DNA from: Gammaproteobacteria bacterium
GTDB lineage: Bacteria; Pseudomonadota; Gammaproteobacteria; Eutrophobiales; Eutrophobiaceae
Length of the DNA: 64,000 nt
Assembly: GCA_965215365.1 (NCBI GenBank)
Contig: CBDCDS010000003.1
Span: 736,001-800,000 of the forward strand
Direction of reading: 5' to 3'
Of the stretch, positions 1-64,000 are shown in pieces (position 1 is the stretch's first letter; each line of letters opens with the position of its first letter). Both the position numbers and the translations under genes were made by a program. The notes beneath the pieces were generated by a model. That model saw only the letters and a list, made by a program, of their open reading frames with translations, did not search any database and was not told where the DNA came from.

Positions 1-117
1 CTTAGCGTTAACGACGGAGGGTTTTTGACCGACGCCGCGCAGGGAATGGCCCGCGCCCTTGCCAAGCGGCGTAACGCCGCGAGCGACCGCTTCCCGGCCG
101 CCCGAAGGGTAAATTTA

Positions 118-160
118 GGGAACCTCTAAAAATACCCTCTGTGGTATTTTAGAGGTTCCC
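118..160. repeat. Hairpin of the dispersed GGNRCCTCTRAAAA repeat family (MITE-end-like; may act as terminator)
   Basis: GGGAACCTCTAAAAATACC-ctctgt-GGTATTTTAGAGGTTCCC; related ends at 25732, 28233, 41016, 41084, 57600. Confidence 0.65.
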
Positions 161-167
161 ATAACTG

Positions 168-827
168 CTATTCCGGCTGCGGCACTATCCTCAGATAGGG
201 TTTGGGTGCCTTCCAGCCGTGCGGGAATTTTTCTCTGGCGGCCTCGTCGGAAACTGCGGGCACGATGATCACGTCCTCGCCCTGGCGCCAGTTGACCGGA
301 GTTGCGACCTTGTGCTGCGCTGTCAGCTGAATGGAATCCAGCACCCGCAGCACTTCGTCAAAGTTCCTGCCGGTGCTCATGGGATAGGTGATGATCAGCT
401 TGATCAGTTTGTCCGGGCCGATGATGAACACGGAACGGATGGTGGCATTATCCGTGGCGCTGCGCTGTTTGGCCTGACCGCTGGCGTTGGGGTGGATCAT
501 GTCGTAGAGCTTGGCGACCTGCAGGTCGCTGTCGCCGATCAACGGGTAATTCACCGCATGGCCCTGGGTTTCCTCAATATCGTTCAACCAGGCATTGTGA
601 TCTGCAACTGAGTCGATGCTCAGGCCGATCACCTTGGTGTTGCGTTTGTCAAATTCCGGCTTGAGCCCGGCCATGTAACCCAGTTCCGTGGTACACACGG
701 GCGTGAAATCCTTGGGATGAGAGAACAGGATGGCGTAGCCGTCGCCGATCCAGTCATGAAAATTAAGCGTCCCTTCAGTCGTTTCCACGGTGAAGTCAGG
801 CGCTTCGTCACCAATTCTTAAAGGCAT
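168..827 (-). CDS. 1-Cys peroxiredoxin (Prx6 family)
   Basis: FSHPKDFTPVCTTE active-site motif; C-terminal ATPVNW and PYLR. Confidence 0.95.
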   Translation of the reverse strand: MPLRIGDEAPDFTVETTEGTLNFHDWIGDGYAILFSHPKDFTPVCTTELGYMAGLKPEFDKRNTKVIGLSIDSVADHNAWLNDIEETQGHAVNYPLIGDSDLQVAKLYDMIHPNASGQAKQRSATDNATIRSVFIIGPDKLIKLIITYPMSTGRNFDEVLRVLDSIQLTAQHKVATPVNWRQGEDVIIVPAVSDEAAREKFPHGWKAPKPYLRIVPQPE

Positions 828-915
828 GTCATTTCTCCGGCGGGTTTCTGCTTTGGCAACGATTATAGCAGAGTCCGAATGTCGATGGTAACGGAAACTG
901 GCCTGACGGTTTACT

Positions 916-1875
916 TCAACACCTCCGACAAATCAGCATGGCCCGCTGCGGGGCCGGGTGGCCTTCGATGGTGAGGGTAGGGTTTTGCGGGTCCAGGAAG
1001 TCGGCCAGGGATTGCTCGAAAGTCCACTCGGTGACGCGCTGTTCGGCGGAGGTGGTGCGGGAGATGTCGGCAATGTCGATAGTTGTGAAGCCGGCGTCAG
1101 ACAGCCAGCCCTGCAAGGTGTTGACTGACGGGATAGCCCGGATATTGCGCATTTTGGCGTAGCGTCCTTGCGGGTGCAGGACTGCGCCGTGCCGGGTGTC
1201 GATGATCAACGATTCCAGCACCAGTTCGCCGCCGGGGCGCAGCCATTGCCGTAGCTCGCGCAGGTGGTTTTCCGGGTCGCGGCGGTGATATATGACACCC
1301 ATGGAGAACACGGTGTCGAAGCCCTCATGGGGAAGCAGCGGCGTTGTTGCGGTACCGTCTGCGGTGCAGGGTGGTTGGCGGATGCGCGCGGCCTGCTCCG
1401 GTAGGTCTTCTAGGGAAAATGGCAGGATTTGGAAAGGCGCATCCGGCAGGTATTTGGCTACGGCGCGCTGCTGCATGACGTAACGCAGAGTGGGGTCAGC
1501 TCCCAGTACCCGCGCGGCGCCGGCGCCCAGCATACGCCAGCCGTAGTAGCCGTTACCGCAACCGACATCGAGCACGGCGCGACCGGATAACGGCGTTATC
1601 CGGCGCTGCAACCGCCGCCATTTCAGATCGGCGCGCCACTCCGCGTCGAGGTCCACACCAAACAGGTTGAACGGCCCCTTGCGCCAGGGCAGCAGCCGTT
1701 GCAGTTGTTGCCGGATGATCGCGCGCTGGGCCGGGCTGCAGTCATCGGGGCAGCCGATTTGCACCGTGTCGGTATCCAGCCTGATCCGCGCCGGGCTGAG
1801 CTGCGGGAGTTTGTCGATGGCGTCCTGCCAGGACGGGTAGTCGCCGTGGCGCCGCAGGTATGGAAGAATGTCCAT
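916..1875 (-). CDS. cmoB: tRNA U34 carboxymethyltransferase
   Basis: PWRKGPF, DAEWRADLKW, VLDVGCGNGYY, FSMGVIYHRRDP, RYAKMRN motifs. Confidence 0.93.
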   Translation of the reverse strand: MDILPYLRRHGDYPSWQDAIDKLPQLSPARIRLDTDTVQIGCPDDCSPAQRAIIRQQLQRLLPWRKGPFNLFGVDLDAEWRADLKWRRLQRRITPLSGRAVLDVGCGNGYYGWRMLGAGAARVLGADPTLRYVMQQRAVAKYLPDAPFQILPFSLEDLPEQAARIRQPPCTADGTATTPLLPHEGFDTVFSMGVIYHRRDPENHLRELRQWLRPGGELVLESLIIDTRHGAVLHPQGRYAKMRNIRAIPSVNTLQGWLSDAGFTTIDIADISRTTSAEQRVTEWTFEQSLADFLDPQNPTLTIEGHPAPQRAMLICRRC

Positions 1876-1906
1876 GTCGTTTCCTCCGGTCCGGTCAAGT
1901 CACAAC

Positions 1907-1954
1907 CAACTCTGTTCGTCATTCCTGCTTGTGCAGGAATGACGAACAGAGTTG
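1907..1954. repeat. REP-like perfect palindrome
   Basis: 22-bp arms CAACTCTGTTCGTCATTCCTGC / GCAGGAATGACGAACAGAGTTG with 4-nt loop; GGAATGAC cores recur near 63110-63175. Confidence 0.75.
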
Positions 1955-1967
1955 CACCAACAAGAAA

Positions 1968-2939
1968 CTAACCGTTTCCAGACCCGCCAATGTGTCTCTC
2001 CCCGCGACGCTCAGCCAGTTGTACCTGACGCTGCCGCTCACGGAAACGCTGACGCTGTTGTGGCGTCAGCCGGTCGTGGCAATGGGGACAGGAAACGCCC
2101 GGCTGGTATTGTGCCGAGGCCATGTCGGCCTCGGTAATCGGGTGACGGCAGGCAAAACATTGCTCATAGCCGCCTTCGGCAAGCTCATGGTTGACCGCAA
2201 CCCGGCCGTCGAATACAAAACATTCGCCGTCCCACAGGCTGGTTTCCCTGTCGGTCTGCTGCAGGTAGTTGAGGATGCCGCCCTGCAACTGTACGACCTC
2301 CTCGAAGCCCTGAGACAACAGGTATGCAGAAGCCTTCTCACAACGTATGCCGCCGGTGCAGAACATGGCGATGCGGGTATGCTTACCGGAGTCTAGGTGT
2401 TTTTCCACGTAAGCCGGGAACTCCCGGAACGTTTCCGTCTGTGGCGCCAGCGCGTTGCGGAAGCTGCCGATATCTGATTCATAGCGGTTGCGCACATCCA
2501 GCACCAGGGTGTCGGGTTGGCTGATCACCTCATTCCATTGCGCCGGTTCGATGTGCCTGCCGCTGTGCTGTTCCGGGTCGATACCCTTAACGCCCATAGC
2601 GACGAGCTCCTGCCTGAGTTTCACCTTCATCCGATGGAACGGACACTCGTGCGCCGGCGCTTGCTGGTGCGCCAGGTCGGCAAAGCGGGGTTGCGCGCGC
2701 AGATAGTCGAGGATGGCGTCGATAGCATCCCTGCTGCCGGCAATGGTACCGTTAATGCCTTCGGGCGCCAGCAGGAAGGTGCCCTTGAGCGCCAGTGTAC
2801 GGCAACGCGCCAGCAACGGTTGCCGCAATGCCCTGAAGTCCGGCAGGCTGACGAACTTGTACAGCGCGGCGACGACAAAGTTGCTATCTGCGTTAATCTG
2901 CGTCATCTGCGTCATCTGCGGACGACATTCAATGCCCAT
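1968..2939 (-). CDS. trhO: tRNA uridine(34) hydroxylase, rhodanese-related (YceA/TrhO)
   Basis: ALYKFV, LAPEGINGT, LDVRNRYE, MFCTGGIRCEKAS, GECFVFDGRV; exact start uncertain. Confidence 0.92.
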   Translation of the reverse strand: MGIECRPQMTQMTQINADSNFVVAALYKFVSLPDFRALRQPLLARCRTLALKGTFLLAPEGINGTIAGSRDAIDAILDYLRAQPRFADLAHQQAPAHECPFHRMKVKLRQELVAMGVKGIDPEQHSGRHIEPAQWNEVISQPDTLVLDVRNRYESDIGSFRNALAPQTETFREFPAYVEKHLDSGKHTRIAMFCTGGIRCEKASAYLLSQGFEEVVQLQGGILNYLQQTDRETSLWDGECFVFDGRVAVNHELAEGGYEQCFACRHPITEADMASAQYQPGVSCPHCHDRLTPQQRQRFRERQRQVQLAERRGERHIGGSGNG

Positions 2940-4701
2940 GGGCTACCCCGGCGCCGGCTGGGATGCGCACATCATCGACCAGGGCCTTGACGTGTTCCGG
3001 CGGTTGCGCAGTGAACCGGCTGACGCTGAACGCAACCGCGAAGTTGACCGCCATACCGATGCTGCCGATACCCTCCGGCGAGATGCCCAGCCACCAGTTG
3101 TCCGGGGTGCTGGCGGCGGGGTTGATGAACTTGAACCAGATGATATACCCGGCGGTGAACAACAGGCCGCTCAACATACCGGCAATGGCGCCTTCACGAT
3201 TCATGTTGCGCACGAATATCCCTAAGAAAATGGCGGGGAACAGCGACGCCGCGGCCAGCCCGAACGCGAACGCGATCACCTGGGCAACGAATCCCGGTGG
3301 ATTGATGCCCAGGTAGCCGGCAAAGCACACCGCCAGCGCCGCGGCAATGCGGGCATAGGACAGTTCCTGCTTTTCATTGATGGCCGGCATCAGGGTCTTT
3401 TTGAGCAGGTCATGGGAGATGGATGTGGACACCACCAGCAGCAGTCCTGCCGCCGTGGACAAGGCCGCAGCCAAGGCCCCGGCCGCCACCAGTGCCAACA
3501 CCCAGGGGGGCAAGTCGGCCAGCTCCGGGCTGGCCAGCATGATGATGTCGCGGTCCACATACACCTCATTGGCGTTGTCCAGCGGCGTGTTGTCCACCAG
3601 TTTCTGGCCGTGCTCACCGCGTCCGGCGGCGAACTCCGGCGCGCCCTCAAACGGGGCGCCGGCGGCATATTGAATCCGGCCATCCTCATTTTTGTCCAGC
3701 CAGGCAATCAGGCCGATATCTTCCCAGGTCTTCACCCAGGACGGCGCTTGCTGGTAGGCAGTGTTGTTGACCGTGTCGATGAAGTTCAGCCGGGCGAACG
3801 CGGCCAGCGCCGGCGCCGTGGTGTATAACAGGGCAATGAAGACCAGCGCGTAGCCTGCGGACTTGCGCGCATCGGACACCTTGGGTACGGTAAAGAAACG
3901 CACGATGACGTGCGGCAGGCCGGCGGTGCCGGCCATCAGCACCAGGGTGATGGTAAACATGTCGATCATGCTTTTGCTGCCGTCGGTGTAGGGCGCAAAC
4001 CCCAGCTCCACCAGTACCTGGTCCAGTTTTTCCAGCACGCGCAGACCGGAGCCGTCCTGGACCTCGGCGGCCAGCCCCAGTTGCGGCACCGGGTTGCCCG
4101 TGACCAGCAGCGAAACAAAGATGGCCGGGGTAAGATAGGCGCAGATCATGACGCAATACTGTGCCACCTGGGTGTAGGTGATGCCTTTCATACCACCCAG
4201 CACGGCGTAGCAGAACACCACCGCCATGCCGATGATCACCCCGGTCGTGATCTCCACTTCTAGGAACCGGGAGAACACCACGCCGACCCCGCGCATTTGC
4301 CCGGCCACATAGGTAAAACAGATAAAAATCAGGCAGACTACGGCCACCACGCGCGCCGCGCCGGAGTAATAGCGCTCGCCGATAAAGTCCGGCACGGTAT
4401 ATTGGCCGAATTTGCGCAGATAGGGCGCCAGCAGCAGCGCCAGCAACACGTAGCCGCCGGTCCAGCCCATCAGATAGACCGAACCGTCATAACCGGCGAA
4501 GGCGATCATGCCGGCAATGGAGATGAAGGAAGCAGCGCTCATCCAGTCCGCCGCAGTCGCCATACCGTTGGTCAACGGATGCACCCCGCCGCCGGCCACG
4601 TAGAAGTCCCTAGTTGACCCGGCCCGGGACCCGATCGCAATACCGATGTAGAGCGCAAACGTCAGCGCGACTACGATATAGATCAGCATTTGCGGGGTCA
4701 T
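2929..4701 (-). CDS. Sodium:solute symporter, ActP-like cation/acetate symporter
   Basis: NGMATAADWMSAASFIS, GTAGLPHVIVRFFTVP, many transmembrane segments. Confidence 0.9.
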   Translation of the reverse strand: MTPQMLIYIVVALTFALYIGIAIGSRAGSTRDFYVAGGGVHPLTNGMATAADWMSAASFISIAGMIAFAGYDGSVYLMGWTGGYVLLALLLAPYLRKFGQYTVPDFIGERYYSGAARVVAVVCLIFICFTYVAGQMRGVGVVFSRFLEVEITTGVIIGMAVVFCYAVLGGMKGITYTQVAQYCVMICAYLTPAIFVSLLVTGNPVPQLGLAAEVQDGSGLRVLEKLDQVLVELGFAPYTDGSKSMIDMFTITLVLMAGTAGLPHVIVRFFTVPKVSDARKSAGYALVFIALLYTTAPALAAFARLNFIDTVNNTAYQQAPSWVKTWEDIGLIAWLDKNEDGRIQYAAGAPFEGAPEFAAGRGEHGQKLVDNTPLDNANEVYVDRDIIMLASPELADLPPWVLALVAAGALAAALSTAAGLLLVVSTSISHDLLKKTLMPAINEKQELSYARIAAALAVCFAGYLGINPPGFVAQVIAFAFGLAAASLFPAIFLGIFVRNMNREGAIAGMLSGLLFTAGYIIWFKFINPAASTPDNWWLGISPEGIGSIGMAVNFAVAFSVSRFTAQPPEHVKALVDDVRIPAGAGVAHGH

Positions 4702-5108
4702 CGCTGCTCCCCCTGCTGCTTGTTGTTGGTATTATCATCGTCCACGCCAAAGCGGCGGTCGATCCTGCCGATAACAGCCACATACACGAAAATCAGGATC
4801 ACGAACACGTAGATGGAACCCTGTTGCGCCCACCAGAAGCCCAGCTTGAACCCGAACAGGCTGAAGCGATTCAACCAATCCACCAACAGGATGCCGAAGC
4901 CGTAGGAGACGGTGAACCAGACCGCCAGCAACGTCAGCAGCAAGCGCACGTTGGCGCGCCAATAAGCCTTGGCGTGGGCCTCCGTCAGCGCCTCATCGTC
5001 ATGGGCACCGGGTGCCGGCAGGTTGTCCGCCTGATGGTGATAGACCGCCGGTTCGCTGCTGTTTTTTTCGGGGGTGTCTGGCATTGTTTGGCGCTCGGTT
5101 GGGGTCAC
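4698..5108 (-). CDS. DUF4212 symporter small subunit
   Basis: YWRANVRLL...LGFWWAQQGSIYVFV; overlaps the symporter start. Confidence 0.88.
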   Translation of the reverse strand: MTPTERQTMPDTPEKNSSEPAVYHHQADNLPAPGAHDDEALTEAHAKAYWRANVRLLLTLLAVWFTVSYGFGILLVDWLNRFSLFGFKLGFWWAQQGSIYVFVILIFVYVAVIGRIDRRFGVDDDNTNNKQQGEQR

Positions 5109-5169
5109 CTGTGATCATTTGTGAGGTAGCCTGTACACAACGATGTTAATCATACACCACCGGTGCCCG

Positions 5170-8446
<3,277 letters not shown>

Positions 8447-8606
8447 ATACCTCTTTTGGATTCAACCCTATAGCTTCAGCATAGCGTTTAATCAAACGGG
8501 GAATATCGGAATGGTGCAAGGGATTACCTCTTATTGCACCTCCACGTCGCATGGTCTGAAACAGGTAACCGTGGGTGATTCCGGCGGCATCTATCCATGT
8601 CTGTAA
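8447..8606 (-). pseudogene. Tyrosine recombinase (Cre-like) internal fragment
   Basis: Manual translation LQTWIDAAGITHGYLFQTMRRGGAIRGNPLHHSDIPRLIKRYAEAIGLNPKEV, the segment that normally precedes the HxxR motif. Confidence 0.7.
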
Positions 8607-8694
8607 TCTGTAACTGATTGATTATTTTGATTTTGCATCATTTTGGAGCCCCTGATAACTCGTTTTCAAGAGCGCTTGATTAAAACATGGTTAT

Positions 8695-9138
8695 TGTGCT
8701 TATCACGCAGAATTTGAGCGGGAGAAGATTATCTGGGGGAATCTTTCGGTCATTCCGAGATTTTGTGTGGATACCGATGCCAGCTATATATCCGCGCCAA
8801 CCAATCTTCTTACTGGCATACGACATATCAAATATATCGCAGGAATTCTAAACAGCAGGTGTTGTTATTGGGAAATGAGACAATTAGCGTACAGCAGAGA
8901 ACAGGGATACATGGAATACAAAAAAATCTTTGTAGAACAAATTCATATCCCTGAAAAAACATGCCAGAATTCCCCGATCATATTCGAAATAGAAAATCTT
9001 GTGGGTAAGATTCAGATCGCCAAAAGTGAAAACTCTGATACTGCTCAAATTGAACGTCAAATAGATACGCTTGTGTATGATCTATACGGTCTGACAAATG
9101 ATGAAAGAAATATCGTTGCTAATTTCGGGTATTCGTAA
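8695..9138 (+). pseudogene. Orphan C-terminal specificity (TaqI_C-like) fragment of a type IIG RM enzyme
   Basis: EFEREKIIWGNL...KYIAGILNS...IERQIDTLVYDLYGLTNDE; no MTase motifs upstream. Confidence 0.75.
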
Positions 9139-9151
9139 TAGGTTATGGGAA

Positions 9152-9871
9152 ATGTACCGGATAAACACCCAACCCACGCTTGTCATCGCTGCCAACGTAC
9201 AACCTGCCTTGGAACAGGTTGCCCCATTGTTTCAAAAAGCGCTGGGTCCCAATATCGACAAACTCCAGCTCGGCGGCGGCACGGTCCTGGCATCGCGCTG
9301 GCAACACCGCACCAGTACAGACTTGGATTTCTTTCTCCACGGTGACAATCAAGCCAGCGTCGCCGTACTGTTATCTACCATCAGCAGAACCATACAAGCA
9401 CACGCTGATACCCATTCGCTGACTCAGATTCAAATAGCGGGACACCATCTCAGTTTCAAACTGCAAGGCACCCAAACCAGTCTGTTTACCACGCCCCCGC
9501 TCACCAACGTACCATCCATGCAACGCGAGCATTCAACCCGCATTTTGCTGGAGCCTACCGAAGAAATACTCGCCAAGAAATTACACGGACGAATCATCGG
9601 TAATGGCGAATTTACCAAACGGGACTTTTATGACTTCTGCATCGCTAATCTACGCGAGCCTGAAGCACTTAATGCCGTCATAAACAACCTCGGCAACGGC
9701 AAGGAAATGATCCACGCAGAACTGGAAAATAAATACCGTTCCGAGTCGATAAAAGAAGCAGAAAACAGCGCGCCATTATTAAACCCAACTTATCCCGACA
9801 TTGCCGAACAACTCTGGGATCGAGCAGCCGAGCTATTCCAGAACGAATCGAAATTGAAATGGTCGAAATAA
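9152..9871 (+). CDS. AbiEii/AbiGii-family nucleotidyltransferase toxin
   Basis: LGGGTVLASRWQHRTSTDLDFF, EILAKKL, RDFYD motifs; start uncertain. Confidence 0.85.
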   Translation: MYRINTQPTLVIAANVQPALEQVAPLFQKALGPNIDKLQLGGGTVLASRWQHRTSTDLDFFLHGDNQASVAVLLSTISRTIQAHADTHSLTQIQIAGHHLSFKLQGTQTSLFTTPPLTNVPSMQREHSTRILLEPTEEILAKKLHGRIIGNGEFTKRDFYDFCIANLREPEALNAVINNLGNGKEMIHAELENKYRSESIKEAENSAPLLNPTYPDIAEQLWDRAAELFQNESKLKWSK

Positions 9872-9892
9872 TCCTGATGATGACATTGAACT

Positions 9893-10315
9893 ATGAACGC
9901 CGGTTTTTTCCCGCCACGCGACCCGCCCTTGCCGCTTGACTGTTTCACCTCCGAGACAGCTCGGGACATAGCGCCATTCAACCCTGCTCCGATCAGTTTT
10001 ATGATCGACAAATACGCTGCCGGGCTGGCTAACCGCCCCACCGCAGAACAGTTGCGAGACTGGATGAACAACGAAACGCCAGTTGCTCATAAGTATCATG
10101 AAACAGTTCAAGACATAGCCGCTAAAATGACAGGGCGGGACCTGATGGTGTTCCGACAGAACTGTGGCGCCTCCATCCGGGGTTTTGCGCACCTGATACA
10201 CGAGACCGGCGCGTACAGTGACATCGTGGTGCACTACATCGACAGTTGGTCCGACATCGGAGATCCCCGCCCGCGCTGGGACCGTGGCTACGCCGGGTCC
10301 CGCATCGGCATGTAA
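9893..10315 (+). CDS. Hypothetical protein, possible AbiEii partner
   Basis: 140-aa ORF 21 nt downstream of the toxin on the same strand. Confidence 0.5.
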   Translation: MNAGFFPPRDPPLPLDCFTSETARDIAPFNPAPISFMIDKYAAGLANRPTAEQLRDWMNNETPVAHKYHETVQDIAAKMTGRDLMVFRQNCGASIRGFAHLIHETGAYSDIVVHYIDSWSDIGDPRPRWDRGYAGSRIGM

Positions 10316-10403
10316 CTACTCACAAAAATTACCAAACTCAAAGAGTTTGATACGAAAAAATAAAACAAGAGAAACAATCACAGATTACAAATACCCCTGA
10401 TTT

Positions 10404-10465
10404 CTAAGCAGATTCAACAGTTTTAATTTCCTCATTTGTCAGACCATAAATTTCATATACTTTTC
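10404..10465 (-). pseudogene. Second type IIG C-terminal tail fragment
   Basis: Translates to KVYEIYGLTNEEIKTVESA*; cut by the IS4 end. Confidence 0.6.
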
Positions 10466-11043
10466 CATTAGTGTCCCAAGAATTAATCGAATAGATTCAG
10501 TTGGTTAAGTATATCACGGCGGTCTGTTTTGTGGTCAGTTTGGGTAAGTATTTGATACAGTCAGACTTTTTCAAACAGGGTCAGGCTTAATATCTGTAAT
10601 ATTGTGTAGAGTTCGGTAGGCAGATCGAGCCGTTTTTTGATGATGGCGACCAGGACATAAACGCCAATAGCGGTCCGGATTTGGGTTTTCACAGCATTCT
10701 CAGAGGTGCCGAAGAAGGCCTTGATACGCAGGTGTTGTTTGATCCATTTGAAGAACAACTCGACCTGCCACCGGCAACGATACAAATCGGCAATGGTGAC
10801 GGCCGGCAGGGTCAAGTTGTGGGTGAGGAACACCCGTGTTTTGCCGGTGTTGGCATCGTGATAGCGGATACGACGCAGGGTGTCGGGATAGCGCGGTGCG
10901 GAGCGTTGGCCGGTCAGCACGCCGGTCTGGTCGATGCGGCGGGAGTAGCGGCGCGCAAACTTGAGGTTGGACTTGGCTCGGATTACGAACAAGGCCGAGG
11001 CTAAGGTGAGGCCATGCAGTCGTTCGAAGTCGAGGTAGGCACG
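10466..11043 (-). mobile_element. Truncated IS4-family element (3' half of transposase plus right end)
   Basis: YRCRWQVELFFKWIKQHLRIKAFFGTSENAVKTQI; NQLNLFD* tail followed by the IR CATTAGTGTCCC. Confidence 0.85.
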
Positions 11044-11126
11044 GTCCACGACTTCGTAGCGGCATGGAACAAGGTAATGGACCTCGACCGGTTTGATATC
11101 GACTGAGTGCAATAGGAGGGTTCCTC
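11044..11126 (+). repeat. 83-bp direct repeat, copy 2 (katG 3' end)
   Basis: Matches 8364-8446; continues into the palindrome TCCTCGGGCAGGCCTGCCCGAGGA. Confidence 0.9.
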
Positions 11127-11181
11127 GGGCAGGCCTGCCCGAGGACATTGGATGTCTGCGTGTCAATATTGGCCTGAAGCT

Positions 11182-11925
11182 CTACCCCGTCAGGGGGGAA
11201 AAATCCTCACCGCTCATAGGCTCGTGGTGTTCCCAACGGCCGCGCACTTCGATCAAAACCCGTTGACTGGACGGCGCAGGTTGGGGGTTGACCCTTACAA
11301 CCCGCGCTGAATATTCCGGGGATTCGTTCATGGCCGCAGCCAAGTCCCCTACCAGATAACGCGGCGCCCACCCGATCATGTGATAGTCAGTTGTCTGAAT
11401 CTGTACCGCCAGCCTGGTCGCCGGATTGGTCAGTTCCAAGGTCAGGTAAAGCTCTTCATCCGGCTCTAATTTGTTAACGCGAGCTTGAGCAGCATCACTG
11501 GCGCGCAACCAACTGTGCAAAAAGAACCGACAGGTGAACTGGCCGGTATCATCCTTGCTGATTTTCGGGAACACTTCGTAAGCGTCTGTTACCCGCCGTC
11601 CTCCATTTACCGACAGAATCTGGATGGGATCAGCCTTGTCCGGGTAACCAAGATTGTGAAGATAATCGGAAAAGTCCGGTCTTTTCTGATTCATAACCCG
11701 ATTCTGAAACAACGGAAATAAATACGAGGACTGGTAGTCCCGCTCCAGCGAGGGAAACTCAATCAGCAAAGGAAAACCCGCTTGCTCCTGCGCGTGTCTG
11801 GCCCCACCAATGTAGCGGAAACGGTAGGAGGGACGTTCAAGGTCGGCATCAAGACGTCCAATCGGAAACCACGCCTTGCTATGCCCCTTGTCCTGCCAGG
11901 CCAGAAATAAGGTTCGTTCATTCAC
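11182..11925 (-). CDS. HipS-like/HIRAN-domain protein
   Basis: LFLAWQD...PIGRL...LFPLFQNRVM...RPDF N-terminal domain plus HIRAN-like LELTNP...IGWAPRYL; GTG start overlaps the kinase stop. Confidence 0.75.
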   Translation of the reverse strand: MNERTLFLAWQDKGHSKAWFPIGRLDADLERPSYRFRYIGGARHAQEQAGFPLLIEFPSLERDYQSSYLFPLFQNRVMNQKRPDFSDYLHNLGYPDKADPIQILSVNGGRRVTDAYEVFPKISKDDTGQFTCRFFLHSWLRASDAAQARVNKLEPDEELYLTLELTNPATRLAVQIQTTDYHMIGWAPRYLVGDLAAAMNESPEYSARVVRVNPQPAPSSQRVLIEVRGRWEHHEPMSGEDFSPLTG

Positions 11926-12818
11926 TGGAATATTTTCCGTAAACAACTCAGATTGTAACACAGCAACGCAATAGCAAATTTCCTTGCCGATATTGACATC
12001 CAATTATCAGGAATACGGTAAACGATGTCTTCGAGGGCGTTTTCACTGACTCTTTTTAGATTGTTTCCAGATATATGGAAAATCTCCGGATACGAATTGG
12101 TACTTCGTCGTACCAATTCCAACGGGCTCAGGCCATGTCGGTCACCATCTGACCAATATATTGCACCTCGGCCTTTTTCGGCATATTCACCAACGCGATT
12201 TTCCAATAGCAACATTTCACGCCTCTCATCCAGAAGCTCGCGTCCCAGAGAGGAAGCGTGATCGAAGGAGGGTGCCAAAAATCCTTCCCAGCGATCACCC
12301 GACCCCTTGCTAAGCAGTCCCCAATTCTCATGATGCCGGTCTGTATTACCAATTAACGCGTCCAGGATTATATACTCTGCCATACGGCCCTTTGCTTCTA
12401 AAACTGCCGTGTTTTCTGCAAAAACCTTTTCCATCACCTTCCAGATATTCTCCAGTGTGTGCCTCGAATGGTGAAATGTCACATCAGGATCGTAGTTGTG
12501 GACGAACATCGCTAACATCTGATTACCATGGGTCAACTCCCACTCAATACCCATAAAAGTTTCTGATGCGGACCCGTGCTGTCCTTCAAACTCTGCTAAT
12601 TCCACCTTTGCATGTTGAATATTCATTAACTGGGCTATCTCAGCGGCAATCTTCTCCGCCCAATGTTCCCCTGTGCCTGCTTTGGGATATTTAAATAGCC
12701 AGTATCCTTCCTCCTCCCCGGGTGACAGATACCAGAATTTCTTCTTGCTACCCATATCTTCCGGATTCTTTACCCAGTCAAGCAAAACTTCAATTATTTG
12801 ATACCAATCAGACCTCAT
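11922..12818 (-). CDS. HipA-like Ser/Thr kinase (HipA_C/CtkA-like)
   Basis: GSKKKFW, LFKYP, EHWAEKIA, DALIGNTDRHHENWG, LAPSFDHASSLG. Confidence 0.88.
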   Translation of the reverse strand: MRSDWYQIIEVLLDWVKNPEDMGSKKKFWYLSPGEEEGYWLFKYPKAGTGEHWAEKIAAEIAQLMNIQHAKVELAEFEGQHGSASETFMGIEWELTHGNQMLAMFVHNYDPDVTFHHSRHTLENIWKVMEKVFAENTAVLEAKGRMAEYIILDALIGNTDRHHENWGLLSKGSGDRWEGFLAPSFDHASSLGRELLDERREMLLLENRVGEYAEKGRGAIYWSDGDRHGLSPLELVRRSTNSYPEIFHISGNNLKRVSENALEDIVYRIPDNWMSISARKFAIALLCYNLSCLRKIFQ

Positions 12819-12822
12819 ATTG

Positions 12823-15800
12823 TTATCGCGAGTGTCTCGTTCGGGAGGTCACCTGAGCCAACAACTCAGCCCGAACATTTTCCAATATCCCTTCATACCC
12901 GAAGTAGTCAAATACCATTTTATCAATTGTCAAATGCTCTTCAGTTCGAATTTCTCGAGCCAAGGGTAACGGGCAGCGGTGCTTCAGCTTTGAAAATACG
13001 GCTTTAGCTTGTTCAGCAAAGTCAAATTCAAAGTCAATCGGGAGCATATTCATATCTGTTGCTTCGGCCTTGAGTAAACCGCCCCCAAGATTTTTCCTCC
13101 CCGTGAGCTCCCGAAATAGCCACACAAAAGAGGAGTTCAGATAGGCCCAAAGACAGTAGTGCAAACCAGACCCCCACAAATCATCCGCAAGATACAATTC
13201 AACACCACTATACGAAAATGCTTTGCAAACATTGAAGGTACAATAATATCGGTCGCCAATGCCTCGGGGCATAATAAGTGCAGGCACTTTTCCTCTGCGG
13301 TTTGCAGTAATGTGCTCACTCCGAATTTTCCCGTTTGCTGCGACAGCAACAAACCGGACATCCTTAAAAATAACGGGTTCTCTGCTATTCGGTTGATTCA
13401 GTTCTTGTGGTGGAAAGTTCAGCCCTTGTCCAAATGTGATATTTATTCCACTGTCTGCTCTTTTTGCTATTTCAGAGAGCATGTCTATGAAAAACTGAGG
13501 CATGTACGCCGCATGTCCCCACTTCATCGCCTGCCGTGCTGTAATGGTTCTGGTCGATTCGGTTTCCATGCGGTCATTAACAACTTCGTACGCTATATTA
13601 TCCCGCAAACTCTTGTCGAAGATAGCGATAACCGCATTGATTTGGGGGCCACTGCTGTCGGAAAAGAATTTTGCTGATGTATCAACGATTCTCTGGAATG
13701 AAAATTTGCCTAAAGAGAAATCCTGAAAATTTTTTCCATAATTAGTGCTTAACCAAGCGTTCTGCGTTATGAGGCAACCGTTTCCTGACTCTGATAGTAA
13801 TTTTGACGCACGAGCGAGAAAATATATCAACAGGTCACTGCCAAGAGGTAAGGTTTCATTCCAGTCCAACTTCACTTGCCTACGGTATGCATCCTTAATT
13901 TCACCAGTCAGCAAATTGTTTCTGGACTCAACGTAAGGCGGGTTTCCAATAACCACATCAAACCCGTCAGCGATACCGAACATATATCCAGCGTCAAACC
14001 ACTCTGCCGACGCGTTCTGATCGTATGGGTCCCACTCGGCGATTTTTCTGGCATCATCTTCCGAGAGACCGGCTGAATGTAACGCTTCTGACAGTTCTTT
14101 GCGCAGTTTTTTGTCCTCGCGCCAGCAATCCAGTTTTTTCTGTCGAGTAGTTGCGTGGAAATGTTTTTCTCGGTTGCCGGATAGTTTTGTTTTCAGTATC
14201 TCGATCTGATTAAAAATCCAATCATCCTGTCGTGGCTTTTCCTTGGTGGCAATCAGCGTATTCGCTGCCACAAAGCGCGTCTCCAGGTTGGGTAGTGGCT
14301 TGATACCGAAGTTGTCAACATTCGCATCAGGCTCCTGCTCAATGGCCAGCGAAATGAAAAAACGCAACTTTGCGATCTGGCAAGCGACCGGTTGAATATC
14401 CACGCCGAAGATGCTGTTCTGGATCAGGTAGAGTTTGCGACCGAAGTTACCTGAGTAACGCTCAAAGGTTTCGCTGATTTCCAACAATTCCGCATCGCGT
14501 TCCTGTTGGTCCCGGTTCTCAAAGGCCATATCTGCTTTGGTTTTGGCTCGCTCCTTTTGTAATTTCTCCCAGAGCTGGTTCTTGGGGTCAAGCCGCTGTA
14601 ACGCCAGAGTCAGTTTGTGTAGCACGCCCATTGGGAATGCGCCGGAACCTACTGCCGGGTCCAAAATTTTAATGGCTGCTATTGCCTGAACAATGCCTTT
14701 TTTCTCGCTTTCTTCAAACAGCTCATCGGCATCATTGAAGGCATCGGCGTAATCCAGCAGGTAGTGTAAACGTTCTCGCCAGAACTCCATGTCATCATCA
14801 TTTGGATGTGCCCTTTCAGCCAATGTCGCCACCAACGCTTCATTAACCATATAGTCCACTACTTCGCGAGGCGTGTAGTACGAACCAGTCTGTTTGCGTA
14901 CCGTATCCTTGGTCTCCGGGTTATAAGCCGCCAGTAGATTTTCAAATACTTTACCGAGCAATTCCGGGTCCAGCGCTACTTCCTGTTCAACAGGAGTATT
15001 CTCCTCCACCGTAAACCTGTATCGATTGAGCAGGGGAAACAGGCCGTCATTGTCAAAAAACAGCCGGTCAGGGATACTCAATTTTTTATAATGCACATCA
15101 GAAAAGCAGTCAATGCGCCAGCCGCCATGAGTGGTAGACTCTTCACTGTCAAGACAATCGAATAAACCGCCGTTGATAAACGGGGTTTTACCGAATAAGG
15201 TCAGCAACGCGTCCGGGTCACCCATCTCGTGTTTGTAGCGATACAGCGAAAAGTTACGGTGCGTGGTGTTTTGCGCCTTGCTGAACCCCCGTTTATCAAT
15301 TTCCGTGTTCAACGTGGCGAAAAACAGATTTTGCAACACTGAGCGATAGTAGGAATCACCCGTCTCCTGACAGTAATTCTTGAGCAGCCCGACAATTTTT
15401 GCTTCGATAAACAGCTCACTGGCAATCAACCCCTTCTCCTTGATGAACCAGATAAACAACAAACGGGTAATGAGACGAATAACGTGTTCTTCAGCAGACA
15501 AAGTGCGTGCTTCATCGCTGGGAAAGCGCGCTTCTGCAACTGCGCGGTTAAACCAGTCAAACAATTCCCTATAGAACCTTCGATTCAGTTGTTCGGTATC
15601 GAGTTTGTCCAACCAGGCGGCCAACAGGCTGTCGAAATTCGGTGTCTTGTTGTGAGTGTTTATCGAGTCAATGCACTTGGCAAGCGATAATTCGCTCAGA
15701 ATATCCAAGTGGGCGCGGTGGGGGGCAGCCGGATGAATTTCCCGTATCAGCGATACCTGGCCGAGCACATCGCGACTGGGGTCACGATTGTGCTTGCGGC

Positions 15801-16347
15801 GGTGAACAAAAGCGAAGGTGAGCAGGTTGTCGGCGGTTTTGAACAGTACCACAGAGGGCTGGTTCAAGCGCTTGTTGATCTCCCTGGTAAACGTGGCATA
15901 GTCGCCGCGAGCATAGCTGGGCTCTGTCAGTTCCACAGCGAAAAATATAAAGCTCTGCTGCCGCTCCTCGTCAAACGGGTTGGCATGAGCAAATTCCAGC
16001 ATTGACTGATCACTCCCTGCAATCTCCTCGCTGGTAACTTGAAAGATAATCCGCACGGAATTGACCTGCTTACGAAATATCAACTCCGTGTTGGTATTAT
16101 CGGTTGCAGCAGGAAACGCCTGAAAAAAATCATCAACGCCTCCTGAAAGCTCCAGGGTGCGCTCGCTACGGTAGCCGAGTACGGCCAACAGGTCTGTGGC
16201 CGTTGCCGTGAAATCTGCCTTGGAAGCCGATGACAACGCAGCGCTGAGCTGATTCCGGATGTTGTCAGTATTCACATTTTTTCTGAGACTGACTTGAACT
16301 CTGATGGGAAATTGGTCTGCGTATAGGGACGAAATGGGAACAGGCAA
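12823..16347 (-). CDS. Type IIG/Eco57I-like N6-adenine DNA methyltransferase (RM enzyme)
   Basis: INGGLF, GKVFENLL, TGSYYTP, ILDPAVGSGAF, GFDVVIGNPPY, C-terminal TRD. Confidence 0.9.
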   Translation of the reverse strand: MPVPISSLYADQFPIRVQVSLRKNVNTDNIRNQLSAALSSASKADFTATATDLLAVLGYRSERTLELSGGVDDFFQAFPAATDNTNTELIFRKQVNSVRIIFQVTSEEIAGSDQSMLEFAHANPFDEERQQSFIFFAVELTEPSYARGDYATFTREINKRLNQPSVVLFKTADNLLTFAFVHRRKHNRDPSRDVLGQVSLIREIHPAAPHRAHLDILSELSLAKCIDSINTHNKTPNFDSLLAAWLDKLDTEQLNRRFYRELFDWFNRAVAEARFPSDEARTLSAEEHVIRLITRLLFIWFIKEKGLIASELFIEAKIVGLLKNYCQETGDSYYRSVLQNLFFATLNTEIDKRGFSKAQNTTHRNFSLYRYKHEMGDPDALLTLFGKTPFINGGLFDCLDSEESTTHGGWRIDCFSDVHYKKLSIPDRLFFDNDGLFPLLNRYRFTVEENTPVEQEVALDPELLGKVFENLLAAYNPETKDTVRKQTGSYYTPREVVDYMVNEALVATLAERAHPNDDDMEFWRERLHYLLDYADAFNDADELFEESEKKGIVQAIAAIKILDPAVGSGAFPMGVLHKLTLALQRLDPKNQLWEKLQKERAKTKADMAFENRDQQERDAELLEISETFERYSGNFGRKLYLIQNSIFGVDIQPVACQIAKLRFFISLAIEQEPDANVDNFGIKPLPNLETRFVAANTLIATKEKPRQDDWIFNQIEILKTKLSGNREKHFHATTRQKKLDCWREDKKLRKELSEALHSAGLSEDDARKIAEWDPYDQNASAEWFDAGYMFGIADGFDVVIGNPPYVESRNNLLTGEIKDAYRRQVKLDWNETLPLGSDLLIYFLARASKLLSESGNGCLITQNAWLSTNYGKNFQDFSLGKFSFQRIVDTSAKFFSDSSGPQINAVIAIFDKSLRDNIAYEVVNDRMETESTRTITARQAMKWGHAAYMPQFFIDMLSEIAKRADSGINITFGQGLNFPPQELNQPNSREPVIFKDVRFVAVAANGKIRSEHITANRRGKVPALIMPRGIGDRYYCTFNVCKAFSYSGVELYLADDLWGSGLHYCLWAYLNSSFVWLFRELTGRKNLGGGLLKAEATDMNMLPIDFEFDFAEQAKAVFSKLKHRCPLPLAREIRTEEHLTIDKMVFDYFGYEGILENVRAELLAQVTSRTRHSR

Positions 16348-16397
16348 TCATCTTTGAGTGCATGTATATTGTCAGACACAGCATTTTGAAATCAGGG

Positions 16398-16733
16398 TCA
16401 AGATGCCCGTAGCAGAGCCGAAGCCGGGCGAATACCTGCAGTCAGTCGTTGTTTTTCCTGAGTCAGCTTGCGAAAATCGCATTCGACTTGAAGACCATGC
16501 CAGAATTCATCGGACTGATTAAAAAACGTACCAAAGCGGATCGACATAGCCGGTGTAATCGATCTCCGGGCATGAGCAATTTCATAAATTGTCTTTGGCG
16601 TGACACCGATGGCACGGGCCATGGCAGTCTGTGAAATGCCCATGGGTTTAAGGTACTCTTCAATGAGAATTTCGCCGGGAGTAATAGAGTCATCCATAAT
16701 CGACATTTTGTAATGTTCGCCAGAAGCTGTCAA
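16398..16733 (-). CDS. Orphan HigA-family HTH antitoxin/regulator
   Basis: [18 protein letters not shown]...[13 protein letters not shown]...FWHGLQ; start may be the ATG at 16706. Confidence 0.85.
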
Positions 16734-19700
16734 TCATCGAAAATTATCAACCAGGTCACTAACTCGAAATTCCTGTCGGAGCTTTTTGATTTAGCCGGTA
16801 TCCTTATATTACGGTTTGCCCCCATCCCCAAGCCTGCTATTTGGGTTTGAGTGTTTGCGTGGTTGATATGCCGCAAAGCTTCACTCAGCAGCTTATCATA
16901 ATGGGCCATATCCCTTCCGTGCCGGGTTTCGCGGTCAAATCGGTCACAGAGCTCCTGTAATGGATCGGGCTTGCCGACGGCCACCGCTTCAAACAATTCC
17001 AGTATCTGGCGGGCGTTAGCGCAGCTATAGCGAACATCGCCATTTGCACGAATGTAAACGGTATAGTACGGATAAATAGGGCTGGCGACCTTTTCTCTCC
17101 TGTCATTGCCTGCCTCTTTCTGGCGGAGCACAAAGATTACGCCGGATTGTGCATTCTCTCCTTCAACATTGCTCACGGCATAAGCTCCTTTGGGCGTTGC
17201 CTCCAATAAATCCTTGTTTTTTTCCAGGTAGCGTAGCAACTGGGTAAAAAAGTAATCCAAGGTAAAGTCACTCATGACGATGCCATCAGATAGTTCGTCC
17301 AAATCCAGTACTTCCTCAGACATTTTTTTCAGTTGCTCGTCCCGGAAGTTAAGTTCAGTCTGGAGCCCCTCTGCCAGCTCTCCATCCAACAGGTCTTCAT
17401 CAGCGCTGGCCGTTGCATCCACAAGAGCCATACGCGCTTCTACACGGCCTTTTAATCGCAAATAGGCATCCATGTCTTTGGTCGGCCAGTAGTTGATCAT
17501 TCCCACTGATTTGTTACGGCTGCCGATACGATCTATACGCCCGAAACGCTGGATGATGCGAACCGGATTCCAATGGATGTCATAGTTAATGGTTGTGTCG
17601 CAGTCTTGCAGGTTTTGTCCTTCCGAGATGCAATCAGTGGCAATCAACAGGTCAATCTCGCCATCGATATTGTCGTTGCGTTGGCGCGCCTGCGGCGCAA
17701 AATTTGTGAGTATGGCGTTGAAATCATTTGCGCCGAATGTCGTGTAAGTCTGATCACCGGAAACCATGGCCATGTTCAGCCCCAACTCCTTGGCTAAATC
17801 CGTCAGTTTCTCGTACAGATAGACCGCGGTATCCTTGAAAGTCGTGAATACCAGCAATTTGCGATTAGTATGTCCGTCCTTGTCTGTTACCGGATGCTGC
17901 GCTTTGTATCGAACCTGTTCTTTAAGCTTGATCAGTTTCCCGTCTCGTTCAGGTGTGACCATCTGCACTTGGCTCCGTGCTTGACTTAACAGGTCGCGAT
18001 CCTCTAACAAGTCTTTCTTCCAACGCGGCAGATCCAATTCACGCAAATGGTAAGGAGTGCGCGCTTTGTTGATGAGAAACTCTTCATCGTCGTCGTCATC
18101 ATCCGGTTCGATGTCCGTCCGCTCATCCAAGCTCTGGTTTTGCTCATAGCGGGCTATTTTTTCCAGCAGTTCATCAATTTTACCGATGGTGCGCGCCAGC
18201 GTTACCGTCAGCGAATGTGCCGAACTCTCCAGGCGTTTGAGGAAGTTGACCCGTATCATACCGATGAGGAAATGCTCGCGGTCGCGTTGATTAAACCGTC
18301 TTTCCCGTTTTTCCTCCTCCAATCGTCTCTCGGCTTCAGCGCTGCTCACATAGCTGGAAGGGCGGTAAATGGACAACGCGAATTGTTCGATTTGTTCGGC
18401 CAGCTTCCGATATGACAGCTGATCCTCTGCATCAGTTGACGGATAGTGATTTTCCGGCTTGCGCCGTGTAGGGAATTTACCGATTTTATCCATTTCATCT
18501 GCATAGAATTTTTCAATCTGGCGGCGCGACCTTGCAATGGATACGCCGGTTAGCAGCTTGAAAAAATCGGCTCCCAATGCCTCCAGCAACGTTGTCTTCT
18601 CTTTTTTTCCATCTTGTCTGGCCTTAGTCTCCCATAACTTGAACTGCTTTTGCGCTTGGCTGAGCAGGTTGCCAATATGGCCTATGCCCAGACTTTCTCT
18701 GAAAATGTCCTCACGTTTTTCTGTCATCAGATAAATCTGGTTGCGCAGGTCAATCAGCGAGGTATTCACTGGTGTCGCCGACAGCATTAATACCTTGGTT
18801 CTGGCGCCCTGCTTGATGACTTCCTCCAATAGTCTTGAGTAGCGGCTATGGCGGATAATGCTGCCATCATCTTCACGCAGAGGTTTGGCCTCATTACGAA
18901 AATTATGCGACTCATCGATAACGAGCAGGTCGAAATTGTGCCAGTTGAAGTTGCTGAGGTCGATGTCGCCTACCTTGCCCCGGTCCCGGGATAAGTCCGT
19001 ATGCGACAGTAAATTGTAGCCGAAGCGATCCTCAAGGAAAGGGTTATTACTGTTATTGTTGATGACCGGATACAGCGACCAGTTTTCTCGCAGTTTCTTA
19101 GGACACAACACCAACACTCGCTCATTGCGTAATTCAAAGTATTTGATCACTGCCAACGCTGTGTATGTTTTGCCCAGACCAACGCTGTCTGCCAGAATGC
19201 AGCCTCCATGTCGCCGCAGCCTTGAAATAACGCTTTTCACTCCGTCTTTTTGAAAGGCGTATAACACTTGCCAGATCCGGGTATCGTACAAGTGCACTTC
19301 TTCCAGTTGGCTATCGCCATCTCGTTTTGCTTCGATGTCCTCCCGAAATATCTCATAGAGGGTCTTGAAGTAGATAAGCTCTGGCGCATAGTCCCTTCCC
19401 AATCGATTCAACGCTTCCAGCACTTTCTGTTTCACGTCCTCAGTTAAGGTCTTGCTTTCCCAGATCTTGTCAAACCAGTCTTGCAGTTCGGCACAAGCCG
19501 CTTCATTTTCCGTAACCAGATTGAGCTCGAGATTAGCGTTTTCGCTACCCCCAAGCCCACGCTGGGTGAAGTTGGAACTGCCTACCACCGCTGAAGTAGC
19601 ACTGTCGGTTGTGTCAATGTTCTCATCGACAGCGCTGAGATACATCTTTCCATGCAGAAAGTTGGAGCGGCTGACAGACCTGATTTCCACGCCGTGGCCG

Positions 19701-20014
19701 GACACCCAGTCTTGACATTGACGCGCCAAAGCTTTCTGCTGTAATTGGTGGTTTGGTGCCAAACCGTCTTCATTAAGGATGAAACATTTTTGTTCCTTCT
19801 CGCCCGGGTCCACCTCGCCGACAGAGGCAGGGTCGCCGAATAAAAATCGTATTTTCCCAATACGTTTTAACTCATCCTGAAGCAGCTGGTAGCCGTAAAT
19901 ACTGAAGTATGCGGAGACAATGCGTAGTTGGCCGGCATGAGTCAGCCGTTGTTTCAGATAATCAACGACACGACGGCCGTCTTGGTTGTCCAGTATGTGG
20001 CTGTTTGATGTCAT
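16730..20014 (-). CDS. PLD-nuclease + SNF2-type helicase fusion
   Basis: FLHGKMY...VGSSNFT (PLD), [42 protein letters not shown]. Confidence 0.9.
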
Positions 20015-20181
20015 CAGGGATCCGGGATGAGAATCATTTTCTTCGTTCTTTCACTACTGACTTTCAATATTTTATTGAGTAATTCCGGGTCTATTGCCAA
20101 GTTGGTTGTCATTGCGTTACCACTCACACATTAAATTACACAGAAGCTACCGCTAGCAGATGTTGTGGTCAAGCACTGAAA

Positions 20182-20233
20182 GCACCCGCGTCGATTTAAT
20201 CTTCGGTTCCAACTCCCAACTGCGGGCCATCGC
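20182..20233 (+). repeat. 52-bp copy of an internal katG 3' segment
   Basis: Matches 8275-8326 with one mismatch. Confidence 0.88.
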
Positions 20234-20249
20234 TGCTTATCCACCAGTA

Positions 20250-21180
20250 TTACCGTTCCGGATTGTATCTGGCTTGTTCTTCGAGCACCCTGTCAACTCC
20301 TGTCATCCAAGCCAGATCCTTACCAATAACCAGTTCAGTCATTGCTGCGTGATGAGTATTTTTCATTGGAACAGGTTTAGCTTGAAACCCATATTGTTTA
20401 GCCAGGTCCTTTACCTCATGTGCATTGTCATAGGTCATAATAAAATCGCTACGGATTGAGGCGCACAAGTCAAACAATGCCTCGTGGTCCAGATCATAGT
20501 GCGTGTACAGACGACTCCCCGCTTTTTTGCCGCCTGCGGTATAGGGAGGGTCAATAAAAAACGCGACGCCAGCGACATCCTTGTATTGGCAAATTACATT
20601 GAAGGCATCATCGTGCTTAAATTGGAGTTTGTTAGCAACATAATTGATATTCCTTAATCGCTTTGCCAAAGTACCAGGATACCATCTGGAAAGTATCCCC
20701 TTTCCACTTTCTCCATTTTTCAAAAGGCCTGAGCCCGCGGCAAGAATGCCACCGTGATATGTTCTGTTTTTTTATGATTGTCTGGAATGCCTTTTCCCTA
20801 TGACACTTGCTTTTTTTTTGGAGTTCCGCCGTAGCATTATTTTTTGTCATATCAAAAGCAAGTATTCTGTTTGCAAGCCATTCGGCATCGCCGTCGACTA
20901 TGGTTTTCCAGACTGCTGCGATTTCTTCGTCCAATTCAACCATAAGCGCTTCTTCTACCAAATCTTCAAACAGTGCGGTCAGCGAAACAATACCACCACC
21001 GGCAAACGGTTCAATTAACAGTTTTGGGTTAAAGTGTTGGCTGTGTAGCCATTGCCGCAATTTTGATATAAACCATGTTTTACCACCGGGATAGCGAAAC
21101 GGGCTACGCTGCGGAACCGAAGCCACATTAACAATTTTCAAAGATTCCAATTCATCACTGAAGAGCAATCTCTGCATCAT
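20250..21180 (-). pseudogene. Dam-family (D12 class) DNA adenine methyltransferase, frameshifted
   Basis: SPFRYPGGKTW, EPFAGGG in one frame and FIDPPY in another; break at the A7 run 20767-20773. Confidence 0.85.
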
Positions 21181-21525
21181 ACTTCTCCGAAGGGGCTTGC
21201 TATAGTTTGATTGACAGGCGCGTTATCAAGTTTTTCGTCTACCTTCGTTTGTAGCAACTCCATGAATTTTGGGCTCGACCAATAGTCCGAGGCCGGCAAC
21301 GTGTAAACCACGATTATAATAGATATTGACCAGTTCGTGCCCATATTCGGCAATTCTCGTGTAGCTTACCTTGTGCCGGATTGAAGGAGCCATCTGAAAA
21401 TGTCCTCCGTGATATTTTTCCGAATGAAAGTCTGACTGTGCATGTGACTTAATTATGCCCCACCACAAGCAGCTTATGTGGTAAACTACCGGTTTTTCAG
21501 AACTTACTATCCAAGGAGATTTAAC

Positions 21526-22824
21526 GTGGCCGAAGCAGCTACCTCGCTACACCCCGCTGGGGACAAGATCACTATTGACAGCGGGAGGTTGCAAGTTCCC
21601 GATAACCCGGTGATACCGTTCATCGAAGGGGACGGTATCGGGCCCGATGTCTGGCGGGCATCAAAACAAGTGTTGGATGCCGCCGTGGCCAAGGCCTACA
21701 ACGGCACGCGTGAGATCTGCTGGCTGGAGGTGTATGCCGGGGAGAAGGCTAATGAACTGACCGGTTCCTGGCTGCCGGATGAAACCCTGGATCGCTGTCG
21801 GGAATATCTGGTTGCCATCAAAGGCCCGCTGACTACGCCCATTGGCGGCGGCATCCGTTCCCTGAACGTTGCGCTGCGCCAGATTCTCGACCTGTATGTG
21901 TGCCTGCGGCCGGTACGGTGGTTTCAGGGCGTGCCCTCGCCCACTAAAAACCCGCAGGATGTGGACATGGTGATCTTCCGGGAAAACACCGAGGACATTT
22001 ATGCCGGCATTGAGTTCGAGCAAGGCACGGAAGACAACCGAAAATTTCTGGCGCTGTTGCAGGAGGCCTTCCCCAATTACTACCGCAAAATCCGCTTCCC
22101 GGATACCACCGGCATCGGCATCAAGCCAATCTCGCAGGAAGGCACCGGGCGTCTGGTGCAGGCCGCCATCCGCTATGCCCTGGACAACAAACGCAACAGC
22201 GTGACCTTCGTGCATAAGGGCAATATTATGAAATACACCGAGGGCGCGTTCCGCAACTGGGGTTACGAACTGGCGGAAACCTCGTTCCCGCAGCAGACCT
22301 ACAGCTGGGATCAATGGGAACGCACCCGCGCCGCCAAGGGCTCTGAGGCGGCCAACAAGGAACAGGCCGAGGCGCTGGCCGGCGGCAAAATACTCATCAA
22401 GGACACCATTGCCGACATCACCCTGCAACAGGTGTTGACGCGCCCGCGGGAGTTTGACGTGATCGCCACCATGAACCTCAACGGTGATTACCTGTCGGAT
22501 GCGCTGGCGGCGCAGGTCGGCGGCATCGGCATTGCGCCGGGCGGCAATATCAACTACGACACCGGTCACGCGGTGTTCGAGGCGACGCACGGCACCGCGC
22601 CCAAGTACGCCAATCAGGACAAGGTCAACCCGGGTTCCCTGGTGCTGTCCGGCGAGATGATGCTGCGTTATCTCGGCTGGACGGAAGCGGCGGACCTGGT
22701 CATATCCGGCATGGACAATACGATTTCATCAAAAACCGTCACTTATGATTTCGCCCGCTTGATGGAGGGGGCCAATAAGGTCAGTTGCAGCGAGTTCGGC
22801 CAGGCCATGATTGCCAACATGTAA
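21526..22824 (+). CDS. icd: NADP-dependent isocitrate dehydrogenase
   Basis: [45 protein letters not shown]; GTG start after AAGGAG. Confidence 0.97.
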
Positions 22825-22849
22825 ACCGGCTTCAGGTTGACCAGCCCTA

Positions 22850-24610
22850 ATGTCCGAGCAACGCAAACAGACTATCGCCCGCATCTCGGAGTTCATCTAC
22901 GAAGGCTTCCTGAAATACAACGAGAACTTTGCGCGTGTTACGGAGCGCGCCCGGCGCCGTTTCGAGCAGCAGGACTGGGGCGGGCATCAGCAGGATATTA
23001 TCGAACGGGTTGAACTCTACGAAAAATCCGTGCGCCGCATCGTCGTTTCCCTGCGCAAGGACCTCGGCCCCAGGGTGCTCGACCGCCGGCTCTGGCACCG
23101 CGCCCGCCGCTATTACGGCGACCGTCTGGTTAACGTGCCCGATGCCGGGTTTATGAAAACATTCTTCAATTCCATTACCCGGCGTATTTTTGACACGGTG
23201 GGTATAGACCCGGAAATTGAGTTCGTGTCGTCCCCCCCGGACGAAGGTTTCAATCCGTTTGAAACCCTGACCCTGAGCCGCTACCCGTACTGGGGCGCAC
23301 TGGACAAAACCTTCAAAACCATTCTCGAGGACTTCGCCTTCAAGGTGTCTTACCGGGATATCGATACCGATACCAAAACCATCGCCCAGTTGATACAGCG
23401 CTATTTTCAGACCCACCTGAAACAGCACGGCGAGTTCCTCAGGTTTGAATTTATCAATTCGGCTTTTTTTCAGTCAGCCCGCGCCTACCTGATCGGGCGC
23501 ACCATCCAGCACGGCCATACCAACCCCATCGTCATCGCCCTGAAAAACACCCGGCGCGGCATTGAGGTGGATGCAACGCTGTTGTCCGAAGAAGAAGTCA
23601 GCATCGTATTCAGTTACACCCGCTCCTATTACTTCGCCAACCCGCATTCCGTCATCGGCGCGGTACATTTTCTGCATTCCATCCTGCCGGGCAAGCCTAT
23701 TGATGAGCTCTACACGGTGCTGGGCAGGCTGCGCCAGGGCAAGACCGAGCGCCACCGGGTTTTTTCACACCATCTGCAAAGTACGGATGACAAGTTCACT
23801 CATGCAGAAGGTGACAAAGGATTGGTGATGCTGGTGTTCAACCTGCCTTCCTACGACCTGGTGTTCAAGGTTATCCGCGACCAGTTCGGCTATCCCAAGA
23901 CCATCAGCCGCGCTGAGGTGCAGGACAAGTACCGCCTGGTATCCCGGCATGACCGCGCCGGCCGCTTGATCGATACCCAGGAATTTCGCAACCTGGAATT
24001 TCCGGTCAACCGCTTCGACCAGGCGTTGCTGGATGAATTGCTCAGTGAAGCGGCAGAGACAGTGCGTGTTGACGGCGCTCAAGTCATCATCGACCACGTC
24101 TATATCGAGCGCCGGGTGCGGCCGTTAAACCTGTACCTGAAGGAGGTCGAACGCACGCAGGCCAGGGAGGCCATCCTAGATTACGGGCAAACCATCAAGG
24201 ACCTGGCCAACACCAACATTTTTCCCGGCGACCTGCTGTTGAAAAACTTCGGTGTCACCCGCCACCGGCGCCTGGTGTTCTACGATTACGACGAGGTGGC
24301 GCTGGTCACGGAATGCGATTTCCGCGACATCCCGGACAGCGACGATGATGAAGACCTGCTGCGCTCAGATGTCTGGTTTCACGTCAACAAGAACGATATT
24401 TTTCCGGAAGAATTCATCAAGTTCCTGTCTATGGACGCAGAGTTGCGGGCGCTGTTCCTGGAGGTGCACGGCGACCTGCTCACAGCTGACTACTGGAACC
24501 GTGTGAAGCACAAACACCTGAAGGGTGATATTGAGCTGGTCATTCCCTATTTCCGCCACGAGCTACCGTTCACGGCGCCCACCCGGCGACGGGCAGCGGG
24601 TGCGAAGTAG
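22850..24610 (+). CDS. aceK: Isocitrate dehydrogenase kinase/phosphatase
   Basis: TFFNSITRR, GKTE, GLVMLVF, FKVIRD, NIFPGDLLLKNFGVTRH, FYDYDE. Confidence 0.95.
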   Translation: MSEQRKQTIARISEFIYEGFLKYNENFARVTERARRRFEQQDWGGHQQDIIERVELYEKSVRRIVVSLRKDLGPRVLDRRLWHRARRYYGDRLVNVPDAGFMKTFFNSITRRIFDTVGIDPEIEFVSSPPDEGFNPFETLTLSRYPYWGALDKTFKTILEDFAFKVSYRDIDTDTKTIAQLIQRYFQTHLKQHGEFLRFEFINSAFFQSARAYLIGRTIQHGHTNPIVIALKNTRRGIEVDATLLSEEEVSIVFSYTRSYYFANPHSVIGAVHFLHSILPGKPIDELYTVLGRLRQGKTERHRVFSHHLQSTDDKFTHAEGDKGLVMLVFNLPSYDLVFKVIRDQFGYPKTISRAEVQDKYRLVSRHDRAGRLIDTQEFRNLEFPVNRFDQALLDELLSEAAETVRVDGAQVIIDHVYIERRVRPLNLYLKEVERTQAREAILDYGQTIKDLANTNIFPGDLLLKNFGVTRHRRLVFYDYDEVALVTECDFRDIPDSDDDEDLLRSDVWFHVNKNDIFPEEFIKFLSMDAELRALFLEVHGDLLTADYWNRVKHKHLKGDIELVIPYFRHELPFTAPTRRRAAGAK

Positions 24611-24705
24611 CGGGGAGCAGGCGCTACCCTTGCACGAGCGACGACCGGCGCAATCGTTCGTGCTGCGTTTTCGCTCCCATTGAGTAGGGGGCATGGGGTG
24701 CGGGA

Positions 24706-25743
24706 ATGCGGTTAAAACAAAGCTTGTGTATGGGTCTTGCAGCCACTCTCGTCTTGCTGGCGACGCTGTTTTTTCTGTCGCCCGCCCTTCGCGCTCCGTC
24801 CCTGCACAAGTTTACCGGCCTGACCATGGGCACCAGCTATTCCGTGCTGGTCAACGCCGAGTCCCTGCCGTTGCCCAGGCAATCACTGCAAGCGCAGTTC
24901 GACGCCATGCTGGAGCGGGTCAACGGGCAGATGTCCACCTATCTGCCTGAGTCGGAACTGTCACGGATAAACGCCACCAATAACAACACCTGGCTTCCCG
25001 TCAGTGCCCCCCTGATGGAAGTGCTACTGGCAGCCCGGCAAATAAGCCGGCAAACGCAAGGCGCGTTCGACGTCACGGTTGCTCCGTTGCTCGAGTTATG
25101 GGGCTTCGCGCCGGGCCAGGACTTCACGCTGCCGGAGGCCGCTCAGATCACCCGCGCCTTGCACCGGGTCGGCTATGAAAAACTGCAACTGGACACTGAA
25201 ACTTCCAGTCTGCAAAAAGCCCATGGCAACCTGTCTCTGGAACTCTCTGCCATCGCCAAAGGTTACGCGGTGGACCAGCTTGCCGATTACCTGGAACAAC
25301 TACAGGTGGCAAACTACCTGGTGGAAATCGGCGGCGAAATCCGCGCTCGCGGCGTAAATGACAAACACCAACCCTGGCAAATCGGGATAGAACAACCCCT
25401 GGCCGGCCAACACCAGGTGCGGCAAGTCATCCGGCTGCATAACATGGCCATGGCAACCTCCGGCGATTACCGGAATTTCTTCGAGCAGGACGGACGCCGT
25501 TACTCACACACCATCGACCCCCGCAACGGCTACCCGGTCAGCCACAACCTCGCCTCGGTCACGGTGCTGCATCCCGCCGCCATGCACGCCGACGCCTGGG
25601 CCACCGCCCTGCTGGTGCTGGGCCCGGAAGCCGGCTATGCACTAGCTGTGCAGTACGAACTGGCGGCCTATTTCATCATGCACGACGATAGTGATTTCAA
25701 GGAAGCGTTTACCCCGGCGTTGCAACCTTATGGTAACCTCTAA
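24706..25743 (+). CDS. apbE: FAD:protein FMN transferase
   Basis: TMGTSY, AIAKGYAVD, EIGGE, ATSGDYRN, SHTIDP, ADAWATA. Confidence 0.93.
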   Translation: MRLKQSLCMGLAATLVLLATLFFLSPALRAPSLHKFTGLTMGTSYSVLVNAESLPLPRQSLQAQFDAMLERVNGQMSTYLPESELSRINATNNNTWLPVSAPLMEVLLAARQISRQTQGAFDVTVAPLLELWGFAPGQDFTLPEAAQITRALHRVGYEKLQLDTETSSLQKAHGNLSLELSAIAKGYAVDQLADYLEQLQVANYLVEIGGEIRARGVNDKHQPWQIGIEQPLAGQHQVRQVIRLHNMAMATSGDYRNFFEQDGRRYSHTIDPRNGYPVSHNLASVTVLHPAAMHADAWATALLVLGPEAGYALAVQYELAAYFIMHDDSDFKEAFTPALQPYGNL

Positions 25744-25821
25744 AAATACCCTCCGTGGACGCAACCCTACGGGCAGCTATGGCTGTGCACAAATTCGTCC
25801 GGAACGAATTTGGACAGCGTA

Positions 25822-26595
25822 CTAGCTGCCAGACCGCGTAAACACCAGGCTGTCGGCAGTGGACAAGGTGCCATTATAGCAGTACCCCTCCAGGTCAAAG
25901 CCGTTGAGGTCTGCCGGGTCTGACAGCCGGTTGCGGATGATATAGCGGCTCATCAGCCCGCGTGCTTTCTTTGCATAAAACGAGACCAACTTAAGCTGCC
26001 CGTTGCGTTCCTCTTTGAACACCGGGGTAACGATGCGCGCGGCCAGCTTGTCGGCGCGCACAGATTTGAAATACTCATTAGACGCCAGATTCACCAGTAC
26101 CGGCCGGTCCTGTGCGGCCAGTTCCCGGCCCAGGGCCTGATTGATGCGGTCATCCCAAAAGGCATACAGGTCTTTGCCGCGCCGGTTCTGCAGTTTCGTG
26201 CCCATCTCCAGCCGGTACGGCTGCATCAGGTCCAGCGGCTTGAGCACGCCGTACAGCCCGGACAGGATGCGCAGGTGTTGTTGTGCAAACGCCAGATCGT
26301 CCGGGGTCAGGCTGTCGGCACCAAGCCCGGTATATACATCGCCCTTGAACGCCAGCACGGCCTGCTTGGCGTTGTCGGCGGTAAACGGCAGCGACCAGTT
26401 GTGGTAGCGATTCGAGTTCAACTCAGCCAGTTTCGGGCTGATGCCCATCAGGTCGCTCAGTTGATAGGGCTCAAACGCCCGCAGTTCATCGATCAGCGCC
26501 GCCGAATCATCCAGAAAATCAGGCAGGGTAAATGCCGACCCCTGTGGCGGGGTCTCAAAATCCAGCGTTTTGGCAGGGGAGATGACAATCAGCAT
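25822..26595 (-). CDS. yaaA: Peroxide stress protein YaaA
   Basis: [43 protein letters not shown]. Confidence 0.95.
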
Positions 26596-26647
26596 AATAT
26601 GGTTCCGGGTAGTTCTATCAGCAGCCCTTGCAACATAGCCGATTTTT

Positions 26648-28096
26648 TCAGGTAAATCTACAACCGGCGTCGCCATCCTGTCCCAGCAAATAGCACAGGA
26701 CATGCGCCGGGACTTTGAGAAAGCGGGTGGGCAGCCCCCGGCGTTGTGATACGCTGAAATCGTCGTCACGCCGGGTGATGAGGCAAGCCCAAGGTGGTTT
26801 TTCCGCGCGACACCAGGTGACCAGCCCGCCATTTTCCTCCAGTTCAGGTTTTTCCCGGTATTTGATCTCAAAGGGCAGTGCGTAAGCCGGACTGCGGACA
26901 ATAATATCCACCTCCCTGCCTGTTGCGGCGTCGCGCCAGTAGGCGATTTCGGGCGTATCGTGATAGTAGTAAGCATACAGGTGTCTTAGTACCGTGGTTT
27001 CCACGATCAGCCCCAGCTCCTCGGCATTGGAAAATATTTCCTCACCGCGCAAAAGCATGGCGTTACGTAACGCGGCATCGACCAGATAATACTTGTTGCG
27101 CGCCTTCAGCGCTTTCTTGCCCCCCAGCCTCGCAGGGGGCAGTTTGTAAATGAGATTGGCCTGCTCCAGTAACGCAAGATGGTTGGCAACCGTACCGGCG
27201 GAGGTCTGCAAGGCCTTGGCGCAGGTATTATGCGCCAGGATGCCACCCGTGTTCAGGCACAGGTAGGTAAACAATCGCTCCAATTCATTGATATTACGGA
27301 CACCAGACAGCGCCACCATGTCACGTTTAAGCACGCGCTCAAACACGTCCTCGCGTAACAGTCTTTGACACAGCTCGATATTCTCCAGCCTTGCGGTTTC
27401 CGGGAACCCGCCAACCAGGAGATAACGCTGAAACAACGGCTGCAACGGCCGCAGTTGTGCCGCCAGCCCGACGAGCTCGGCCGGCGTCATTGAAAACAGA
27501 TTATCAAGCCGATAGTTGTCGGGAACAGCCGGCGCCGGCGCTGCGCGGATATGCAGGTACTCATAGAAGGACAAAGTAGGGACCGGCACCGTTATCCAGC
27601 GTCCCACCCCGCTCTCCGCCAGCCGTTCGCGGTGAATAACGCTGGTCGAACCGGTGGCGACGATACGGTAATGGGGCTGGTGGTCAACCAGCAACTTGAC
27701 TTCAGTTTCCCAGCCGGAGGAATACTGTATTTCATCCAGCAGAAGTATCACCTCCTGTCCTTCCCCGTAGCGCGTTTCGTGATAAACCTTCAGAATATCG
27801 CGCAGGGAAACCAGTTTCAGCAACGGGTGGTCCAGACTCAGGTAAAGAATACTCCTTGGGTCGGCGCCGCGCGCAACCAAATCAACGGCCATTTGCCGAA
27901 GTATGGTGGTCTTGCCCACCTGGCGTGGCCCTGACAACAGCACCGCCCGCCGCAACGAGACATTCTCCAGGTAGCTGCGGACAGCCGCAAACGCAAGGCG
28001 CCGGAAATCAGGCACCGGAGCCTGCTGTCCACCCCACCAGGGGTTAAACCCGTGGAGCACCGGGATAATTTCTGATTTGTCGAGAAAATCATTCAA
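26648..28096 (-). CDS. AAA+ ATPase with DUF4143 (COG1373)
   Basis: [34 protein letters not shown]. Confidence 0.88.
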
Positions 28097-28295
28097 AACG
28101 GAGATATTTTATGATTTATTTCCGATAAGTACAAAGTGTACTTTATATTTATCGGAAATAAAACCGTTTTTAACCAACCGATGACGTATGGCTTGGGACA
28201 GGCTGCAACCCGCTGCGGCCGGTTAATGATAAGGGCGCCTCTAAAAATTAGAGGCACCCGTGCGGCATAAGGATATGCCGCCCGGAAGGGCGCAG

Positions 28296-28463
28296 TTACT
28301 TGATCTTGCCTTCCTTGTAAAGCACGTATTTGCGTATCACCGGGTCGAATTTCATGATTTCCATTTTGTCCGGCATGTTGCGTTTGTTTTTGGTGGTGGT
28401 GTAGAAGTGTCCGGTGCCGGCGGATGAATTCAGGCGGATTTTGTCGCGGGCGCTGTTAGCCAT
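28296..28463 (-). CDS. rpmG: 50S ribosomal protein L33
   Basis: Manual translation [55 protein letters not shown]. Confidence 0.96.
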
Positions 28464-28472
28464 GTTGGTCTC

Positions 28473-28709
28473 CTATACTTTGCCGCCACGGGCGCGCACA
28501 TTGGCTAACACCCGGTCGATGCCCAGCTTGTCGATGATACGCAAGCCCTTGCTGCTGACCCGCAGCCGCACCCAACGGTTTTCGCTTTCCACCCAGAACC
28601 GGCGCTGGTGCAGGTTGGGCAGGAAGCGCCGCTTGCTCTTGTTGTTGGCGTGGGAAACATGGTTTCCCGACAAGGGTTTCTTTCCGGTTACCTGACAGAC
28701 CCGTGACAT
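28473..28709 (-). CDS. rpmB: 50S ribosomal protein L28
   Basis: [12 protein letters not shown]...[19 protein letters not shown]. Confidence 0.98.
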
Positions 28710-28828
28710 GGCTGTGTTCTCTCAATGCTGCAAAGGGAAGCGGATTATACACATATCCCGCGCGGGTGACAAACTTTTCCGGGTTAGTCTGACACCAACT
28801 ATGTTTTTCTATTGACATATAAAAGTAT

Positions 28829-28890
28829 TAGCCCGCATATCTCACCAAGTGATGCGAAGATCGCGCCGGATTGGTTCTGCCTGCGGGTTA
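28829..28890. mobile_element. Short module of the CCCGCA-N6-ACCAA MITE family, flanked by TA
   Basis: TA-GCCCGCATATCTCACCAA...TTGGTTCTGCCTGCGGGT-TA; same as the short arm of the 49 kb array units. Confidence 0.75.
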
Positions 28891-28923
28891 GGTTGCCCTG
28901 GTTCAACAGGGCCATCTTGGCGT

Positions 28924-28972
28924 TGTCCGGGTTCAGAAACAAGTGAGACTCTTACTGTATTGAACCTGGACA
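28924..28972 (+). mobile_element. 49-bp mini-IS481 derivative with 5-bp TSD
   Basis: Left end TGTCCGGGTTCAGAAACAAGTGAGACTCTT joined to right end TATTGAACCTGGACA; GGCGT on both sides. Confidence 0.85.
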
Positions 28973-29094
28973 GGCGTTTTTATTTCAAACCTGAGTCATG
29001 TAGAATGTCTCTCCTGAGCTGTTAACGGATGTGAATGCTGGCGCGAACGCCGACAGGATAGACTGAGCCGCCGCTTCACTGAGAGGATTTTGCC

Positions 29095-29691
29095 ATGACC
29101 GACGAAGAACTGAAAGCACTGGTTGCCGGCTTGGCCGTCGCGCAAGACCGTACTGATGCCCAGCAGGCGAAGACCGAGGCCAAGCTGGCGAAGACCGAAG
29201 CCCTGATTGAAAAAAACGCCGCGCAGCAGGCGAGGACCGATGCCCAGCTGGCGAAGACCGATGCCAAGCTGAACCGTCTGGCGGAAATGTACGGCGGTGT
29301 CGGCAACAGCCTAGGGGCGGCAGCCGAGGAGTTCTACCACAACAGCCTCAAGGCCAATCCGGTGCTGGCCGGGGTGCGCTTCGACTTCGTCGACCGGAAC
29401 ATCACCCGCAGCCGCGCCGGCCTTGAGGACGAGTTTGACCTGCTGTTAGTGAACGGTCGCGAAGTGTTTGTCGTGGAAGTGAAGTACAAGGCACATGAGA
29501 ACGACTTGGCGCGCCTGCTGGACCAGAAGGCGCCCAACTTCCGGCGCTTATTCCCGGAACATGCCGACCGCCGGCAGCGCTTGGCACTGGCCGCCTTCCA
29601 CTTCCATGACGAGCTGAAGCAGGCGGCCTTAGCGCGCGGCGTGACCGTACTGCAACGCAAGGGCGATGTCATCGAAACCCTTGCGGCCTGA
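29095..29691 (+). CDS. Coiled-coil + PD-(D/E)XK-like protein (DUF3782-like)
   Basis: Heptad AKTDAQL repeats; G..AEEFY, EFDLLL, VVEVKYK. Confidence 0.7.
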   Translation: MTDEELKALVAGLAVAQDRTDAQQAKTEAKLAKTEALIEKNAAQQARTDAQLAKTDAKLNRLAEMYGGVGNSLGAAAEEFYHNSLKANPVLAGVRFDFVDRNITRSRAGLEDEFDLLLVNGREVFVVEVKYKAHENDLARLLDQKAPNFRRLFPEHADRRQRLALAAFHFHDELKQAALARGVTVLQRKGDVIETLAA

Positions 29692-29869
29692 GCAAACTCC
29701 GAACAACATACCGGTCGACGTAATGCCGGAAGGTCCGGACAACACAATCCGACAGTTCTGTGTCATGACCCGGCATGATACCCTTGCCTCAAAAAGTCAC
29801 TTCAGGATGGCCCTGATTGAACCTGGACAAAGTGAGCAGAGGCGGGAGTGACGCACGGAGGCGGGGGTT

Positions 29870-30544
29870 TTACATCAACCCCCGCTCGGCCATGGACGTT
29901 ACCAGCCGGTCGCCGACTACCAGATGGTCCAGCACGCGCACATCCAGCAGGGCCAGGGCCTGGGTCAGCTTGATAGTGATGTTGCGGTCGGCCTCTGAGG
30001 GTTCGGCGATGCCGGATGGGTGGTTGTGGGCGAAGATGAGGGCCGAGGCATTCAGTTCCATACAGCGTTTTACCACCTCGCGCGGATAAACGCTGGCACC
30101 GTCGATGGTGCCGGTGAACAGGATTTCACTATTGATGATGCGGTGGCGGCTGTCCAGGAACATGCAGGCGAACACCTCGTGCGGATAGCGGCAGAGCCAG
30201 GCCTTGACGTAGGTTTTGGTCTTGTCCGGGTCGCTCAGGATCGGCATCGCGCGCACCTCCGCTTCCAGGTAACGCCGCCCTAGTTCCAGCGCCGCCTGCA
30301 ACAACACCCACTTGGCCTCGCCCAGCCCCTTGGTCTTGAGCAGCACATTGCGGTTCTGTTCCAGCAGTGGCCGCAACCCCTGCGCCTTGCCGAGCATGTC
30401 CCGGGCCATATCCACCGCGCTGTGGCCGCTGTAGCCGGAGCCCAGGAAGATGGCAAGCAGTTCCGCGTCGGAAAGACTGTGTGAGCCGTTATGCAGCAAC
30501 TTGTAACGCGGCTGCTCGGTTTGGGGCCAATGGCGAATTGCCAT
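29870..30544 (-). CDS. radC: RadC (JAB domain) protein
   Basis: LSDAELLAI, VYPREV, AHNHPSG, LDHLVVG; conserved position between rpmB and coaBC. Confidence 0.95.
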   Translation of the reverse strand: MAIRHWPQTEQPRYKLLHNGSHSLSDAELLAIFLGSGYSGHSAVDMARDMLGKAQGLRPLLEQNRNVLLKTKGLGEAKWVLLQAALELGRRYLEAEVRAMPILSDPDKTKTYVKAWLCRYPHEVFACMFLDSRHRIINSEILFTGTIDGASVYPREVVKRCMELNASALIFAHNHPSGIAEPSEADRNITIKLTQALALLDVRVLDHLVVGDRLVTSMAERGLM

Positions 30545-30680
30545 ATCTGAACCTCCCTGTTCGGTAAAGGGTGAAATTACGACACCAGTATATAACAAGC
30601 GTTATTCATGTCAAGGCCGGCGCGTAACGGGCGTGACCGTAAAACCTGCGCCGGCGCCTGATATGGGTTACACTGGCACC

Positions 30681-31922
30681 ATGCAGACACTGGCCGATCA
30701 ACGCATCCTGCTGGGTATCAGCGGCAGCATCGCCGCCTACAAGAGCGCGGAGCTGACCCGGCGCTTGCGCGAGTGCGGCGCCGAGGTGCGGGTGGTGATG
30801 ACTCCCGCCGCCACGGAGTTCATTACCCCCCTGACCTTGCAGGCCGTATCCGGCAACAGCGTACACACCAGACTGCTGGAGCACGCGGCCGAGGCCGCCA
30901 TGGGGCATATTGAACTGGCCCGCTGGGCCGACCTGATCCTGATTGCCCCGGCCACGGCGAACTGCATCGCCCGGTTAAGCAATGGGCTGGCCGATGATCT
31001 GTTAACCACCTTGTGTCTGGCCAGTGAGGCGCCGCTGTTTCTGGCCCCGGCCATGAACCGGCAGATGTGGCAACACCCGGCCACGCAGGAGAATATCACC
31101 CGCCTGCAAGCCCGCGGCGCGACCCTGCTGGGGCCCGCCAGTGGCGCCCAGGCCTGTGGCGAGACCGGGCCGGGCCGGTTGCCGGAGCCCGAGGAGTTGG
31201 TGCAGGCGTTAGCCGCCGTCGGCGGGAGGTGCCAGCTTGCCGGGGTCAAGGTGCTGGTCAGCGCCGGGCCGACCCGCGAGTTTATCGACCCGGTGCGCTA
31301 TCTCAGCAATCGCAGCTCAGGGCGCATGGGCTATGCCGTGGCCGTGGCCGCAGTCGCCGCCGGCGCCACCGTCACCCTGGTGTCGGGCCCCGTCTCCCTG
31401 GCGCCGCCGGCGCAGGTGCAACGCATTAACGTAACTACCGCCGCGCAGATGCAGGGCGAGATTCTGCGTTGCGCCGGCACCAGCGACATATTTATTGCCA
31501 CCGCCGCAGTGGCGGATTACCGGGCGCGCACACCGGCGTTGCAGAAGCTGAAAAAACAGCAAGCCGAACTGCTGCTGCCGCTGGAGCAGACGCCCGATAT
31601 TCTGGCCGAAGTGGCGGCGCTGCCGGCGCCGCCGTTTACCGTCGGCTTCGCCGCGGAGACCGACAACCTTCATGCCAACGCACAACAAAAACTGGCGCGC
31701 AAAAAACTGAACATGATCGCCGCTAACCGGGTTGGGGACGGCCTGGGGTTTGACAGTGACGAGAACGCGCTGGAGGTATTCTGGCCGGGCGGGTCAGAGT
31801 CGCTTGCCACCGCGCCCAAGGACACACTGGCCCGGCAACTGCTGGACCTTGTTGCTGCGCGCTATCGCGCACACCTTGCTCAGGCTGGGGAAGCTGCCGT
31901 AGCACAGGACGTATCGGGTTGA
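30681..31922 (+). CDS. coaBC: Phosphopantothenoylcysteine decarboxylase/ligase
   Basis: GSIAAYK, HIELARWAD, PAMN, AGPTRE, NRSSGRMG, GFAAET. Confidence 0.96.
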   Translation: MQTLADQRILLGISGSIAAYKSAELTRRLRECGAEVRVVMTPAATEFITPLTLQAVSGNSVHTRLLEHAAEAAMGHIELARWADLILIAPATANCIARLSNGLADDLLTTLCLASEAPLFLAPAMNRQMWQHPATQENITRLQARGATLLGPASGAQACGETGPGRLPEPEELVQALAAVGGRCQLAGVKVLVSAGPTREFIDPVRYLSNRSSGRMGYAVAVAAVAAGATVTLVSGPVSLAPPAQVQRINVTTAAQMQGEILRCAGTSDIFIATAAVADYRARTPALQKLKKQQAELLLPLEQTPDILAEVAALPAPPFTVGFAAETDNLHANAQQKLARKKLNMIAANRVGDGLGFDSDENALEVFWPGGSESLATAPKDTLARQLLDLVAARYRAHLAQAGEAAVAQDVSG

Positions 31923-31929
31923 CCGCGTA

Positions 31930-33339
31930 GTGACTGATAACCTGATGACTGACCCCGCCGTTCCCGCATCTATTTTTCGCGCCTACGATATTCGCGGCGT
32001 GGTAGGCGATACTTTGACCGTTGACGTGGCCCGGCTTATCGGGCAGGGCATCGGCACGATTGCCGCCGATCAGGCTGAGCAGGTTATCATCGTCGGGCGC
32101 GACGGCCGGTGCTCCAGCCCGGCTCTGGTCGCGGCCTTGATCGAGGGTTTGCGCGCCGCCGGTCGCGATGTTATCGATATCGGCATGGTACCGACGCCAT
32201 TGCTGTATTTTGCCACGCGCCACCTCCCGACCCACAGCGGGGTCATGGTCACCGGCAGTCATAACGGGCCGGAATACAACGGCATGAAGCTGATTATGGC
32301 CGGGCGAACCCTGTTCGGGGAAGCCTTGCAGAGCATTTACCAGCGCATCCTTGCCGGTGATTTCGTCTGTGGTTACGGTGCCTTGTCAGCTGCTGAAGTG
32401 CGGGATGATTATCTCACGCGGGTTACCCGCGACATGCCCCCGGCCGGCAACGCCAGCGCGCTGAACCTCGTTATCGACTGCGGCAACGGCGTGGCCGGCG
32501 CGGTGGCGCCTGCACTGTTCCGCGCCCTGGGCCATCGGGTCGAGGAGCTGTACTGCGAGGTGGACGGCGCGTTTCCCAACCACCATCCCGACCCCAGCCA
32601 GCCGCAAAACCTGGAGGCGCTGATTGACGCGGTAGTCACTCGGGGTGCCGACCTTGGGTTGGCCTTTGACGGTGACGGCGACCGCCTGGGCGTGGTTGAC
32701 AGCAACGGCCACGTTATCTGGCCGGATCGACAGTTGATGGTGTTTGCCAAGGATGTGCTGAGCCGCAACCAGGGTGCCAGTATTGTCTATGACGTGAAAT
32801 GTTCGCGCTACTTAAAGACCGTGATCGAGGCTGCCGGCGGCGTGCCGCTGATGTGGAAGACCGGGCACTCGTTAATCAAGAGCAAAATGGAAGCGGAGCA
32901 GGCGCCACTCGCCGGTGAGTTAAGCGGCCACATCTTTTTCAAGGAACGCTGGTACGGGTTTGACGATGCTCTGTACGCCGGCGCCCGCCTGTTGGAGCTG
33001 CTGGCGCAAAGCAAAATGAGCTCCGCCGCGCTGTTCGCCGGGATCCCGGAGGGTGTCTCCACGCCCGAATTGCGGGTGCAGTTGCCGGAGACGGAGCATC
33101 GGTCTTACATGCACAAGCTGCGCGCCAAGGCAGATTTTCCCGATGCGGAAATTATCGATACCGACGGCATCCGGGTGGAATTTGCAGACGGCTGGGGTCT
33201 GGTGCGTTCTTCCAATACCTCACCGGCGCTGACCGTGCGCTTCGAGGCGGACCATGACGCGGCCTTAAAGCGCATACAGGCGCAGTTCCGTACCCTGTTG
33301 CAGAACAGCGCCGATTATGCCATGGAGTTGCCGTTTTAG
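31930..33339 (+). CDS. algC: Phosphomannomutase/phosphoglucomutase
   Basis: FRAYDIRG, TGSHN, FDGDGDR, GELSGH, RSSNT. Confidence 0.93.
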   Translation: MTDNLMTDPAVPASIFRAYDIRGVVGDTLTVDVARLIGQGIGTIAADQAEQVIIVGRDGRCSSPALVAALIEGLRAAGRDVIDIGMVPTPLLYFATRHLPTHSGVMVTGSHNGPEYNGMKLIMAGRTLFGEALQSIYQRILAGDFVCGYGALSAAEVRDDYLTRVTRDMPPAGNASALNLVIDCGNGVAGAVAPALFRALGHRVEELYCEVDGAFPNHHPDPSQPQNLEALIDAVVTRGADLGLAFDGDGDRLGVVDSNGHVIWPDRQLMVFAKDVLSRNQGASIVYDVKCSRYLKTVIEAAGGVPLMWKTGHSLIKSKMEAEQAPLAGELSGHIFFKERWYGFDDALYAGARLLELLAQSKMSSAALFAGIPEGVSTPELRVQLPETEHRSYMHKLRAKADFPDAEIIDTDGIRVEFADGWGLVRSSNTSPALTVRFEADHDAALKRIQAQFRTLLQNSADYAMELPF

Positions 33340-33599
33340 CCCGCATATGCCCATGTCTGGAGCAACCGAAATCCCAGCAATCCCAATCAGGGCCCCGGCG
33401 AGATGGTGATACCGGTTTTAAGCCCGCCTGTGAACACCAGTCAATGGACGGAATCAGGCAGCGCCTACTTCATGTTCATGGGCGGCAAGGGCTGCGCGAC
33501 GGTCAACTATGCGGGACAGACCGACGGTACCAACCAGTAACGGGGGTGCCGGAATGGCGGGCGGGGCGCAATGCTCCCGGAGCATGGTTCCCAGTGGTC

Positions 33600-34247
33600 T
33601 CAGACTCCGTATTGCTTGCGGTAACGCGCCATGGCTTGCAGTTGCGTTGCCTGCTGCGGTTGCCGGCGCAGGTATTCGAGCAGGTGGTCGAAGTTGATGA
33701 TGGGGAGCACGGGAATCCGGTAGCGCTGCTGAATTTCCTCAATGGCAGACAGGTCGCTACCGTCGCCCGCGCGTTCCTGCCGGTCCAGGGCGATGGCCAC
33801 GGCTGCGGGCCGGGCGCCGTGGCGCCGTATCAGGTCAATGCAGTGGTGCACGGAGGTGCCGGCGGTAATCACGTCATCAACAATCAGCACCTCGCCGCGC
33901 AGGGCCGCGCCGGCCACCATGCCGCCCTCGCCGTGGTCTTTTTCCTCCTTGCGGTCAAAGCTGTAGGGCAGCGCGCGGTGATATGTCTGCGCGTAGGCAA
34001 TAGCAACCGCCGTCACCAGCGGGATACCCTTGTAGGCCGGGCCGAACAGCATATCGAAGGACAGCCCGGCATGGTCTATGGCGCGCAGGTAGAAGGTGCC
34101 CAGCTGCCCGAGGCTGGCACCGTCGTTAAACAGCCCGCTGTTGAAAAAATACGGACTGACACGGCCCGACTTGAGGGTAAAACGGCCGAATTGCAACGCC
34201 TCATTGCGGATTGCAAACTCGATAAATTCGGCCTGATAGGTCTCCAT
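33600..34247 (-). CDS. pyrE: Orotate phosphoribosyltransferase
   Basis: FTLKSGRVSPYFFN, GPAYKGIP, RKEEKDHGEGG, VDDVITAGT. Confidence 0.97.
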   Translation of the reverse strand: METYQAEFIEFAIRNEALQFGRFTLKSGRVSPYFFNSGLFNDGASLGQLGTFYLRAIDHAGLSFDMLFGPAYKGIPLVTAVAIAYAQTYHRALPYSFDRKEEKDHGEGGMVAGAALRGEVLIVDDVITAGTSVHHCIDLIRRHGARPAAVAIALDRQERAGDGSDLSAIEEIQQRYRIPVLPIINFDHLLEYLRRQPQQATQLQAMARYRKQYGV

Positions 34248-34374
34248 AAGCTGCGTCAGGCGCGGCAGGCGCAGGAGTAGTGATGCGGGTGTAGCCCCTG
34301 CATGGATGCGGGGTCGGTGTTATCATTAGCGGGCATCGTTGTTCCTCCGGCAACCACTGCGGACAGAGTATAAC

Positions 34375-35142
34375 ATGAAGATAATCACCTTAAACGCCAA
34401 TGGTATCCGCGCCGCCTGCAGCAAGGGGTTTCTGGACTGGATGCTGCAACAGCAGGCCGATGTGATCTGCCTGCAGGAAATCAAGGCGCAGACCGAACAA
34501 CTGGCGGCCCACGTGCTGCAACCGGACGGGTATTTCGGTTACTTCAACAGCGCCGAGAAAAAAGGCTACAGCGGCGTTGCCTTGTATTCGCGCCGCCCGC
34601 CGGCGCGCGTCAATGCCACCCTGGGCTGGGCTCAGGCCGACCGGGAGGGGCGTTTTTTGCAGGCCGACTATGCCGGGTTCAGCGTTATCTCAGTATATCT
34701 GCCGTCCGGCACTTCGGGGGAGGAACGTCAGGCGGTCAAGTACGACTTCATGGCGCGTTTCGAGCCGGTGCTGGCGGCGATGCTGCAACAGGACCATGAA
34801 TTTATCATCTGTGGCGACTGGAACATCGCGCACCGGCAGCTCGACTTGAAAAACTGGCGCAGCAACCAGAAAAACTCCGGGTTTTTACCGGAGGAGCGCG
34901 CCTGGCTGGACAAGGTGTTCGGCGAGCTGGGGCTGGTTGATGCGTTCCGGGTGGTAAACCCGCAGCCGGAACAATATACCTGGTGGTCAAACCGGGGCCA
35001 GTCCTGGGCCAAAAACGTGGGCTGGCGCATAGATTACCAGGTCATCACCCCGGGTCTGGCCGACCGGGTGCGGGCCGCGTCCATTTACAAGGCGCAACGC
35101 TTCTCCGACCACGCACCGCTCGTTATTGAATACGATATTTGA
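34375..35142 (+). CDS. xth: Exodeoxyribonuclease III family
   Basis: NANGIRA, LQEIKA, GYSGV, GDWNIAH, WRIDY, SDHAP. Confidence 0.92.
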   Translation: MKIITLNANGIRAACSKGFLDWMLQQQADVICLQEIKAQTEQLAAHVLQPDGYFGYFNSAEKKGYSGVALYSRRPPARVNATLGWAQADREGRFLQADYAGFSVISVYLPSGTSGEERQAVKYDFMARFEPVLAAMLQQDHEFIICGDWNIAHRQLDLKNWRSNQKNSGFLPEERAWLDKVFGELGLVDAFRVVNPQPEQYTWWSNRGQSWAKNVGWRIDYQVITPGLADRVRAASIYKAQRFSDHAPLVIEYDI

Positions 35143-35174
35143 GCGGCACGCCTAATTCCCCCTGCCCGGTTCAC

Positions 35175-35618
35175 CTACTCCGTAAAAAACTGCTGCTGAA
35201 ACGAGAAGCTCAAGGCGACGGACTCGCCCTCGGGGATGATGCTCAGCTCGAAGTTCAGCGTCTCCTCGTTACTCACGGACGTTTCGGCGATGTAGTAGAG
35301 GGCCCCGTTGCTGCTTAACTCGCGGGTGTTCAGGGTTTTCAGCTGCCGGTTCAGATTGGTGGCCGTGGCCTGCACCTGCGCCGGCACCGGCTGTCCGGTG
35401 GTGCCCAGCACTTTTTTCAGCACGCTGACGTTGAGGATCGCGCGATTTTTACTGCGACGAATCTTGTACAGCCGGGCCACCTCAGGCGATAACATGTCCG
35501 TGGTAAAGGCCGCGTAGTGGATGGTGTAATCGCCGAATGATTTTGACTGCTCGGCATTGGCAGCCGGGCCGCCGATCATTACCAGGGTTGTGATCAGGGC
35601 AACGATAATGCGAGACAT
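35175..35618 (-). CDS. DUF4426 exported protein
   Basis: Signal peptide; HYAAFTT..L.PEVARLY.IRRSKNRA.LN; AlyYIA; usual neighbour of yggT. Confidence 0.8.
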   Translation of the reverse strand: MSRIIVALITTLVMIGGPAANAEQSKSFGDYTIHYAAFTTDMLSPEVARLYKIRRSKNRAILNVSVLKKVLGTTGQPVPAQVQATATNLNRQLKTLNTRELSSNGALYYIAETSVSNEETLNFELSIIPEGESVALSFSFQQQFFTE

Positions 35619-35680
35619 GGGATGCTCCGTGTTACTGGAACCTCAAGCATACTACACCCGAGGCACCACTGGCAACAGGC

Positions 35681-36814
35681 TGTCCAGGTTCAATACCTAT
35701 GAGACTCAGAGGCAGGCTGTGTGAGTTGTTGATAATACTCCATTGGGGTTAATAAACCAATACCGTTATGCGGGCGGTAGGTATTGTAGTATTGCTGATA
35801 CTCTGCCAGTTTGCGGTTGATGGCGGCCACGGTCAGTGGACCCTCGTAGAACGGATAGAACTCATAGCGGCTGGTGGCATTGGCGCGTTCTACACAGCCG
35901 TTGTATTCGGGTTTTTTCGGGGGCAGCACGTACAGGGGGATTCCTAAGTCCTGGCAAGCCTGCTCGAACTCATCTCGGAACTCCGAGCCGCCATCGACCT
36001 GGATAGAACGGATGGGAAACGGCGCCTCTTGGCACAGCGCTTTTAAGAAGCGCCGGGCATTGCCACTGGTGGCCCGACTGTAGGCTCGCAGCGCACTCCA
36101 TTTGCTCACCGGACAGACGGCCTTGAACTCCTTCACCGTGATGCCGTCCGTGAAGCCGACACTCATGTGGTCTATCTGCATCAACTCCCCTGGCGCCTTA
36201 GCCTTCATCCCGTAGCGCCAGCGCTTGGCATGATGGGTAAACGCCCGGCGGCGCTTAGGCTTCACCCGGCCATAGTAAAACGCCACCGGCTTGACCCGAC
36301 CCAGCCGCACCCGCTTCGCCACGATGCGCCCGACCGTACTCTCGCTCAAAGTCCAGCCCTGCTCGCGCACCCCCACCCGCCAGAGCTTACGCTTACCCCA
36401 TAACGGATAACGTTGGCGAAGGTGCAAGACCTGCTGCTCGTGCTGGCGCGTCCATTGCGGCACACGCCGCCGCCGCGGCGCACGAGAGCCACACCCCAGA
36501 CCCTTCAGCCCATGTTCACGATACCGCTTCAACCAACGGTAGTAGGTCGCCCTCGACCAACCTACTGCTGCCAGTGCCGTCGCCTCACCACACCCATCCT
36601 CGCGTAACGTCGCAACTAATTCCAACTGCTTCAAACGACCGAGCGCGTCAGCATCGGTAGTATCATCGACGCGCCAACTGCGATATGATTTCACCCGCTT
36701 ACCTTTTGATCTGCATCGGGTAGTCCTCCTGTGTCAATTAGTTGAGATTAATTCACACACTTAACTACCCGATTTCTTTATCTAAAGAGTCTCACTTGTT
36801 TCTGAACCTGGACA
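35681..36814 (-). mobile_element. IS481-family element, copy 1 (full length; N-terminal lesion in transposase)
   Basis: TGT...ACA ends; HTH + rve DDE (QIDH, QVDGGSEF, NGCVER); ATG CAG ATC AAA AGG TAA early stop relative to copy 3. Confidence 0.9.
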
Positions 36815-36847
36815 CCTTGCCGAAACTGGGTATTGAGTGAACATTCA

Positions 36848-37753
36848 TCATTGCCATACCGGATGCTCCATCCAGTTTTCAGGTACTCCCATAGCTGCCC
36901 GCCATTTCTTGTCCTCCGCGATGGGCTTAAGCAGGTGGTCACATTGGTGTTTCCACTCATTGCTATCGTGAGCCCTTCGTAGCAAGTGTCGAAGCATTAA
37001 AAGAACAAAAAAAAGCCTGTTATTACGAGGGGTCAAGGGTGGATTCCAGTCTATCGCGCGCATTTTGCCTGGGCGAATTGCGAGTTCCCTGTTCCACAGG
37101 CGTCCGTGGTGTGAGCAGATATTGCGAATATAGGTGAGGGCATGAAGCCAGTCAGCCAGACACTTATGATGGAGTGAAAATTCATCAGAGATACTTCTCT
37201 TATCGTCATTTTTCAACCCCCAATAACCTCTGGATAAGCTGCCAAGCGACATCACCTCCGTGGCCATCCAAATCGGCAGAGTGGGAAATCCGGTGTAATT
37301 ATCTTTATAGTGAGCAATAAACACATCCTTGGATCCGGCAGTATCTTTCTCAAGTTTTTGTAGCCAGAGAGCATGATCGAATTTAGGATAAAAGTTCGCA
37401 GGTCTGGTATGTCCAAACGTACCGTACCTGTGACCTACCTGATAGGTAAATAATGCGCGCGCGCATACCTCAATGCGTTCAATAGCATCCATCACCAGGA
37501 GGCGCAACCGGCGATCAAACTCGTATAAACTGATGACCTCATCGAATTGAGAGCCTTCCTCAAAATCATCTGTAATGGTGCCGTCCCGCGTCTTCTTGCG
37601 GAGGGGGTGCCAGTAGGCACTCAGACGGTAATAACCGATGGTCCTCAGATGGGATAACGTCCGACTATCATCATCAATGATCAGTCCCCGGTTTTTCAGC
37701 TGTTGTAGTTGCTGTGCAAACGTGAGGGGAGATTTTTTGTAGACTTCTGCCAC
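36848..37753 (-). CDS. AbiD/AbiF-family (Abi_2) HEPN abortive-infection protein
   Basis: LKNRGL, IGYYRLSAY, LYEFDRRLR, IERIE, RNICSHHGRLWNR (RxxxxH). Confidence 0.9.
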   Translation of the reverse strand: MAEVYKKSPLTFAQQLQQLKNRGLIIDDDSRTLSHLRTIGYYRLSAYWHPLRKKTRDGTITDDFEEGSQFDEVISLYEFDRRLRLLVMDAIERIEVCARALFTYQVGHRYGTFGHTRPANFYPKFDHALWLQKLEKDTAGSKDVFIAHYKDNYTGFPTLPIWMATEVMSLGSLSRGYWGLKNDDKRSISDEFSLHHKCLADWLHALTYIRNICSHHGRLWNRELAIRPGKMRAIDWNPPLTPRNNRLFFVLLMLRHLLRRAHDSNEWKHQCDHLLKPIAEDKKWRAAMGVPENWMEHPVWQ

Positions 37754-37775
37754 CAGAGGGTCTCGAAATACAGGC

Positions 37776-37860
37776 AAAAAAAAGCCGCCAAGGTTGCGCA
37801 TAAACAGCAGCTTCAACGATTGAAGCTGATTGCTGCGTTCAGAGGCGTGACGGCTGTGTT
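37776..37860 (-). ncRNA. Putative abiF-associated structured RNA
   Basis: AGCCGTCA/TGGCGGCT closing stem, inner CGCA/TGCG and CAGCTTCAA/TTGAAGCTG stems, U-tract; lies between promoter and AbiF start. Confidence 0.65.
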
Positions 37861-37866
37861 AGTTGG

Positions 37867-37895
37867 ATTATAGTGCAAATGCGCGACAGTTTCAA
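37867..37895 (-). promoter_or_regulatory. Sigma70 promoter of the RNA-abiF unit
   Basis: TTGAAA-17 nt-TATAAT. Confidence 0.75.
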
Positions 37896-37901
37896 CACTT
37901 G

Positions 37902-38676
37902 TGTCCAGGTTCAATACCTATGAGACTGTGCTGTGTGAGTTGTTGATAATACTCCATTGGGGTTAATAGACCCATACCGTCATGCGGGCGGTAGGTACGG
38001 TCACGCCGTCCGTGAAGCCGACACTCATGGGGTCTATCTGCATCAACTCCCCTGGCGCCTTAGCCTTCATCCCGTAGCGCCAGCGCTTGGCATGATGGGT
38101 AAACGCCCGGCGGCGCTTAGGCTTCACCCGGCCATAGTAAAACGCCACCGGCTTGACCCGACCTAGCCGCACCAGCTTCGCCACGATGCGCCCGACCGTA
38201 CTCTCGCTCAAAGTCCAGCCCTGCTCGCGCACCCCCACCCGCCAGAGCTTACGCTTACCCCACAACGGATAACGTTGGCGAAGGTGCAAGACCTGCTGCT
38301 CGTGCTGGCGCGTCCATTGCGGCACACGCCGCCGCCGCGGCGCACGAGAGCCACACCCCAGACCCTTCAGCCCATGTTCACGATACCGCTTCAACCAACG
38401 GTAGTAGGTCGCCCTCGACCCACCTACTGCTGCCAGTGCCGTCGCCTCACCACACCCATCCTCGCGTAACGTCGCAACCAATTCCAACTGCTTCAAACGA
38501 CCGCGCGCGTCAGCATCGGTAGTATCATCCACGCGCCAACTGCGATATGATTTCACCCGCTTACCTTTTGATCTGCATCGGGTAGTCCTCCTGTGTAAGT
38601 TAATCGAAATCACTTTACACACTTAACTACCCGATTTCTTTATCTAAAGAGTCTCACTTGTTTCTGAACCCGGACA
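37902..38676 (-). mobile_element. IS481-family element, copy 2 (internally deleted)
   Basis: Both ends present; catalytic core largely missing; otherwise nearly identical to copy 1. Confidence 0.88.
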
Positions 38677-38695
38677 AAACCGGCGAATACACTGC

Positions 38696-39277
38696 TCACA
38701 GGGCCAGCGCCCGTCCCAAGTCGGCCAGCGGCCGCACCAGCAGTATCAACGACAGCTGCAGGAAGACAAACACCAGGACCGGGGAGAAATCGATACCCTG
38801 AACGGCCGGTAACACCCTGCGCGCAGGGCCCAGCAAGGGCTCGGAGAGCTGGCTCAGCAGCGCGGTCATGGGGTTATAGGCGCCGGGGTTGACCCAGCTG
38901 AGAATAATCTGCACGAAAATGACGAACATGAAGATGTAGATGATCAGCCGCATGAGTTCGGCCACGCTGAGCAGCAGCAGGCCGGATGGGGCTAGGAATG
39001 TTCCATAAGCAAGCAGACCGGCAACAAACAGCTTGAGGCACTGTAGCGCGACCATGAGGATGATGCAGGACCAGTCAACCCCACCAAACCCCGGCGCCAC
39101 GCGGCGCAGCGGGCGCAACGGCGGGTCAGTCACCCGTAACAGGAATTGCGAGAGGGGGTTGCGGGCATCGGCCCGCACCGTCTGCAACAAAAAGCGCAAC
39201 GTGACCAGCAGGATGTACAAGGCAAACACGGTATTGACCAGATACAGCAGGGCCTCGGACGTATATGAGTTAACCAT
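38696..39277 (-). CDS. yggT: YggT family membrane protein
   Basis: NPLSQFLLRVTDP.LRPLRR, ILSWVNP, IDFSP. Confidence 0.92.
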   Translation of the reverse strand: MVNSYTSEALLYLVNTVFALYILLVTLRFLLQTVRADARNPLSQFLLRVTDPPLRPLRRVAPGFGGVDWSCIILMVALQCLKLFVAGLLAYGTFLAPSGLLLLSVAELMRLIIYIFMFVIFVQIILSWVNPGAYNPMTALLSQLSEPLLGPARRVLPAVQGIDFSPVLVFVFLQLSLILLVRPLADLGRALAL

Positions 39278-39280
39278 GGT

Positions 39281-40102
39281 TCAAGCCAGCGGGCCGGCCA
39301 GCTCCAGCGAGCGTTGCCGCGCGGCCGTCAGCGCCTGCCGCAGCAACGCCTCCAACCCTTGTTCCTGAAATACCTGCAAGGCCTGTTCCGTAGTGCCGCC
39401 GGGGGAAGTGACCCGCTGCCGGAGGGTGGCCGCCGGTTCGCCGGTTTCCTTCAGCATCCGCGCCGCCCCCAGCGCGGTTTCCACGCTCAGCAGGCGCGCC
39501 TGTTGTTCGGACAGGCCCAGCTCGCCGGCAATTTTTTCCAGCAGTTCCACGATCAGGAAAAAATAAGCAGGCCCGCTGCCGGAGACGGCAGTGACGCTGT
39601 CGAGCAACGCTTCCTCGGCCAGCCAGACCGTGACGCCGACCGCCTGCATAATGCGCGCGGCACTATCGCGCGGCGCGGCACTGACATCGGTGCCGGCGTA
39701 CAGGCCGGTGGCGCCGGCGCGCAACAATGCCGGCGTATTGGGCATGGCGCGCACTACCGGACAGACTCCGCCCAAGGCCGCCCGGATGGTCGCGCAGCGC
39801 ACCCCGGCAACGATGGACAACACCAGCGGCGACCTGTTTTGCAGAGCTTGTTGCAGTTCGGCCAGCGCCGCCGGGAGCGTCTGCGGCTTCACCGCCAGCA
39901 CGATAATGTCGGCGTCGGCGACCCCTTCGGCTAGCGCCGCCACCGTGCGTATCGCGCAACGCTGTGCCAGCCGGCGCCGCTGGGCTTCATCCGGGTCAAC
40001 GCCACACAGAGAGGACGCAGGATACCCGTTCGCAATGAGACCGCCGACAAGACTGGCCCCCATATTGCCACAGCCAAGAAAGGTGACATTCTGATCCTGC
40101 AT
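39281..40102 (-). CDS. proC: Pyrroline-5-carboxylate reductase
   Basis: GCGNMG, LAVKPQ, RAMPNTP, SGSGPAY, VTSPGGTT. Confidence 0.96.
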   Translation of the reverse strand: MQDQNVTFLGCGNMGASLVGGLIANGYPASSLCGVDPDEAQRRRLAQRCAIRTVAALAEGVADADIIVLAVKPQTLPAALAELQQALQNRSPLVLSIVAGVRCATIRAALGGVCPVVRAMPNTPALLRAGATGLYAGTDVSAAPRDSAARIMQAVGVTVWLAEEALLDSVTAVSGSGPAYFFLIVELLEKIAGELGLSEQQARLLSVETALGAARMLKETGEPAATLRQRVTSPGGTTEQALQVFQEQGLEALLRQALTAARQRSLELAGPLA

Positions 40103-40161
40103 GAGGAAACATCATAGCAGGATTTATACGTAGCGACAGAAATAGTGCCGGAATGACGACC

Positions 40162-40178
40162 AGGGGGCGAGTAGTTAC
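40162..40178. repeat. Solo IS66 terminal inverted repeat
   Basis: AGGGGGCGAGTAGTTAC, identical to 55901-55917. Confidence 0.7.
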
Positions 40179-40187
40179 AGCCGTGGC

Positions 40188-40871
40188 TCACTTGCGCGGC
40201 CCGAACAGCGCGGTACCGATCCGCACCAGGGTTGCGCCCTCGGCAATGGCGGCGCGCATGTCGTTGGTGGTCCCCATGGATAAGGTATCGAGAGTGAAAC
40301 CCCGGTCGATGAGCCGTTCCTGCGCCTGCCGCAGCTGCGCAAAGGCGCGCCGCTGCACAGTAAAATCAGCCGCCGGCGCCGGCAGCGCCATCAGCCCCCT
40401 CAGCCGCAACCGGGGCAACGCGCAAATCTGCTCCGCCAACGCTTCCAGCGCGTCCGGGGCGACGCCGGACTTGCTCGTCTCGGCGTCAATATTAACCTGT
40501 ATGCACACGTTCAGCGGCGGCAGGCCGGGCGCACGCGCGGTATCTAGTCGCGTGGCAATGCGCCCGCGCGCCAGCGAGTGTACCCAATCGAAACAGGCGG
40601 CGATGGCGCCGGTCTTGTTGGACTGCGCCGGGCCGATAAAATGCCAACCAAGCGACTGCTCAGACAGTTGTTTGAGCTTGCCCTGCGCCTCCTGTACATA
40701 GTTCTCCCCGAAGTCCGTCACCCCCAGCTGCGCCAGCGCCCGCACTGCGTCGGCGCCCCGGGTCTTGCTTACCGCCAGCAATTTCACACTCCCGGCTTCC
40801 CGCCCGAACTCCCGCTCTGCTTTTGCTATCTCCCGGCGCACCCGTTGCAAACGCTCAGGTAAATCATTCAT
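40188..40871 (-). CDS. yggS: PLP homeostasis protein
   Basis: LLAVSKT, FGENYVQE, WHFIG, LSMG, VRIGTALFG. Confidence 0.96.
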   Translation of the reverse strand: MNDLPERLQRVRREIAKAEREFGREAGSVKLLAVSKTRGADAVRALAQLGVTDFGENYVQEAQGKLKQLSEQSLGWHFIGPAQSNKTGAIAACFDWVHSLARGRIATRLDTARAPGLPPLNVCIQVNIDAETSKSGVAPDALEALAEQICALPRLRLRGLMALPAPAADFTVQRRAFAQLRQAQERLIDRGFTLDTLSMGTTNDMRAAIAEGATLVRIGTALFGPRK

Positions 40872-41136
40872 GGTGTCAGTCTAAACCGTTAGCGGCGCCA
40901 GCTGAACTTTCATGCTCAGTCCACTGCACACCTCGCCGTTCGTCGTAGCGGTCCGCCGCCGATAATTACCACTTGGTGTTCGCATTTGGCTATACTATAC
41001 GCGGGAGTATCATCAGGGTGCCTCTGAAAACCGGAGGTTCCTGCGGTTCGGCTTCGAGGTCGGGCATCACCCGGCCCCATAAAGGCGCCTCTAAAGTTAG
41101 AGGTCACCGTACTATTCACCGGATCATTATAATGTC

Positions 41137-42081
41137 ATGTCGGTAAAATTGTTGCCCCGATTGCTGCTTGCCGGCGCGCTGGCTGCGACCGGGCTGAGCG
41201 GCGCCTTAGTAGTCATGGCCTCGCCGGCCGCACAACTCACCTCCATCCCCGGCAAACTGGTGGATGTGGGCGGTTTTCGCCTGCATATCCACTGTGTCGG
41301 CCAGGGCGCGCCGGCGATCATTCTTGATTCGGGGGTCGGCGGTTTTTCCCTGGAATGGACCCGTATCCAGGATGCGCTGGGGCGCCGCACCCGAGTCTGC
41401 TCCTACGACCGGGCCGGCTACGGCTGGAGTGATCTCGGGCCGTTGCCCAGAACCAGCAAACGTATCGCCCGGGAACTGCATACCTTGCTGCAAAAAGCCG
41501 ATGTGGCCGGCCCCTATATTCTGGCCGGACATTCATTCGGCGGTTACAACGCGCAGTTATTTGCCAGAAATTACCCGGACGAGACGGCCGGACTGGTGCT
41601 GATAGACGCCTCCCACCCGGAACAGATCGAGCGCTTGCCAAAGCGCAACCCGGGCACGACCAAAAAGGCCAGACCGAGGTCAAGCAGCCATGTCGTGTCC
41701 TGGTTTTTCCCGCACCCTAACTTTCCCGATGAAAATGCACTGATGGCCCAACGCATCATGCAGGGCTGGCAACACAAGACTACCTGGCGCGAGGAAATGA
41801 CGGTATTCTCAGTCAGCGCCAAACAGGTGCAGACTTCCAGGCCGATGCCGGAAGTGCCGGTGGTGGTGCTCACCCGCGGCCGCAGCTTCTGGCCCAACTA
41901 CGCCAACGGCGACGAAACGGAACGCATCTGGCTGGAACTCCAGACCGAACTGTCAGAACTCGGCTCCAACCCGGTACACCTGATCGCCCAACGCAGCGGC
42001 CACGTCATCCACTTGGACCAACCCGACATCGTCATCACCGCCATGGAAACCATGCTGGACGCAAATTTTTCCGGGAAGTGA
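41137..42081 (+). CDS. Alpha/beta hydrolase, probably exported or membrane-anchored
   Basis: YDRAGYGWS, GHSFGG nucleophile elbow, SGHVIH. Confidence 0.88.
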   Translation: MSVKLLPRLLLAGALAATGLSGALVVMASPAAQLTSIPGKLVDVGGFRLHIHCVGQGAPAIILDSGVGGFSLEWTRIQDALGRRTRVCSYDRAGYGWSDLGPLPRTSKRIARELHTLLQKADVAGPYILAGHSFGGYNAQLFARNYPDETAGLVLIDASHPEQIERLPKRNPGTTKKARPRSSSHVVSWFFPHPNFPDENALMAQRIMQGWQHKTTWREEMTVFSVSAKQVQTSRPMPEVPVVVLTRGRSFWPNYANGDETERIWLELQTELSELGSNPVHLIAQRSGHVIHLDQPDIVITAMETMLDANFSGK

Positions 42082-42127
42082 TGGCTGTTGTCAGGGTGTT
42101 ATAGCGGCATACTGAAAGAAGAAAACC

Positions 42128-42364
42128 ATGTCCCAGGAAAGCGAACTACTACAGCGCATCACCATGCGGCCGGATGTCTTCGGTGGCAAACCAATCATCC
42201 GCGACATGCGCATCGCCGTAGAGCACATCCTAGCCAATCTGGCCGCAGGGGAAACAGTCGAAAGCCTGCTCAAGGAATACCCGTTCCTGGAAACGGAAGA
42301 CATCCAAGCCTGCCTGCTGTTTGCCCACCGCTCATTGGCGGGGGAAATTGATAGAAAGCTCTAA
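42128..42364 (+). CDS. DUF433 antitoxin-like protein (no adjacent toxin)
   Basis: RIT..P.VFGGKPIIR..RI.VE.IL...YP.LE.EDI.ACL. Confidence 0.85.
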   Translation: MSQESELLQRITMRPDVFGGKPIIRDMRIAVEHILANLAAGETVESLLKEYPFLETEDIQACLLFAHRSLAGEIDRKL

Positions 42365-42749
42365 AAAAGGAGAGCTATCATCCGCCGAGCTAATTCTACT
42401 GAACAAGCTGGACCTGGCACAGCTGCACCAGTTTGAATTAGCGGCAAAACTTTCCGTGTCACTCATTGGAGATTGGTTGACAAAATATAAATTCAAGAAC
42501 TGGGAAAAGAGCGAATCCCACAAACAAGAAAGGGCTAAAGAGATTGCAGAAAAGTTGAATGATCACCAAAGGTGGTATACTCATGGTTCAAGTATTCACA
42601 AAGACATTCTGGAGCGGGACCTCCGTTTGAGAATTAATGATTATGGCGAAGACACTCGGCTGAAGCAGTTAGTTTGGAGTTATTTCTGGTCTCTTGCGGA
42701 ATATGCGGGTGCCGGGGGATTCATCATACATAGCCGGATATTTATATGA
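42350..42749 (+). pseudogene. C-terminal fragment of an SDH/ClpP-class serine protease-like protein
   Basis: WLTKYKFKNW...RAKEIAEKL...WYTHG..I; no N-terminus; left boundary approximate. Confidence 0.55.
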
Positions 42750-42955
42750 GCACACACCAAGAAAACCGCTTTATCCAAGAGGTTGAAACTGTAATTCAGA
42801 ATAATCCGAACATCGATATGGAATTGATTAACGAGTGGCATAAAATGGAGGCAATATTGGAAAAAATTCCGCTGCTACCGACGGAGTCAAATGAGAAACA
42901 GCAGGCCCGTTTGCAACGGATTCCGCTGAGGTTGTTCGGGCGGCAGGACTGTTAA
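42746..42955 (+). CDS. Hypothetical protein
   Basis: 69-aa ORF with ATGA overlap to the previous frame. Confidence 0.4.
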   Translation: MSTHQENRFIQEVETVIQNNPNIDMELINEWHKMEAILEKIPLLPTESNEKQQARLQRIPLRLFGRQDC

Positions 42956-42958
42956 GCC

Positions 42959-43553
42959 TTACCTGCCACCTTTCCCACCATGCACGCTCGGCTCGTTGCA
43001 CCATTGGCGGCGGATTAAGTCGAAGCCTTCTGTAACCGGGGGAGCAATTCCAAGCAGGTTGAATATTGCGTTATCCAGGACGATGCGGTTGTGGTCCTGG
43101 CAGGCTTCATTTGCGGGTAAGAATGTTGTTTTTTCGAATCGTTTGCACAGCTCATTCCATGAATTGAAACGGGTCTGGTCGAATTGCCGTGTATCCAGTA
43201 TGAGAAGTGACGGTAGGGCGCTTATTGTTACGCGAGTTCTACCCAGTTGTTGTCGAGTGCCGCCCCACCAGTAACTCATCAACCCCAGGGTCGAGTTGAA
43301 CCAGAGCAGAATCACGCTTTGTGAAGCATCATCCGCTGGGATGAAGTTCGGCCAGGCTGTTCCTCCGACAGATTTTTCCGGTGTGAAACAGGCTGCAAGG
43401 CTTTGGGAATTTAACTGAAAGTCCAGTGTCAGATGAAGTCGAGAAACAGAGTGTTCCCAGATATTAGCAGATCGTTCTGCCTGCCCGGGGCGGACTCCCA
43501 GTTCGCAATCAGGTTGAACGATGAACGACCGTTCCTGCTCTGCATCATGATTC
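42959..43553 (-). pseudogene. C-terminal fragment of a large RM methyltransferase-like protein
   Basis: DFQLNSQSL...GGTAWP...LWFNSTLG...WCNEPSVHGGK; truncated at a MITE end. Confidence 0.5.
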
Positions 43554-43591
43554 CACAAGGCAACAAGCGACTTGGTGAGATATGCGGGTTA
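43554..43591. repeat. Partial end of the CCCGCA-family MITE
   Basis: CAAGGCAACAAGCGACTTGGTGAGATATGCGGGTTA, reverse complement of the array unit start. Confidence 0.8.
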
Positions 43592-43610
43592 ATCAGATGA
43601 AGCTTCGTAT

Positions 43611-44742
43611 TGTCCGGGTTCAGAAACAAGTGAGACTCTTTAGATAAAGAAATCGGGTAGTCTGTGTGTGAATTAATCTCAACTAATTGACACAGGAGGA
43701 CTACCCGATGCAGATCAAAAGCCTGCGGGTGAAATCATATCGCAGTTGGCGCGTCGATGATACTACCGATGCTGACGCGCGCGGTCGTTTGAAGCAGTTG
43801 GAATTGGTTGCGACGTTACGCGAGGATGGGTGTGGTGAGGCGACGGCACTGGCAGCAGTAGGTTGGTCGAGGGCGACCTACTACCGTTGGTTGAAGCGGT
43901 ATCGTGAACATGGGCTGAAGGGTCTGGGGTGTGGCTCTCGTGCGCCGCGGCGGCGGCGTGTGCCGCAATGGACGCGCCAGCACGAGCAGCAGGTCTTGCA
44001 CCTTCGCCAACGTTATCCGTTATGGGGTAAGCGTAAGCTCTGGCGGGTGGGGGTGCGCGAGCAGGGCTGGACTTTGAGCGAGAGTACGGTCGGGCGCATC
44101 GTGGCGAAGCTGGTGCGGCTGGGTCGGGTCAAGCCGGTGGCGTTTTACTATGGCCGGGTGAAGCCTAAGCGCCGCCGGGCGTTTACCCATCATGCCAAGC
44201 GCTGGCGCTACGGGATGAAGGCTAAGGCGCCAGGGGAGTTGATGCAGATAGACCACATGAGTGTCGGCTTCACGGACGGCATCACGGTGAAGGAGTTCAA
44301 GGCCGTCTGTCCGGTGAGCAAATGGAGTGCGCTGCGAGCCTACAGTCGGGCCACCAGTGGCAATGCCCGGCGCTTCTTAAAAGCGCTGCTCGGTGAGGCG
44401 CCGTTTCCCATCCGTTCTATCCAGGTCGATGGCGGCTCGGAGTTCCGAGATGAGTTCGAGCAGGCTTGCCAGGACTTAGGAATCCCCCTGTACGTGCTGC
44501 CCCCGAAAAAACCCGAATACAACGGCTGTGTAGAACGCGCCAATGCCACCAGCCGCTATGAGTTCTATCCGTTCTACGAGGGCCCACTGACCGTGGCCGC
44601 CATCAACCGCAAACTGGCAGAGTATCAGCAATACTACAATACCTACCGCCCGCATGACGGTATTGGTTTATTAACCCCAATGGAGTATTATCAACAACTC
44701 ACACAGCCTGCCTCTGAGTCTCATATGTATTGAACCTGGACA
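43611..44742 (+). mobile_element. IS481-family element, copy 3 (intact; transposase about 43708-44733)
   Basis: TGT...ACA ends, 5-bp TSD CGTAT, uninterrupted DDE transposase. Confidence 0.93.
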
Positions 44743-44833
44743 CGTATGTTGATGAAAGCATTTGGTTGATATACCCTGTGCGCGGTCACTTGAATATTGT
44801 CCGACTCGTCTTTGAAAGTCATGAGGTATTAAC

Positions 44834-45040
44834 ATGAATTTTACGGCAGTTGTTGAGCGCTGCAAGGAAACGGGGCTTTATGTAGGCTATGTGCCGGGTT
44901 TTACAGGCGCTCATTCTCAGGGAAAAACCCTCGATGAACTGAATAAGAACCTGCATGAAGTCATGGCCCTGTTGCTGGAAGACGGTACACCTGAACTGGG
45001 AACCGAGTTTGTAGGAACGCAACAAATCGCTATAGCCTGA
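44834..45040 (+). CDS. HicB-family antitoxin (short form)
   Basis: YVGYVPGFTGAHSQGKTLDEL..NL.EV. Confidence 0.88.
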   Translation: MNFTAVVERCKETGLYVGYVPGFTGAHSQGKTLDELNKNLHEVMALLLEDGTPELGTEFVGTQQIAIA

Positions 45041-45043
45041 AAA

Positions 45044-45274
45044 GTGTCAAAAGTTCCGGTTCTCAAACCGCAAGAGGTAATGCGCCTGCTAATCTCTGCG
45101 GGTTTTAAGGAAACAAGACGCCGTGGCTCCCACAGGCAGTTTCGTCACCCTGACGGCAGGGCAACAACCATCCCATTCCACAAAGGTCGTGATATTTCTC
45201 CAATTTTACTACGACAGGTCGCAAAGGATATTGAGCTTACCCTGGATAAGTTTCTTGGTGGGAACTTCGGTTGA
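45044..45274 (+). CDS. HicA-family mRNA interferase toxin
   Basis: GF.E.RRRGSHRQFRHPDGR.TTIPFH. Confidence 0.9.
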   Translation: MSKVPVLKPQEVMRLLISAGFKETRRRGSHRQFRHPDGRATTIPFHKGRDISPILLRQVAKDIELTLDKFLGGNFG

Positions 45275-45410
45275 TAACCCGCCGATATATGCGATTTAAC
45301 AAATGAGTCCGAATTGTAAGGCGCTTGGGAAAGGCAGGCAGTTCACCGGGTAGTAAGGAAATATCTCTGTTCATTAAGCCCCTGTAACAGGGCTTATCCT
45401 CGGCGTGAAA

Positions 45411-45486
45411 TGGCGCTCCCTAGGGGAATCGAACCCCTGTTTCCGGCGTGAGAGGCCAGCGTCCTGGGCCACTAGACGAAGGGAGC
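45411..45486 (-). tRNA. tRNA-Glu (anticodon CTC)
   Basis: GCTCCCTTCGTCTAGTGGCCCAGGACGCTGGCCTCTCACGCCGGAAACAGGGGTTCGATTCCCCTAGGGAGCGCCA; 76-nt cloverleaf with encoded CCA. Confidence 0.95.
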
Positions 45487-45516
45487 GGGTGTGGTTTTGT
45501 AGTATAATAGCAGTCT

Positions 45517-46797
45517 ATGAGAAAAAACCACGATAAAGTTTCTTACCTGCGCCCGACGCCCGACATTATTCCTCGTGCCGGGCACAACATCTCCACCAGC
45601 AACATCAGTCAGGGCGCGCTGAAGGTATTGTACCGCTTGAAGAATGCCGGTTATGCCGGTTATCTGGTCGGTGGCGGGGTGCGCGACCTGCTGCTCGGGC
45701 GCGAGCCCAAGGACTTCGATGTGGTCACGGACGCCACGCCGGAGCAGATAAGGGAATTGTTTCGCAACAGCCGCCTGATCGGACGTCGGTTCCGGCTCGC
45801 CCATGTGCGCTTTGGCGCTGAGATTGTGGAGGTATCCACCTTCCGCGCCCCGCATCACGACAGCGGCGACGCCGGCCATGTTTTGGACGGACGCATCATC
45901 CGCGACAATGTCTATGGCAGCATTGATGAAGACGTCTGGCGCCGCGACTTCACCGTTAATGCCTTGTTCTACAATATTGCAGACGAGTCGGTGGTGGACT
46001 ATGTACAGGGCATGGACGACATAAAATCCGGCTGCATCAGGTTGATTGGTGACCCGCGCCGGCGTTTTACCGAAGACCCGGTGCGGCTGCTGCGGGCGGT
46101 GCGGTTTGCAACCAAGCTGGGCTTTAAGATCAGCCCGGAGACCGGCAGCCGCATCCCGGAGCTGGCCTCAGCGCTGGGTGACATTGCGCCGGCGCGCCTG
46201 TTCGAGGAATGCCTGAAACTGTTTTTTAATGGCTATGCCTTGCAAACCTTTGAACAACTGCGCCGTTATGACCTGTTCAAGCAATTATTTCCACAAACCG
46301 AGGACACGCTGACAGAGCAACAAGGCGGCTTTCCCCACACGTTCCTGACCAACGCGCTGCGCAACACCGACGAGCGGCTGACGCAGAACAAGCCGGTGAC
46401 GCCGGGGTTTCTCATCGCCGCGCTGTTATGGCTGCCCATGGAGAAACTGATCCGGGAACATATCGCCCGGGGCATGAATGAAATGGACGCCCTCATGCTG
46501 GCCGGGGATATCGTTGTCTCCCGGCAAACCCGCGCCATCGCCGTGCCGCGCCGCTTTACCGGCATGGCGCGCGAGATCTGGCAGTTACAGCCACGCCTGA
46601 CCCGGCGCAGCAACCGCCGCCCGCAGCGGTTAATGGAAAACCCCCGGTTCCGGGCCGGCTATGATTTTCTGTTGCTGCGCGCGCAATCCGGGGAGGATGT
46701 GGCCGAGCTGGCGAAGTGGTGGACACAGTTTCAACAGGACCAGCCGGAAACAAAAAGCCCCACCCGTAACCGGCGCAACCGCCGCCGCCGCCGGTGA
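45517..46797 (+). CDS. pcnB: Poly(A) polymerase I
   Basis: LVGGGVRDLLLG..PKDFD, LIGRRFRLAHVRF signature, RRDFTVNAL, EDPVRLLRA. Confidence 0.95.
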   Translation: MRKNHDKVSYLRPTPDIIPRAGHNISTSNISQGALKVLYRLKNAGYAGYLVGGGVRDLLLGREPKDFDVVTDATPEQIRELFRNSRLIGRRFRLAHVRFGAEIVEVSTFRAPHHDSGDAGHVLDGRIIRDNVYGSIDEDVWRRDFTVNALFYNIADESVVDYVQGMDDIKSGCIRLIGDPRRRFTEDPVRLLRAVRFATKLGFKISPETGSRIPELASALGDIAPARLFEECLKLFFNGYALQTFEQLRRYDLFKQLFPQTEDTLTEQQGGFPHTFLTNALRNTDERLTQNKPVTPGFLIAALLWLPMEKLIREHIARGMNEMDALMLAGDIVVSRQTRAIAVPRRFTGMAREIWQLQPRLTRRSNRRPQRLMENPRFRAGYDFLLLRAQSGEDVAELAKWWTQFQQDQPETKSPTRNRRNRRRRR

Positions 46798-46815
46798 TAA
46801 TACTGTTACACAGGG

Positions 46816-47319
46816 ATGAGGCATAAACAGCTGCCACACAGCGTGGAATGCTACATCGGCCTGGGCAGCAACCTTGATAACCCCGCGGCCCGGTTGGACG
46901 CGGCGCTGGTGGCGCTGGATACTATCCCGGATACAAAGCTGGTGCAGCATTCCTCGTATTATCGCAGTAAGCCGCTGGGGCCGAGCGGCCAGCCGGATTA
47001 CCTGAACGCAGTGGCGCGGCTTGCTTGTGGCCTGCCGGCGCGGCAACTGTTGGGGCAACTGCAAGCCATTGAAAACGACCAGGGACGGGTGCGGAACGGG
47101 CCCAGATGGGGGGCGCGCACCCTGGATCTTGATATACTGCTGTACGGTGATGAGATTATTGATGAGCCCGAACTGGTGGTGCCGCACCCACAGCTTAAAC
47201 ATCGGAATTTTGTGCTGATGCCGTTGCTCGAGCTGGCGCCGGACCTGGACCTGCCCGGCCTTGGTCGGGCCGCGGAGTGGCTGGCGCGCGTCGGTCATGC
47301 GGGTATCGCGCCAGCATGA
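46816..47319 (+). CDS. folK: 2-amino-4-hydroxy-6-hydroxymethyldihydropteridine diphosphokinase
   Basis: YIGLGSNL, YLNAV, RWGARTLDLDIL, PHP. Confidence 0.96.
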   Translation: MRHKQLPHSVECYIGLGSNLDNPAARLDAALVALDTIPDTKLVQHSSYYRSKPLGPSGQPDYLNAVARLACGLPARQLLGQLQAIENDQGRVRNGPRWGARTLDLDILLYGDEIIDEPELVVPHPQLKHRNFVLMPLLELAPDLDLPGLGRAAEWLARVGHAGIAPA

Positions 47320-48113
47320 ATGACAAGCTGAGCATTGCACGCGTGCAGGGGATGAAACAGGCCGGGGAGAAAATCGCCGCCCTCACTGCCTACGATACCA
47401 GTTTCGCTGCGATCCTGGACGCGGCCGGTATGGACATCGCCCTGGTGGGCGACTCGCTGGGCATGGTCCTGCAGGGCCGGGAAGACACCTTGAGCGTGAC
47501 CATGGACGACATGGTTTACCACAGCGGCCTGGTCAGCCGCGCCTGCCGGCGGGCGCTGGTGGTCGTCGATATGCCGTATCTGAGCTACGAGACGCCGGCC
47601 CTGGCTGGTGAGAATGCGCGCCGGCTGGTAGCGGAGGGCGGCGCCGAGGTGGTGAAACTGGAAGGCGGCGAGGAGCAGGCGCAAACCGTGGCCGGTCTTG
47701 TTGAACAGGGTATTCCGGTCTGCGGCCATGTGGGGATGCAGCCTCAGTCGGTGCGCGAGTATGGCGGTTTCAAGGTGCAGGGCCGGGAGCAACACCAGGC
47801 CCGGCGCATCATGGCTGGCGCGCAGGCCCTGCAGAGCGCCGGCGCCGCCATGGTGGTGCTGGAATGTATCCCCGCCAGCCTGGCCGCACGCATCAGTGAC
47901 GCACTTACCATCCCCACCATCGGCATCGGTGCCGGTGAACACTGCGACGGTCAGGTGCTGGTCAGCTATGACATGCTCGGCATCTCCCCATACCGCCCGC
48001 ACCTGGCCAAAAACTTTCTGGCAGGGAGCGGCGGCGTAGCGGCTGCCGTGCAGGAATATGTGCGCGCAGTCAAAGCCGGTGAATTCCCGGGGCCGGAAAA
48101 TTCCTTCAAGTGA
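47316..48113 (+). CDS. panB: Ketopantoate hydroxymethyltransferase
   Basis: LTAYD, LVGDSLGM, VKLEGG, IGIGAG. Confidence 0.96.
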   Translation: MNDKLSIARVQGMKQAGEKIAALTAYDTSFAAILDAAGMDIALVGDSLGMVLQGREDTLSVTMDDMVYHSGLVSRACRRALVVVDMPYLSYETPALAGENARRLVAEGGAEVVKLEGGEEQAQTVAGLVEQGIPVCGHVGMQPQSVREYGGFKVQGREQHQARRIMAGAQALQSAGAAMVVLECIPASLAARISDALTIPTIGIGAGEHCDGQVLVSYDMLGISPYRPHLAKNFLAGSGGVAAAVQEYVRAVKAGEFPGPENSFK

Positions 48114-48174
48114 GAGTATGATTATGCGGGCTAAAGACCCACACATCACCGCGCCGTTGACCGGGGCACCGATC

Positions 48175-49020
48175 ATGGAAACGGTATCGAGTCTGGCCGA
48201 TTTGCGTGCGCGCATCGGCAGCTGGCGCCAGGCCGGACACAGCATCGCCTTAGTCCCTACCATGGGCAACCTGCATGACGGGCACCTGTCGTTGCTGCGC
48301 CAGGCCCGCGCGTGCGCGGCGCGCACCGTAGTCAGTATTTTTGTGAACCCGATACAATTCGGCAGGGGGGAAGATTACGAAAAGTATCCCAGCACCCTGG
48401 CCGAGGACAAGAATAAACTGGAAAAGTATGGCCTGGACCTGCTGTTCACGCCGGACCTGGACCAGCTTTACCCGGGCGGCACCGATGCCGACACCCGCGT
48501 CAACGTGCCGGAATTATCCAACATACTGTGCGGGGAATTCAGGCCCGGCCACTTCTCCGGGGTCGCCACCGTAGTCGCCAAGCTGTTCGCCAACGCGCAA
48601 CCGGATGTGGCCCTGTTCGGCGAGAAGGACTACCAGCAGTTGCTGGTCATCAAGCGTATGGTGCGGGACTTATGCCTGCCGGTGGAGATCGTCGGCATGC
48701 CCATCGTGCGCGAGGCGGACGGGCTGGCGATGAGTTCCCGCAATGCCTATCTGGCGCCGGCGGAACGGCGTCAGGCGCCGGCGATCTACCATACCCTGCA
48801 AGCCGCAGCCGCCAGTTTGCGTCAGGGCGCCGACCTGAAAGCCATTGAACGGGAGGCCATGCACAAGCTGGAGCAGGCCGGGTTCCGGCCCGAATACGTC
48901 AGCGTCCGCCGCAGTGAAGATCTGCGCGCGCCGACACCGGCAGACACCCGCCTGTCCATTCTGGCCGCAGCCTGGCTGGGGCCAGCGCGCCTGATTGACA
49001 ACGTACAGGTGCGGGGTTAA
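48175..49020 (+). CDS. panC: Pantoate-beta-alanine ligase
   Basis: VPTMGNLHDGH, FVNPIQF, RPGHFSGV, FGEKDYQQ, LAMSSRN, RLIDN. Confidence 0.96.
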   Translation: METVSSLADLRARIGSWRQAGHSIALVPTMGNLHDGHLSLLRQARACAARTVVSIFVNPIQFGRGEDYEKYPSTLAEDKNKLEKYGLDLLFTPDLDQLYPGGTDADTRVNVPELSNILCGEFRPGHFSGVATVVAKLFANAQPDVALFGEKDYQQLLVIKRMVRDLCLPVEIVGMPIVREADGLAMSSRNAYLAPAERRQAPAIYHTLQAAAASLRQGADLKAIEREAMHKLEQAGFRPEYVSVRRSEDLRAPTPADTRLSILAAAWLGPARLIDNVQVRG

Positions 49021-49746
49021 CCCGCATATCTCACCAAGTCGCTTGTTGCCTTGTGAAACATGATTGCTCTCAACAAGTTATGATAATACTGCTGTTCTTT
49101 CCACATAACACACTGCGCTTGATGCGCCCTCGCTGGTCTTGGTCCTGCCTGCGGGCACGTGCTTCCTCAACCAGAGAACCACTATGGTTTCGGTCGCAGG
49201 CACCCGCAGGCAGAACCAATCCGGCGCGATCTTCGCATCACTCGGTGAGATATGCGGGTTAACCCGCATATCTCACCAAGTCGCTTGTTGCCTTGTGAAA
49301 CATGATTGCTCTCAACAAGTTATGATAATACTGCTGTTCTTTCCACATAACACACTGCGCTTGATGCGCCCTCGCTGGTCTTGGTCCTGCCTGCGGGCAC
49401 GTGCTTCCTCAACCAGAGAACCACTATGGTTTCGGTCGCAGGCACCCGCAGGCAGAACCAATCCGGCGCGATCTTCGCATCACTCGGTGAGATATGCGGG
49501 TTAACCCGCATCTCTCACCAAGTCGCTTGTTGCCTTGTGAAACATGATTGCTCTCAACAAGTTATGATAATACTGCTGTTCTTTCCACATAACACACTGC
49601 GCTTGATGCGCCCTCGCTGGTCTTGGTCCTGCCTGCGGGCACGTGCTTGTTCAACCATAGCTACCGCTATGCTTTCGGGCGCAGGCACCCGCAGGCAGAA
49701 CCAATCTGGCGCGATCTTCGCATCACTGGGTGAGATCTGCGGGTTA
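49018..49746. repeat. Tandem array of three ~242-bp composite MITE units
   Basis: Units start at 49018, 49260 and 49502; each has terminal IRs ACCCGCATATCTCACC/GGTGAGATATGCGGGT joined by a shared TA. Confidence 0.92.
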
Positions 49747-50283
49747 GCCCATCCTGACCGGGCGCTTTTGCAATTTTCTTTGCAGGGTGCGCCGGTGCAT
49801 ACCGAGCCGCCGCGCCGCGGCAGAGATGTTGCCGTCGCATTCCGCCAGGGTTTTCTGTATGTGTTCCCATTCCAGCCTGGCCAAAGGCACCGGCGTGTCC
49901 CGCAGGGCAGCATCCGCGCGGCCCGTTTCCTGCCGGATGGCTGCCATGACGGCGTCTGCATCCGCGGGCTTGGTCAGGTATTGCCGCGCGCCCAGCTTGA
50001 TGGCCGCTACCGCAGTGGCAATGCTGGCATAGCCGGTTAAGACGATGATACGCATAGCCGGGTTGGTATCTAACAACGCCGGGAGCAGTTCCAGGCCTGA
50101 ATCAGCACCGATGCGCAAGTCCACCACGGCCACCCCGGGGCAGTTGTCCCGGGCCTGCGCTAGCGCGTCCTGTCGGTTATAGGTGCTGACCACCTCCATC
50201 CCGCGCCGCGCCAGCGCCCGCGCCAACAGATTGCAATAGACCTCATCATCGTCCACCAGCAACAGTCTGTTATCAGCCGGCAT
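49744..50283 (-). CDS. regA: RegA/PrrA-family response regulator
   Basis: LTGYASIATAV.AIK.GA..YLTKP, LEWEHIQ, NISAAARRLGMHRRTLQRKL. Confidence 0.92.
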   Translation of the reverse strand: MPADNRLLLVDDDEVYCNLLARALARRGMEVVSTYNRQDALAQARDNCPGVAVVDLRIGADSGLELLPALLDTNPAMRIIVLTGYASIATAVAAIKLGARQYLTKPADADAVMAAIRQETGRADAALRDTPVPLARLEWEHIQKTLAECDGNISAAARRLGMHRRTLQRKLQKRPVRMG

Positions 50284-51517
50284 TGCGCGCCAGTAGCCGT
50301 TGCAATGGCAGTTCAATCCGGGTGCGCAAGCCGCCACCCGGCAGGTTGGTAAACGCCAGGCCCCCGCCCAGCCGTTTCAGCGTAGTCTGGGCCAGGAACA
50401 GGCCGATGCCCTGACCGGATGATGTGCTCTCCAGTATCCTGTTGCCGAGTTCAGCCTGATACGCCTCCGGGATGCCTTGCCCGTCGTCGATGACGCCAAT
50501 CGTCAGGCGCTCGGCAGTCCAGTTCCCGGTCAACTGAATGTGCGCCCGGGACGCGTCGGCCGCATTGTTGAGGATATTGGTGATGGCCTGTCTCAGGGAC
50601 TTGTCCGCAATGATCAACGGCGCCGGTTGCTGACCCTGGCAGTCGATGTCAACAGGAATATCGCCGCGAGCCTGTTGCCATTGTGCAAACAGGTCCAGCA
50701 GAAATTCCTCGACAGAGACGATATAGCCGGAGTCGGCCTGCAACTGCCCGGCATCGGAGGCCATTTCCGCCAGGATAGTCTTGCACCGGCCCAACTGTTC
50801 CCGCATAAGTTCCAGATCTTTGTGCAGGCGCGGTTGGTCGGCATATTGTTCCTGCAGCGCCTGCGCCAGCACCGCCATAGTCGATAGCGGCGTGCCCAAT
50901 TCATGCGCGGTACCCGCAGCCAGCGCGCCCAGGGTCACAACCTGCTCGGCACGCAACGCCTCTTCCCGCGCCGCGGCCAAGGCGCGATCCCGTTGCCGCA
51001 GCGCCGCGGCGATACGGGAAACAAAAAATGTCACCAGCCCGGCGCTCAGGATAAACCCGTACCACATGCCCCACACATGTAACTGCGCCCCATGCTGACC
51101 CATAGCCTGCTCGGCCACCGGCACGTGAAAGAACATCAGCAGGGTATATCCGCAGGCCGCGGCCAGGGCGATCAGGGCGGCCAACGCCGGGCGAATGCTG
51201 GCGGCGGCAAAGATAACCGGCAGGATGAACAGGAAGATAAACGGGTTGGCGGAACCGCCGGTGAAATAAACCAGCAGGGTCAATGCCACCACATCCACCA
51301 GCAACTGTCCCAGGAACACCCAATCGGACAGTTCGGCGCGCGCCCGCAAGCGCAGCCAGGATGCCAGAGTAAACAGGGCCAGGGCGACGATGACCCACAG
51401 CGCCGGCGCGGCCGGCAGGTCAATGGCAAAGACCCGTTGCAGGAACAGCAAGGCCAGCACCTGCCCGCCCATGGCAATAAAGCGGACCAGCAACAGGTAT
51501 TTCAGGTTGTTGAGCAT
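50273..51517 (-). CDS. regB: RegB/PrrB-family sensor histidine kinase
   Basis: TGGSANPF, AHELGTPLST, NAADA, DDGQG, GIGLFL. Confidence 0.92.
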   Translation of the reverse strand: MLNNLKYLLLVRFIAMGGQVLALLFLQRVFAIDLPAAPALWVIVALALFTLASWLRLRARAELSDWVFLGQLLVDVVALTLLVYFTGGSANPFIFLFILPVIFAAASIRPALAALIALAAACGYTLLMFFHVPVAEQAMGQHGAQLHVWGMWYGFILSAGLVTFFVSRIAAALRQRDRALAAAREEALRAEQVVTLGALAAGTAHELGTPLSTMAVLAQALQEQYADQPRLHKDLELMREQLGRCKTILAEMASDAGQLQADSGYIVSVEEFLLDLFAQWQQARGDIPVDIDCQGQQPAPLIIADKSLRQAITNILNNAADASRAHIQLTGNWTAERLTIGVIDDGQGIPEAYQAELGNRILESTSSGQGIGLFLAQTTLKRLGGGLAFTNLPGGGLRTRIELPLQRLLARNAG

Positions 51518-51537
51518 GGTGATATTGCATATTACCC

Positions 51538-51861
51538 TAGCCCGCATATCTCACCAAGTCGCTTGTTGCCTTATGAAACATGATTACTCTCAACAAGTTA
51601 TGATAATACTGCTGTTCTTTCCACCTAACCCACTGCGCTTGATGCGCCCTCGCGGGTCTTGGTTCTGCCTGCGGGCACGTGCTTGTTCAACCATAGCTAC
51701 CGCTATGGTTTCGGGCGCAGGCACCCGCAGGCAGAACCAAGACCCGCGAGGGCGCATCAAGCGCAGTGGGTTATGCGGAAAGAGCAGCAGTATGATCATC
51801 ACTTATTGAGAGCAAAAATGTTCCACAATGCAACAAGCGACTGGGTGAGATATGCGGGTTA
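51538..51861. mobile_element. 324-bp palindromic MITE doublet (long module-spacer-inverted long module)
   Basis: ~140-bp imperfect inverted arms homologous to the 49 kb array; TA at both ends. Confidence 0.88.
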
Positions 51862-52601
51862 GCGCCGGCCTGATCATCATCGGCAATGAAATCCTGTCCG
51901 GCCGCACCCAGGATGCCAACCTGGCCCTCATCGGCGGGAAATGCGATGCCCTAGGTATCCGGCTGACCGAGGCGCGGGTTATTGCAGACACCGAAACGGC
52001 TATTGTCGAGGCGGTCAATACCTGCCGCGCGCGGTTTACCTACGTGTTCACCACCGGCGGCATCGGGCCCACCCATGACGATATCACCGCCGCGGCCGTG
52101 GCCAGCGCCTTCAACGTGGAACTGTTGCGTAATGAAGACGCGCGCCAAGCACTGGATCGCTACTACGAACCCAAACGCCTGACCGAGGCCCGGCTGAAAA
52201 TGGCGGATATCCCGGCCGGTGCCCGCCTGATCGACAACCCCGTCAGCGGCGCGCCGGGGTTTCAACTGGAGAACGTGTTTGTGCTGCCCGGCGTGCCGGC
52301 CATTATGGAAGCCATGTTCGACGGACTGACCGACCGGCTCGTGGGCGGCGACCCCATCATCACGGACAACGTCACCACCAACCTGCCGGAAAGCGAGCTC
52401 GCCGCCGACCTGGGTGCATTGCAGGAACAATATCCCGATATCATTATGGGCAGTTATCCCTACTTCAGAAAAGGCAAGCTGGGGGTGAACCTGGTGCTGC
52501 GCGGCACCGATGCGGCGCGCCTGAAGGCGGCGGCGGCGGCGCTGGTGGCGGCAATTTTACGCTTGGGCGGCGAGGCGCGGCACAACCGCCCTGCGCTATG
52601 A
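51852..52601 (+). CDS. CinA-like molybdopterin-binding domain protein
   Basis: IIGNEILSGRTQDAN, TTGGIGPTHDDIT, PGVP. Confidence 0.9.
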   Translation: MRVSAGLIIIGNEILSGRTQDANLALIGGKCDALGIRLTEARVIADTETAIVEAVNTCRARFTYVFTTGGIGPTHDDITAAAVASAFNVELLRNEDARQALDRYYEPKRLTEARLKMADIPAGARLIDNPVSGAPGFQLENVFVLPGVPAIMEAMFDGLTDRLVGGDPIITDNVTTNLPESELAADLGALQEQYPDIIMGSYPYFRKGKLGVNLVLRGTDAARLKAAAAALVAAILRLGGEARHNRPAL

Positions 52602-52605
52602 GGAT

Positions 52606-53316
52606 ATGAAAGTCGACACCGGCATCCGCGCCCAACGCTCCGCCTGGTCGTTCGACGGCGCGGTGGCGGCAGCGTTTCCCGACCATGCCAGGCGTTCCAT
52701 TCCCTATTACGCAGACGGGCACGAGCTCATCTGTTACCTGAGTGACTTCTTCGTGGCGCCGGACAGTACCGTATATGATCTGGGCTGTGCCACCGGCCTC
52801 CTGCTGCAACAACTGGCAAGGCGCCATGCACACAAACCCGGCGTGCGCTGGGTCGGGCTGGACCGGGAACAGGCCATGATTGAACAGGCCGCCAACACCT
52901 GCGCCGGGCTGGACAATGTGGAGTTACGTTGTGAGGACATCGGCGCCGGCGAGCTCGGGCAGACCGACATGATCATCGCCTATTACACCATACAGTTCAT
53001 CGAGGAACGACAGCGCCAGGCGCTGTTCGACAAAATCCACCAGGCCTTGAACTGGGGTGGCGCGTTCGTCCTGTTCGAGAAGGTCGGCGCGCCGGACTCC
53101 CGTTTTCAGGACATGATGTCCTGCCTGTACCGGGAGTTCAAACAGCGCAACGGCTTCAGCGCCGAGGAAATACTGAACAAGGAGTTAAGCTTAAAAGGTG
53201 TGCTCAAACCCTTCTCCAGCGCCGGCAACTCAGGCCTGCTGCACCGGGCCGGTTTCACCGACGTGATGACGGTGATGAAATACGTCAGCTTCGAGGGCTT
53301 CCTGGCGATTAAATAG
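52606..53316 (+). CDS. CmoA-like SAM-dependent enzyme
   Basis: WSFDGAVA..F..H.RRSIPYY, YDLGCATG, TIQF, FEKV. Confidence 0.8.
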   Translation: MKVDTGIRAQRSAWSFDGAVAAAFPDHARRSIPYYADGHELICYLSDFFVAPDSTVYDLGCATGLLLQQLARRHAHKPGVRWVGLDREQAMIEQAANTCAGLDNVELRCEDIGAGELGQTDMIIAYYTIQFIEERQRQALFDKIHQALNWGGAFVLFEKVGAPDSRFQDMMSCLYREFKQRNGFSAEEILNKELSLKGVLKPFSSAGNSGLLHRAGFTDVMTVMKYVSFEGFLAIK

Positions 53317-53362
53317 GCCAGCGCCGGCAACCGGCTTTGTCAGCAACAGCTTTGCGCGGTCG

Positions 53363-53545
53363 TTATTGAGCCTTGCTGGTAACGAACGACTGAAACAGAT
53401 CTTTAAGCATACCCATGGAACCTTCCAGGTGAGCTATCCTCTCTTTTAACCCGGCGATGTCCTTGTGCACCGACCAGATCATGGCGGCCAGCGCGCATTG
53501 CGTAGTGATGATGGTTAAAACAATGGTGATCAACTCGTAATTCAC
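53363..53545 (-). CDS. Small membrane-anchored coiled-coil protein
   Basis: Hydrophobic N-terminus plus LKERIAHLEG; RBS AAGGAGG upstream. Confidence 0.6.
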   Translation of the reverse strand: MNYELITIVLTIITTQCALAAMIWSVHKDIAGLKERIAHLEGSMGMLKDLFQSFVTSKAQ

Positions 53546-53692
53546 TTTAATCCCTCCTTATCAGATAAATTGATACTGGAAAGCGCATGATAAACACTAT
53601 TGCCAACCAACGCAAGCAGAATTTTCCAATATGAAATGGGTAACTACTCGCCCCCTCCCTCTAATTCTACTGAATTTTTTGTCAAGGCGTCC

Positions 53693-53721
53693 TTGACAAC
53701 ATAGCGTCATGGCGTTATGTT
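53693..53721 (+). promoter_or_regulatory. Sigma70-like promoter inside the IS66 left end, overlapped by inverted repeats
   Basis: TTGACA-17 nt-TATGTT; palindrome TTGTCAAGG-cgt-CCTTGACAA covers the -35. Confidence 0.6.
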
Positions 53722-53728
53722 GGTCGTC

Positions 53729-54409
53729 ATGGGGAATGCGTACCGAGGGTCGAAAGCCACGACGGGTCTGTGCCAGCCGCTCATTGCGATGATGCCGCCG
53801 CACAGTGTGTACATTGAGACACACTTAGGCGGCGGGGCGATTATGCAGCGCAAGCCGGCGGCGTTGCGCAACATTGGGATTGATCTTGATGTGCGGGCGT
53901 TGGCGGGGTTTACGTGTAGGTATCCGGTGGAGTTGGTGCAGGGGTGTTGTCACCGCTGGTTGGCGACTTTTCCGTTTGACGGCACGGAGTTGGTGTACAG
54001 CGACCCGCCCTACCTGCACAGCACGCGCAAGTCACGGCACCGTTACCGGTATGACTACGAGGACTCAGACCATGAGGCGCTGCTGGCGTTACTGCAGGGG
54101 CTGCCCTGTGCGGTGATGGTGTCGGGGTATCCTTCGGCCTTGTATGATGAGGTGCTGGCGGGCTGGCGCAGTGTGTCCTTGCAGGTGATGAATCAGGGCG
54201 GGGTGGTGACCGAGCGGGTCTGGTTCAATTTTGTGCCGGACCGGGTGCACTGGGTGCGCTATGCGGGGCGCAACTTCACGCACCGCCAGCAGGTCAAGCG
54301 CAAGGCTGAGAACTGGGGGCGGCGTTATCGTGACTTGCCCCCGGCCGAGCGGCTGGCGGTGCTGGCGGCGATGATGGCGGTGGAGGCACAGTGCACATGG
54401 CCACGGTGA
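53729..54409 (+). CDS. Compact Dam-like DNA adenine methyltransferase
   Basis: YRGSK, YIETHLGGGAI (motif I), YSDPPY (motif IV), MVSGY. Confidence 0.85.
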   Translation: MGNAYRGSKATTGLCQPLIAMMPPHSVYIETHLGGGAIMQRKPAALRNIGIDLDVRALAGFTCRYPVELVQGCCHRWLATFPFDGTELVYSDPPYLHSTRKSRHRYRYDYEDSDHEALLALLQGLPCAVMVSGYPSALYDEVLAGWRSVSLQVMNQGGVVTERVWFNFVPDRVHWVRYAGRNFTHRQQVKRKAENWGRRYRDLPPAERLAVLAAMMAVEAQCTWPR

Positions 54410-55953
54410 ACAAGGCCTCATTGCGTGCGGAGTTCGAGGCCATCCGAATGCGTTTTAAGGCGTTGTGCGCCGACGGCGCGCTGAGTCCCGAAGGGCGTGC
54501 GCTGTTCGAGTCGATGTTGCTGCTATTCGAGTTGCTGCTGGCGGTGTTCTTAGAGAAGACCACACCGAAGGGGGCGCACAACTCCAGCCTGCCCAGTTCC
54601 CGCACCGACCCCGATGACAGTGCGCGCACACGGCCCGGCAAGCAGGGCAAGGGGCCGCAGACCGGGACGGTGCCCAGCGCGTCCCGGCGCGTGGTGGCTC
54701 AGACCCGCACGGTGCCCGTGACCGGCTGCCGGGCCTGCGGGCATGATCTCAAAGGCACCGCCCCCACCGGCCATGTGCGACGAGTCAAGGTCGATATAGT
54801 CTTCGAGACGACCGAGTTGACCATTGACGCCGAGATAAAAACCTGTCCGCGCTGTGGCACTGAGACCCACGGGGCGTTTCCCGATGACATGCCGGGGCCT
54901 TTACAATACGGCCCTGGCATCGTGGCTTTCGCCACGCACCTGTTAACGGCCCAAATGCTCTCGCTCAAACGTACGGCGCAGACACTTCATGCACTGACCG
55001 GGCGCGCCGTCGCCGAGGCGACCTTACTGGCCTGGCTCACGCGGGTGCATGAGGCCCTGGCCGGGTGGGAGCGGGCGGCTATCGCCCGCCTGCTCACAGA
55101 GCCCGTGCTGCACGCCGATGAGACCTCCTTGCGCATCGACCGCACACAACACTGGCTGCACAGCACCAGTGCCGGGAACCTGGTACTGAAACACTGCCAC
55201 CGCAAGCGGGGCGGGGACGCCCTCAAGGACATCGGCATCGTCCCCCGCTACGGCGGTGTTCTCGTGCACGACCGCTGGGCCAGCTACTTCGCCTATGACA
55301 ACTGCGAGCATGCCCTGTGCGGCAGTCACCTGTTGCGTAACTTGGCCTTTATCGAGGACGCCCACGGCCATGCCTGGGCCCAACGTATGAGCCGCCTCCT
55401 GCTCAAGACCTGCCGACAGGTGCGCACACATAAAAACAAGGCACTCAGCGAGACCGACTACCAGTCCCTGCGCACCCGCTACCGGACTATCCTGACACAA
55501 GCCAAACGGGAACTCCCCACACCCCCGAAACGGCTCACCGGCCAACGCGGACGGATTGCCCAATGTGAGGCACAAAACCTCCATGATGCCCTCGTCAAGT
55601 ACGAAACCGAAGTCCTCCGCTTCGCCCGCGACCCCAACGTGCCGTTCACCAACAACCGCGCCGAACGCGATATCCGTATGGCTAAAGTCAAACAAAAAGT
55701 CTCCGGCTGCTTCCGAACCACCGCCTACGCCGACACCTACTGCCGCATCTCCAGCTACTTGCAGTCTATGACCCTGAAGGGCTACAATCCCCTCGCCGCC
55801 ATCGAGATAGCACTCAAGGGAGACGCCGCCACCATGGTGGAAAAACCGCTCAAAAATAAAACGGTTAAGAAAAACCAGATCAGAACAAGAGATCAGGGTA
55901 AGGGGGCGAGTAGTTACCTTTTTTTGATAGTATATTCGTATGATGATGATTAA
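54397..55953 (+). CDS. IS66 transposase TnpC
   Basis: NSSLPSS, CxxC zinc-finger pairs, HADET, VHDRW, LCGSHLLR, PFTNNRAERDIRMAKVKQKVSG; reads through the right IR. Confidence 0.92.
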   Translation: MATVNKASLRAEFEAIRMRFKALCADGALSPEGRALFESMLLLFELLLAVFLEKTTPKGAHNSSLPSSRTDPDDSARTRPGKQGKGPQTGTVPSASRRVVAQTRTVPVTGCRACGHDLKGTAPTGHVRRVKVDIVFETTELTIDAEIKTCPRCGTETHGAFPDDMPGPLQYGPGIVAFATHLLTAQMLSLKRTAQTLHALTGRAVAEATLLAWLTRVHEALAGWERAAIARLLTEPVLHADETSLRIDRTQHWLHSTSAGNLVLKHCHRKRGGDALKDIGIVPRYGGVLVHDRWASYFAYDNCEHALCGSHLLRNLAFIEDAHGHAWAQRMSRLLLKTCRQVRTHKNKALSETDYQSLRTRYRTILTQAKRELPTPPKRLTGQRGRIAQCEAQNLHDALVKYETEVLRFARDPNVPFTNNRAERDIRMAKVKQKVSGCFRTTAYADTYCRISSYLQSMTLKGYNPLAAIEIALKGDAATMVEKPLKNKTVKKNQIRTRDQGKGASSYLFLIVYSYDDD

Positions 55954-56539
55954 CCCAAATTGTACTTTCAATTCTCTGGTCTGTGCCGTGGTTATCGTTG
56001 GGTTGTCCGTGATAGCAACGAATGCATGTACGCAACAGGAAAAGATTGACCAACTCCTCCAATCTGCAGAACAGGCTGCAGAACAGGGTGATGCCGATGC
56101 ACAGTTCACTCTTGGCGTGATGTATAGGCAGGGTGAAGGCGTACCTCAAGACCCTACAGAGGCAGTGAAGTGGTATCGTCTGGCGGCGGAGCAGGGTGAT
56201 GCCGGTGCACAGTTCAATCTTGGCGTGATGTATGAGCAGGGTAAAGGCGTACCTCAAGACCCTACAGAGGCAGTGAAGTGGTATCGTCTGGCGGCGGAGC
56301 AGGGTTATGCCGGTGCACAGTTCAATCTTGGCTTGGTATATCGTTTAGGACAAGGTGTGACACAAGATTATGTTGAATCCCACAAATGGCACAATCTCGC
56401 CGCCTCGCGCTCAACAGGTGACTTGCATGAGCGAGCGTCTGAAGCACGCGAGAGTGTTGCCCAACTAATGACTCCGACCCAAATCGCCGAAGCTCAGCGT
56501 CTCGCTGGAGAGTGGGCAAAAACACATGAAGATAATTGA
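55940..56539 (+). CDS. Secreted Sel1-repeat protein
   Basis: Signal-like N-terminus; three AEQG.A.AQFNLG repeats, two from near-identical 108-bp units. Confidence 0.9.
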   Translation: MMMINPNCTFNSLVCAVVIVGLSVIATNACTQQEKIDQLLQSAEQAAEQGDADAQFTLGVMYRQGEGVPQDPTEAVKWYRLAAEQGDAGAQFNLGVMYEQGKGVPQDPTEAVKWYRLAAEQGYAGAQFNLGLVYRLGQGVTQDYVESHKWHNLAASRSTGDLHERASEARESVAQLMTPTQIAEAQRLAGEWAKTHEDN

Positions 56540-56644
56540 AAAGGCTGCTCGGATCTTATGACGGAACCTATCTGAACTACCACTCTGGAATACGCAGTCA
56601 ACATGCAGTCTCATAGTTCTCCTCGCTTGCTCCGGTCAAACCCA

Positions 56645-57028
56645 CTACGACGATGGCCTGAAACGTTTGACGTGCAGCCCGTCAATAAAACGGAAATCCT
56701 TGTAATTGGCGGTGTACAGGGTTTCCTGATGATGGAGTGCTGTTGCTGCAATAAACGCATCACCCAGACTGAGGTTATTACTGAGTGCATACTGCCGGAT
56801 TAAAACGTCGGCAGTGACGCTTATTTCATTGGAGCAGTGGATAACTTGACATCTTGCCGTCCGTAAGAAGCTCTCCAGGTCAGCGAGTTCCTTTTTGTCC
56901 CGGCAACCCTGTACAAGTTCCATACGCGAAACTACTGAGATTCTCAGATCCTTCTCTGCAAGAATAGTGTCCTGCGCTTTTTCGTCGCCTCTTTCTGCGA
57001 AAATAAAAATATCCGTATCAAATATCAT
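56645..57028 (-). CDS. VapC PIN-domain toxin
   Basis: IFDTDIFI, SRMELVQG, DAFIAATA, TANYKDF. Confidence 0.9.
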   Translation of the reverse strand: MIFDTDIFIFAERGDEKAQDTILAEKDLRISVVSRMELVQGCRDKKELADLESFLRTARCQVIHCSNEISVTADVLIRQYALSNNLSLGDAFIAATALHHQETLYTANYKDFRFIDGLHVKRFRPSS

Positions 57029-57270
57029 CTGATCCCGCGTCCTTTTCTTGCCTGTTTCAGTTGCTCTATTGCAGCATAAGGGTCATCTCCCCGCCTGCGA
57101 TTAAAATAGGCATTGACGACTCGTTGATCAAATTTATCATTCTTCATTCCGGCAGGATTGACGTGTCCGATGACTTTGCCGTGAAAGGTCAATTCGACAA
57201 CTTCTCCACGTTCGATAGCCTGACGTAGTTCATAAGTACCCGAGCGTAGGTTGGTGAGTGATAGTTGCAT
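57025..57270 (-). CDS. Antitoxin (Phd/YefM-like N-terminus)
   Basis: LTNLR...ERGEVVELTFHGKVIG; overlaps the toxin start. Confidence 0.75.
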   Translation of the reverse strand: MQLSLTNLRSGTYELRQAIERGEVVELTFHGKVIGHVNPAGMKNDKFDQRVVNAYFNRRRGDDPYAAIEQLKQARKGRGIR

Positions 57271-57383
57271 ACTGCGCCGTCCTCCATCAAAGAGAGGTCA
57301 ATGGTAGCATAGTATACGTTTTATATTGTGTGTTTTCAAATACGACATCGCCGTTAAATACGGTATCCTCCTGCTTTAGTATG

Positions 57384-57513
57384 ACGGGAAACGCATGGCG
57401 AGAACTATCATGAGGCGCCTTGCTATTCTAAAAGCTGCCGGTTCACTGGCATTGGTGCCAACAACTCCCCCTGAGAGGAGGCACCAGCTGGGAAGTGATC
57501 GAAAGGGACAATA
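57384..57513 (+). repeat. 130-bp copy of an internal higB segment
   Basis: Matches 59864-59993 with about 5 mismatches. Confidence 0.88.
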
Positions 57514-57615
57514 TCGGCCTGGGACTGAAGTTTCGGGGCGCGCCACGCCGGTCCGTTCCCCTCCGGCAACACCCGATCCAACGTGTCGCAAAGCGGTTAA
57601 GGCGCCTCTAAAAAC

Positions 57616-58806
57616 CTATCCGGCAACTATTGTCTCAATACCCTGTTGCCAGGGCATAACCTGAATGGGCCCGAGCGAATATTTGTGGGCAGCCTGACAC
57701 AGACATATTTGCTTTGCCGCCTCATTCTCCGCTGCAAACGCGCTGAGCCCCTTCAAATCAGACTCCCTTGGCGCCGGTTGGGATTTGATTTCAATCGCCA
57801 CAGGCGCATCCTGCAGGCCGCGCGTCAACACCAAATCGACCTCCATGCCGCTGTTGGTGCGCCAGTAATGGAAACGGTAACCCGCTTCGTTATAGTCATT
57901 GGCCCTGATTAACTCGTTCACAACAAACGTCTCAAACAGCCTTCCATAACGATAACTGCCGGGCCTTAATTCCGTCCGCAACTCTCCTCTGATGGCGTTC
58001 AGTACGCCGCAGTCAAAGAAGTAGTACTTCGGGCTTTGGCGCAACTGTTTGCGTACCGAACGGCTCCAGCCGTCAATGCGGAAAACAATCAGGGTATCGA
58101 CTAGGATGTCAAAATACTCCTGCGCGGTTTTCACGCTGACACCGCTGTCCCGGGCAATGGCTGAATAATTCACAGGTTCGCCGTTGACCTGCCCGGCCAA
58201 ATCCAGCAAGCGCATGAACTGAGCAACCTTGCGCACCAGTAATTCCTGCATGACCTCTTCCCTGAGATAGGTTTCCACATAGGCTTTCAGTGAGCGGCTG
58301 GCGGCAGCAAAACTTTCCTGGTAAAACCCTGGCAAAGTGCCAACAGTCAGCGCCTTGTGCAGGTCCGGCCCCACCTCCTGCACACTGAGCGGGTGTAACT
58401 TCAGCGTCCAGGCCCGCCCAGCCAGAAGATTGGCCCCGGAACGTTTCAACTTCCTGGCGCTGGAACCCGTTAACAGGAACTGGACCCTGCCTTGATGGCA
58501 CTCAATGAAGTAATGCACCTCATCCAGCAACGCCGGCATCTTCTGCACTTCGTCAACCAGCACCATCAACATGTCCGCAGCCGGAATATCCCGAAGCCGT
58601 TGCTCAAGCTCAAGGCGAAACAATCCAGGCTCAGCGCTATAACGCCTGCAGGTTTCCAAGCTTAACAAGTCAACACTCACAGCATACCGCGCCCGCCCCA
58701 ACCAACCCTGCGCCAACACAGTCTTGCCCACCCCCCTGGGCCCAAACAGAAAAGCCGACTTGTTATGCTTCAGCAGTTCGGCAAGATTCAGTTTCCTCTG
58801 GTACAT
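57616..58806 (-). CDS. AAA+ ATPase with DUF4143 (COG1373)
   Basis: GPRGVGKT, VDEVQK, TGSSARKL, YFFDCG, EVDLV, IEIKS. Confidence 0.9.
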   Translation of the reverse strand: MYQRKLNLAELLKHNKSAFLFGPRGVGKTVLAQGWLGRARYAVSVDLLSLETCRRYSAEPGLFRLELEQRLRDIPAADMLMVLVDEVQKMPALLDEVHYFIECHQGRVQFLLTGSSARKLKRSGANLLAGRAWTLKLHPLSVQEVGPDLHKALTVGTLPGFYQESFAAASRSLKAYVETYLREEVMQELLVRKVAQFMRLLDLAGQVNGEPVNYSAIARDSGVSVKTAQEYFDILVDTLIVFRIDGWSRSVRKQLRQSPKYYFFDCGVLNAIRGELRTELRPGSYRYGRLFETFVVNELIRANDYNEAGYRFHYWRTNSGMEVDLVLTRGLQDAPVAIEIKSQPAPRESDLKGLSAFAAENEAAKQICLCQAAHKYSLGPIQVMPWQQGIETIVAG

Positions 58807-58916
58807 ACTCCATTTTTATATTATAAATTTGGAGTATTGTCAAAATTTGTAATATCTTTGCGATTGGATTACTGGTACTGACACCAGAAGGATCACACGG
58901 GCTCGTTACTCACCCT

Positions 58917-59015
58917 AAAAAACGGCTCGATCTGCCTACCGAACTCTACACAATATTACAGATTTTGAGCCTGACCCTGTTTGAAAAAGTCTCATTGTAT
59001 CAACTACTTACCCAA
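58917..59015 (+). mobile_element. IS4-family 3' remnant
   Basis: Reverse complement of about 10540-10638 (KKRLDLPTELYTILQILSLTLFEKV). Confidence 0.75.
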
Positions 59016-59180
59016 AAAGAATATCAGATTCCAGTAGATCGGTCTGCCGTCATGCCTCGATTTAAGCTGTTGCAGATACGCTCCTATAAGACCACATCCG
59101 ACAGCTATCAGTAGGCAAATAAAAATCCATGTTGCGGTGGTCATCTCAATGACATTTTTAGCTTGTTCTGCTTCCATTGT

Positions 59181-59428
59181 TCAACCCACAACATCATTCC
59201 AGTATCGTTTCAACTCGAACGGAACCTCGCCATCCTTCTCTACCAGAGATACGTACTCATTAACAAACCTGTCTGTATCAGCCACCAGCCGAAGGTAATA
59301 TTTGATAGTTGTGGCAACGCCATTTACGATTACCTGGCAGCCGTAGTTCTGACGAATAACAAGCAATAGCTTTGTGATTTCAGCCATCTCGCCTGACGGA
59401 ACGGTCTCGTTTGTACTGAGGACGTAAT
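59181..59428 (-). pseudogene. C-terminal gene fragment, possibly of a restriction endonuclease
   Basis: YYVLST...GCQVIVNGV..TIKYYLRL; no plausible start; family recalled from memory only. Confidence 0.35.
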
Positions 59429-59793
59429 AGGTCCTTAAACTGTTCCCGGTCAACGGCTTCGCGCCCCGCCTTGTACCCGGCGCACGTCGCCGAGGACGCA
59501 CAGCAAAATGCGCCGTCTCCTTCACGGTCTCACACGGTGCAGACCCAACCCCGCCGCGTGCACAGAGACCAGATAAGTTACACAGCAAGTAAAATGTCAA
59601 TAAGCAGCCGGGACGCATTTGCGGTGCTCAGGCTGGTTGGGGTTCATCTTCAAACGCGGCTCCGAAAGCCACCCTAATGTGGCCAAGCCGGTATGAATTT
59701 TCATACCGGCTTTATTAAGCGCTGTTTTCACCTTGCAGGCAACCAATAAAATATGATAAAATATTACCTGTCCCGTAACGATAATACGTCATA

Positions 59794-60129
59794 GTGAAAA
59801 TCGATTTTCAGAACCGAAAACTTGAGAAAATATTTAATTCGACGGGAGATCTTCAAAAGCAATACGGGAAACGTATGGCGAGAACTATCATGAGACGCCT
59901 TGCTGTTCTAAAAGCTGCCGGTTCACTGGCATTGGTGCCAACAACTCCCCCTGAGAGGAGGCACCAGCTGGGGAGTGATCGAAAGGGGCAATACGCTGTC
60001 GATCTTATTCATCCGTACCGGCTGATTTTCAAACCGAACCACGAGCCTGTTCTGAGAAAGCAAGACGGTGGGATAGACACGGAACAAGTAACCGCAATCA
60101 CAATCATTGAAATAGTTGACTATCACTGA
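59794..60129 (+). CDS. HigB-like (RelE superfamily) toxin
   Basis: F.NRKLEK...RHQL..DRKGQYAVDL.HPYRLIF...IIEIVDYH. Confidence 0.88.
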   Translation: MKIDFQNRKLEKIFNSTGDLQKQYGKRMARTIMRRLAVLKAAGSLALVPTTPPERRHQLGSDRKGQYAVDLIHPYRLIFKPNHEPVLRKQDGGIDTEQVTAITIIEIVDYH

Positions 60130-60143
60130 CCGGAGATAGAGAT

Positions 60144-61229
60144 ATGCTGACGGCAACCAATCAATACACACCGGACTATACAGTGTCGCCGGGTGAGATC
60201 CTGAATGAGCGCATCGTCGCGCAAGGAATCTCGCAAGCCGAACTTGCCCGGCGTTGTGGTCACTCTGCAAAACTGATCAGCGAAATCATTAACGGTAAAG
60301 CACCGCTCAATCCACGTCTGGCACTGGAGTTTGAGAAGGTACTGAGTGTTGACGCCAGTATCTGGCTCAATATAGAAACGGATTACAGATTGTATATGGC
60401 CCGTAAAGCAGAAGCACGCGAAGCAGTTGATGCTGCCGCTTGGCTGGAGCAATTTCCGATAAGGGAACTTGTAAAGCGGGGAATTTTTGATAAACCGGAG
60501 TCGGATACAGATAAGATGTCAAAACTGCTTTCGTTCTTTGGAGTAGCTTCGATTAAGGCGTGGAGCATGAAGTATGGATTGGCTAATGTAGTTTATCGGC
60601 ACTCGCGGAGATTCGAGAGTGATCAGGCTGCTTTAGCAACATGGCTTCGACTTGGAGAGCTGGACGCTGAAGGACAGGAGTGTGTTGATTACAACGAGAC
60701 AAAGTTCAAGCGCTCGCTCAAGAAAATCCGGAGACAGACGCGTGCACCAATAGAAGATGCACTAATGCAGGCAATGCATCTCTGTAATGAGGCAGGAGTC
60801 GCGCTTACTCTTGTTAAACCATTACCTAAAATTGCACTTAGTGGCGCCGCCTGGTGGCTTTCCCCTAAAAAAGCTATGATACAACTCAGCGCGCGCCATA
60901 AGACAGATGACCACCTCTGGTTCAGCCTGTTCCACGAAGCGGCTCACCTTCTCCTCCACAGTAAAAAGACCATTTTCACAGACTCCAGAAATGGTGGGAG
61001 TACAGAGATCGAAGTAGAAGCAGACAACTGGGCATCAAATAAACTCATTCCACGTTCGAACTGGAATCGTTTTATCGCGACTTCTCTGTTCAGCAAGACA
61101 GCAATTCAATCTTTTGCGGAGGAACAAGGTATTGCCCCTGGCATAGTTGTGGGTGCGCTTCAACATGAAGGATATATTCCCTGGTCTCATATGAATGGTT
61201 TGAAGGTACGACTGGAATGGAAGCAATAA
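60144..61229 (+). CDS. HigA-like HTH antitoxin fused to an ImmA/IrrE metallopeptidase
   Basis: SPGEIL, SQAELARR, WFSLFHEAAHLLLH (HExxH), EVEADNWA. Confidence 0.88.
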   Translation: MLTATNQYTPDYTVSPGEILNERIVAQGISQAELARRCGHSAKLISEIINGKAPLNPRLALEFEKVLSVDASIWLNIETDYRLYMARKAEAREAVDAAAWLEQFPIRELVKRGIFDKPESDTDKMSKLLSFFGVASIKAWSMKYGLANVVYRHSRRFESDQAALATWLRLGELDAEGQECVDYNETKFKRSLKKIRRQTRAPIEDALMQAMHLCNEAGVALTLVKPLPKIALSGAAWWLSPKKAMIQLSARHKTDDHLWFSLFHEAAHLLLHSKKTIFTDSRNGGSTEIEVEADNWASNKLIPRSNWNRFIATSLFSKTAIQSFAEEQGIAPGIVVGALQHEGYIPWSHMNGLKVRLEWKQ

Positions 61230-61238
61230 ATAAAAATA

Positions 61239-61265
61239 TCTGTATCAGATATCATCTGATACAGA
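61239..61265. terminator. Hairpin downstream of higA
   Basis: TCTGTATCAGAT-atc-ATCTGATACAGA; no strong U-tract. Confidence 0.4.
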
Positions 61266-61337
61266 GGTATCTTGTAGTTAAACAGCCGTTTTGATGATAC
61301 CGTTACGGTCGTTTACAAATCACACGCGGGGAAACAC

Positions 61338-62177
61338 ATGGCCGGGTTTGTATTGGATTATTCACGTTATTGCGTGCCGACGGAGGGTCACTTTGCACTG
61401 ACTGATATCGACCCGGGAGACAGTCAGGGCCTGGTGCGGGAACGGGATGGGGCGCAGGTGAAGGCGCGATTGGCCGAGGTTCAGGTGCGGCTTGACGAGT
61501 TGCAGCATCGGTTATTTGCCGAGTCCAAACAGGCGTTGTTGCTGGTGTTGCAGGCCATGGATACCGCCGGCAAGGATAATACTATCCGCCGCGTGATGGC
61601 GCCGCTGAATCCCATGGCCTGTCGGGTGACGAACTTCAAGTCACCGAGCGGCGCCGAACGGGCGCGGGATTTTCTCTGGCGCGTGCACTCGCACGTGCCG
61701 CGCAAGGGCTCTATCGGTGTGTTCAACCGCTCCCATTATGAAGATGTGCTCATCGCCCGCGTGCACGGTCTGGCCCCGCTCGAACTGGTTGAAAAACGTT
61801 ACGACCATATCAATGACTTTGAAAGGATGTTGACCGACCACAGCACCCGCATCGTCAAGGTGATGCTGCACATCTCCAAGGAGTACCAGTTAAAACGGCT
61901 ACAGCGGCGGCTGCAGCGGGCGGACAAACACTGGAAATTCCTGCCGGATGACTTACGCGACCGGGAACGCTGGGACGATTACATGGCAGCCTACGACATT
62001 ATGCTGCAACGCTGCTCCACGCCTTATGCGCCCTGGTATGTCATTCCCGCAGAAAACCGCTGGTTGCGCAACCTGATTATCAGCCAACTGCTGCTCGATA
62101 ACCTAGAAGACATGAACCCGCAATTTCCTGCGCCGCAGTTCGACCCGGCGGACTATCCGCCCGAAACAATTACTTGA
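61338..62177 (+). CDS. Polyphosphate kinase 2 family (class III-like)
   Basis: LQAMDTAGKD, FNRSHYEDV, LHISKE, WKF...D, PWYVIPA. Confidence 0.9.
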   Translation: MAGFVLDYSRYCVPTEGHFALTDIDPGDSQGLVRERDGAQVKARLAEVQVRLDELQHRLFAESKQALLLVLQAMDTAGKDNTIRRVMAPLNPMACRVTNFKSPSGAERARDFLWRVHSHVPRKGSIGVFNRSHYEDVLIARVHGLAPLELVEKRYDHINDFERMLTDHSTRIVKVMLHISKEYQLKRLQRRLQRADKHWKFLPDDLRDRERWDDYMAAYDIMLQRCSTPYAPWYVIPAENRWLRNLIISQLLLDNLEDMNPQFPAPQFDPADYPPETIT

Positions 62178-63048
62178 CAAATTGAGTTCCGACTCCGGTG
62201 TCGGTGAGGATCTCGTTAATGAAGGAATCGGCGTCGCCGCGAATGATATGAGACTTGCTGACGCCGTGTTGCAGGGGTTGCAGGCAAGCCTGTACCTTGG
62301 GAATCATACCACCGTGGATGACCCCCGTTTTGATCAGCGCCTCGGCCTGCTGCTCGGTGAGGGTCGGCAACAACACGCCGTCGGCATCTTGCACGCCGTC
62401 CTCGTCGGTCATCAGGATCAGTTTTTCCGCCCGCATCGCCCCGGCAATGGCGCTGGCGACTTCATCGGCGTTGACATTGTAACCGGGCTCACCATCTTCC
62501 AGCCCCGAGGTAATCGCGGTAACGATGGGCACAGCTGCGGCAGGCTGTTGCGCCAAGGAGGCAGCATCCACGCGCACCGGTTCGCCCACATAACCGAGTT
62601 CGGCCTGCTTTTGTCGGGAACGCACCAGGCCACTGGTTCTGTCAAAGATAACGCCCTGGTAGCCGCGGTGCGCCACCGCATCCCGCACCATGCGGCTGAT
62701 CTCCAGGAACACTTCGTTGGCCAGTTCCAGCACCTCCCGGGAAGTGACCCGCAGTCCGTTCTGCTTACTCGGCTGCAGGCCCAGCGCCTGCATGCGCCGG
62801 TCCAGTTGGCGGGCGCCGCCATGCACTAAAATGACGTTAATGTCCAAGCGTTTCAGGAATGCAACATCACTGACCAGCGCCGGGATTAAACGCTCATCCT
62901 GCAGGATCGAGCCGCCTATCTTGAGTACGAACTTCTTACCCTGAAAGGCCTCCAGGTAAGGAATGGCCTGCCGCAGGGCGTTCCCGTCAAAGTCATGTTG
63001 TTCGGCAAGTTTCCTGGCCGTTTCCAATAGGACGAGCTTGTAGGGCAT
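62170..63048 (-). CDS. argB: Acetylglutamate kinase
   Basis: AIPYL..F.GK.FVLKIGG, VHGG, GLRVT, NVNAD, GGMIPKV. Confidence 0.9.
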   Translation of the reverse strand: MPYKLVLLETARKLAEQHDFDGNALRQAIPYLEAFQGKKFVLKIGGSILQDERLIPALVSDVAFLKRLDINVILVHGGARQLDRRMQALGLQPSKQNGLRVTSREVLELANEVFLEISRMVRDAVAHRGYQGVIFDRTSGLVRSRQKQAELGYVGEPVRVDAASLAQQPAAAVPIVTAITSGLEDGEPGYNVNADEVASAIAGAMRAEKLILMTDEDGVQDADGVLLPTLTEQQAEALIKTGVIHGGMIPKVQACLQPLQHGVSKSHIIRGDADSFINEILTDTGVGTQFVK

Positions 63049-63198
63049 GATAGGGCAAAGAGGGTTAATGCTGAAGGTTTGTACGAGGCCATACTACCGG
63101 GCGAGAGCGGGAATGACAAGCGCAGTGCAGAGTCGGCATTTGGCGGGAATGGCTGAGCAGGGAAACAGGAATGACAAATTGAATGATAAAATAGCCGC

Positions 63199-64000
63199 AT
63201 GAAAAAAGCCTTGTTTATTACGCTGGCACTCGGGATCGCCGCCATGCTGGGCTACCTGGTCGCCAGGGACAACGAGTCGGGAAGGCGCGCAACCGTCATG
63301 TCTTCGGCAGACTGCAGCACGACCTCCGAACACGATGGCATGGTCTGGATCGAAGGCGGCGTTTATACCGGCGGCGCAACCGGTTTCTACACGGAGGAAA
63401 GCCCGCTACGAGAAGTGCAGGTCGAGGGCTTCTGGATCGACCGGTTTGAAGTCACCAACGCCCGCTTCGCCGAGTTTGTGGCCGCCACCGGCTACGTCAC
63501 CGTGGCAGAGCGCCCACTGCAACCGGCGGATTTCCCCGGCATCGATCCGGCCTTGCTGCAAGCCGGGTCGGTCGTGTTCACCATGCCGACGGCCGCGGAC
63601 GGCAAGCTGACCCAGTGGTGGCGCTTCGTCCCCGGCGCGCATTGGCGCCAGCCCGCCGGGCCGGGCAGTTCCATCGAAGGTCTGGAGCAACATCCGGTCG
63701 TGCATGTCACCCACGAGGATGCGCAGGCTTTCGCCGAGTGGCATGGCCATGACCTGCCCACGGAGGCGCAATGGGAGTACGCGGCGCGGGGCGGCCTGGA
63801 GCAGGCCGTGTATGCCTGGGGCGATGAATTTCTGGTTGCGGGCAAGCACCAGGCCAATACCTGGCAGGGGATGTTCCCGCTGCTGAACGAGCGGGAAGAC
63901 GGCTACACCGGCAGCGCCCCGGTCGGTTGCTTCCCCGCCAACGGCTACGGCCTGCATGACATGATCGGCAACGTGTGGGAATGGGTCGATGACTGGTATT
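63199..64000 (+). CDS. Formylglycine-generating enzyme (FGE-sulfatase) family protein, cut by the window end
   Basis: Manual translation MKKALF...FWIDRFEVTN...HPVVHV...LPTEAQWEYAARGG...NGYGLHDMIGNVWEW. Confidence 0.9.
   Translation, partial: MKKALFITLALGIAAMLGYLVARDNESGRRATVMSSADCSTTSEHDGMVWIEGGVYTGGATGFYTEESPLREVQVEGFWIDRFEVTNARFAEFVAATGYVTVAERPLQPADFPGIDPALLQAGSVVFTMPTAADGKLTQWWRFVPGAHWRQPAGPGSSIEGLEQHPVVHVTHEDAQAFAEWHGHDLPTEAQWEYAARGGLEQAVYAWGDEFLVAGKHQANTWQGMFPLLNEREDGYTGSAPVGCFPANGYGLHDMIGNVWEWVDDWY

Follow-up and report, generated by a model that had tools for sequence, protein, structure and literature searches.

An IS66-family insertion sequence with a Dam-fold, Upf31-related gene upstream of its transposase and a putative self-repressing promoter

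Anatomy and copies of the element

Positions 53640–55917 of the window (the whole 64,000-nucleotide stretch of DNA analyzed here) hold an active IS66-family insertion sequence (IS) that carries one transposase gene and lacks tnpA and tnpB. It measures 2.28 kb and consists of two overlapping genes behind a single sigma-70 promoter, enclosed by GTAA-type terminal inverted repeats. The left repeat, GTAACTACTCGCCCCCT, occupies 53640–53656 (+), and all 13 full-length copies of the element in this genome share this end; the right repeat (55901–55917, -) is a second exact match to it. The only other exact match in the window, at 40162–40178 (-), is the solo repeat that the earlier note had placed at 40162, and consists of approximately 18 nt of IS end within an intergenic gap. 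Shuffled sequences yielded none. A repeat search showed that the terminal pair can be extended to 32 nt at 81% complementarity. Members of the IS66 family have terminal repeats starting with GTAA and generate 8-bp target duplications, and the canonical group carries tnpA-tnpB-tnpC; the ISBst12 group comprises one-gene IS66 relatives with tnpC alone. As in the family at large, the termini begin with GTAA, with GTAACTACTCGCCCCC present at both ends in 13/13 copies.

The first gene, ORF1 (53729–54409, +, with an alternative upstream ATG at 53717), encodes a protein of 226 aa that belongs to the Upf31 family and displays a Dam fold followed by a basic two-helix C-terminal domain. The second gene, tnpC (54397–55953, +, starting at ATG 54397 or GTG 54391), shares 13 nt with the 3' end of ORF1 and encodes an IS66-family DDE transposase that matches PF03050 (E = 2.2e-42, 145.9 bits against a cut-off of 23.1) and NF033517 (E = 8.5e-74, 248.9 bits against a cut-off of 180). 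No tnpA or tnpB was found between the repeats, where the space is filled by ORF1 and tnpC only, and profile searches with ORF1 returned no match to either gene. The open reading frames and profile matches thus bear out the initial description: the element belongs to the IS66 family, its two genes overlap and point the same way, and tnpA and tnpB are both missing. The TnpC-type DDE transposase, the GTAA-type repeats, and the 8-bp target duplications are all IS66 features, whereas the lack of tnpA and tnpB departs from the canonical group. The element also differs from the ISBst12 group, in which tnpC is the sole gene, by a conserved second gene upstream of tnpC that comes with its own promoter and putative operator.

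The 13 full-length copies in the genome are 99.9–100% identical and all retain an intact ORF1. Perfect 8-bp target duplications, which the earlier note had suggested looking for, flank 10 of the 13; the window copy has none. The window copy is atypical in a second respect, as the other 12 full-length copies are 2279 bp long and have an extra G in the right repeat. Because of this G, the perfect repeat match is 16 bp in those copies, so the perfect 17-bp repeats first described are a property of the window copy. In a canonical copy, the tnpC stop codon is a TAG located within the right repeat, giving a product of 505 aa counted from the ATG; tnpC of the window copy runs on to 55953 because one G is missing from the right repeat.

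A Dam-fold protein of the Upf31 family

ORF1 contains the motifs YIETHLGGG and DPPY. Across 46 diverse homologues, Gly34, Asp92, Pro93, and Pro94 are invariant, and Glu30, Gly36, and Tyr95 are at least 90% conserved. Given this invariance of the SAM-binding and DPPY motifs, ORF1 probably still binds SAM. The likeness to Dam is real, if weak by sequence: ORF1 scores 18.6 bits against PF02086 (cut-off 22) and 22.9 against TIGR00571 (cut-off 114.85), and a search of the PDB with the single sequence gave no match, a profile search alone being successful. The profile search recovered DpnM (E = 2.4e-10) in two pieces, DpnM residues 16–72 and 183–266, and skipped residues 72–183, which we take to be the target-recognition region. 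The AlphaFold2 model of ORF1 (pLDDT 91.4, pTM 0.86) has E. coli Dam as its top fold matches in the PDB (E = 2e-7, TM 0.52–0.55). In both the DpnM profile alignment and the model, a target-recognition domain between motifs III and IV is absent. Profile, model, and fold search thus confirm both parts of the initial proposal, a Dam fold that lacks a target-recognition domain and a C-terminal extension of basic character. ORF1 shares its fold and its motif order (X, I, IV–VIII) with E. coli Dam and DpnM, which are D12-class, alpha-group enzymes, but differs from them in having no inserted DNA-recognition domain, in its sub-cut-off Pfam and TIGR scores, and in its added C-terminal helical domain. 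The predicted ORF1 homodimer scored 0.24 (mark 0.42), a result that weighs neither way on the function of the protein.

The resemblance of ORF1 to NF010253, presumably the family model of M.EcoGIX, is only local, near motif IV (E = 0.001). M.EcoGIX and M.BceJIII, which are single-strand-specific plasmid methyltransferases, were rejected as relatives of ORF1, as they are described as beta class (PMC7736820). They resemble ORF1 in that a small orphan methyltransferase gene carried by mobile DNA encodes them, and differ from it in belonging to the beta class (PMC7736820).

By alignment, ORF1 is a full-length homologue of the Upf31 family. It shares 45% identity with Upf31.0 of plasmid pB3 (residues 5–220 against 3–222, E = 4e-67), the C-terminal domain included, and this domain is conserved among ORF1 homologues together with the Trp residue that was pointed out for Upf31. 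The two proteins are thus related over their full length, have a similar size (approximately 225 aa), and combine a Dam-like N-terminal domain with a C-terminal domain. Homologues of ORF1 are numerous (4565 at E ≤ 1e-3 in a large protein set; 6137 representative clusters). In the tree of these proteins, those borne by ISs group in a single tight clade (99/96), apart from the plasmid forms.

Upf31 (upf31.0) of the IncP-1beta plasmids pBP136, pB3, and R751 is the subject of Elg et al. 2025 (PMC11997246). In the experiments described there, xylE driven by the 68-bp upf31 promoter fell from 4.76 to 0.09 units in the presence of Upf31, and SMRT sequencing and GATC digests gave no methylation signal (PMC11997246). 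A C-terminally truncated allele from R751 had earlier failed to repress, which points to a requirement for the C-terminal domain; KorB binding is predicted for the same domain (PMC11997246). The authors propose CAGCATCG inverted repeats as the Upf31 operator (PMC11997246). Since Upf31 has been studied as an autorepressor, the protein family of ORF1 is already characterized, contrary to the earlier note, which knew of no characterized system of this kind. The label "DNA adenine methyltransferase" given to ORF1 likewise holds for the fold and not as a statement of activity, as the nearest relative studied so far, Upf31, gave no methylation signal and is described as an autorepressor (PMC11997246).

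The promoter cassette and its partner transposases

The element's sigma-70-type promoter, TTGACA-17-TATGTT (53693–53721, +, 10/12 matches), ends 7 nt 5' of the ORF1 ATG at 53729 and is overlapped by palindromes, exactly as initially described. A promoter scan of the + strand of the element found no second good promoter-like site, and the -35 box and the spacing of the promoter are conserved among relatives. One palindrome, TTGTCAAGG-cgt-CCTTGACAA (53679–53699, +), holds the -35 box within its right arm and is weakly conserved in relatives; another, AACATAGCG-N6-CGTTATGTT at 53698–53721, also overlaps the promoter. The putative operator, CATAG-N10-TTATG (53700–53719, +), lies in the spacer and the -10 box and is a variant of a family-wide palindrome, NTAG-N10-CTAN. 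The composite pattern TTGAC[ACT]-N2-NTAG-N10-CTAN is present in 37 of 44 distinct upstream regions of IS cassettes, with a spacer of invariably 10 nt, and in none of the shuffled sequences. Some operators display paired changes in their two arms, such as GTAG/CTAC in one IS locus (L055) and ATCG/CGAT in pB3. Folded individually, most cassettes show a further, variable inverted repeat downstream of the -10 box and ahead of the start codon. Its z-scores are mostly weak, and no consensus structure emerged for it on a MAFFT alignment.

The upf31 promoter of pB3 contains the inverted repeat CAGCATCG-N10-CGATGCTG, reading TTGACAGCATCG-N10-CGATGCTG, which is homologous to the IS palindrome, and CATAG-N10-CTATG precedes two more plasmid homologues (∼52% identity). 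The IS and plasmid systems therefore share a promoter with a 10-nt-spaced inverted repeat between -35 and -10. They differ in the half-site, which is CATCG in IncP-1beta plasmids and mostly CATAG in IS cassettes, and in context: upf31 stands alone in the plasmid backbone, whereas ORF1 heads a transposase operon within an IS.

We compared 79 related loci from 32 assemblies, which were picked by their likeness to ORF1, a selection that in part predetermines the high conservation of ORF1 relative to TnpC. The two proteins travel together, as had been anticipated, in 13/13 full copies in this genome and in 24/32 other assemblies. Across the 79 loci, the cassette of promoter, putative operator, and ORF1 is found mostly upstream of deeply diverged IS66 transposases, whose lineages share only ∼33% identity. 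It is also located 5' of an ISKra4 transposase, where it lies within the repeats and target duplication of the ISKra4 element itself, and 5' of a DDE_Tnp_1-type gene (L021), where no inverted copy of the left end was found that would delimit the element. In nearly all intact pairs, the transposase starts between -41 and +20 nt from the ORF1 stop, and many pairs have a 4-nt ATGA overlap. Thiohalocapsa PB-PSB1 has two cassettes (L037 and L048). Three other neighboring transposases were set aside as partners. IS701, present at four loci of one assembly, is unproven and looks like an insertion into tnpC, because homology to an IS66-type copy extends ∼75 nt beyond the ORF1 stop, reaching the first part of tnpC, before IS701 sets in; the IS1634 (L033) and IS481-like (L067) neighbors were rejected as being likewise insertions.

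A comparison of the ORF1 and TnpC phylogenies, put forward in the earlier note as a check, revealed trees in conflict at depth (AU p = 8e-5). The earlier note had listed incongruent trees as evidence against its own reading; the disagreement points instead to a cassette that is modular and no chance passenger. Among annotated plasmid sequences, the nearest TnpC relatives (34–36% identity) include IS66-like transposases of Geobacillus and Bacillus, which are presumably of the single-gene ISBst12 type. Based on these relatives, the cassette looks as if it was added to a one-gene IS and not swapped for tnpA and tnpB; the phrase "in place of TnpA/TnpB" describes the element well, but less so its origin. 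Searches of the published literature returned no paper on an IS with a Upf31-like or Dam-like first gene.

A proposed self-repressing switch and its alternatives

The best idea for this arrangement is still that the element controls transposition through a product of its own, with promoter repression as the likely route, and on balance we favor a model in which ORF1 acts as an autorepressor and so holds down expression of both itself and the transposase. In this model, ORF1 and tnpC would be transcribed in that order, as an operon, from the one promoter immediately inside the left end of the element. ORF1 itself has a Dam-type fold from which the target-recognition domain was lost and to which the basic two-helix C-terminal domain was added, and we infer that it binds the palindromic operator NTAG-N10-CTAN, which is located between the -35 and -10 boxes and overlaps them, thereby repressing transcription from its own promoter. 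With tnpC overlapping or closely trailing ORF1 and no sign of a second promoter, the output of transposase would fall under the same negative feedback. Arrival in a naive cell would then produce a burst of transposase, and the build-up of repressor together with a rising copy number would silence all copies in trans. ORF1 may in addition methylate, or flip, an adenine within its own operator. What the analysis shows directly is the anatomy and mobility of the element, the kinship of ORF1 with Upf31, and the conservation of the operator palindrome, whereas binding, repression, and any influence on transposition belong to the model.

Repression by ORF1 is carried over from its 45%-identical plasmid relative Upf31, and the absence here of the Upf31 partner KorB weighs against this transfer. 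Several properties of the site and the protein also count against the autorepressor model. The operator of the window copy is a near variant with one imperfect arm (TTATG, not CTATG), and the centers of the operator half-sites are ∼14 bp apart, which would be unusual for a simple dimeric repressor. Furthermore, the strict conservation of DPPY exceeds the need of a pure DNA binder.

This last property fits another reading, compatible with repression, in which ORF1 would be an active, highly site-specific N6-adenine methyltransferase that acts on its own operator or on the IS ends, with hemimethylation after replication or entry into a new host tying in transposase expression or end use. We regard this reading as unlikely. 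It would account for SAM-binding and DPPY motifs that are invariant or nearly so in the 46 homologues, for the confirmed Dam fold, and for the conserved adenines in both operator arms. Against it stand the missing target-recognition domain and the Upf31 experiments, in which methylation went undetected by SMRT sequencing and GATC digests (PMC11997246). The SMRT test was run in methylase-free E. coli with a upf31 expression vector (PMC11997246), and a long, operator-sized target might have been missing from that strain. The IS66-type and ISKra4-type ends that surround the same cassette have no evident common motif, which also speaks against this reading. Operator-like sites outside the IS copies of this genome number 7, compared to ∼3 expected from base composition, and these counts make no case for an excess in the host genome. 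A precedent exists in the control of IS10, IS50, and IS903 by host Dam (PMC9296519), where a Dam-type protein is likewise linked to the promoter of a transposase operon, with a possible coupling to replication or entry into a new cell. The difference is that IS10, IS50, and IS903 depend on a methylase of the host that acts at GATC, whereas here the Dam-type protein is encoded by the element and its methylation is putative. On the methylation reading, the present element would carry a self-contained form of the control seen in IS10 and IS50.

A role as cargo, in which ORF1 would be an orphan methylase that serves anti-restriction or alters the host methylome and takes no part in transposition, is much less probable. 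The plasmid-borne relatives agree with such a role (133/190 matching records are typed as conjugative), as do the "DNA methylase" labels of close homologues in their source annotation. However, ORF1 always lies between the sole promoter and the transposase, often translationally coupled to the latter, and cassette and operator are kept 5' of at least three kinds of transposase. Moreover, the homologue that has been studied, Upf31, did not methylate in the assays reported (PMC11997246), and the anti-restriction role on plasmids is filled by a different, beta-class family, that of M.EcoGIX (PMC7736820). Least probable is a transposition cofactor that works through protein contacts and not at the promoter, its C-terminal domain recruiting the transposase or a host protein by analogy to the predicted Upf31-KorB contact: the conserved C-terminal domain with its Upf31 Trp and the tight gene order would suit it, but the same cassette accompanies unrelated transposases (IS66 lineages at ∼33% identity, ISKra4, and DDE_Tnp_1 type), so a specific contact of ORF1 with all of them is hard to envisage.

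There is a bolder extension of the autorepressor model, which we consider doubtful. The promoter, operator, and ORF1 would form a portable governor, captured repeatedly by unrelated DDE transposases, and ORF1 would mark adenines in its own operator in a SAM-dependent manner. With this mark, the element would set and read an epigenetic signal of its own, by which bursts of transposase would be timed to replication or to entry into a new host, with no dependence on the host methylome.

The common view of insertion sequences is that they limit transposition via host factors or small DNA-binding products of their own transposase gene. In the element described here, a methyltransferase-shaped regulator and its own operator would be built into the insertion sequence itself. 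The cassette appears mobile between transposase families and may thus represent a natural module for copy-number self-control by mobile DNA. It also provides the Upf31 family with a second setting that is far more abundant than the IncP-1beta plasmids, and at 2.3 kb the element offers a simple system in which to decide whether these Dam-like proteins methylate any target. Finally, many "DNA methylase" annotations that adjoin transposases may denote regulators.

A two-gene IS66-family element and its copies

A repeat search located terminal inverted repeats (GTAACTACTCGCCCCCT, in inverted orientation) bounding window positions 53640–55917. As an earlier note had described from the sequence, they enclose two overlapping ORFs on the + strand, ORF1 (53717/53729–54409) and a 520-aa ORF (tnpC, 54391/54397–55953) whose product is an IS66-family TnpC (PF03050, 2e-42; NF033517, 8.5e-74). 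The sole good + strand promoter match in the element, TTGACA-17-TATGTT (53693–53721), stops 7 nt short of the ATG at 53729, also as previously reported. This ATG is the likely start of ORF1 because homologues begin at the equivalent Met (MGNAY...), and a leaderless ORF1 message is a plausible prediction. The solo identical repeat noted at 40162 is real and is the only further copy of GTAACTACTCGCCCCCT in the window (shuffles, 0). This repeat (40162–40178, about 18 nt, CAGGGGGCGAGTAGTTAC) lies between minus-strand ORFs at 39281–40102 and 40188–40871 with no other IS sequence attached to it, and may be all that is left of a copy since deleted.

The genome (2.73 Mb, 3 contigs, 58% G+C) contains 13 full-length copies of the element at 99.9–100% identity, together with fragments. 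ORF1 is intact in all 13, and perfect 8-bp target duplications, a check suggested in the earlier note, flank 10 of them. The element is a live insertion sequence. By our own count, the octamers of the ten duplications are 41% G+C, compared with 58% for the genome; its insertion sites seem to lie in A+T-rich DNA that is probably intergenic. Among 300 other genomes sampled from the same phylum we obtained one match at E ≤ 1e-40, a 43% relative, and one genome of the same family gave no match at this threshold, so the element has a sporadic distribution.

Like two of the others, the window copy lacks a target duplication. Within 55895–55953, one G is missing from the G6 run of its right repeat, and tnpC, which in the canonical copy stops at a TAG within the right repeat to give 505 aa, therefore continues into the flank for another 15 codons. 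Three copies (C1:66951, C3:879837 and C3:1921378, on contigs C1 and C3 of this genome) have an identical right flank, which suggests either inter-copy recombination or a repeated target.

The Dam-like fold of ORF1 and its kinship with Upf31

ORF1 scores below the cut-offs of both PF02086 (18.6 bits, cut-off 22) and TIGR00571 (22.9, cut-off 114.85). A profile search using 46 diverse ORF1 homologues matched DpnM (2.4e-10) and E. coli Dam (about 1e-5), the DpnM match falling into two pieces that skip residues 72–183 of DpnM. The confident AlphaFold2 model of ORF1 (pLDDT 91.4, pTM 0.86) has a Rossmann core and, beyond it, a C-terminal pair of helices (residues 183–201 and 205–221), and Foldseek ranked E. 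coli Dam first (E = 2e-7, TM 0.52–0.55). The split match, the model and the Foldseek ranking bear out the earlier reading of a Dam fold that has a basic tail and little space for a recognition domain. Across the homologue alignment G34, D92, P93 and P94 are invariant, and conservation is 90% or more at E30, G36 and Y95; the DPPY motif, with its invariant residues, points to some role for ORF1 in catalysis or base flipping.

A tblastn search of ORF1 against plasmids returned 190 records, none reaching 60% identity, among them upf31.0 of IncP-1beta plasmids; 133 of the records are typed conjugative. ORF1 aligns end to end with Upf31.0 of plasmid pB3 (45% identity, E = 4e-67). According to Elg et al. 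(2025; PMC11997246), Upf31 produced neither GATC methylation nor a SMRT signal in E. coli free of methylases. It also reduced XylE expressed from its own 68-bp promoter (4.76 to 0.09 units), and in earlier work an allele truncated at the C terminus had not repressed. The authors identify the conserved IncP-1beta inverted repeat CAGCATCG as the likely operator and report an AlphaFold prediction that the C-terminal domain binds KorB. These negative published tests for methylation argue against general methylation.

An operator-like palindrome in the cassette promoter

The pB3 upf31 promoter contains TTGACAGCATCG-N10-CGATGCTG. Upstream stretches of 110 nt were collected for the window's ORF1 and for those related loci (L-numbers) with enough sequence on that side, which yielded 44 distinct sequences. 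The pattern TTGAC[ACT]-N2-NTAG-N10-CTAN fits 37 of the 44, with a spacer of exactly 10 nt in every case, and has 0 occurrences in mononucleotide shuffles. The other seven deviate slightly or are truncated: the second arm reads TTAT in the window copy and L011 and TTAG in L033 and L034, the -35 box is absent from L023, L039 is cut by an IS boundary, and the last is L059. Paired changes affect both arms in L055 (GTAG/CTAC) and pB3 (ATCG/CGAT). Two further plasmid homologues (about 52% identity) stand among backbone genes rather than transposases, and CATAG-N10-CTATG lies immediately upstream of both, twice in the Xanthomonas plasmid. The protein family and a palindrome within its own promoter have thus been kept together across plasmids and insertion sequences, which is our main reason for proposing an autorepressor function for ORF1 as well.

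It is established that the unit has a single promoter with an operator-like palindrome inside it and two tightly linked genes, that ORF1 is homologous to an autorepressor, and that the unit is mobile as a whole. ORF1 would bind the promoter palindrome and repress the ORF1-transposase operon, such that a naive cell would experience a burst of transposase, which would be throttled as repressor and copies accumulate. SAM binding, or methylation of adenines in the operator, may form part of this switch. The element is best described as an IS66-family insertion sequence with a predicted Upf31-family regulator. We found no description in the literature of an insertion sequence headed by a Upf31-like or Dam-like gene, and an ISfinder entry may exist. 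PMC9296519 puts forward, as speculation, a regulation of transposons by orphan methylases in Thiohalocapsa PB-PSB1; this organism carries two of these cassettes (promoter, palindrome and ORF1).

Upstream of the gene in the Xanthomonas oryzae plasmid (L091:2920–2975) are two tandem ATAG-N10-CTATGCTG palindromes, reminiscent of the clustered repeats in IncP-1beta plasmids. Separately, most cassettes outside the window's lineage (L020–L080) have a variable 8–10-bp inverted repeat in the stretch from the -10 box to the ORF1 start, e.g., TGTTGATCC...GGATCGACA, whose stems show in single folds and give no consensus on alignment. The window's lineage is without it, the start codon lying 7 nt past the -10 box.

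Transposase partners and exchange of the cassette

Our related-locus set comprised the best 79 of 168 relatives, ranked by likeness to ORF1, from 32 assemblies. That the methyltransferase-like gene and TnpC travel together is borne out in this set, IS66 TnpC being the downstream neighbour at 64 of the 79 loci (24 of the 32 assemblies). The neighbour is a DDE_Tnp_1-type gene at four loci (two assemblies), an ISKra4 transposase at one (one assembly), IS701 at three (one assembly, also with an IS66 type), IS1634 at one (the same assembly as IS701) and IS481-like at one (one assembly); four loci (four assemblies) have too short a downstream sequence, and at one (one assembly) no neighbour downstream of ORF1 was found. 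In nearly all intact pairs the transposase starts a few bases from the ORF1 stop, frequently with a 4-nt ATGA overlap, and the repeated unit in other genomes is 2267–2356 bp, consisting of ORF1 and tnpC. Identity to the window's proteins is 25–77% for the TnpC partners and 66–91% for ORF1, the latter partly built in because loci were chosen by likeness to ORF1. The cassette is modular.

The locus with the ISKra4 transposase (L056; NF033572, 6.5e-103) is a complete ISKra4 element carrying ORF1: 23-nt inverted repeats (3753–3775 and 6161–6183) enclose ORF1 and the transposase and are flanked by a 7–8-bp direct repeat (AATGACA), and other contigs of the assembly hold pieces starting or ending exactly at these inverted repeats. 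The gap from the left repeat to the promoter contains GTAACGACTCACC (L056:3890–3905), which nearly reproduces the IS66 left end and is situated about 37 nt ahead of the cassette promoter, where IS66-type relatives carry their left repeat. This near copy looks like a relic of capture, and an IS66-type element was probably the source of the cassette.

In the ORF1 tree, the IS-borne proteins form one clade (99/96) separate from five plasmid-type outgroups, with partner types interleaved within it; for instance, the ORF1 that accompanies the ISKra4 transposase and an ORF1 with a very divergent TnpC partner are sisters (100/98). The TnpC tree has a deep split, and constraining to one clade the seven ORF1 rows with TnpC partners beyond it, a group chosen after the first ORF1 tree had been inspected, cost 49.3 log-likelihood units (AU p = 8.4e-5). 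The comparison of the two phylogenies proposed earlier thus gave congruence in shallow clades but not at depth. ORF1-TnpC pairs therefore co-diverge for a while, with cassettes exchanged over longer times.

The DDE_Tnp_1-type partner gives weak Pfam matches only, all below cut-off. Measured from the end of ORF1 (its stop), this gene starts at -4 nt in L021 and at about +13 to +50 nt in L019, and a search for element ends around it found none. Downstream of this gene in L021 (5990–6050) is a short tandem repeat of GATCAAAAAAGATTACCCGAAAT-like units, inside a >3.6-kb unit that three loci of that genome have in common. Next comes a large recombinase-like ORF (6869–8668).

IS701, IS1634 and the IS481-like element were rejected as partners; each seems to have inserted into tnpC at a later stage. 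In four diverged copies from one betaproteobacterial assembly (L032, L033, L034 and L036), an IS701-family element starts about 75–80 nt past the ORF1 stop, at a nearly identical point inside the tnpC start. Between these copies the ORF1 part is 92–93% identical and the IS701 part 97%, and the shared insertion point is either a preferred IS701 target or a copied composite.
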